The notes under the pieces: model-generated
Seen by the model: the letters and a program-made list of their open reading frames with translations, nothing else
What the model was told of the DNA's origin: nothing
Database searches by the model: none
Part shown: one piece after another, positions 1 to 64,000 of the stretch
Layout: each line of letters starts with the position of its first letter
How positions within the stretch are numbered: position 1 is the first letter of the stretch
NCBI GenBank assembly: GCA_964016885.1
Contig: OZ024743.1
Span: 292,392,001 to 292,456,000, forward strand
Direction: 5' to 3'
DNA: 64,000 nucleotides
DNA from: Eledone cirrhosa
Lineage: Eukaryota
Translations under genes and position numbers: made by a program

Positions 1-1500
1 CTTGCCAGCAAAAAAATTTTAAATAATATAAATACACACGTTAGAAGTAAATCTAAATTACTCCAATGGATAAATAGCTCTTCCGTAGTACATTGGTTTA
101 ATAATATTAAAAACAAAAATAGTCCTAGATTCACCCAATTTGACACTGTAGATTTCTACCCATCTATCACTCAGACCCTTTTAGCGAAAGCTTTAAATTT
201 CGCTAGAAGGTTTACTAATATCTCCGATATTGAAGAGAATGTCATCTTGCACGCTAGAAACACTCTACTCTTTACTGATAATGACACTTGGGTAAAAATA
301 TCTAACCCAGAGAGCCCATTCGATGTCTCAATGGGCTCTTATGACAGTGCTGATGTTTGTGATTTGGTCGGCCTATTCCTCCTACATACACTTAAAGAAA
401 GAATTCCTAACCATATTTTTGGGCTTTATCGCGACGATGGTCTAATACTTTCCCATACCACCATAGGCCATAACTTAGATAGATTAAGGAAAGACTTAAT
501 AAAAACCTTCGCTAGTTTTAATCTTAAAATTACTATTGACACTAACCTTTCCAATGTAGATTTCCTAGATATAAACCTAAATTTGCCTACTGCCTCTTAT
601 AAACCATACCATAAACCTAATGAAAACTTAAAATATATAAATAAAGGCTCTTGCCATCCTCCTATAGTTTTTAAAAACCCTATCCCTAATATTAGCCGTA
701 GGATCTCCACCCTCTCTTCCTCAGAAGCTATTTTTAATAAGGCATCCACCTACTATAATAAAGCCTTCCAAAATAGCGGTTTTAGCGAACCGATTAAATA
801 CATACCCAACTATACTAACTCTATTAAACATAAAAGCAGGAAAAGAAAAGTAATCTGGTTCACACCCCCCTACTCTCTAGCAGTTAAAACTAATGTAGGC
901 AAAAAATTCCTAGAGCTCCTAGATAAACATTTCCCTAGAACACATAGATACTATAAGATCTTTAACAGAAACTGTGTCATAATTAGCTATTCCTGCGGTC
1001 CCCCTATTAAGTCCTATATCATCAACAAAAAATCACCCAGAGAAAATCAAAATTGCTCCTGTAGAATCAAAAGTAAATGCCCATTACAAGGTAAATGCAA
1101 CACCAAAGCCATTGTATATGCGGCTAAAGTGACAACCATCAGCAACAACCATCCAGCCACCAGTGAACGATATGTGGGTATGACGCAAGACAAATTCAAA
1201 ACGCGTTATTACTCACATGTCGCATCCTTTCCACATCCAGAAAAAAAGATTTACAACAGCTCTGGCTAGCAGAATTTGGGATTTGAAAGACCAAGGCATC
1301 CAATATAAATTGGATTGGTCAATTTTGAACCAAACTAAAGAATATACAAGAGGAACAAGAAAATGCACGCTCTGCATAAGTGAAAAATATTGGATCTTGC
1401 AGGCATAATCTTAAATCACCAAAGACCTGCCCGAACACAAAGACGGAAATTTTCACCAATTGCCCACACATAAAATCACACCTGCTTTCCAGCTCATATA
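1..1500 (+). pseudogene. PLE RT + GIY-YIG endonuclease, frameshifted near 1245
   Basis: Frame open 1-1269 with QFDTVDFYPSI, MGSYDSADVCDLVG, YRDDG, RKRKVIWFTPPYS, CSCRIKSKCPLQGKC, IVY..YVG; continues in a second frame as TTALASRIWDLK..KCTLCISEK. Confidence 0.9.
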
Positions 1501-2869
1501 AACTTAACACATTTTCAGATACTTATCCTCCATAAACTCTTATTATTCTCTTTATAACTACCCTTTCTGATTTACTTTCATTTTTATCCTTATTATTAAT
1601 TTCATTTTTATTTTTATTTTTTATTTTATATATTTTTTTAATTTTTACATCACATCCACCAATACCCCCCTCCTTTATTCTCCGATTCACTTACATAATA
1701 TCTTCACTTTCCACTGTTTACTTCCCTATTTTCTTCACTAACTGATTACAATAGTCACTTGCGTTTTCCACTCCAGATATTTTTTATTTTTATTTTTTAT
1801 TTTTTTGCAGCCTATCTTATAATTTTATATTTGTACTTACTTTTTTATACCCCGTATCTATGTGTCTGAACGCCTTAATGTGTGTACACTTTCTATATAT
1901 GTATACGAGCGCCTAAGTATGTGCGCGCGCGTGCGTGTATATATATATATATGTATGTGTATGTGTATGTGTCTTTATATCCGTGTTTTTACATCTGTGT
2001 TTTTTGTTTTTGTTTTTTTCTTCTTCCTTTTTTTTACATCCTCATTTTTATGCGTGTGCATACAAACGGGTCAATACGCGTGAGTGTAAGTATGTGTGTG
2101 TGTGTGTGTGTGTGTGTGTACGTATCGAATGTATGGATGTGTAAGTGTGCATGTGCATTTAAGCATGTATATTTTTGGTTTTTTTTGTGTGTGTGTGTGT
2201 GCGAGTGTGTATACAGTCGCGTGCGTGCGCGTGATTAGATATACATGGGGCGAGGCGTATATTCGTATTTACGTGTATCATGTGTATGTAGATGTACTTG
2301 CATACGCTTTTGTCTGCACGTTTTTTGCGTTTATATATATATATTTCTTATAGATATACGTTTCTTGTAGATATACGTGTGTGTGTATGCGTGTACCTTG
2401 TTAGTCTTCTTTTCTTTAATTTTTTCTTTCTAAATTATTGTTCCATGTTTATAAATATATCGAGAACGATACTTTCTTTTAATTATTACACTCCCTTACC
2501 TCTTTTACTTCCGCATATAAGTGTACGTGTGTGTGGGTGTGTTTATACGCGTGCCTTCATATTCTTATGATGTATCTATTACCCTATTTTTTCCGTGTAC
2601 CTGCCAAACAGAAAACCACATCATATCTGTCTGTAGTTTACAGACACACAGAAACATTTGCCCTAAAATATATATTTACGGACACTTTTTCACTATACGT
2701 ATACATTTGTGCATACACATATATGCACATCTGTGAGCGTATATACATACATATACACACACCTAACTATATTTTTTGAAAGATTTTTATATATTTCATA
2801 TAATTCATTTGTCTATATTTTTTTTGCTTTTCTTGATGAGACTTTCCAAGTATTTAGCCATGTTTTATA

Positions 2870-2945
2870 TTGCCTCGTCTGACGAACGAATGAAGACGTT
2901 TCGTTCGTATTCGCCTCATTCGGGAAACCTCTGGTAATGAGGTAA
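2870..2945 (+). ncRNA. Type I hammerhead ribozyme in PLE 3' pLTR
   Basis: Stem I ttgcctcgt/atgaggtaa, CTGACGA, stem II cgaatga..tcattcg, GAAA, stem III cc-tct-gg, GUA site. Confidence 0.8.
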
Positions 2946-2968
2946 TTATATTGTATTGATTTTTATAC

Positions 2969-3019
<51 letters not shown>

Positions 3020-3021
<2 letters not shown>

Positions 3022-3365
3022 AAACATAAATTATCGAGATTCGCATTTCGGCCTACGAAATAACGAAAAACAACCTCCGAGATGTGCGGCAAGTGCTCAA
3101 TGATTCAGAAGAACCAGAGCTATAACAACCGTTAAAGGCCAAACACACAGAGACGATGGTTAAACAATCATTCGCATAGCCAAAAAAACGATCAAGTAAT
3201 TCGGGTATTGAAAATTTACCCGAACCCCTGGAAGGTTGGTAAAATCCAGTATATGGGTTTCTGCGGCTCCTAAATCAAGTACCGTCCGCTTACATATATA
3301 ATATCAGGCTTCTGGTAAGATGATTAAACAAGGAAGCCACTTTCTCAACAGGTTTTAGTTCAATG
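3020..3365 (+). repeat. Diverged repeat fragment homologous to the reverse complement of ~6390-6745 (probable PLE 5' region)
   Basis: Collinear shared blocks: ttcg(c/t)atttcggc, ggcaag(t/c)gctc, taaaggcca, atttacccg, aatccagta, tttctgcg..cctaaatcaa, tttctcaacagg. Confidence 0.55.
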
Positions 3366-3408
3366 TTAATACAAGGACTGACTATTATATATATATATAT
3401 ATATATAT

Positions 3409-3478
<70 letters not shown>

Positions 3479-3499
3479 ATAAAAAGGACGATTGATTAT

Positions 3500-10664
<7,165 letters not shown>

Positions 10665-13366
10665 GCTTTTAACAAACGCACGCAATTGCCGGCGCAGGTC
10701 GATGAACAAACAGAAGCACAATTTAGTATAGCTAGATCTAAACTTAGAAATATTATAGAACAGTATAGCAAGAAGCATAATAGAATAGATGCCCAGCAAC
10801 TGGGAGAAAAATCTGCAAATGGCTTGCGTAAGCTCATGCAGCGCTCGCTTAATGGAGAGATAGCATGCTTTCCAACAGACAAGTCTGGCAGAATGTCGGT
10901 TGACAGTCTGCCAAACTACATCCAGGCAATGCAACCCCACATCACTAACACAAGAGGAGTAACACCACAAGAGCATGAGGATAGGGAAAAAGCCCTCAAT
11001 GCCCATATGATGATGTGGACAAATATAATGCAGTCCAACAAAAGGACTGCCAAGAACTTCCAGGCCTAGAACAATGACGTGCCAGCGTTGTATGGGCTAC
11101 GAAAAGACCATACAAAGGGCAGTGACCCTGTCACAGGACCACCAACACGGCCAGTCTGTGGTACTAACATTGCTAGTAACTACAGACTTTCCTACTTCCT
11201 CTCCCTGATCATACGCCCCATCATTGAAATGTCCCCAGATGTATGTGACAGCACGGAGGACATCCCCAGCAGAATCGGCAAGAGTAACCGATCGAGGGAC
11301 CTAACAAACTGCATAATAGGGAGTATGGATGTTGTGTCCCAGTATCCATCTATTGACGTGGATTTTGCTGGGGAGAAATGCGTAGAAATGATCAGTGAGA
11401 GCAATGTTGAATTCCGTGGGATTGATACCAGTGAGCTGGGACTCCTACTTAAACTTACCTATAGTAATAATTATCTAGATACATATGGCCTTAGCAACCC
11501 GTGCCCTACAAGACCAGCAAGAGGCAGACCACCTAACATTACCTCAATAGCCAAGAAAACCCACACAGATAGATGGAACGGGTGGACCAGAGCCATACGG
11601 ACCCCCGAAAACCACGGTGAAATAATGAAAGTGATTGCACATGCGGAGGGGGCCAGCATAAAATTAACCCTTAAGGAAGATATGTTCAAATTTAATGGAA
11701 AAACATATGCCGAAGAGGAGGGAGCAGCCATTTGTGTTAGCATTGCAGCCGACATAGCTAACCTATTCATGGTATGGTGGGACAGTAGAATTAAACTTAA
11801 ACTTAAAGAACAATTAGAAGACCCCTTAACCCTGATAATGTACTCCCGCTTCGTTGATGATTTAAACATCGTAGTGAAAACAGAGAACAGTCAGGAATTA
11901 GAGAAAAACCACAATGGAAAGCATCCAGCAAATAGCTAACTCCATCCACCAGAGTATTAGAGTTACTATAGACTACCCAAGCAAACACCCCAACCATCGA
12001 TTACCCGTACTAGACACAGAACTCTGGTTAGATACCATTAATAACAAAAAACAAATCCACCATTCCCATTATGCCAAACCCAAGACTTCCAAATATCTGA
12101 TCCACCGTAATTCAGCTGTTTCGGACCATACCAAAATCAACATACTGATTGCGGATTTGGTACGGATGATGAGAAACGTGTCCCGCATGTTCAACCCTAA
12201 AGAACTAGAGAGACACATACAACACTTCATCCACCGTATGCAGTTCTCTGGTTACAATCATAGAGATAAAAATCAGAGTATATAGAGGAGCCAGAACCAA
12301 ATGGGAAAAAATGGTAAATAATGACACAAATGGAACCTGCCCCTTGTATAGGAGCAAATTTTGGAATAGAATAGAAAGAACTCGGAATAAGGCTAATAGA
12401 ATAAACTCATGGTATGATAGCAATAAATACCAGAGTGTAATCTTCATCGATACAAACCCTAGAGGTGAATTAGTTTACAAATTTAGAAGGGCCCTAGATA
12501 AACATAAACTCAATATTAAGATAGTAGAAAGACCAAGTACCTCCATAAAAACACTTATTAGTCATACATACCCTTTTCAAAGACCTCCCTGTATAGATAA
12601 TAAATGTATAATCTGTAAATTAAGCCCCCATATTAACTGTAAAACTAGAAATGTAGTATATAGCATAAGATGTACTGAAGGACAATGTAGAGATAAAAAT
12701 ATAGTATACATAGGTGAGACAGCTCGTAGTATAGGGGAACGGATAAATGAACACTGGCGAGCACTTCAAGATAGTAAAGAATCATCTGTACTCTACCAAC
12801 ATGCTAAAATAGAACATAAGGGTAAATTAGAGAAAATAGAAATAAAAATAGAATCTACACACAGAAAAGACGAAATGTTTAGACAAATCACAGAGGCAAT
12901 AGACATAAATGAACTCCAACCAAAATTAAATAGAAAACATGAATGGAACACAACATCACAACTCACGACTAAGGACAAAATGAAAACACACACGCACATG
13001 GAACAAACAAGCAACCAGTAACATATAAATAAACAAATAAATATACCAATATAAACACACACAGACACCCGGATGTAACACATGCGCAAACTAAGCACAC
13101 AACACACACAGAAAAACAAGATGGCGTAGGACAGAACAAAGGAGAGGCAGAAAAACAAAGAAAAGAATCCCCAGTCACTGAAGATGTCACAGAATGTGAG
13201 ATGAAAGAACTTTGACAATATATAAACAATCATCTGGTTGCGGAACCAACCAACCAACCGGAAATTTATAAATTCCTAAATTTATAAATTTATTATAATA
13301 AATTGAAGTGAAAGCAACTGGTGCGTGTGTTTCTTATTGGCAACATGACCCTCCCAAAGTATAACA

Positions 13367-13368
<2 letters not shown>
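10665..13368 (+). mobile_element. PLE lineage B, inverted partner copy
   Basis: ORFs 10686-11069, 11079-11939, 11914-12285 and 12311-13021 join into RT (PTDKSG, SMDVVSQYPSID, SRFVDD) plus GIY-YIG (RNVVYSIRC..YIGETARS); reverse complement of 6915-9569. Confidence 0.93.
13173..13217 (+). ncRNA. Lineage B pLTR minimal hammerhead (partly decayed)
   Basis: gtca-CTGAAGA-t-gtcaca..GAAA-gaac-TT-tgac. Confidence 0.6.
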
Positions 13369-13438
<70 letters not shown>

Positions 13439-15559
13439 AGAGAGACAGAGAAAGAGACATACATATATGTATACATGCATACACACACTGTGATTATCAG
13501 CTGTCCAAAAGTGTCATAATGGTAATATTTCCCAATGCAACATGATTTTGTTGTTACACCAATATACAATGTCATTCGGAGAAAATATTACCCTAGTATA
13601 AATAGTGGGAATACCTCTGTTATTGAATATATACATATCAACGTAATCAATATTCGTGAAACATCCCATTTAAAACATCTGTGAATTGCAAACATGGTAG
13701 TTCTGAGTGAGTAGCCTGGAAGAGAAAAAGTAAAATCATATACCTATACTCCACTGTCGTCGTGATCATTATTTCCAAAATTTGTGAGAAAGTGAAGATA
13801 TACGGACAACTATGACTAAACCTTCCGCTTCCATGCCAAGTTTAGCATTTTTACTTAAATCGATAATTATTGGTGTAATTTGCTACGTTAATTTGCTCCT
13901 GTATCGATTTAGAGAAATTTGATTTTCAGGCAAAGAAATTGCTCGGCTAAGACTTTTACAAATATAATATTTTAGTGAAGTAATAACAATGCAACGTGTG
14001 TTGGACGCCATGTGGTTTCGACAAAGAAATGGCCTGTATACTTTATGATCAATGTCTCTTCTGGTTTCAATGTATTTTTTCCTTGTGAAATAATAAGTTA
14101 TTCTAATATTGGTGTTCCAATGATTTGAAATACTTAATATTTCATCGTTCATTCTTGAAGCCATGTTAAGGTGATGGTTATATGAGTTAGACTAACTTAT
14201 TTTAGTCTGACTTATACTCCCCTAAATTGAGGTTTTAGCATAATATGTTAAACTAATATGTTAAGTTGCTTCGATATGTGATATCTTATCGGCATATTTT
14301 ATCCATTCATTGAAATGTCTAAGTATTAGAGACAGAATCTTGAATTGTACTGGAATTCCCTGCCACTTTTATATATTCGTAAATATGGTAAATATCCCTT
14401 CTTTTATACAGTTGTTATTGAAGACGACTACTTTCGGGTTTCAATTTCTTTGTTAGAATCTGATACTTTATCATATAGCTTCTAAGTTCATTTGAAAAAA
14501 AAAAAAATTCCTCAATCCATCCATTTTATCAACGTTTCCAGACGTTCACAGACCCTTCAACTGGAGTGCTATCTGTCTATTTTTATTGCCTCCTGTGTTA
14601 TATGCTATGTATTTTATGAAATTATATGCAATTCTTATTTCGCCATTACTCTATGTCTTTCCTACTAGAATTTAAATCTTAAATGTGATCGTTAGTCTCA
14701 AACGTCACTGACCAGGTATCCAGGACCTGTGTGTATTGTTTGTATGGCTGGAATTATGCTGGATATTTATTTCAGCAGGAAGTTCTGGTGTAATTATTGC
14801 TTCCGTGCTTACTCACATTTTTGTTTTTGATATTCTGTATAATATAGAAGGACTACCTGTTATGTTACCCTTTCTGTCTTTGTTTTGTGGTGAAGGGTGG
14901 AGTTGTGTTACAATTGCGCGTTATTGTAAAGCATGTGCAGTCTGCATGAATGTGTTTTACTTGTAAAATTTCCTGTCGCGAATTTAACAACTTCCATTTT
15001 TGCAGGTAAATTTATAAATCTCATTGGACATTAGCAGCTTGTTCTCGATATTGTATTATTGTACACAAATTATAATAACATTGATCTACTTCAAGCTATG
15101 ACAGAAGAGAAGAACAATCCTATTCCGATAACATCTAGCAGTGTAAAAGTCATAAGTCTATTACTAATCTTTGTGTGACCGAGAGCAAGGCTCCTTGAAT
15201 CTTCAACTATCAGTCGAGTCTCAACAAGGAGCTTAAGTACACAATGTTTTCTTTGTGATATGTAATTTTTTTCTAAGGGGGCAATGTGTAATGAGATGTG
15301 TATTTGTTTAAGATACCTGTCAGTTTTAGTGGTAACGAGCCTTATGACAAATGGAATTATTTGATGTTGTTATATCATATTGGCCACATTCGTGTACATT
15401 CGATGTCTACGTCAGTATATTCTGTTACTTTTTCAATTTCGTCAATGGCTAATCTGTGGACTCCTACGATGTTATCACCAATAATCTGCCATCCATGTAT
15501 TTTTCTGAAGCATTACTATAATATCATGTATTGAATGGCCAGTAAGGGTACACACCGAA

Positions 15560-16790
15560 CATAACATGTTTTCTATAATGTTTTTTATTCACATGAACAA
15601 CAACACTAACAATAAGAACAGCAAAAATGAAGGTGAAAACAACAACGATAACACCATTAACAACAACGACAACACCAAAAACATTAACATCACCAACAAC
15701 AATGTTACTAGCAACACAGACAACAAAAACTCTTTGATTGCTGCTGCAGCAAAAAAGGCCATGCTTTAGCATAGACCAAAAAGAGAAGCATTTGGCCCAG
15801 GCATGGAAGCTCATTAAACAAGAGCAAAACTGGGCCAACTTAACCATCCCGGTAATGAGTAGAGAAGCGGTGGAAAGGAGAACGGTGGCCTTTAGACGGT
15901 GGCATTTCAGTGCAGACAAAAAAAGCGGCGAACACTCCCAGAGCTGAAATTGTAGCTACGCTGAGATCGCGGAGATGACACCGAGTATATAGTGAGGGGC
16001 AGACAATACGGCACCATTTCGGTGCTGTTTAAGTGAAACACTTGGTGACCATTTGCAGAACCAGCAAGGTAATTTTTTACCCCTACTACATGTCAAAATG
16101 AACTGTAAGAATCCGCATTCCCAGTATTTTGGTCACAGCGATGCTTGATTGTGGATGGGACGATCAAAGCGACTAGAACAGCAAGGAAGGATTGGTATGT
16201 GGATGACCTGAAGATTAAGCCTGAGAACCTGAGAAAATTCCCGGACCACATCTGTCTCCAAAATGGGAGGGCTCTGCAGGAAATGACTGAGGTAAATGAC
16301 CGCACTTCGTCTGTGGCAAAACAACATATTTGCTAGCCTTCTGCCCTCATCTAAAACATGAAAGGGATCGTAAACCCCCACAGTTGCCGATACTGGGGCG
16401 GGGACTCCTACCAACACCACCAGCAGCAAGACGAAAAACAACCACAACAAACAAGAACAAAAAACACAAACATCTGATATCGTAGACAACGCACCCACAA
16501 CAAACACGAACACATCCAAAACAACACCATCTCAATCACAATGTCATTCGACACCTACAAAGGGATTGGTGAGGTAAGTAAACCTTTTTTCTCTCTTTTA
16601 GCCTGCCAGCATGGCCATCCTAAGAGTAGGATGTTTAAATGTTCGTGGCTTGAGTCGTCCTAGAAGCAAGAGCACCTGCTAAACGACCTCAGGACACCTG
16701 ATATGTATGTGGCTGCCTTTACCGAGACCAGGAATTCCGACACTCGGGCATTAGTCCCCATTTTCGACAATAATCGCATATTCGCATCTC
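15560..16790 (+). mobile_element. L1/Tx1-type LINE 5' fragment: ORF1 remnant and start of ORF2 AP-endonuclease
   Basis: Degenerate zinc knuckle HFVCGKTTYLLAFCP at ~16302-16347; ATG at 16611 gives MAILRVGCLNVRGL..EHLLNDL..VAAFTETR (APE N-terminus). Confidence 0.7.
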
Positions 16791-17501
16791 TTAGTAATAT
16801 TATAATAAACATTTAAAATAACGTTACATCCAACCGCCATACACTTCTCTCACAATAATATATATATATCTTGATCATCATCGCTTTTTAGCTGTTTTTT
16901 TTTAAACCTTTGCACTTAGTATAGTGATTTTATGTATTAGATGTTCCTAATGTTATTATGTGTGAACTATTATTAACCGTATTAATAAACTCCGAAGAAT
17001 CTTGTTCGGAATTACAAATCAGATGTTACATTATAACTCACTGTACGTATCTCTACACAAGTAGAAAAGTTTGTAAGTTTAAAAATGCTTTAAATCTTTG
17101 GTGTTATTTAAACTTTTAATGTATAACAGCTCCGCATGACCCCACTGCATTAAGCTATAAATCACCCTGTAAATAAGTATAACTGCTGCTATTAATATTA
17201 TAACTATCATTAATACTACTATTATATATATATATATATATGCGTGTGTGTGTGTGTATAGGCGATTGATTTAACATTACAGAGGATCACACGTTTAAAC
17301 TGAGTGTATATACAAAGAGAAATGTAATAAGAAATTCCAATAACGTCATTATATATTTTTATATACATCTTTTATACTTAAGACATGCGCAGGTTTGTGC
17401 CTGTATATATGTATATATATATATTCTAATGCTTACCTCTTGTTAACTGACATTGCGCATCAAATTTTATCTGTATTTCTTTTTATCTATGTATTCAACT
17501 A

Positions 17502-17566
<65 letters not shown>

Positions 17567-18407
17567 ATACATATATAGGAAGATAGATAGCTTATTTGTA
17601 GATATATTCCACTATTAACCGGATATATATACAAAGATCAGACAAGGTGGAATGTCTCATTTCATCAAACATAATTTTCATAAAGTTTTCTCATTATTAG
17701 TCTATCATATATTTACTATATTAAATATTTATATGTCAGCATTGGAACCCGTTTATCGGATGTTGTTCAATATAGTTCTTTTTCATTTAATTTATTATAT
17801 TATTTTGATGGCCTGGGTATTTTTTTTTGTTGTTGTTGTTTTTTTGATTTATTATCTGTATTTATTTTGTTTGATTTTGTTTTTATGTTACATTTATTTT
17901 TTCCTTTTCGGCATTTCGTTAAGCAGTTTGCATTTGGTTATTGACAACCACTAGCATTACTATCGTTAAAGCTGGAGAGTGGCCAAGGGGCATTAAGAAT
18001 GAATTAACTCAGAGGACGAGTGGACATGATGTCAACATAAGTATGTGATGACGCAGATGTAGTTGTTATTATATATTCATTGTGGTGTTATTTGCTAACG
18101 AATAAACTTTGATTGAAGTTTTGTTTAATTTGCTAATGGTTATATAGATTTGGAATATAGGAAAAGTTGATTAGGTAGTGATATAGACAGCTAGCCGAAC
18201 CAAGCTCAGAAGTCGGTTTTTCGGATATAGGCAACCAAACATGTCAGTTAACTACGATATGGAGTCAGAATAGAGGTCGGTTTGCTGTTATAGGCAACGA
18301 GCAGTAACATTTGTCTTTCCCTCATCGACACCTAAATCTTAAGTCACCCAGTCCAACGAAGATAGGGCTTTTAGTCATCACGCAGAATACTACAAATAAC
18401 GGCAATG

Positions 18408-18453
<46 letters not shown>

Positions 18454-18461
18454 GACACGCG

Positions 18462-18601
<140 letters not shown>

Positions 18602-18921
18602 AATATATATAGTTAGATATCTTTATTATATATTATATATAGTCATTTATATAGTAATTGGAATAGAATGAAACGAAATTACAATTCTCACTATTAGTAC
18701 GGCACTTACTTAAATGTAAGTATGTATGTATGTATACGTACATACATATATGTATACAGACGTACAGTAGTATGTATATATATACATACATGCACGTATC
18801 GGTTTACCGAACATTTATTATAATGCTCGGTTTGTTTCATTGTAAACAAACAAACAGCCCGAATTACGCCGTACAGTGTTTAGGCAACCACGTCGCCTTT
18901 TTGTTCAACACTGACACAGGA

Positions 18922-18964
18922 ACTATGTACTAGTTTCAAGCTTATTAGCTATCGTCAGCATCGT
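18922..18964 (-). ncRNA. Minimal type I hammerhead ribozyme
   Basis: acgatg-CTGACGA-t-agct-aata-agct-t-GAAA-ctag-TA-catagt. Confidence 0.8.
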
Positions 18965-19665
18965 ATACCTTCTTGCCAGATGGTTGAACGTCTGAAATTA
19001 TATATTTTCCTTATGCATATTAACGGCTGAGCAGCCTAATTTGCATATCGAGTGAGTTCAGTCGGCCGGGCACATCGAAAACGATAAATAGAATAGAATG
19101 AAACGAAATTTCATTTCTCACTCTTAGGAGGGCACTTACTTAAATGTAAGTATGTATGTATGTATACGTACAAACATATATGTATACAGACATACAGTAG
19201 TATGTATATATATACATACATGCACACATATATATATATGTATATATGGATATATGCATGTATGTATATATATACAGACTACTGTACGTCTGTATACATA
19301 TATGTATACAGTCGTACGGCGTAGTTCGGGCTGTTTGTTTGTTTACAAGCAAACAAACCGAACATTATAATAAATGTTCGGTAAACCGATACGTGCATAT
19401 ATATATGTGTGCATGTATGTATATATATACATACTACTGTACGTCTGTATACATATATGTACGTTTACATACATACATACTTACATTTAAGTAAGTGCCG
19501 TACTAAGAGTGAGAAATGAAATTTCGTTTCATTCTATTCCATTTATCGTTTTCGGTGCGTCCAGCCGACTGAACTCACTCGATATGCAAATTAGGCTGCT
19601 CAGCCGTTAATATGCATAAGGAAAGTATATACTTTCAGACGTTCAACCATCTGGCAGGAAGGTAT

Positions 19666-19708
19666 ACGATGCAGACGATAGCTAATAAGCTTGAAACTAG
19701 CACATAGT
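19666..19708 (+). ncRNA. Hammerhead copy with mutated core
   Basis: Same motif with CAGACGA and a GCA site. Confidence 0.6.
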
Positions 19709-19960
19709 TCCTGTGTCAGTGCTGAACAAAAAGGCGACGTGGTTGCCTAAACATTGTACGGCGTAATTCGGGCTGTTTGTTTGTTTACAAAGAAACAAAC
19801 CGAGCATTATAATAAATGTTCGGGAAACCGATACGTGCATGTATGTATATATATACATACTACTGCACGTCTGTATACATATATGTATGTACGTATACAT
19901 CCATACATACTTACATATATAGTAATTTATATATAGTAATTCGTATGAAATCTTTAGGAA

Positions 19961-20008
19961 CATTCGTAATGATTTCATACGAATGAAACAGTTCTAGTTC
20001 TGTAGAAG
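19961..20008 (+). ncRNA. Decayed hammerhead, homologue of 62681-62731
   Basis: ttc-GTAATGA-tttcatacgaat-GAAA-cagttctagttctg-TA-gaa. Confidence 0.5.
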
Positions 20009-20014
20009 TCAATG

Positions 20015-20092
<78 letters not shown>

Positions 20093-20339
20093 AAAATGCC
20101 TATACTCTACCAAAGTAACGAATACTATTTTCACTGTGGTTACCTACACCCACCCACCCCAACATTACTTGAGGATGTACATATGCACGCAAACACACAC
20201 ACACACGCGCGCATGCATGGTGTGTGTGAGTATGTGTTATGAATGTATACAAATATGTATACATAAACATATATAAACACTTATAAATGTTTATGTATAC
20301 ATAATTGTATACAATCAGAACACCACCACACCTGCCCAC

Positions 20340-20390
<51 letters not shown>

Positions 20391-20406
20391 TATAATATAT
20401 ATATAT

Positions 20407-20450
<44 letters not shown>

Positions 20451-20517
20451 CTCAAATTTACACGGGAACAAAACACAGAGGCAGACAAATAATATATACA
20501 TAATATATATATAATAT

Positions 20518-20552
<35 letters not shown>

Positions 20553-20576
20553 TATAAATATATATATATAAATATA

Positions 20577-20957
<381 letters not shown>

Positions 20958-21384
20958 TTGGGTTTGTTGGTTCACCACCGGATATAACTCGTCATTCTGT
21001 GTGGCCAGCTGCGATGTAATTTTGCATTACCTGTTCATGTCACCGGATTCATACTGAACCAGGTCATTGAAATGATCATAATAAAATAAACATTTCAAGG
21101 ATTTACACCAGAACATGCCTCCTGTTATTTTGTAATAATTAACTCCGTACTCGCACCACCTAGCAAGCAGGACCTAGCGATCCGAAGCTCTTCATGTCAG
21201 TAGTTTAACCCAGGTAGGTGATAATGAGTGAAGGAGTATTCATTTATCAAATAATGGTAGTTAAGACGAGATTAATTCTCCATAATTGTTTATTGCATGA
21301 TATATATTTCTGTTACACTGTTATTTATCAGACGAAGTCATATATATATATCATGCAATAAACAATTATGGTGAATTATTCCTG

Positions 21385-21532
21385 CATTGCTTTGCAGCAA
21401 AGAGTTACGCCCTTTAAGGTCTAAGTTCAAATCCCGCCGAGGTTAACTTTGCCTTTCATCCTTACGTGTTCGATAAAATAAAGTACCAGTGGTACACTGG
21501 GATAATTACTGGCCTTGTGCCAGAAGTAGAAA
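21385..21532 (+). mobile_element. tRNA-derived SINE, 5'-truncated
   Basis: gttcaaatcccgccgaggttaactttgcctttcatcc..ggccttgtgcc..gtagaaa. Confidence 0.85.
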
Positions 21533-21544
21533 TATATATATATA

Positions 21545-23061
21545 TCCTTTGGCACGAAAACATCGAGAAACTTAAAGAATTCCACACCCTTATAAATGGG
21601 CTCCCCTTCCCCGACATCATCATTAAGATCCATAACAAAAAAATAGAAACAGACATATACTACAAGCCCGCAGACTCCATGCAATATCTTCCTTTCAACT
21701 CTTGCCACCCTAGACACGTTAAAATTAATTTTCCCTGCAACTTAGCCAAGAGAATCTGTACTCTAGTCTCCAATAAAAACACCTGCTAATTACGGCTACA
21801 AGAACTAAAGGACACACTCATAGGCAGGGACTACCCTGCATCACTAATTGACAATGGAATCCAACGTGCTCTAAAACTCAGTAGCCAGGACCTTAGACAC
21901 CCTAAAGTAAATCAACCGAAACTAAAAGCTCTTAATACATCTCCACACACAACCTCCTCAACAATGAGGCCTTTGACACCATCCTCCAGAACATCCCTGT
22001 GTTGAAAAAGGACCATAGAATGAACCAAATCCTACGAACACACGATATCATAAAGAGCAAAAGACAATCTAAGTCAATGAAAAACATCCTAACACATGCC
22101 AAAGTACTGCCAACCACAACAACGAAACCCACATAAAAAAAATGCGATAGACCCAACTGTGGCATATGCATCAACCTAATAGAGGGTTCGGAATTCTATT
22201 TCAAAGAAGGACGTTTTATAGTAAAACACAATTTCACATGCGCATCAGAAAATCTAATATATGTATTAACTTGCTCAGGTTGTCGAGAACAATACATAGG
22301 CCAGACCAAAAACAGCCTCCGCCAACGCATGACTGTTCATAGATCCCAAATTAAAATACGGGAATACAGGAAAATACCACTGAGTGAACACATTGATACC
22401 TGTGCCGCCCAAAATCATCTCAACTTCAGAATCTTTCCCTTCTACAAATTTAAAGATAATGCCACCCACACCCAGCGCATCAGTAAGGAATCTTACTTTA
22501 TTAACAAATACGGACCCCGTCTAAACACTTCTCCCTAAGACGAACACACAACATACACACGTCAACATACATACCTACATCAGCATACATCTCTATCCAC
22601 ATATAAACACAATAACATACGTAAACACACATGTTCTATGGTGCAACACAAATATACACAAATTTGCATACCTTTTGATGTCTATAGATATAAACGTGCC
22701 GACACACATACATAAACGCACACATGCATTGCACACTGATGGGCACATACATATTTGAACACAAGTATTCCAATACGGCAAGGCCTAATGGATTCCCCTT
22801 GCAGTACGTACAGTCTGGACACTCACATACAATTGGTATTATGCCAATACTATATATCATTTCACACCTTTTATTATTGAGGTTGTTGATGTTCTATTGA
22901 GAGAATCGTTTTTACTGAAAATATCGAATAATATACACCATTTTAACAGTATCACAAAAATATATACTGGTCAACCCCCACACACACACACACATTCTCA
23001 CACACACACACACACATATATACAGACACACATACACACGCGTACATTAACATACAAAGAG

Positions 23062-23101
<40 letters not shown>

Positions 23102-23235
23102 CTCCGTATAAGACAAGAGTTGAAAAATATCTTTTAACATGTTAAAATATCCCCCACACACTTTCAGACACATTCCTACTGACCATCCCTCTACCACGAA
23201 TTACTCTGCTACACACACACACGCACGCACACACA

Positions 23236-23266
<31 letters not shown>

Positions 23267-23281
23267 GCTCGCGCGCACACA

Positions 23282-23355
<74 letters not shown>

Positions 23356-23872
23356 TCTTAATAGGCATTTGCACTCTCAACAGGCTGCGGTTCGCACACA
23401 CATCCCTGCTGACCATTATCACAACAACGAACCTCTTTACTACTATTACACACACACACACACACATATTTGTTTTGAAAGACTTATTTTTCAGTGACTT
23501 CTCAATCAGCCGACACAAACCTACATTTGGCGCAAAATCAATTTTTAACATTCACATGACCTCTACCGACCAATCAAAATTGTTTTGACCACAAGAATTT
23601 TTGCAACACGAATTGGCACGAAACTTATTTTAATACCGCGGGAGCCCCTTTTTTCACATAAAAACAGGTAGAATTTCCAAAACTAATTAGATTAGAGCAA
23701 ATATCACGGACGCTCTATCTCAAAATTATTTTTGAAAAGCATTAGAAATGCGCAAGCGGTAAAACTTAAAACCAAAACTGAATACTAACCAATACTATTA
23801 CTAATTTTTACTTATTGCTAATTAAACTAATTTTCACTGGGAACAATTTGTCAGCATTTTCTTTTCCGTTTG

Positions 23873-23877
<5 letters not shown>
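21545..23877 (+). mobile_element. PLE lineage C (Neptune-like by inference), 5'-truncated
   Basis: TDIYYKPADSMQYLPFNSCHPRHVK..LAKRI; KCDRPNCGIC; FTCASENLIYVLTCSGCREQYIGQT..RQRMTVHRSQI; (CA)-rich tail; pLTR ends at (TA)n. Confidence 0.88.
23729..23764 (+). ncRNA. Variant hammerhead-like motif (UUGAAAA core, GCAA); inverted copy at 20818-20855
   Basis: ttt-TTGAAAA-gcatt-aga-aatgc-GCAA-(c/g)cgg-TA-aaa at the expected pLTR position. Confidence 0.5.
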
Positions 23878-23934
<57 letters not shown>

Positions 23935-24051
23935 TTACTTGAACAAAAACAAGACCACAAATTTCACAAATAAGACATTATTAAAAGTTTGTCAATATAG
24001 TTTTAGTTTGATGTAAGGAATGTAGAGAATAACAATAATATTAATAATAAT

Positions 24052-24238
24052 TGTTTCTACTTTTGGCACAAGGCCAGCAATTAACCAGTTCATTACTGGT
24101 ACTTTATTTTATCGACCCCGTAAGGATGAAAGGCAAAGTTAACCTCGGCGGGATTTGAACTCAGAATGGCAAGGGCCGTAACTCTATGCGTCAAAGCATG
24201 GCGTCTGACCCTCTACCGATACTGCTAATCCACAGCCC
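24052..24238 (-). mobile_element. tRNA-derived SINE with TSD
   Basis: Full SINE consensus; caataatattaataataat duplicated at 24033-24051 and 24238-24256. Confidence 0.9.
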
Positions 24239-24293
24239 AATAATATTAATAATAATAATGTCCGTTTACAATTGTTTCGCTACTCCATATAAT

Positions 24294-24477
24294 TGTTTCT
24301 ACTTTTGGCACAAGGCCAGCAATTGCCCAGTGTATTACTGGTACTTTATTTTATCGACCCCGTAAGGATGAAAGGCAAAGTTAACCTCGGCGGGATTTGA
24401 ACTCAGAGTGGCAAAGGCCGTAAATCTATGCGTCAAAGCATGGCGTCCGACCCTCTACCGATACTGCCAATTCACCG
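24294..24477 (-). mobile_element. tRNA-derived SINE
   Basis: Full SINE consensus; the empty site is visible in the opposite arm (tactccatataatgttactg). Confidence 0.9.
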
Positions 24478-25243
24478 AATGTTACTGGATCAAATGATTA
24501 TAGATCAATATTGATCTGGTTCAGTTGAAAATAATTAACTTAGGTACAATTAGAGCAGCTCATCGGAGCTTCAAAAGGATTATAAATTAAAATAAGGAAA
24601 TAATGTTACATGAATGTAATGTTCCATATATTGGTATTTCACTGTGGTGTCCATAGGCAGATCCCACACAATGCTGCCTCGACAGAAGAATACTGCTCGA
24701 CTATGGCAGACAATAGATATACCCAGGACACCATAGTGAAATACCAATATATGGAACATTACATTCATGTAACATTCTTTCCTTATTTTAATTTATATTC
24801 CTTTTGAAGTTGCGTTGAGCTGCTCTAATTGTACCTAAGTTAATTATTTTCAACTGAAACAGATCAATAATGATCTATAATCATTTGATCCAGTAACATT
24901 ATATGGAGTAGCGAACACAATTGCAAACGGACATTATTGTTATTAATATTATTATTATTATTCTCTACATTCCTTACATCAAACTAAAACTATGTTGACA
25001 ATCTTTTAATAATGTCTTCCTTGTGAAATTTGTGGTCTTGTTTTACTAAACTAATGAATATTTCCAGCTCTGTGCACCTAACCTCTGCATTAACCTAGCC
25101 ACCTGGCTGTCTTCCACTGCATATTGCACATTGAGCACATGCCTTTACGCTTTGGCTTCTAACTAATTCACCAATCTCTCTCTTCCCCTCTCCTATCTCC
25201 TCTCCTATCTCCATCTCTCTCTTTAAGATTGGTTACTCTTGAA

Positions 25244-25295
<52 letters not shown>

Positions 25296-25488
25296 TCAGA
25301 TGGTCTTTACCTCTCGTCTATGATTTCCCCGAACTTAAGTTCATGGATATCACGGACTTGTTTCTCCTCTTCCTCTCTTTCCGTTGCATTACCATCTATG
25401 TTTGTTCACATGTCTCGCTCGCTTCACCCTAAAGTATCGAGTACTCTGGTGCGTTATGGTCCACCTGGTTCCTTACCGCACTTCCTTC

Positions 25489-25520
<32 letters not shown>

Positions 25521-25523
<3 letters not shown>

Positions 25524-26005
25524 GATATTAACAAATTGAAACTATATTTATAAAACCATATTTATTTCATTATATATATTTCAAGGATACCAAGTTAAAT
25601 TATGGTATGCCTTCATCAGACCAAATACAATATATACCAGTTTTATAAATAAACATTGACATTACTTTTGGAAGACATCTATATATGTGTATTAACATAC
25701 ATATACATGTGTTATATGCTTTTTTATGATTATTATAGATGTCTTCCAAAAGTAACGGTCGCATTTTGAAAGGGTACGTCAATGTTTATTTATAAAACTG
25801 GTATATATTGTATTTTGTCTGATGAAGGCATACCATAATTTAACTTGGTATCCTTCAAATATATATAATGAAATAAATATGGTTTTATAAATATAGTTTC
25901 CATTTGTTAATATCGTATATCTACTCCAAATACATGTCGAGTGCTTTATATCAGTTATAAAAATATTTACTTGTTGTATCCCAACAATTTAAATAGAACT
26001 TTTGC
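25521..26005. mobile_element. Solo inverted pLTR pair, same family as the 31030/36200 pLTRs, each arm with an HHR
   Basis: 25521-25661 is the reverse complement of 25779-25919; right arm has an ~85-bp extension; flanked by (TA)n. Confidence 0.85.
25563..25627 (-). ncRNA. Type I hammerhead ribozyme (partner at 25811-25875 + has GAAA>CAAA)
   Basis: tatttggt-CTGATGA-aggcatacca..tggtatcctt-GAAA-tatata-TA-atgaaata. Confidence 0.75.
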
Positions 26006-26258
26006 ATATATATATATATATGTATTTATGTTTGTATGTATATATATATACAGTGTGTTCATTTCTATATATTTTAATTTATCTGGAATTAACTTCACCA
26101 GAACTCCGAGTCTCCTATCGTCATGACTAAAAGTTGAGTTTTAAAGTGTGTCAGGAATTTCACCCTTTTGTTATTTGTCATGATGTTCGTTACGACTTTT
26201 TATTCCGTTCATAATGTTAGTGTGTTCTAAATACCATCTGGTCATCTATCTAGCTAAA

Positions 26259-26420
26259 GGCGGGGAACTGACAGCTTTGTTACATGGTTGGATAGAAAAC
26301 TTTGCATTATTCGTTTCGACTCTCTGCGCTATCAGATTTCAGAATCCGCCGAGGTCAACTTTGCCTTTCATCCTTTCAAGTTCGATAAAATAAAGTATTA
26401 GTCCAGGACTAGGGTGGATT
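26259..26420 (+). mobile_element. Older, diverged SINE copy
   Basis: ggcggggaactgacag..ccgccgaggtcaactttgcctttcatcc..cgataaaataaagta. Confidence 0.75.
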
Positions 26421-26869
26421 ATTTCTAAGTCTCTCTCTCTCTCTCTTTCTCTCTCTCACACACACAAATACACACACACACACTCACACACACACACAAT
26501 CTCTCTCTCTCACAAACACACACACACACTCTCTCACTCTTTCGAAAATCACACTACTGATACTCTAGTTAATCAACCCCAAACAAAGTAATATATTACA
26601 TATTCCTAATCCAATATATGATCAAATATTTGACACTGCGACACTAACAGCTCACATAATACACTTTCCACGCAGTTTTTATATTGCAGCACGTATAATC
26701 ACCATTCGACACTAAAATATATAACACCAACCACACGCAAAAATCACCCAAGCAAACTTTAAATCCGTTACACAGTCTACAGTTGAAAAACGAAAATAAC
26801 CCCCTGGCTTTTGATGAAAGCAACGGTTGTCATTTGTCAGGTTGATAACGGACAGTGAATGCTTCTCAA

Positions 26870-27085
26870 AATTATCGATGCCTGACACGAAATATTGATA
26901 TTTTTATGAGGGACGTTGGAGGGACACAACATGGATAAAAAGAAAATAGAGAGAAATGAGTGAGTCGAGATGGTATGAGACTAGCTGTCTCCAAGGAACA
27001 GAGACCATTGTAGTAGTGGGTAAAAATCAGAGCGATTAGGTAGCACTTCTGTATGCCAGAGGCTAAAGCGTGTCGCATCTTCAGC
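26870..27085 (-). mobile_element. Possible CR1/L2-type LINE 3' remnant
   Basis: IALIFTHYYNGLCSLETASLIP resembles CR1-group C-termini; highly decayed. Confidence 0.35.
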
Positions 27086-30000
27086 CCATCTGCACGTATA
27101 ATACAACCAAATTATTCTCAGAAATGTCGTTTCGTACTTATTGTCAGAAGATGTACGTTTGTATTAATGACTCATTTATTTGCCACAAGAGTAACACGGA
27201 TACAAAACATTTCATTACACAAACGAATAGAAAGCATTTATGATGGGGAGGGGAACACAGAAAGACAATAAGGATTTCATTATAACTGTCACCATTTTCA
27301 ACTACTCCATCAATAAGACCACCAACGGTTTTTCCTATAGTTCCAATATTAACGAGATTTCAACAAAAGCCAATCAAATAAATCTCGTTCATATTTTATT
27401 CATCATACCGTCAATCAGCAGAGACATTTTTATAAAATCTTTTTTAAAAAATACCCTAAACAATAGTCACTTAGACTGCTTTCACACCTTTTCATTAGTA
27501 TGGCGTCAGCAAGTTCAGAATGTACAACAGTGTTGCATACAATCAGGCTACTTTTACAATAGATATTGGGAATGTAAATTACAGATTTTTGCACATCATG
27601 CACACACACACACGCACACACATTTATATATATATATATATTTATATATGTGTGCGTGTGTGTGTGTGTGTAAAATATATGTATGCATATATATATAAAA
27701 TATATGTTTATATATATTGAGGGCTTGAATGTGTGTATATATATATATAAGTGCGTGTGCGTGTACACACATATATATAGAGAGAAAGAAAGCATAAATA
27801 TACATCTATATACATGTATGTATATGTATATAACTTAATATTATGTAAAATATATGTACTTAATTCATTATGTACGTTTGTATGTATGTAAGTATTCATG
27901 TGTGAATGTATGCATGAATGTATAACATGATTTATGCAGGAAAAGCAATAGAGGAGGAGAGACAAACACATTAGCCTTAATTTTATGTCTACTAGCTCTA
28001 TTAACCATGACGCAAGTTCTTAGCTTACAACGTTTGATTAGTTCTTTTTGCTGTCTAGTTATATGGCCACTTAACATACGCCTTAGGAAAAAATGTACAA
28101 CGCCATCCTATACATAATTATTTATCATCTGATGACAAGAATTATGTAGCTTACACGATTCACAACGTAGCTAGCAGTGTTCCATCATTGACGGTGCTGC
28201 TACTACACACAGAATCATCTAAAACGGCTGCTGAATGGGCAACAACCTACTGATTAGCAAACAAAAGACCTTTTCAACAATACACACGTGCTGACTCTAC
28301 TTTAAGTAGCTAATGATACAGTAGGTATAAGCATGAGTAGGTATAAGCATGTCACATAGAATTACTAACAAAGTTTTGGCGGCGAATTGGAGGACTGTTT
28401 ATAGCGAAGTTCACTCTGCTGAATTTATTCCGACTAGATCTTTGATATAAGAATACATTTTTCTCTGCCTCCTTCCCACTGATCAAATAACGAATCATTC
28501 GTACTGCTGTACCCTCTCTTAAAAAAATATAAAAGTACCATAGCTGTATTTACTGACTCTATATTCCAGTCATTAACCCGAATAAATACGAAAGTAGTAC
28601 AGATTTGCTAATGAGTGAAAGTTCAAATAATTCTTTTTATGTACAAAAACAATGAAATATTGAACTGAAGCTCAATAAAAATCATAAATTAGAACGTCGA
28701 TATTATTTCGAATTTTAAGTAATATATACGTTTTATTTTTTCTAGAAACAAATATAAAACTTGTGAATATATGAAATCTAAGGGAAAGAATGAAAATATT
28801 TGTAATAATTGATAGATTATCTTGTTGCTGACAGTGTAACCTTTTCTCTACGCTGATTTAATAACATTTTCCAATCAATCAAATTCCCGAGAACTAGAGA
28901 GATCACTAGTGCATAGTAAAAGATACAACTTAGTTTCACTGTGTTGTACTAATGTTTCACTGGACAGATAACCTAGAAACGCCTATATTTTTTTTCAAAA
29001 TATCTTTGGCCACCACTGGATCTTCTGCTTTCGATAAGTTCTATAATAAATCCTACTGAGTCACATTCACTCTTTCTAAACTGTGTACTGAGTTGGTTTG
29101 ATGGTTATATCTTCAACTGTGAGCCAGGTTGAATTGGGTTACACGGTACCGTTAACAAATAGGCCTTAAACAGTCTATAAACTGTCCATAAATATTTTCA
29201 GTTCTAATAAACTGAAAAGATGTTTAGATTTATGTATGTATCTATATGTGTCTGAGTGCGTATCTGTGAAAATTGCATTAAGTGAGTAAACGTATGTGTG
29301 TGCATATGTGGTTAATTTTGTATATATGTCGTAGGCTAAATCAGTCATTAGTTTAACTCTACCACCTTATATTCCGTTGCCTTTATCAGAAGTCATTCTG
29401 TTGCACGCATTTTGGCCAGGCTTCCGCTTTGAAGATATCTTACTCCCTACTTACCACCACTCGTGAAAATCCTGAAAATAGTCGTAGACATTGGCATTGT
29501 CTCCATGGCTACACAGAAAAAATATGTGTATACTTGTGTGACTGTCTGCAGGTATTCTTTTTATTAATTCATACTATTGGATGTTATAAGTAGTATGACT
29601 TTACTACGTGTGTAAGCAAGGAAGCAGTACCGGGGCGGCGATATATTTCAAGAAACTGATCTGGTACCTATTATACATCAGTGAGACATAAGGTGATTGC
29701 GGTCGTCATGGTGGGAGTTGAATATGAAATGTTAAAATAGCGACACTAAACAATATAAAGTGTTAACTGCGCTAATTCCACATTTCGGTCATCTCCTCAT
29801 CTTTCTATTATTGTATGGTTAGAGAGAGAAAAGCAAAATCTATGACCATTTTCGTAGACAACGAGGAGAGTGAAAAAGAATGTAACCTCTAAATAGAAAT
29901 CTGGCAGAATGCCTTCAACAACAGAGTGGACTAAACTACATGCATCCTATGATCAGGTGCTGACTGATTAATTGATTATACTCACTCACCAAACTATTGA

Positions 30001-31074
30001 GGTTTCGTACCATTTCACTCCTGGTTACGAAGATACAATTAAAGGTATTATAGCTATAACTATCACATGATTATATTAATGAATGATATATAGCTCTCAG
30101 TAGATGAACACTGTTTAACATGTATATCTTAATTTATGTCATTGATATATCTGAGATATTTCCCTGACTTCATATATTTTTCAATCGGTAATTCAAGGGA
30201 TGATGTTTTACGTATCACATCTTGTTAGTAGAGGGCCCTCTTTTATTGAGGAAATATCGTTTACAGTAACCAAAACCGCTTGGATCGAACTTCTAAAACA
30301 CTTGGTACTTTGATCTGGAAACGTTGGTCATAGTGTTTAGTGTGAGGACAGTGGCAGACACAAGCAAGACATGAAAAGGTGTAGAAATATATGTATTAGG
30401 TAAGATGTTTTTCTGTTTAGTCAATGAGAGGAGGATAGTGTTGATGACCTTCATCAAGGCCTTTGTCATAGCGTGGTCTCCACTGAAGTAACCTAGGGGA
30501 CAAGTGGTGGCGCTTACTGCGTACTGGATTAATGTTTACCAACCAAGCCGGCAACAGAACACAAAATATCAGAACAAATACCGCAACGCAATTCGTCGAG
30601 ACATTAAACATGTCCCCAATCAATCTCCTTAGATTATTACTTTATTTTCGAAAGAATCCGGCAGGATATAAACTCTAAACATATAGAATACTTACTTTGG
30701 CCCACGCATTAACGACTTTACTTATTCGCCAACTACGAAATGGGAGCACAACATTTTGTACGTGAATGTTGTCAAGAATATTACCTTACCTGGCAGTACT
30801 GTTATCGTTTCATACTAAATAGCAAACACTAATATAGAAATATGGTAGGACTTAAATATGAAACAGGATACGCGAACAAATTGTTTTGTATATATATATA
30901 TAACATGTTTATACTCTATGTATTGAGTACCTTATATATATAAACTTTTATACTCTGCTATGTATTGAGTACCATACTTACTGTGGTTACCACCGACTCA
31001 ACCCGGAATAACTTATATATATATATATGTATACGATATTAAACAAATGGAAACTATATTTATAAAACCATATT

Positions 31075-31140
31075 TATTTCATTATACATATTTCGGGGAT
31101 GCCATATTAAAAATATGGCATGCCTTCTTCAGATAAAATA
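31075..31140 (-). ncRNA. Type I hammerhead ribozyme (inverted copy at 36223-36288 +)
   Basis: tattttat-CTGAAGA-aggcatgccatatt..aatatggcatcccc-GAAA-tatgta-TA-atgaaata. Confidence 0.7.
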
Positions 31141-31770
31141 CAATGTATAAACAGTTTTATAAATAATTTTGACGTACCATAAATATTGATCAACTTTTAT
31201 GTAAGAAGTTGGTTTGGTAGTGAATATAAATATTTAGTGTTAAGCACAGTTAAAAAGAAAGACGGAGAAAAAGAAGAGATGTATGTAAAGAAAAACAGAG
31301 AGAAATAGAGAGAGATAGGGGAGAGAGAAATAGTGAGGAGGTGAAAAAAGAGAGGTAGCTGAGGCAACAGATGAATAATAATAATTCATCATACAAATTG
31401 AGAGATTTAGGAGGGAGGGAGTAGTGTATTTATTTAGTTATAGTGTTAAGGAGACGGAGAGAAATAAAAAATGAAGAGAAAACAGAGAGAGAGAGAAAGA
31501 TAGAGGTGGGGGGAAAAGAGGTAGACCAAATAATAATAATTATTATATATGGGGAGGTGAGAGAAATAGGAGAGAAGTAAGAGAGAAAACAATAGAGAAA
31601 CTGGAGAGGTAAAGTTAAAATAACCGATACTTAGACTTCATCAAATATAAAGAGTGGGGAGAAGAAAGAGCTATATCTAGAGAGAGGGATGATAGATTTA
31701 CATCTTTACGTTATGTCCTATCAATTTGAATTATCAATTCATATGAATTGGGTATTATAATGTAAATATC

Positions 31771-34061
31771 TCGTTTCTGAATTTGTTTAGCAAGATTCTT
31801 TATCTGAAATCGTGTGTTGAAACCGATATTGTTATACTTTGGGAGGGTCATGTTGCCAATAAGAAACACACGCACCAGTTGTTTCACTTCAATTTATTAT
31901 ATATTTATAAATTTACAAATTTATAAATCTATAAATTTCTGGTTGGTTGGTTGGTTCCACAACCAGATAGTTGTTTATATATAGTCATAGTCCTTTCGTC
32001 ACACACTCTGTGACCTCTTCAGTGACTGGGGATTCCTTTCTTTGTTTCTGTGCCTCTCCTTTGTTCTCTCCTACGCGATTTTGTTTCTGTGTGTGTGTGC
32101 TCAGTTTGCGCATGCGCCACATCCGGGTGTCTGTGGGTGTTTATGTTCATTTATCTATTTGTTTATTTATTTATTTATTTACATGTTATTGGTTGGTTGT
32201 TTGTTCTATGTGTGTGTGTGTTTTCATTTTGTCCTTAATTGTAAGTTGTGATGTTGCTGTTCCACTCATATTTTCTATTTAATTTTGGTTGTAATTCTTT
32301 TATGTTTATTGCCTCTGTAATTTGTCTAAACATTGCATCTTTTCTGTGTGTAGATTCTATTTTTATTTCAATGTTCTCTAATTTACCCTTGTGTTCTATC
32401 TTAGCATGTTGGTAGAGTACAGATGATTCTTTATTATCTTGAAGGTCTCGCCAGTGTTCATTTATCCGTTCCACTACACTACGAGCTGTCTCACCTATGT
32501 ACACTATATTTTTGTCTCTACATTGTCCTTCAGTACATCTTATGCTATACACTACATTTCTAGTTTTACAGTTAATATGGGGGCTTATTTTACAGGTTAT
32601 ACATTTCTTATCTATACATGAGGGTCTTTGAAAAGAGTATGTATGACTAATAAGTGTTTTTACGGGGGTACCTGGTCTTTCTACTATCTTAATATTGAGT
32701 TTATGTTTATTTAGGGCACTTCTAAATTTGTAGGCTAGTTCGCCTCTAGGGGTTGTATCGATGAACATTACACTCTGGTATTTATTGCTATCATACCATG
32801 AGTTTATTCTATTAGCCTTGTTCCTAGTTCTTTCTATTCTATTCCAAAATTTGCTCCTATAAAAGGGGCAGGTCCCATTTATGTCATTATTTACCATTTT
32901 TTCCCATTTGGTTCTGGCTCCTCTATACACTCTGATTCTATCTCTCTGATTGTAGCCAGAGTACTGCATACGGTGGATGAAGTGTTGTATGTGTCTCTCT
33001 AGTTCTTCGGGGTTGCACATGCGGGACACATTTCTCATCACCCGTACCAAATCCGCAATCAGTATGTTGATTTTGGTATGGTCCGAAATGGCCGAGTTTC
33101 GGTAGATCAGATGTTTGGAAGATAATGGGAATGGAGGATTTGTTTTTTGTTGTTAATGGTATCTAACCAGAGTTCTGTGTCTAGTACAGGTAATCGATGG
33201 TTGGGGTGTCTACTTGGGTAGTCTATGGTAACTCTAATGCTCTGGTGGATGGAGTTTGCTATTTGCTGGATGCTTTCCATTGTGTTTTTCTGTAGTTCCT
33301 GACTGTTCTCTAGTGGGGGTGTCTTAACTATGATGTTTATATCATCTACGTAGCGGGAGTACATTATCAGGGTTAAGCTGTCTTCTAATTGTTCTTTAAG
33401 TTTAAGTTTAAGTCTACTGTCCCACCATACCATGAATAAGTTAGCTATGTCGCCTGCAATGCTAACACCAATGGATGCTCCTTCCTCTGGGGCATATGTT
33501 TTTCCATTAAATTTGAACATATCTTCCTTAAGGGTTAGTTTTATGCTGGCCCCTACCGCATGTGCAATCATTTTCTTCAGTTCATCGTGGTTTTCGGGTG
33601 TCCGTATGGCTCTGGTCCACCCGTTCCATCTATCTGTTTGGGTTTTCTTGGCCATTGAGGTAATGGTAGGTGGTCTGCCTCTTGCTGGTCTTGTAGGGCA
33701 CAGGTTGCTAAGGTCGTATGTGCCTAGGTAACTATTACTATAGGTAAGCTTAAGTAGAAGTTCCAGCTCACTGGTATCAATCCCACGGAACTCAACCTCG
33801 CTCTCACTGATCATTTCTACGCATTTCTCCACAGCAAAATCCACGTCAATAGATGGATACAGGGACACAACATCCATACTGCCTATTATGCAGTTTGTTA
33901 GGTCCCCAGATCGGTTACCCACGCCGATTATGTTGTGGAACCAACCAACCAGAAATTTATAGATTTATAAATTTGTAAATTTATAAATATATAATAAATT
34001 GAAGTGAAAGCAACTGGTGCGTGTGTTTCTTATTGGCAACATGACCCTCCCAAACTATAAC
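31771..34061 (-). mobile_element. PLE lineage B, 5'-truncated with inverted partial pLTR and 12-bp TSD
   Basis: ORFs 33107-33922 (RT, YSRYVDD) and 32235-33050 (GIY-YIG); inverted pLTR ~33931-34061; aatgtaaatatc at 31759-31770 and 34062-34073. Confidence 0.95.
31983..32027 (-). ncRNA. Lineage B minimal hammerhead
   Basis: agtca-CTGAAGA-g-gtcaca-gagtg-tgtgac-GAAA-ggac-TA-tgact. Confidence 0.75.
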
Positions 34062-34104
34062 AATGTAAATATCAATATTCATGAATGAGACATAGATATA
34101 TAAT

Positions 34105-34281
34105 TGTTTCTACTTTAGGCACAAGGCCAGCAATTACCCAGTGCATTACTGGTACTTTATTTTATCGACCCCGTAAGGATGAAAGGCAAAGTCAACCTCG
34201 GCGGGATTTGAACTCAGATTGTAAAGGGATGTAACTATGCTGGAAAGCATGGTGTCTGACCATCTACCGATACTGCCAATC
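34105..34281 (-). mobile_element. tRNA-derived SINE with 14-bp TSD
   Basis: catagatatataat at 34091-34104 and 34282-34295. Confidence 0.92.
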
Positions 34282-36415
34282 CATAGATATATAATGTGTG
34301 AAAAATAATGACCATATGTTTAGTTTAAAATTCTGAGGTCGATGTACCAAAAACTGAGATAAAACTTCAAAAAATACGGAAATAAATAAGTATATATGTA
34401 CTTTCCGGAAAAGGAAAGAAAGAGAAAAAGAGAAGGTCATCTCAAGTTCTAGTTGATACTATAGACATACCCATGATCTTACGTGATCAACTCTGTAATT
34501 TCTTGATTCACAGAAAAAAATGTTTCCCTTGTGTTATAAAAGATTTTACTATATACATATATACATAAAAAATATATATATACATAAGAAATATATATTA
34601 ATACTCCTGCCCTCACATACATGATTATCGTTCATGTATAGAATATTATGCCTCTCTGTAACATATCCAGAGCTATACCCACACATACATATATATATAT
34701 ATATATGTATGCACACATATATGTGTACATGGACAGATAAAGTAAGCAGATAAAATAAAATATACTCTGTAATAATTCCATATTCATATTAATACATATG
34801 GCTTTTGTACAGATACAACCAGATATTAATATATCAGCACAGAGATATCAAAACGTTAAAAATATTTTCATCACTTCCTAGAGTATCTAGGGCCGTAAAA
34901 AACACAGTATGCACCCCATATCAACCACAGAAATCTTTACTTCCAGTTTATCTGACAATATATTGCCAAGTTCATTAGAAGCAATCAGAATCAAAAAGCA
35001 AACACAAAACCAAAAATTATTCAACAAAACTTATTTAGCAGAAATCATTTAAAAGATTTAGGAGACCCTGTTGTTCTACAGATGCTCTTATATTTAGTAT
35101 AGAAGTTTATCTAGCGTAAAATTTATTCAATAGATTGGGAGCATCTACATTTTAGGGTAGTTTAATTACATCATTAGTATATATTTATGAAGAAGGTTTA
35201 AAAGAAAAAGTTGAAGGAATCGAAAGATTTATCGTCCGGTTTCATACATTAATTAAATATCTTAACTAATTATACTACATTTTAAATTCATATTTATATT
35301 TAAACGTTGAGTTCAATCTATGTCTGCAGCAACTGAATAAATTGCTCCTTAAATTAAGGGAATTTTTAGATTTTAATATAAAGAATATCTCCTCCACACA
35401 GAGGTCACATGTCTCAGATGAGGAATTAAAAGGAATCCCTCTTGAGACAATATTCCAAAACATCGAATACCCAACGTTATCATGTTTAAGTTGCCAGAGT
35501 AAGCCTGATAGTGAAGTTCAAGATTTCTTGTTTGGATCTGTGAAAGAATTGTTATGATTATTGTAGCGAAGTTTAAATTCTGTCGAGGTGGAACCAACAT
35601 AGTTAAAAGAATTTAAGTTAGTTTTAACATTACAATTGTATATTATATTTTTAACTAAGCAATTGTTATTTAACGGACATTTAGATTTATTTCTACAGTT
35701 ACAGTTGTTTAATTGAATATTGTTTTGGCTATTATCGGTATTTTGGCTAGGTTTTAGATTCCTATTATTTATTCTGTTAATATTTTGTGCTAAATTTTTG
35801 GTAGACGAGTAAATTAATTTTATAGTGTGTCTATTAAAAATTGAGTGATATTTATGTGTTCTAGGGAAGCGTTTGTCAAGAGCATTAAAAAATAGTTTAG
35901 CAATGTGGGTTTTAATATTTAGTGAGAAAGGGGAGGCAAACCATATTATATTTCTAGTTCTATTTCTTTTCTGGCTTTTGTAATTATTGTAATGTTTTCT
36001 ATTATAGTTGTTAAAATTGTTACCGTAATTAAAATTGTTATTATTTTGGTTAGTTTGCCTATTATTATTGATGTACTTAATTTTATCAATATATCCTGCT
36101 CTAGCTAACGCTTCATTGCAATACTGCGCTTTTTCGTCGAAAATATTTTTATTAGATGAAATTCTTGAGATACGTTCTTGAACAGAGTTCACTATAGTAT
36201 TTTTAAAACTGTTTATATATTGTATTTTATCTGAAGAAGGCATGCCATATTTTTAATATGGCATCCCCGAAATATGTATAATTAAATAAATATGGTTTTA
36301 TAAATATAGTTTCCATTTGTTTAATATCGTATATATACTCCAAAAATTGTTGAGTGCTTTATATCAGTTATAAAATATTTACTTGTTGTAACCCAACAAT
36401 TTTAAATAAAACTTT

Positions 36416-36458
<43 letters not shown>

Positions 36459-36817
36459 GTTGTCTGTCTTCATTCATCGGAAAAATAATAGGAAGTATTT
36501 ATTTAATATGGATTTAAAAAATGAGTTTAGGATAAATGAAAGTGAGGCAGAAATAACAGGCACAAAATTGACGGGATAAAATATATAAATAAATATCCAA
36601 AACATAGACATACACATACTCAAACTCACGCATATACGTAATAGTACGTAAACTTATACATTCACACATAAGTATATATGCGTCTACATGGAAATACAAA
36701 AACACACATATAAACGCGTGATCTTTTGTTCACGTATGAGCACACACAAGCGCACATTCACACAGGTACTCAGAAAATGACCTATAAATATATATACACA
36801 TGAACAACTCTCCTTAC

Positions 36818-36892
<75 letters not shown>

Positions 36893-37346
36893 CATATGTA
36901 TATATACATATATATATACATACATACATACATACATACATACATACATACATACATACACGCATACATATATCTACTCAAGCACGTACAAACATCTGTA
37001 AACATACATACCCACATGTGCCTATGTACGCGCGTATACACAGACGTACACAAATTCAGACACACGCACGCACACGCACGCTTAAGTGTGCACATACACG
37101 TAATCACACGTAAAGGTATGATACTACATAGTACACTGGGAGGTAGTTGGGGAAGAGATATGAATAAACAAAATAAAAAAAACATAAATAAATATAAATA
37201 TATATAAAAACATGAAGGGACGTATTGACAACGAAAGGTGTGTGGGGGGAATAATAAATAAATATATAAATATATATATAAACATATGTAAATACACACA
37301 CACACACACACGCACATAAACGTATACATACAAACACACACACATA

Positions 37347-37423
<77 letters not shown>

Positions 37424-37479
37424 CATACACAAACACACATATACATATATATCTATCTATCTAAGGCGAGTAAAATTCC

Positions 37480-37760
37480 CGAGATCCATGGACGAGTTCT
37501 GTCCAGCGGTCTCTGTCCCTCATTATCGCTGCCATGTCCTGCATCTCCATCAGACCAGTATCTGTCCTTAGGGCATCAACATACGTTAACCTTGGTCTTC
37601 CCCTTCCAGTATGTCCATACAGGGGCTCCCACAGGAGCACTTAGTCCAGTGTAAACTGTGGACGACGGTGAGCATGTCCAGCTAACCTCAGTCTCCACTG
37701 TGTGACTTTTGAGCTGACTTTTGGGAGGCTCCCATACAGCTCTGAGTTTTTCATGCTCAG
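37480..37760 (-). mobile_element. RTE-group LINE 3' fragment
   Basis: [52 protein letters not shown]. Confidence 0.8.
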
Positions 37761-37763
37761 TGT

Positions 37764-37842
<79 letters not shown>

Positions 37843-38338
37843 CATATAGATATGTATACATATATATATATATTAGATATAGTATATATATGATACATAC
37901 ATATATAGCCCACCAGACATTACCCACCACAAGCCTAAACATATATAATTTTTGCGTACACATTCAAATATATACGGACCCACGTACACAACATATGGAA
38001 GATGTCATAACATACGTACATCCCCCCCCCCCCCGCATACATACACATACAAATACACGCGCCTAATTGCACATAAGTATATGCATATATATATATATAT
38101 GTATATACACACACATATATATATATATATGTATATACGTTCACACGCAAATACAAATCCACCATTTAAGTGTGGGGACATAACACACGTACATACACAC
38201 ACACAATAATATATATACACACCAACACACACGCACATATAAGGTAAGCGTATATACACAAACGGGTTCGCCAATATGGGTAAGGTCATACTCACAGAAC
38301 CACACGCAAAAGTTTATAATTAGAGATATACAAATAAT

Positions 38339-38379
<41 letters not shown>

Positions 38380-38547
38380 GGGATAACAAGTTATCGTTGT
38401 AGGTAATCAACTTAGAGGTAGTCCAGTTAGAGTACTCCGTGTTGTGGATGGTTTTAACGTATGGCTAAGTTTGACTCAACAAGACGCTTCCATTATGATG
38501 CAGCGAGTTCGCGGTGATTTCTATGTAGGTTATACTTGGAGTAATAA

Positions 38548-39698
38548 TAATTCAAGAAATAAGAGTAACATGGTTGGCTGTACAATAAGGGCTTTATTCA
38601 CAGTGCTGACAATTGTTTCGTTGATCTGGTTGGTCTAGAGCTCGCTAATCCCTTGGTGTTGCGTCAATCGATCTCCAATACTTTGTTTAAAACCAGTCAA
38701 TACACCAGCGTACGTGGATATGTGGATGTTACGCAAGGCATGGCTTTAATAGGAGAGTGGTGTTGGACCAGAACAATAACATCAGATAAGCGCTTGTGTT
38801 AGGTATTTTCTCCTGTTGTATCAACTTAGTGCAATCCCAAACTTTAGAATAACATACTGAATCCACAATTTCACTTAATACCAGCTACCAATAAACCATA
38901 AATCTCTATACACTCCCTCCATCAATCTCACTAAGTTTATACAACAAGAGAAATACCTAACACAACCGCTTATGTGTCAAACCATAAATCAATCTCCGTT
39001 TTATTGTTGGTAGGATGTCAAACCCACACCTCACTTGTATCTAAATCTCTCACTTAAAGTGTAAATTCCAAAACCTGACTCTAAGTACATTTTATTATTT
39101 ATCCCTTCTTGGCAGTATTGGGAGAGGGTCGGACGCCATGCTTTGACGTATAGAGTTACGGCCCTTGACATTCTGAGTTCAAATCCCGCTGAGGTTAACT
39201 TTGCCTTTCATCCTTACGGGGTCGATAAAATAAAGTACCAGTAATGCACTGGGTAATTGCTGGCCTTGTGCCTAACGTAGAAACAATTATTTATCCATTC
39301 ATCTAACTCATCCCTTGAATACTACCTCTAATGTACCCTATGGTAGATCTCAGATGTCACTTAATACATCTGTATCCTATCTGTTTGTTTACCATCCTTG
39401 TTTTATTACTATGTCTTACTTGTATTGATGTTATTGTTTTAATTATTCACTATCAAGTTAGTTTGTTACTGATGTTATTGTTCTGGTCTAACACCAATCT
39501 CCTATGAAATCCATGCCTTGCGTATCTTCATATCCACGTACTCTGATGTATTGACTGGTTGTAAACAAAGTATTGGAGATCGATTGACGCAATACCAAGT
39601 GATTAGCGACCTCTAGACCGACCAGATCAACGAAACAATTGTCAGCACTGTGAATAAAACACTTATTGTACAGCCAACCATGTCACTCTTATTTCTTG

Positions 39699-39702
<4 letters not shown>
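38548..39702. repeat. Fold-back inverted repeat (~240-bp arms) with decayed HHR, an inner inversion and a SINE in the loop
   Basis: 38548-38786 vs 39468-39702; 38786-38830 vs 38930-38973; HHR remnant at 39535-39652 (CTGATGT..GAAA-caattg-TC-agcactgtg). Confidence 0.85.
39109..39285 (+). mobile_element. tRNA-derived SINE with TSD
   Basis: SINE consensus; attatttatcc duplicated at 39094 and 39286. Confidence 0.9.
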
Positions 39703-39740
<38 letters not shown>

Positions 39741-39745
<5 letters not shown>

Positions 39746-40235
39746 TATTAATTCAAAATATTACTAAATGTAGACATTCACTTAATCAAAATATATATAT
39801 TTTATATATATTTTGGAGGTACTGTCCTGTTTCTTCAATACGTCCTCATCAGATAAAATACATAAATTGATTTATGACATGCCTCAACTGTCCTGATGAT
39901 TCAATTCCAGTCTTGGCATGCGTGTGTGTGTATGTGTGTGTGTGTGCGTGTGTGTGTGTGTGTGGGGGGGGGGTTATCCAAGACTGGAATTGAACCATCA
40001 GCACAGTTGAGGTATGTAAAACATCAATTTATGTATTTTAACTGATGAGGACGTACTGAAAAAACTGCACAATATATCCGAAATATATATAATAAAATAT
40101 ATTTTGAGTAAGTGAATGTCTATATTTATTAATATTTTGAATTAATATTAATAACTACAGAAAACCTCACTGTTGAGTGCTTCTAATCTATTGTAAAATA
40201 ATATGCATGATTAATCAATGAACCTTGTTTAACTT
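39741..40235. mobile_element. Inverted pLTR pair with HHRs around a (TG)n loop
   Basis: 39741-39917 vs 39977-40150; HHR at 40031-40102: atgtatttta-a-CTGATGA-gga..tcc-GAAA-tatata-TA-ataaaatat; left copy has GAAA>AAAA. Confidence 0.8.
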
Positions 40236-40532
40236 TTGGTTATATATAAATATATATATGTATATGTATATTTATATATATATATATATATATTTGTATA
40301 TATGTGTGTGTGTGTGTGTGTGTATGTACTTATATATATATATAAGTTGTATATATATATAAATATATATACAAACGTGGACACCAATATGGGTAAGGTT
40401 ATACTCACAGATCCACGCGCAAAAGTTTATAATTATAGATATACAAATAATTATATAAATATATATATATTAGAAAGTGAGGTTTTTTTTTACAAAATGA
40501 AAAATAACCGAGGTGTCCTACACGAGTGAAAG

Positions 40533-40820
40533 TATAAAGAAAAAGAGATGAAATCGAAAATGCAACTGAAGTCTTATTTTTTTTTAAAATATATATATTT
40601 ATTTGGTTCCTTTACCGGTTTCGCAGTTCTTCTCCTTTTCAAAAGGTGAGTTGAGATGGAGGGTGTGTGGTTTTTCTCACATCTGAGAAAAACCACAGAC
40701 CCTCCATCTCAACTCACCTTTTGAAAAGCAGAAGAACTGCGAAACCGGTAAAGGAACCAAATAAATATATATATTTTAAAAAAAAATAAGACTTCAGTTG
40801 CATTTTCGATTTCATCTCTT

Positions 40821-40830
<10 letters not shown>
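40533..40830. repeat. Near-perfect ~298-bp palindrome carrying a variant HHR in each arm
   Basis: ~147-bp arms, ~4-nt loop at ~40680, only a few mismatches. Confidence 0.93.
40717..40754 (+). ncRNA. Minimal hammerhead with U3-A8 core (UUGAAAA)
   Basis: cctt-TTGAAAA-gcag-aagaa-ctgc-GAAA-ccgg-TA-aagg; all stems paired. Confidence 0.7.
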
Positions 40831-40859
<29 letters not shown>

Positions 40860-41234
40860 AACATTCATATAAAAGATACATTACCAGTACAACCCCCTTA
40901 ATACTCTTGATTGCCAGCTTGAAGTGAAGTGCTTGTATTACATATAACACCCTGCCGCACTATAATATTATATAAATGAGACACACGTGCTTGCCACACG
41001 TGTAACTATTGCACACACTAACTGCTTCTGACTATCCTATCGCATTAATTTCATGTTGTATTTTAACTTTAATTTTAATTTTATCCTCTTTTGATATGAC
41101 TGTAATCTTTAAATGTATACTGCCACGCTAAATGTTATAATGGATGTCAACCCACCGAGCAACAATATATGCATATGTTTCTGTATGTCTCGGGTTGAAA
41201 AGGAGGTCATGTATGTAATCAATCATTAATAAAT

Positions 41235-41281
41235 TGCTCCGAAGACATCAAACCTCGGTTTGGAAGAAACAATTGTAAGCA
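41235..41281 (+). ncRNA. Decayed hammerhead motif
   Basis: tgct-CCGAAGA-catcaaacc-tc-ggtttggaa-GAAA-caattg-TA-agca. Confidence 0.55.
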
Positions 41282-41316
41282 TATAAATGATTTGAACAGA
41301 ACTTTGATTCATATAA

Positions 41317-41378
<62 letters not shown>

Positions 41379-41481
41379 ATTATTCGTATATCTATAATTA
41401 TAAACTTTTGCGCGTGGATCTGTTAGTATAACCTTACCCATATTGGTGTCCACGTTTGTGTATATATTTATATATATAAAT

Positions 41482-41556
<75 letters not shown>

Positions 41557-41583
41557 TACATACACACACACACATAGATACAA

Positions 41584-41626
<43 letters not shown>

Positions 41627-41699
41627 TATGCATATATATATATATATATATGTATGTCTGTACACATATGTACGCGCACACATGCGCCCACATACAACC

Positions 41700-42610
41700 A
41701 TATGTGAGTACACTTAAAAACATCGTGGGTATGTAAGGACATTGGGAGTATAACTGAAATAAAATGACCAGGTGGGGGAGAAAAGAAGTGTATAAATTGT
41801 GGTGGAAAGTAAATGTTTGTACATAGGTCTGGATAAAGGTATGTGGTTATAAAGTCATCTGGGTAAAAGTAGAGGACAGAATGAAGGGGGTGGGTGTGTA
41901 TGTGTTATAAATATAGAAGAACAAAAGGGGGGGATGAAGTATAAATAAAATGATATAAATAAATAAACATGAGCGAGAAAAATGTATATATTGGTAGAAA
42001 ATAGGTTTTTAGATAATGAACTGGGAAAAATGTAGCGTATATAAAGTGATGATATTGGTAGTGAGTGGAAGGGTTAATATGTAAAGAGGAAGCTCAGGGT
42101 GGTTGAATGATCGTTGGTGTATTAATCCAGCTAAAAAGGAGATGCGATTTCAGGTGCGGACAACTTCTGAAGAGGGAGGGTTTTTTCAGTTTTGAAGAAT
42201 TCTAAATTTTTCCGTTGTACACAATGAAAATTTCTTTGTACCCCTTAAGTATTCTCTTGAGTGGTCTAAAATTGACCAATAGAGTTTGGAATGTTTCTGT
42301 CTTTAAGCTCCCACACTTTATTTGCCAACGCCGTTGATGTTCATTTTTCAGGAAGTTTAAATGAAGCGACGCGTACATAATGCCTGGTTTTAAATCTGTC
42401 CTGTGTCATGTCAACACATCGCTTGCTTCTGGCTAGCTGGTTATTAATAATCGGTGTCAACTTGACCTCATATACAATAGATTTGGTATTACATTTTCCC
42501 TGTAATTGGCATTCTTCAGGTTTCCTGCAGCTGCAACCTGGATTTCCTCTAGTTACATTTGAGTTAGCGATTTTAATTTTTTCGTTGATGGGCAGCAAGA
42601 ATAGCTGATT
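41700..42610 (-). mobile_element. PLE lineage A 3' remnant (GIY-YIG)
   Basis: CSCRKPEECQLQGKCNTKSIVY..MTQDRFKTRHY..STALANKVWELK, closely matching the element at 1-1500. Confidence 0.85.
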
Positions 42611-42626
42611 TTAACTAAATTTCTAT

Positions 42627-42665
<39 letters not shown>

Positions 42666-42669
<4 letters not shown>

Positions 42670-42760
42670 AAATGAAATTGAATATGCAACTGGAGTCTTT
42701 TAAAAATAATTATTTGTTTTACAGGTTTCATGGTTCTTATGATTTTCAAAGGTAAAATTG
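42666..42760 (-). repeat. Diverged copy of the 40533 arm with a decayed UUGAAAA hammerhead
   Basis: atgaaat(t/c)gaa(t/a)atgcaactg(g/a)agtctt shared; minus strand cct-TTGAAAA-tcataagaaccat-GAAA-cctg-TA. Confidence 0.6.
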
Positions 42761-42799
42761 ATGTAGTAGTTTTGTATTTCCGTTGTGGGTTGTCTGGCA

Positions 42800-42843
<44 letters not shown>

Positions 42844-42849
42844 TGTGTT

Positions 42850-42932
<83 letters not shown>

Positions 42933-43123
42933 ACGCGTGTATGTGTGTGTGTGTGTGTGTTTATCCAAATGTGAATGTAACAAGCAGTAATATCAGCACA
43001 ACAACAGTACTTAATAACCTTGAGTTAGCTCTGAAATAATTGGAAAATAAAGAAACTGTTGTAATTTTTAAAGCTAATAAGAGAAAATGATTTATTTATC
43101 TATATACTACTAAAACTCTGTGA

Positions 43124-43159
<36 letters not shown>

Positions 43160-43314
43160 TTGTCTGTAACGTAATACAGCCAAAACGGCGCATAATAGGG
43201 AAATACTTTGGAAGGAAGTTGAACATGAAATAGGAATACAAATGGAATAAAACAAATTTCGCGTAAATCGGAGCACGGATTCCCGACATATGGGAATGTT
43301 CTGGTTAACTTAAT

Positions 43315-43363
<49 letters not shown>

Positions 43364-43388
43364 GTGAGAGAGAGAGAGAGAAAGAGAG

Positions 43389-43451
<63 letters not shown>

Positions 43452-43644
43452 GTTTGTGAGTGAGTAGATTAAAAGAGAGATATAGAGAGTGGGAGAGGAG
43501 ACAGAGAAGGAAAGTGGAAGAGTAGCGAGCTGTTGGAGTTGTTTTGTATATATGTATATATGAGTGTATATATATATATATATATGTATGTGTGCATATG
43601 TGTGTGTGTGTGTCTATGAGCAGTGTATATAGATCACAGACACC

Positions 43645-43696
<52 letters not shown>

Positions 43697-44294
43697 CATA
43701 CATGTATATATATATATATACATATGTATACAAACACACACATTTAAATATATATACATACACACACGTATATATATGAGCCTTCCAGTTTCATTACACA
43801 TTATATACATGTCTGTGTATATTTTAATTATTTAAAAACAATTTTTATGTGAACGTTATTCAAAAATAATATTTTGAAGTGAACATTACCAAACGGGTCA
43901 CGGCTGGTCTCGTTACGGAGAGAGGTGAATATAATATTAAGAATAAATAATATACTATAGGAATGCGGCAAATTAAATATCACAAATCAACAAAGAATTA
44001 CCAAACAAGGAGCTTTCGAACAAAGGTTCTCAACTGAGGTAGCCCTCATTCATCATCATCACCATTATCATCAGCGTAATCATTGTCATCATTATCATCA
44101 TAAACATCATCAATATAATCATAATCATTATACCCATCATCCTCAAAATCATCATCATCATCATCATCATTATGATTTTACGTTCATTTTCCATGCTGAC
44201 ATGGGTTGAACGGCACGTTTAGATCTGAGTCAATGGGTTATTCTCCTCATAGATTGATGCCAGATCCACAACACGCATTTACGTTCCCTAACCC

Positions 44295-44605
44295 TAACCA
44301 GAAGGTTGTTTATACGTTATCAAAGCTATTTCGTCACACATTCTGTGACCTCCTCATGTTTCTATTTTGAGTGCCTCTCCTTTGTTCTGTCCTACACCAT
44401 CTCAGAGACGAAAGAGTTTTGACAATATATAAACAACCATCCGGTTATCGAGTCAACCAACCGACCGGCAATTTATAATAAATGGAAGTAAAAATCAACA
44501 GGTGCGTGTGTTTCTATTTGCAGCATGATCCTCCTAGAGTATAACAATATCTGTTTCAACACACGTTTTCAGATAAGGAATCTCACAAAACAAATTAAAA
44601 AACGA

Positions 44606-44607
<2 letters not shown>
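44295..44607. mobile_element. Old lineage B pLTR-only inverted remnant
   Basis: 44295-44400 minus-strand pLTR joined to 44403-44607 plus-strand pLTR ending ..aaaaacga before (TA)n. Confidence 0.8.
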
Positions 44608-44640
<33 letters not shown>

Positions 44641-44645
<5 letters not shown>

Positions 44646-45217
44646 GGAAAAGAATGAAACGAAATTTCATTTTTCACTCTTAGTACGGCTGATACCTAAA
44701 TATAAGTATGTATACGTACATACATATATGTGTACAGACGTACAGTAGTATGTATATATATACATACATGCACACATATATATATGTACGTATGGGTTTA
44801 CCGAATATTTATTATAATGTTCGGTTTATTTGTAAACAAACAGCCCGAATTAAGCCGTACAGTGCTCGTCAACCATCGTCGCCCATTTGTTCAACACTGA
44901 CATAGAACGATGTACTAGTTTCAAGCTTATTAGCTATCGTCAGCATCGTATACCTTTCTGGCAAATGATTGAACGTTTGAAAGTATATACTTTCATTATG
45001 CACATTAACGGCTGAGCAGCCTAATTTGCATATCGAGTGTGTCAGTCGGCTGGACGCACCGTAAACGATAAATGGAAAAGAATGAAACGAAATTTCATTT
45101 CTCACTCTTAGTACGGCTGACACCTAAATATAAGTATGAATACGTACATAAATATATGTGTACAGACGTACAGTAGTATGTATATATATATACATACATG
45201 CACACATATATATGTAC

Positions 45218-45220
<3 letters not shown>
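44641..45220 (-). mobile_element. Second locus of the ~430-bp HHR repeat (about 1.35 tandem units)
   Basis: Unit start repeats at 44642 and ~45070; between (TA)n tracts; no ORF. Confidence 0.85.
44907..44949 (-). ncRNA. Minimal type I hammerhead ribozyme, intact core
   Basis: acgatg-CTGACGA-t-agct-aata-agct-t-GAAA-ctag-TA-catcgt (perfect 6-bp stem I). Confidence 0.85.
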
Positions 45221-46075
<855 letters not shown>

Positions 46076-47876
46076 GAGAGAGAGAGAGAGAGGGAGAGAG
46101 AGAGAGATACGTATGTAGTTGATGGCTGACAGAAAAGCGTACTCAATACCAAAGTAGAGTTCAAATATATATTAAAAGATGTAATTTATTTTGTTATATA
46201 TATATATACATGTATATATAGATTCAATATCTGGAGGCCACGCCAATGCGAAATAGGCGAATAAACAAATAATTAAGTTGTAAGAAACGAGGAGTGTTTT
46301 TTACCTTAATTTATTCATACGCCCTTATATTTCGAGAATATCATCTCTTCTTCCGATGCAGTTTTCTATACCATATTATATATATATATCGGTTTCTGAA
46401 GTGTTCGATTAACAAATTTCACTCAAAAGGGTTTGATCAACTCGTGGCTACAATAAGAGCCACCTGATGACCTTGTCATGGGTGCGAGGTAAAGCTCTTA
46501 ATCGCACAGTGAATTTTGTCAAAAATATGTTTAAGAATATTCCATTTATGAAAAATTATACAATTTCCCCATATTCAATACAATAAAATATCACCCTCTA
46601 TAAAAACAACAAAGTCTTTAAAACATTCCGTTAGTTTGCAAAACTAAGGATACTTTCCACTCTCTATAAGGAAAGGGTTCGTGAAGTAATACCTGGCTCA
46701 AATCTACGGTGCTGTACATATCTAGCGTGGAAAACGATTGTATTACCTAACATAAACCCTCTACCTATATTTGTAAGAGAGGATCGGTGATGCGCATGAA
46801 ATGAAGAGAGCAAAGTACAAACAGTTGAAGACTTCCGTAAGAACGAATGAAGGCCGAGCTTGTTGTCTTAATAACGTCTACGCCTCCTCTTTAAGCATTA
46901 CGCGAGTGAGTATGCAGAGAGCCATTAAGAAACAAGTAGAAGCAGCAGAGAGATGATCTAGATTGCTTTAATTGAAACGAAATGTCTAGGCGGCACAATA
47001 GAAGGTCACGTGGGCACAAATTAGACCATTTCGTACTCTTGATCTTGCCATATGAATAAGGATTTGTGTAGAAGTATCCAAAACATTCAGTGAATCTGGG
47101 ATACAACACAATTGATGTATATGTACATCGGTAAATGTATATAGAACTTGACATGAACAAATTTAATGTAATAACAAAAACAATTTCATCCTTACATTTA
47201 CAATCATGACTCCATTTTTAGATATAATTCTCTGAATATGGAACATCACATATAGCACCTTAGAATACGAGTAAACTTAACTAAACCCAAGCATACATAT
47301 GCATACTAACATAGTAAGTGTTCCAATAAATAAAATATAACAACTGTGTTCAAATCTCTCTTTGGGCAAGCATTTAAATTTCTATCCAGTAAAGACATGT
47401 TAAATTAAGAAAACTTACATGTAAAACAAATATTAATTACAGAGAGGATATGGAAGTATATAAAATATGTTTGTGTGTAATAAACATACACTAACAAAGT
47501 GACACATGTGACAGTGACACATGAGAATAAAATGGATTAAAAATATCAAATTCGTGGGGTACATATATTATGTAGGATAATCATTAGATTGTGAAAGTGA
47601 AGTGAAATTCCGTCAAATGGGGATTGAAACCGTTTCAATGTTATGCTTTTTCCTTATTTTCTGAAACGTTCAACACCACTTGGCACAAAATTATTAGATA
47701 TTAAGATATTAAGAATACACTTTAATAGAGACGATGAGGCCATCAAACAAGTATAAAATCAATGCATTATAAAAGCACTCACAAAGATACACAGGAACAC
47801 ACACACAAACACGCATACTTATATGTATACCAACTCTACACATTATCTCTCCCTCCCTCTCTTTCCATCTCTCTCC

Positions 47877-47913
<37 letters not shown>

Positions 47914-47928
47914 ACTCTTCCTGTTCCT

Positions 47929-47997
<69 letters not shown>

Positions 47998-48067
47998 TGG
48001 GTGTGTATATGCGTGTGCGCGTGGACATAAGGGTTGCGTGTGTGCGGTCGAGTGTGTTTAATATATT

Positions 48068-48131
<64 letters not shown>

Positions 48132-48466
48132 AGTGTGTGTGTGTGTGTGTGGTGTCTTCCTGTTAGTAGCTATAAGATCTTGTAAGTTCCTCTCTCTCTT
48201 TCGCTCTCTCTTTCTCTTTCAGAGTGTGTGTGAGTGTGTGGGTGTGTCTGTGTGTGAGTGTGTGTAATATAGAAGATGAGAAATAAATGAAAATACGGTC
48301 GAAATTAATTCTAAGACTAAATGAAGTCCCAGTACATTAATATATTATAGAAATCATCTTTCTTTATTTACAAATCACTTTTATTGAAACCTAAATTAGT
48401 ATCTGACTTCCGATATTTTCCATTCCCCAAATTATGGATACGGAAGGTACTACGTACGTATGTATG

Positions 48467-48500
<34 letters not shown>

Positions 48501-48508
48501 AATATATG

Positions 48509-48588
<80 letters not shown>

Positions 48589-49360
48589 GGTATTTTTGTA
48601 TATTTGAATGACGTATGTATTTATATATATATGTATATATATATTCACACACATCATACACATGTATATATGTATGCATACATACACACATACATATTTG
48701 GCATTATCTACGTATTCTCCATTCTTTGTGTACACATAAACACATAAACACATCCACGCACACACACACAAATAAATACGGATATATATATATATATATA
48801 TATTCTAATTATGAAATTATAAATTATATACGTAAATACCCGTGGCTGTACCTCAATAGTTATATATCTAATTAGATTTAGCATGTACACGCATGTATAC
48901 CCATATACACACAGGCATACGCGTATGTATAGCGAGATTTACACACACGGATGTATTGAAGCATATTTGTATGTGTCTGTGCTTGCGTGTGTGAATGAAC
49001 GTATGGCTGTGCCTGCGTACATTAAACTAAATGTCAGAAATCAATATCTGCGTATGAGTTACTACCACATATATATGTGTGCGGGGTATATGTGTGTAAA
49101 CAAGTGTGTGTATATATGAAAGCCTCAATGTGCATACACATGTGAGTGTATTTAAAGAGTAGAACAGAAATTTACCTAACATATCAATTACTCTGGGTCT
49201 TCACATCTCACTCATAAAACGACGGAAATATCGTAATTCCTGAGAAATATTTTCTTTCGTCAATTTAACTTGACTTCATAATAATTCGCAAACACAAATT
49301 CTAATATACCCACACACGCATAAATGCTCATGTTCTTACGCATTCGTAAATATATATATA

Positions 49361-49399
<39 letters not shown>

Positions 49400-49504
49400 T
49401 GTGTGTGTTTGTGTCTGTGTGTTTGTGTATATATATAATGTATATATATATATATATTATATATATTATATATATCTCTATATGTTTATATATATATGTA
49501 CATA

Positions 49505-49626
<122 letters not shown>

Positions 49627-49648
49627 GAGAGAGATGTGTATATATATA

Positions 49649-49737
<89 letters not shown>

Positions 49738-50261
49738 TATTCTCTATCCACTCCGCCCACCTTGTCATTACTGGCTACAAACAACTGAAACTATCTTTAT
49801 TTTGCTTAATATATATTTGAAGCCAGATTTTTAATTCGTCGCCATTTTAAGTAATCTTCCAGCTTCAATCTCTATCTCTAAGATAAACTTACAGTTTGTT
49901 TATTAAGGCGCTATTGAAAACATTGACATTAAGGTTCTCAAAGGCATGAACTCGTCAGTGATTATCTTCATAAACGATCTCCTATACGGCCTTCTCAATT
50001 CCCAATGGTTGGTTTAGTGTGTAATGTGGCGGTAGAGTGATGTGGGTATGGAATGTTAGAAGGCATGCAAGTATTCGTCTATGGTATCGTCATCCTCCTG
50101 ATAATAGTTGTTGTAACTGTTGTTAATGTTTTTGATGTTATCGTTGTTGAAAATTCATAACCAAATATTTATATATTTATTTCTGCACGTTTCAAATCAT
50201 GAATCTATCATGTCTGTATATATATATATATATACACACATACACACATACACATATATAC

Positions 50262-50354
<93 letters not shown>

Positions 50355-51599
50355 TATATATATATATGAATATATTTATATGTAAGCAGACATATATGCA
50401 GAATTTAGAGATTTCCTTGCATACGTATATTATATAATAATGTTTAAATTCTGTGTATACATAACATCTGCATCTAACATTTGCATACGTCTGAATAGAT
50501 GTACGAACCAGTATGTGTCTGTATGCGTATATAAACTTTCAAAGCATAAATAGGGTGTTTGTTTTCATAAGATATTTAAAGCTATCATTTGCTGCATATA
50601 AACACGGTTGTTTAAAATGTACAATTACAGGCCGTTCTAGCATCCATAATTCTTTGCTAGCTCGTAATGGAATCAATATATTCCCCTCTATAAGATCCTT
50701 TGAGTATATTAAATCGAAGAGATTATGATTGCCAGATATTCATTCGTAATATTTACTCAATAGTCAATATTCGTTTGCTAATTAAGTCCAAATCCAATTT
50801 TTGCATGGATATGTACATAGTTAATTAAATGGGCTTCATTGTTCCACTGCTACATGGGAGTTTGAACTGGGAACCAATAAGTATAAAATTGTAATGATCA
50901 TGCCAAACTCTAATCTCTCAGAAACTAATCAATCATTAGACGATTCGTCAGCTGGTTGTTTTACTCCGATGATGATTAGGTGCTGATGCAGCATAACTAT
51001 GGTAAATCAGTGGATACAATAATGGTTATGAAATAATATTTTCAATAATAAGCTCCTGTGTTCGATCCCACCTCGTACCATATTTGACAATTTTCTTTTG
51101 ACAAACTCTCGGTTGACATAAACATTGGAAACACAATCATCCGAACATCTAATTTAAAGTATCAGCATTGTCACACACTGTGGCAGTCTGATATAATTTC
51201 GGTGGCAGGCTCTTCAGTGGATCGAACAACTGGAGCATTTATCGTCGAACAACAAAGCGTGACACAGAACAATCTTCCTAGTTATATGACTCCGTCCAGC
51301 TGAAAACTGTGCTGCACATACTAATATGTATTAATGAATCGAATGTTGATTGGGAGCAGCGTAAAAGTATCGGCAAGTGTTTTCCAAACCAAGTTCTTTG
51401 GACCCACAAGAATCCAGAAGAGTCATGTAATAATATTTAATGTATGTTTTTTTTTCTATGAAGTCAACAGATTTTTTAATGATTGCAACAGTTGTATATT
51501 TTGTTTGCTTTTGTATTTGTTTGATATTTGTGGGCATGTTCATTTAATGTCTTATTAAAATTAAAGTTATCGAAATTGTCTATAAAATACAGTCATGGC

Positions 51600-52050
51600 T
51601 TCCATAACCTTTGGAAAAATTTATAATGTTTATATGACAACATATGTTGAGAACGACTTGTCTAGACATATTGCACACATTACCCATCATATTACTGTTC
51701 GCCTCTAGAATCTCCTGGGAATAACAATGAAGGCAGATACGCGTAGCAGTTGCCTTTTCTCGATATTTGTATTTGTTGTGCAACTCAACAGAATTCACAT
51801 TAAGAGATTAATTTGCCTGTGAAATTGTCTTCTCAGTCAGTTGATTTTCTTTAAAACTATAAACTTCTGAGCTAGGGCGAATTCTGATTTGGGAACCTTT
51901 ATTAAACGGCTGCTGGCAAAAGAGAGGTTTCTTTGGGAAATTAATGTATTTTTGTAATTTGTCGATAAAAACGAAGTAAAACACAAGATATAAAAATCTA
52001 GCTTTTTATGGAAATTTTCGCGTTAAAATTCCATTCAGTTAAAGGGTTAA
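51600..52050 (-). mobile_element. Possible piggyBac-derived remnant
   Basis: Minus strand begins TTAA-CCCT at 52050; RICLHCY..(frameshift)CAICLDK resembles the piggyBac cysteine-rich tail; second terminus not found. Confidence 0.35.
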
Positions 52051-52147
52051 TAAGATGGATTTTGGGAAATAAAACGATCTAGCAAACACATGTCTAACCG
52101 ATTCAAAGTATATTGTTGATGATGGTGGTGTATTGTTATTATTATTA

Positions 52148-52554
52148 AGGGCGGTGGATTGACAGTATCGGTACAGGGTCGGACGCCATGCTTTCCAGCA
52201 AAGAGTTACGGCCCTTTATGGTCTGAGTTCAAATCCCGCTGAGGTTAACTTTGCCTTTCATCCTTACGGGGTCGATAAAATAAAGTACCACTGGGATAAT
52301 TGCTGGCCTTGTGCCAAAAGTAGAAACAATTATTAAGGGCGGTGGATTGGCAGTAACGGTAGAGGGTCTGACACCATGCTTTGCAGCATAGAGTTACGGT
52401 CTTTTACAGTCTGAGTTCAAATCCCACCGAGGTTAACTTTGCCTTTCATCCTTACGGGGTCGATAAATAAAGCACCAGTAACGTATTGGGGTCGATTTAA
52501 TCGACTTTCCACTCCCCCCCCCCCCAAATTACTGGCCGTGTGCCTATACTAGAA

Positions 52555-52613
<59 letters not shown>

Positions 52614-52828
52614 CATTATTATTATTATTATTATTATTATATAAGCCGGTGGATTGGCAATATCGGTAGAGGGTCGGACGCCATGCTGTCCAGCGTAGTT
52701 ACGTCCCTTTACGATCTGAGTTAAAATTCCGTCGAGGTTGACTTTGCCTTTCATGTTTACGGGGTCGATAAAATAAAGTACCAGTAATGCACTGGGAAAT
52801 TGCTGGCCTTGTGCCTAAAGTAGAAACA

Positions 52829-52893
<65 letters not shown>

Positions 52894-53110
52894 GGGCGGT
52901 GGATTGGCAGTAACAGTAGAGCGTTTGACAAGATGCTTTGCAGCATAGAGTTACGGTCTTTTAAAGTCTGAGTTCAAATCCTGCCAAAGTTTACATTGCC
53001 TTTCATCCTTACGGGATCGATAAAATAGAGCACCAGTAATGCACTGGAATCGATTTAATCGACTTTCCCTCCCTCTACACTGCCGGCCTTGTACCTATTG
53101 TAATAATCAT
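52148..53110 (+). mobile_element. Four head-to-tail tRNA-derived SINEs separated by (ATT)n
   Basis: Starts at ~52148, 52337, 52644 and 52893; A-box-like tggcagtatcgg, B-box gagttcaaatcc. Confidence 0.93.
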
Positions 53111-53288
53111 TATTATTATTATTATCAATATTACTATTATCATAACCATTTCTTCTACTTGCCATGAGGAGGTAGAAAACTGGGGACAATCAGAATCGAA
53201 AAACATCAAAACTATGTCGGATGTAAATCTAGTAAAAGGAAGGCGAAATCAACAAAGCCATATATATAACAATAAGAAAATAACAAAA

Positions 53289-53301
53289 CAGCAGAAGCAG
53301 A

Positions 53302-53378
<77 letters not shown>

Positions 53379-53406
53379 CAGGAGCAGCAGCAGCGGGAGC
53401 AGCAGT
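53289..53406. repeat. Compound (CAG)n(TAG)n microsatellite
   Basis: Direct reading. Confidence 0.95.
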
Positions 53407-53767
53407 ATACAACCGATAACAAATGGAACCAAATTGGTCCGACGTCTCAAACAATCACTCTGATCGTTTGCTTTATTCGTCTTGCTTTGGGGAAAATTGT
53501 TCATGTGGAGGAAATGAAAAGGTTTTTTGCAGCAAATTTCTATTTACTTTTTGCTGGGATGATTAAGAATTGGCACCCAAAATATTTGTGAAGAAGATTT
53601 TTTCTTTTTCACGAGACTCTCTCATGTGTAAATATCAGTGACGACTGAATAGATACATCCATCTATTTTATTCATATTAGATTCAGAAACCTTTTTAGCA
53701 TGGCCACATCGCAATTAAAAGCTTTGCCTTGTTAACCTCGAAAACCCCCGAGGTTAAGCTACCAAAT

Positions 53768-53877
<110 letters not shown>

Positions 53878-53897
53878 ACTCACTCTCACTCTCTCTC

Positions 53898-53963
<66 letters not shown>

Positions 53964-54104
53964 TGTATTGTATATAAATACATATATATATGTATATATT
54001 TATACACACACACGCATACACATACATACATACATACATACATACATACATACATACATACATACATACATACATACATACATGCATACATTGGTCGAGA
54101 TTGT

Positions 54105-54500
54105 GAACATCACCTTTCCTGATTTCACGCTTGAGTTGTTCATGTTCTATACGACATTCTTCGAAAATGTACAGCTCTCCTTTGTGTGCTTTCTCTACTC
54201 AGCCCTATTTAGAGCTATCTCCTCCCAGTTGTCTCTATAAAAGCCCAGCTCTTTGAGATAGTTCTTGAGGCTGTCTTTGTACCTCTTTTTTCTGTTTGTG
54301 CAGAGGACGTTTTCTTATTTGTAGATCACCGTAAATCAGTTTCGCTAAGATTCTTCTGTCTTCCATGCGGACGATGTGTCCTGCCTAGTGCATTTGAGAA
54401 GATGTTACTAGTGACTTAATGCTTGGGCCTTCCGCACTGACAAGGAGATCAGTCCTTGATGTTCAATATGCGTCTGAGACGTCCTGATTAGTTTCTGTCC
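54105..54500 (-). mobile_element. RTE (BovB-like) LINE 3' fragment
   Basis: [44 protein letters not shown]. Confidence 0.8.
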
Positions 54501-55702
54501 AGGAGGATTTTAGTGTTCCAACACAGATCCTGTGTTGGACACAATCTTTTGCAAATGTTTTACGTTTTGCAATATTCTTGTTCCTGCTTGAGTGAACAAC
54601 TGTTAGCTGCAGTAAAATAACCAGTGTTTTTATGACATACAATTTTTAGTGCCCCTTTTCTCGCACTTTACCAAGAATATGACTGAGCAGTGTTCTTCGT
54701 CGTTAGGGCTGCTCAGAGTTTCCACCGTAGTGGTCCCTGTCAAATGAAGACACCGATGTTAAGATAAAACTGAAGAAGATTGTGTGCAGACATGGCGCTA
54801 CGTGCTTTTAACCGGTCATGTCTGCACGTGTGCCTACTCGTCTATTGCTTCAGAACTTCAAAAATAAAAAGGTAGATGGAGAAAGATGTAAGACATAGCT
54901 GTATCTCAGAATATTATAGTGACAAGCGCATGTACAACACGAGAACCGCTCACTGAGTATCCACTACTAGAGTCCAGTGACATGCAGAAGCAAGATGACT
55001 TAGAGTTACTTCTAGTGCAGGTTATACAAACTTATCAACTAATGGCATGCATCGAACAGAGAACAATTTGGGCCGTAGATAAGTTTTTGTTTGAATCAGG
55101 TACATCAACAAAATTAAGATGTATTTATAAAAATATATACACATGAAATATACATGTACTTACATCAATGAATGGTTACACTGGTTACAATTATTACAAT
55201 GGTTATATATGTACTTATTTCATTGAATGGTTACATGCAAGCACATGCACAGAGACGGAGACAAAAATAAATAAATAAATAAATAAAATAAAAATGGCGT
55301 AAACATTACAATACAATAAGATGGAACATGATAATAGTACCACTGATGATTTTGCAGATGTCAACGAAAGAACTTTGTTAGACTGTATATATATTTATAT
55401 CTGTATTTTTGACCGTTGGTCAGTCAATGATAAACATTGATTGCCAAATAAATTAACTATGGAGATATAAAAGATACAGAAGCGAAAAATAACCAAACAG
55501 TGAATGTGTTCTGTTATTATTTCTGGCAATATTATTACAACAATATGACCCTCACCAAATATAACAACATTTGTATCGACACACGATTTCATATAAAAAT
55601 AACCTTGTAAAACATATATATATATAGTATCGTCTTCCTGTCTTCCTCCGGTTGCAACATTTTTTGAAATATTCACTTCTGCGGTCACAGATTGACTTTA
55701 TT

Positions 55703-55753
55703 AGTTTCAGAAGATCCCGTTAAGGGTGAAAGCAGCGATTATTTGCTTAAACT
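55703..55753 (+). ncRNA. Hammerhead motif with one core substitution, just upstream of (TA)n
   Basis: agttt-CAGAAGA-t-ccc-gttaa-ggg-t-GAAA-gcag..ttgc-TT-aaact. Confidence 0.6.
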
Positions 55754-55764
55754 TTAATCTGTTA

Positions 55765-55822
<58 letters not shown>

Positions 55823-56066
55823 AATATCATTAAGAAAGAGAAAGATGCAGCTGTTACATGAAACGTTATTCCTGAATAAACGATTTGTGTAACATCACCA
55901 TCTTTCTTAATATTCTTATACTGAATCTCCATCGTAACTACAAACTACCAATGTAGAGAGTTTTCCCCTGCTTGCTCCTCTTTTTAGCAAAACAATTTCT
56001 ACTGAATACACACAGATACACACACACATACACACATACACACATACACACACATACATATATATA

Positions 56067-56170
<104 letters not shown>

Positions 56171-56959
56171 TGTGTGTATATATCTTTGTTGGGTTTTTTC
56201 AATAAACAAATATCATTATTTCTGAAGACAACATATATATGTGTAGGTATGTATATTCCCTCTGATAGTTTGTAAAATGTTTACATACATCTATATGATA
56301 TACATACCAACACACACATATATATCATAGAAACGATCGTAAAATGATGAATTGTTTTATATAAGGAACTGTTTCTTTGTTTTTATTCATTGTTTTTATT
56401 AATTTATATATACATATATATATTTACACATAATTACTTGGTTTTTGTACTCGTTTTGTAAAATTCTTGATGTGTTGAAACAGATGACGTTATACTTCTG
56501 TCATATACTGCTCATGGTGCCAATAAAAACACACACCTGTTGAGGTTCTTGTGAGTTTTATTATTAACTGGGGAGAGGGAGCAATGTGTGACACTGTGAA
56601 CTCCCAAGAAAACTCTCATAACCCAGTGAGGTAGGTACGACGAGGTGAGTAAAAGCCACCTCTAAAAAGGAGTAATCTTCGGTGGGTCTGAGAAAAGTAT
56701 GAAGTTGATGACTGGTGCGAATGAGACCATAAAAAAACATACACTGCAGTATGTGTGTAAACAGTAAAGGCATCCCTACCGCATAGTCTTTCACACGGGA
56801 AAGAAAGGACCGCATTAGGCAGAGGAACCTGTTCGAAAACTATATTGCAGTTTCCATCCAAGGCTGTAAGAAATGGGTGATAGGCCTGGTAGACATGGGA
56901 TGAAAATTCAGAGATGGTCCAGAAAGGCAAACACTTCGACAATTGGAATTCTTCCTAGT

Positions 56960-57919
56960 ATCTTTAATCCGGCATTGATCCCTGGTGTTATTAATCCGGC
57001 ACTGACCATTATTATTTTTAATCTTGCGCTGACTCTTTTTAATTTTGATACGGCACTGACCCTTATTAATTTTGAACCAGAAATGATCCATATTAATATT
57101 AATCTAGCATTGAACCTTATTATTTTTAATCCGCCACTAATCTTTATCTTTTTTAATCTGGCACTGATCCTTTTTATTTTTATTCCGGTACTGACCGTTA
57201 TTATTTTTAATCCGGCACTAATTTATTAATGTTTTGAATCCAGGTCTCACACTTACTAATTGATACTTATTGTTTTTAATCCGGCACTTAACCGTAATAC
57301 TTTTAATCCGGTACTGATGATTAGTGTTTTTAATACGGCTCTTAAACTTACTATTTTTAACCCGCCCCGGTTCATTTCTATTTTTATCCGGCACAGACAC
57401 GTTTTTATCCGGCACTGAGATTTATTTGTTTAAATCCACCACTGACACTTATTATTTTTAATCCGGCAGTGACACTTATTGTTTTGATCCGGCACTTACA
57501 CTTCTTAGTTTTAATCCGGCACGGATCATTGTTAATTTTAATCCGGCACTGACACTTATTATTTTTAATCCGGCACTGATCCTAAGTATTTTTAATCCAG
57601 CATTGATCCTAATTATTTTTAATCCGGGACTGATCCTTATCATTTATAATTCGGTACTGACCCTTATAATATTTAATATTGCAGTCATCCTCATTATTTT
57701 TAATCCGGCACATATAATTATTAATTTTAATCTGGTACTGATCATTAATGATTTTAATCCAGCACTAATACCGAATGCTTTTAATCCGGCAGTACCCTTA
57801 TTATTTTTAATCCATGATCCTTTTTATTTTAATCCGGCACATATATTAATTAATTTTAATCCGGCATTAACACTTGTTATTTTTAATCCGGCATTAACAC
57901 TTGTTATTTTTAATCCGGC
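56960..57919 (+). repeat. Minisatellite, ~30-bp unit, about 32 diverged copies
   Basis: Consensus about ttttaatccggcactgacacttattat. Confidence 0.95.
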
Positions 57920-58421
57920 GAAGGTCGAGGTAGTGTTTGAGGGTGCGTAGGCCGTCGGCGTGGGGGGATGACGGTATAGAGGGACTTGATGTCTAGGGTG
58001 AAGAGGAAGGGCTGTGAGCCGGGTGGGTAGGTGAAGGAGTCGAAAAGGCGCAGGGCGTGGTTGGCGTCGGAGATATGGGAGGGGAGGGTGGTGACAAGGG
58101 GGGCGAGGATGGAGTCGAGAAAGGCGGAGATGAGTTCGGTGGGGCAGTTGCAAGCGGAGTCGATGGGGCGGGTGGGGTTGTCGGGTTTGGGGAGTTTGGG
58201 GAGGAAGTAGATGGTGGGGGTGCGGGGGGTGCGGACGATGAGGTGGGAAGCGGTGGGGGAGGAGGGAGGAGGAGACAAGGTGTTGGATGGTGGAGGAAAC
58301 TTGTTGTTGGTAGAGGGGTGTGGGATCGGAGGGTAGAGGGCGGTAGAAGGGGGGGTTACGGAGCTGCCTGAGGGCTTCGGCCGTGTAGAGGTCCGCGCGC
58401 CACACCACCACGGCGCCTCCC
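57920..58421 (-). mobile_element. GC-rich PLE RT fragment (Neptune-like by inference)
   Basis: GGAVVVWRADLY..YRPLPSDPT..IYFLPKLPKPDNPTRPIDSACNCPTELISAFLD..LFTLDIKSLYTVIP. Confidence 0.88.
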
Positions 58422-58531
58422 TTGTATATATATATATATATAAGAGAGCGAGAGAGAGTGGGAGAGAGAGAGAGAGTGGGAGAGAGAGAGAGAGAGAGAG
58501 AGGGAGTGCGTGTGTGTCTGTGTGTGTGTGT

Positions 58532-58562
<31 letters not shown>

Positions 58563-58569
58563 GGTGTGT

Positions 58570-58608
<39 letters not shown>

Positions 58609-59754
58609 GACTTATAGATAAGAAATATATATATATAAAGGCAGTATGATAATATAGGCCAACAATATGTTTTCCCCTGACAATTTGGACGTGCTAAAAT
58701 AGTCTTTTTATCCTTGTTCTTAGGACAAACGTGACTCGACTTTCTTCGTTTCCAATCAGAAGATACTATTTATTCATATTCCCAAGTAAAAAGCTTCTTA
58801 CACGCTTTAGTGTGAATTAAAATAAGATGAGTAAGGGATTTAGATTTAGATATACAATCTCTTTTTTTTCTTTCTTTTTCTTTTACTTTGTAAACTCAGA
58901 AAACACTTATAATAGAAAAATTAACTAGTAATCGCAGCGGAAATCGATAGTCTATTTAAATCAATATAAGAGATGTGGTGTTCTGAATATAAATGATTTG
59001 TAATCTTTACCCCATCTTCAATATATTCCATTATCTTAAATATTATATATATATATATGATTGTGTGTATATATGAGTATACTTAACACGGCATTAAAGA
59101 TGGAATATTCAACCATTTACACGTTAATTTCCAAACTGGAAGTTTAGTTGATCAACTGAATGTTTATAGTCGAAATCGATGAAGTATCTATTATTGTATC
59201 TAACTTTAAATTTCTCTCTCACTCTCTCTCACTCTCTTTCTCTCCCTCTCTCAAATACACAGTCTGTCTAACTAAATATCTCTCTTTCTCCTCTATAAGC
59301 TTCTCAAAATCCCGCTGTTCTCTCGTCATATTCTTTAGTCAACTTTCTATAATCGTTTCCAATAAGAAAGTTACAAATATAAAAAGAGCATTGTAAAGTG
59401 CACATTTAGATTTTAATATAAACAGTAGGAACAAATAGAGAGTGTAAAACAGGAGATTTAAATAGGGGATAAGCTGTCTATTTTTTTCCCTCACTCTCTC
59501 GTTAATCATGAAGGAAAAGACAGCGCGCATGACCTTGTTGGAGGAAAGGGCGACTGTTATACTCAACGCGGTTGCCTGACCCGAATGCTCACAACAGAGT
59601 CAACTCAACTGAAAACTTCCAAGTACCGAAATATAGCGTATGCTGTGTATTTATTCTTATCGTAACGAGTTAGTCCTGTTGGAAATATCATTATCCGTTA
59701 TCTGTTCTTTTTTTAATACCCCATGCTTGTTGAGAGGAATGACGGTAGTTAACC

Positions 59755-59905
59755 GCAAACCGGAAGCATGCGCAAACGGTTACACAACTCAGAATCAACT
59801 CTGCTAAAGACTACCTAGAATAAGACGGATAAAATCTACTAGCCAATCACAATAAAGTAAAATTTGGTAGATAAATATTAAAAAATACGCCCAGCCAATA
59901 GAAAA
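59755..59905. promoter_or_regulatory. Possible Pol II promoter (ETS-like, NRF1-like and two CCAAT motifs)
   Basis: accggaagcatgcgca 59759-59774; agccaatc 59841; agccaatag 59893; non-repetitive context with retained CpGs. Confidence 0.4.
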
Positions 59906-60215
59906 CATTTAAATAATAGGTATACACTAATTTATTTTCTTTATTTCGTCTCTTTCTCTTTTTCAGTGAATTGTACTGAACAAGCGTTTGTGCACCATCA
60001 TTTTATATCAGCTAATATTACATGAGACACCATTGAAAGCAAGCTAACCGAGAGCTCGTAAATAACAAATAAATTGGTCTGCTTAGTGATGCGTAAGATG
60101 ATTTTTGTGGTTTTATTTCTAAGATTTACATTTTGTACAATAACTATGTGAGTGTGTGTGCATATATGTGATATTATAAGTGTCCTAAGTACGCCCACAC
60201 ACACATATATATATA

Positions 60216-61717
<1,502 letters not shown>

Positions 61718-61721
61718 TGTC

Positions 61722-61773
<52 letters not shown>

Positions 61774-61953
61774 TGTCTGTGTGTGTACTGAGAAAAAGTT
61801 ATATATATATATATATATATATTGCTAGATTATATATGTTTTAATATTTGTGCTATAATACTATAATTATTTTTATCCGGTCTAGAAGACTGCGCGCTCA
61901 AATTTACGTTAATTGTAATTCGAGACTTTCTGGATACTATTATGGTTTAATTG

Positions 61954-61989
<36 letters not shown>

Positions 61990-62241
61990 GAGAGGTATAG
62001 AGATTGTTTTAGCGAGAAGCTAACAGCATTCTATAACATATATGCGACTATAACGTCAAGATGGGAAAAGTAGTTAACGTAAGATTTAGGAAAAATAATT
62101 CAAACTCATCTCAAAAGAGAATCAGGATACAAATTCATCCACAGAATTTAGTGCAATCCAGGGAAAAATCAATAGACCTTTAACTCATGATACAATAAAT
62201 TTTAAAACACTTATCCTTCAATTTGTATATATATATATATA

Positions 62242-62344
62242 TACAGTATATATATTATTTGTTTGTTAAAATAATCAAATTAAAAACAGTTAATAAAATG
62301 ATACTTAACAACAAGATAGAGCGAACAATCTTCTGTAACAAACA

Positions 62345-62436
<92 letters not shown>

Positions 62437-62468
62437 ATAAATATACATATATATATATATATATATGA

Positions 62469-62518
<50 letters not shown>

Positions 62519-62619
62519 TGTTTGTTACAGAAGATTGTTCGCTCTATCTTGTTGTTAAGTATCATTTTATTTACTGTTTTTAATTTAATTATTTTAACAA
62601 ACAAATAATATATATACTG

Positions 62620-62621
<2 letters not shown>
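62242..62621. repeat. Inverted pair of a ~110-bp unit that itself has terminal inverted repeats, around a (TA)n loop
   Basis: 62242-62350 vs 62512-62621; each unit is bounded by tattatttgtttgtta/taacaaacaaataata. Confidence 0.88.
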
Positions 62622-62652
<31 letters not shown>

Positions 62653-62680
62653 ATATATATATATAGTTTTAATATAGATG

Positions 62681-62731
62681 AGATTCTACAGGACTAGAAC
62701 TGTTTCATTCATTAGAAATCATCAGGAATCT
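62681..62731 (-). ncRNA. Type I hammerhead ribozyme at the end of a probable PLE 3' tail (62665-63400, -)
   Basis: agattc-CTGATGA-t-ttc-taat-gaa-t-GAAA-cag..ctg-TA-gaatct. Confidence 0.78.
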
Positions 62732-63493
62732 GGGTATCAAAAAATAAATATGGTATTTATAGGTCTCTACAAGTGGTAGGGGAGGGTGGGGAGTGGGATG
62801 GGTGCAGGTCATTGGTTGATAGAAAAGGGAATTCATTAAAAGCTAATTCTACAAAGCTATAGTTTATTTTTATTTTTATTTATTTATGTTTTTAGAGTAA
62901 CAAGGGCAGACAGAATTCTATAAACAGATTCCGGATGGCATACCATTCCTTGTCATTAAGTTTCTCTTAAGCTAACAGATGTCTATAAAATCAGTGGGGG
63001 GTCAGTCATGGTCGATAGAATTAAAGAAAAGGGAGATTCTTTAAAAGCTAAACTCATTAAGGTTCTACTAAGTGACAAAGGTCTAGAGAATTCTGCAGAC
63101 AGATTCAAAATACTGAGTGCATATCTTACTATTATCTTCGAACTTCTCTTAAACTAATCAACTATATGCCAAAAATCAACAGACACATTCACAAAAAAAC
63201 AAAAAAACACATACTCACTCACAGACTTACGCACAACCATAAACACACACACAAACACATATACACACATAAAAACACACACACATATATAAAATATATT
63301 CATGTACACACACATACATACACACATACATACATACATACATATATATATATATAGAGAGATAGTTAAAAGAATAGAGGTGTAACACACAAGTTATTAT
63401 ATATTGGTAAACGGAATAGAAAATGCTGACAAATTGTTCACAGTTGAAAAATGGTTTAATTAGGAATAAAAGAGTATTAGTGATTGTATGGGT

Positions 63494-64000
63494 TATGAAG
63501 AGATCCTACAGGAACTCAAGAAAATCAACACCAACCTATCTTTGCTGGTCGACAAACTTGACTCCACAAATAAGGAAACCGCCACCGGATACAAACCCTC
63601 CGAAATCGGCGACAAACTTCAAAACCTTTGCGATACTATCCAAACTATGTTCACTACTACCAACCCAGGAAAAACCAACGAAGAACCATGTGAGATTGAT
63701 TCACACAAAATGAAAATTCGAACAATTCCAAAATGGAACAAATCCCTCAGAGACAGAAAGTTCTCATTCTGGAAGATGATACAAAATCACAACAAAGCAG
63801 AGATATATGAAAAATGGCTTAACTCAACCCCTCTAACTCTCCCCCGTAAACTACAAATAAAGTCCATTCCAAATGAACCCGAACCTCAAAGACACCTTAG
63901 GGAAAGAATGGCATTGGAAAAAATGAAGACAGAAATTGAACTTCTTAAACTGAGGGCCCAGACAAATGAGGAAAAAATCAAAACCATCGATGAAGAGATC
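63494..64000 (+). mobile_element. Open reading frame running off the window, probably the N-terminal region of a lineage C PLE
   Basis: 168 stop-free codons from 63497 (EEILQELKKINTNL..LPRKLQ..EKMKTEIELLKLRAQ), joined directly to an inverted lineage C pLTR piece at 63403-63495. Confidence 0.6.

Follow-up and report, generated by a model that had tools for sequence, protein, structure and literature searches.

What is a near-perfect palindrome with a hammerhead-like motif in each arm, how did it come about, and does its RNA cleave itself? The locus that raises these questions lies at positions 40533-40830 of a 64,000-nt stretch of the Eledone cirrhosa genome (contig OZ024743.1, 292,392,001 to 292,456,000), which was analysed as a whole and is termed the window here. 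Very probably, a young and very abundant Penelope-like element (PLE) has inserted there in a TA repeat, in minimal, head-to-head form, and the pLTR hammerheads of the two arms, in which a U3-A8 pair stands in the core, likely cleave weakly and as dimers in full-length tandem transcripts, while being buried in a fold-back here.

A preliminary description of this DNA had claimed a palindrome at these positions, and the palindrome proved real: its inverted arms (40533-40679 and 40684-40830) are 147 nt long, differ at three sites (40539, 40634 and 40665) and leave a gap of 4 nt between them. The extent of the insertion had been underestimated, since the left arm continues through a 63-nt tail to position 40470 (Table 1). 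Comparison with the natural element in locus L066 identifies the 4-nt 'loop' (40680-40683) as element sequence belonging to the left arm. The arm mismatch 40539/40824 falls on a polymorphic site near the element end (21 C versus 25 A among copies), and the mismatches at 40634 and 40665 are private to the left arm. Further inverted-repeat pairs occur in the window at 38547-38727/39524-39704 (93%) and 40352-40470/41360-41478 (97%), and the left end of the palindrome abuts one arm of the latter.

Table 1 Features of the palindrome and related hammerhead motifs in the window
Feature	Position	Strand	Remark
Type I minimal hammerhead motif, U3-A8 core, palindromic stem III	40717..40754	+	Right arm
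Mirror motif in left arm	40609..40646	-	Core at 40642; G.G mismatch in stem II
Decayed motif, older lineage-A subfamily	42712..42756	-	Core letters kept, stems broken
Lineage-C motif, U3-A8 and C13 (GCAA)	23729..23764	+	Downstream of RT/GIY-YIG remnant at ~21544-22538
Second lineage-C motif, U3-A8 and C13	20819..20855	-	Faces away from motif at 23729
PLE tail, 63 nt	40470..40532	-	Left arm only
Left arm, 5'-truncated 3' end (pLTR) of lineage-A PLE	40533..40685	-	Arm-specific substitutions at 40634 and 40665
Right arm, 5'-truncated 3' end of same lineage-A element	40684..40830	+	Tail-less; ends in (TA)n
Microhomology at head-to-head junction, 2 nt	40684..40685		Comparison with natural element in L066
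Left (TA)n target remnant	40460..40469		Sequence
Right (TA)n target remnant	40831..40855		Sequence

The parent element was found through the motif. Its 33-nt core has 11,195 exact matches in the 3.0-Gb assembly (1,796 contigs) and none in the reversed control, hence the motif is not a chance occurrence. Many of the best 30 matching loci share upstream sequence, which in one case (L024) extends to the end of a GIY-YIG gene, and in twenty 10-kb stretches around such copies long open frames precede the motif. In L066, 775 open codons carry an RVT_1 match (E 1.6e-6; 28.5 bits, slightly short of the curated cut-off at 29.6) and a GIY-YIG match (E 5e-6, above its cut-off) preceded by a C-x4-C-x2-C linker; some 1,050 nt separate the end of the open stretch from the motif downstream of it. 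Partial tandem copies (L061, L063 and L174) have the motif both 3' of the ORF and 5' of the next start. In tandem copies it lies 199 nt ahead of the ATG of the upstream frame, which is the pLTR arrangement, and the 63-nt tail runs into the 5' UTR and the start of ORF1. Median pairwise identity over the 3' 500 nt of the lineage-A ORF is 99.2% (17 copies), a value that overstates youth as best hits were chosen.

Judged by their domain matches, the longer copies carrying RT and GIY-YIG place the palindrome in an EN+ PLE family, and three hallmarks of such elements, namely 5' truncation, an inverted 5' copy and a tail at one end, are present. Judged by features alone, it resembles the Neptune and Nematis EN+ PLEs (PMC8557442) in its RT, C-terminal GIY-YIG, CX2-5CxxC linker and (TA)n targets, and likewise in its inverted 5'-truncated copy with a tail at one end; the tail is 63 nt long here, unlike the 30-40 bp given there. 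Non-LTR retrozymes, described as same-strand tandem repeats with a hammerhead in each (bioRxiv 10.64898/2026.07.22.740005), were rejected as identity, as the copies here stand head to head on opposite strands.

The right-arm motif consists of stem I (40717-40720/40751-40754) and stem II (40728-40731/40737-40740), 4 bp each, with U3 at 40721, A8 at 40726, GAAA at 40741-40744, A17 at 40750 and the palindromic ACCGGU; the predicted cut is after 40750, with GUA as triplet. The lineage-A core fits a type I minimal hammerhead at U4, G5, A6, N7 and A9, at G12, A13 and A14, and at A15.1-U16.1, H17 and G10.1-C11.1, and a Watson-Crick pair between positions 3 and 8 is available as U3-A8, as far as complementarity goes. 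When a strict descriptor was run over the whole window, the right-arm motif was the sole match with Watson-Crick letters at 3 and 8; three others were unpaired there. The earlier statement that every stem is kept applies to the right arm and fails for the left, where stem II contains the G.G mismatch. The relative noted at 42717-42752 indeed shares the core letters, its stems being broken and the copy decayed (MFE -0.2 kcal/mol; best match 84% to L200), so taken alone it argues little against decay. The lineage-C pLTRs, said to have the same core, do have U3-A8 and read GCAA rather than GAAA, which had gone unmentioned.

No Rfam hammerhead covariance model matched the motif at E<=10, nor was a hammerhead among the matches listed in the Rfam scan. 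The models also miss a motif with canonical core at 44943, thus the failure to match is not caused by U3-A8. Rfam matches to miRNA families and MALAT1 were dismissed, being below thresholds and, for the miRNAs, far under the gathering scores.

According to folding predictions, stem III has a probability of 0.0 in the monomeric 38-mer, and two 38-mers cofold at -20.3 kcal/mol, close to the double-hammerhead fold (-18.9). The cofold geometry around ACCGGU thus provides a palindromic stem III that permits a dimer; the gain from dimerisation is ordinary, 157 of 500 shuffles being as strong. Over the whole right arm, the MFE structure is another fold and stem II has a probability of 0.04. In a transcript across both arms this value drops to 2e-17, as a hairpin of -230 kcal/mol is predicted to form. 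Besides, with the two motifs of the palindrome on opposite strands, dimerisation inside a single transcript is impossible. Given this burial and orientation, the modelled folds indicate that the palindrome locus is likely inert and that any activity would belong to tandem full-length elements. There, following established hammerhead chemistry, the self-complementary ACCGGU would form stem III between two motifs, and U3-A8 would take the place of the C3-G8 Watson-Crick pair.

But does the motif cleave anywhere? It may descend from a hammerhead and be catalytically dead in these lineages, its fold being retained to serve the protein of the element as a binding or promoter signal, a reading that we consider unlikely while giving it some weight. 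It draws on the weak stems, on a lizard PLE hammerhead whose catalytic mutants had no effect on insertion in vitro (PMC11167929), and on lineage C, which grew to about 4,000 copies despite the fixation of C13. Against it, the other searched core positions stay hammerhead-like in three lineages in which the free N7 varies, and U3-A8 ribozymes are reported to be active in vitro (PMC3088659).

Lineage C deserves a closer look in this regard. In place of the conserved A13 it has C in 3,941 of 4,014 genome copies, so that the canonical A13 is absent from its motif, and its stems are kept, with changes on both sides. It is also the older lineage, with a median identity of 94.2% among 9 ORF ends. A change at A13 strongly lowers hammerhead cleavage. 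A13 belongs to the consensus hammerhead core (PMC3088659, PMC7151607), and a natural C13 variant was not found in the literature searched (including PMC3088659, PMC6155905 and PMC11014351, with incomplete coverage). It appears doubtful that the doubly deviant core (U3-A8 plus C13), fixed before the burst to about 4,000 copies, still cleaves; if so, loss of G8 might free position 13, or the protein of the element might support the fold, and lineage C would be a natural core variant without counterpart found in print. The alternative to cleavage with an unusual core is PLE spread without cleavage, which would match the in vitro result of PMC11167929; lineages A and C would then form a natural pair demonstrating such spread. 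Lineage A with A13 and lineage C with C13 hence offer a ready comparison on whether ribozyme cleavage matters for PLE retrotransposition.

Returning to the reading of U3-A8 as a working substitute for C3-G8, we looked at its constancy within and between lineages. When positions 3 and 8 were left free, the genome yielded 10,748 matches. All 62 non-U3 copies (35 C, 15 G and 12 A by hand count) retain A8, which leaves C3-G8 at 0 of 62, and the 38 non-A8 copies include no C3-G8 in an otherwise exact context. Most copies are therefore neither CUGANGA nor unpaired at 3 and 8, in line with what the preliminary description had expected of the family. Two lineage-A copies reading C3-G8 were set aside, since one looks like the junction of a truncation and the other like an old copy with multiple mutations. 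The uniformity within lineage A is a founder effect of its recent burst and not the result of selection.

Between lineages, the evidence is of another kind. Lineages A, C and E are all PLEs with proteins about 53-58% identical (lineage C about 45-66% by segment and 55% over 485 aa; lineage E 57.6% over 373 aa). A looser pattern had 2,922 matches, and lineage E (L195, L197 and L202, ~1496-1538) was the commonest type in the first 100 of them; it has a UUGAUAA core and U.U or U-A as first pair of stem II. With a pattern that itself required U4, G5, A6, A9, G12, A14, A15.1 and CCGG, and with nine unassigned matches excluded, U3-A8 was found in 88 of 94 copies of lineage A, 48 of 48 of C and 13 of 13 of E. 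At N7, lineages A and C have A and lineage E has U. Pair 10.4-11.4 reads G-C in A (82/94) versus U-A in C (48/48), pair 2.3-1.3 reads C-G in A (89/94) versus U-A in C (46/48), and 8 of 13 E copies have A-U at pair 2.2-1.2. This gives two clear two-sided stem changes between A and C and a partial one in E, drawn from few independent lineages. Stem I shortens to 3 bp in C and 2 bp in E. In the 3' non-coding DNA of A and C, the single alignable stretch is a 121-nt island that ends in the motif. The earlier argument against random decay was thus well founded, as U3-A8 is family-wide and kept in three lineages with N7 varying. Two further candidate lineages had one match each and hence are not families, and a single metagenome match, on an unrelated bacterial-looking contig, was taken as chance.

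A search for a C3-G8 sister family with the same stem III (13 matches versus 2 in the control) found none, which means that this clade does not itself display the 3-8 covariation. The absence of such relatives, together with the position of the core in T and A runs, is what can be said for U3-A8 as chance drift in A/T-rich sequence that was frozen in one master copy. We regard this explanation as very unlikely: the pair is kept in three lineages whose remaining non-coding DNA fails to align, and the same change has been published from an unrelated host (PMC4209133).

That publication also settles the question of novelty. Cervera and De la Pena (2014, PMC4209133) describe 'U3-A8 instead of C3-G8' in the hammerheads of the Schistosoma PLE Cercyon, with ~1,300 hits, and a PLE-linked entry in their supplement, S. 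mansoni(4), reads UUGAAAA. Natural U3-A8 hammerheads were reported by Perreault et al. (2011, PMC3088659), who state that such pairs are active in vitro. The suggestion that a U3-A8 set in PLEs could be new therefore does not stand, with ~1,300 PLE-associated motifs in print since 2014 and natural U3-A8 since 2011, and the Eledone motif family is a fresh example of the published PLE U3-A8 hammerheads. Its value is modest and lies in a very large, young and homogeneous U3-A8 family in another animal genome.

Cercyon of S. mansoni shares with the family described here the pLTR location, type I topology, U3-A8, truncated copies, opposite-strand pairs and dimer requirement; PMC4209133 reports opposite-strand pairs 100-700 bp apart, mostly truncated copies, and low, dimer-dependent cleavage for a min-hammerhead. 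Unlike in Cercyon, stem II here has 4 bp, and in lineages A and C no extra nucleotide follows A9; a palindromic insert of 4 nt lies in stem III, GUA is the cut triplet, and the copies are near-identical and about ten times as many. The PLE hammerheads of Drosophila, mosquito, shrimp and rotifer in the same paper are similar in their short palindromic stem III, short stem I and high conservation in a recently active family, whereas the cores listed there are C3-G8. The covariation is the same as in the natural U3-A8 hammerheads of PMC3088659, several scattered examples for which the relevant part of that paper gives no PLE link, in contrast to the PLE family found here.

The expectation that a strict CUGANGA descriptor would miss this class is borne out by the text of the published cuganga descriptor. 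Applied to 80 samples of 10 kb each, placed at even intervals (800 kb), our descriptor gave 16 matches, namely 10 U3-A8 (seven of them with C13), 2 C3-G8 and 4 A3-G8, the last with weak stems; the reversed control gave 6 matches and no U3-A8. By this sample, with 10 of 16 matches U3-A8 and 2 of 16 C3-G8, descriptors confined to cuganga undercount PLE ribozymes. U3-A8 is common in this genome yet not universal, and 'PLE-wide' was too broad a term, with canonical CUGANGA motifs present both in the genome and in the window. In the latter, type I motifs reading CUGACGA lie at 44943 (-) and 18958 (-), with stem I of up to 6 bp and a palindromic stem III.

How did the palindrome arise? Element ends come in two kinds, with or without the 63-nt tail (45 tailed, 36 tail-less, 1 unclassified), and (TA)n nearly always adjoins them. 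Among 130 loci there are 26 head-to-head pairs, and in 24 of the 25 that could be classified exactly one arm has a tail, as in the palindrome of the window, where it sits on the left arm. Rare core variants are common to both arms in four pairs (three non-U3, one non-A8), as expected if both arms derive from one template. Craig et al. (2021, PMC8557442) have described PLEs in which 5'-truncated copies are inverted and one end bears a tail, and a PLE protein in vitro cuts and extends both target strands, with reverse transcription beginning at two sites that bracket the tail (PMC11167929). We thus propose that the RT-endonuclease of the element would nick both strands of a (TA)n target, that reverse transcription, primed by each 3' end, would begin at either of two sites separated by 63 nt, one including and one omitting the tail, and that the two short cDNAs would be joined via the 2-nt microhomology.

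It is highly improbable that the palindrome is instead a functional unit of its own, a MITE-like element or hairpin-RNA gene propagating in palindromic form. The near-perfect 147-bp hairpin (-230 kcal/mol), the frequency of short inverted pairs among the 33-mer matches listed and the weak miRNA-family matches would fit such a unit. Across loci, however, motif-to-motif distances in head-to-head pairs range from 42 to 8,180 nt with locus-specific junctions, longer pairs contain an RT gene, and the Rfam matches are far under gathering scores. An assembly artefact, conceivable given the very high copy number of the repeat and read evidence that covers the right arm only, can practically be dismissed, since the arms differ at three sites, a single tail is present and 24 of 25 pairs are asymmetric in this way.

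Contigs from DNA runs that span the right arm contain the element, with no core variant among those listed; three of the four runs have few contigs. In one DNA run, a two-letter variant at 40716-40717 accounts for roughly half of the coverage; it cuts stem I to 3 bp. It breaks pair 2.4-1.4 and is seen in 15 of 94 lineage-A copies.

Further observations concern the coding part of these elements and their neighbours. ORF1 overlaps the RT-EN frame in -1 register around a U UUU UUA heptamer (L066 ~4660-4670; L174 ~4255-4265), which is present in lineages A and C and kept in 10 of 12 copies; the frames make a programmed -1 frameshift likely. No strong structure was seen downstream of the heptamer in lineage C, and for some types of PLE an ORF1 frameshift is noted in the legend of a figure in PMC8557442. 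On the minus strand of the window, another RT/GIY-YIG-like PLE lineage is represented by several broken copies at 7307-13021, 32235-33964 and 60463-61221, with no clear hammerhead adjoining them by our descriptors. Remnants of a further endonuclease-type retroelement lineage were recognised by eye from translations at 5862-6134 and 35518-36252 (-).
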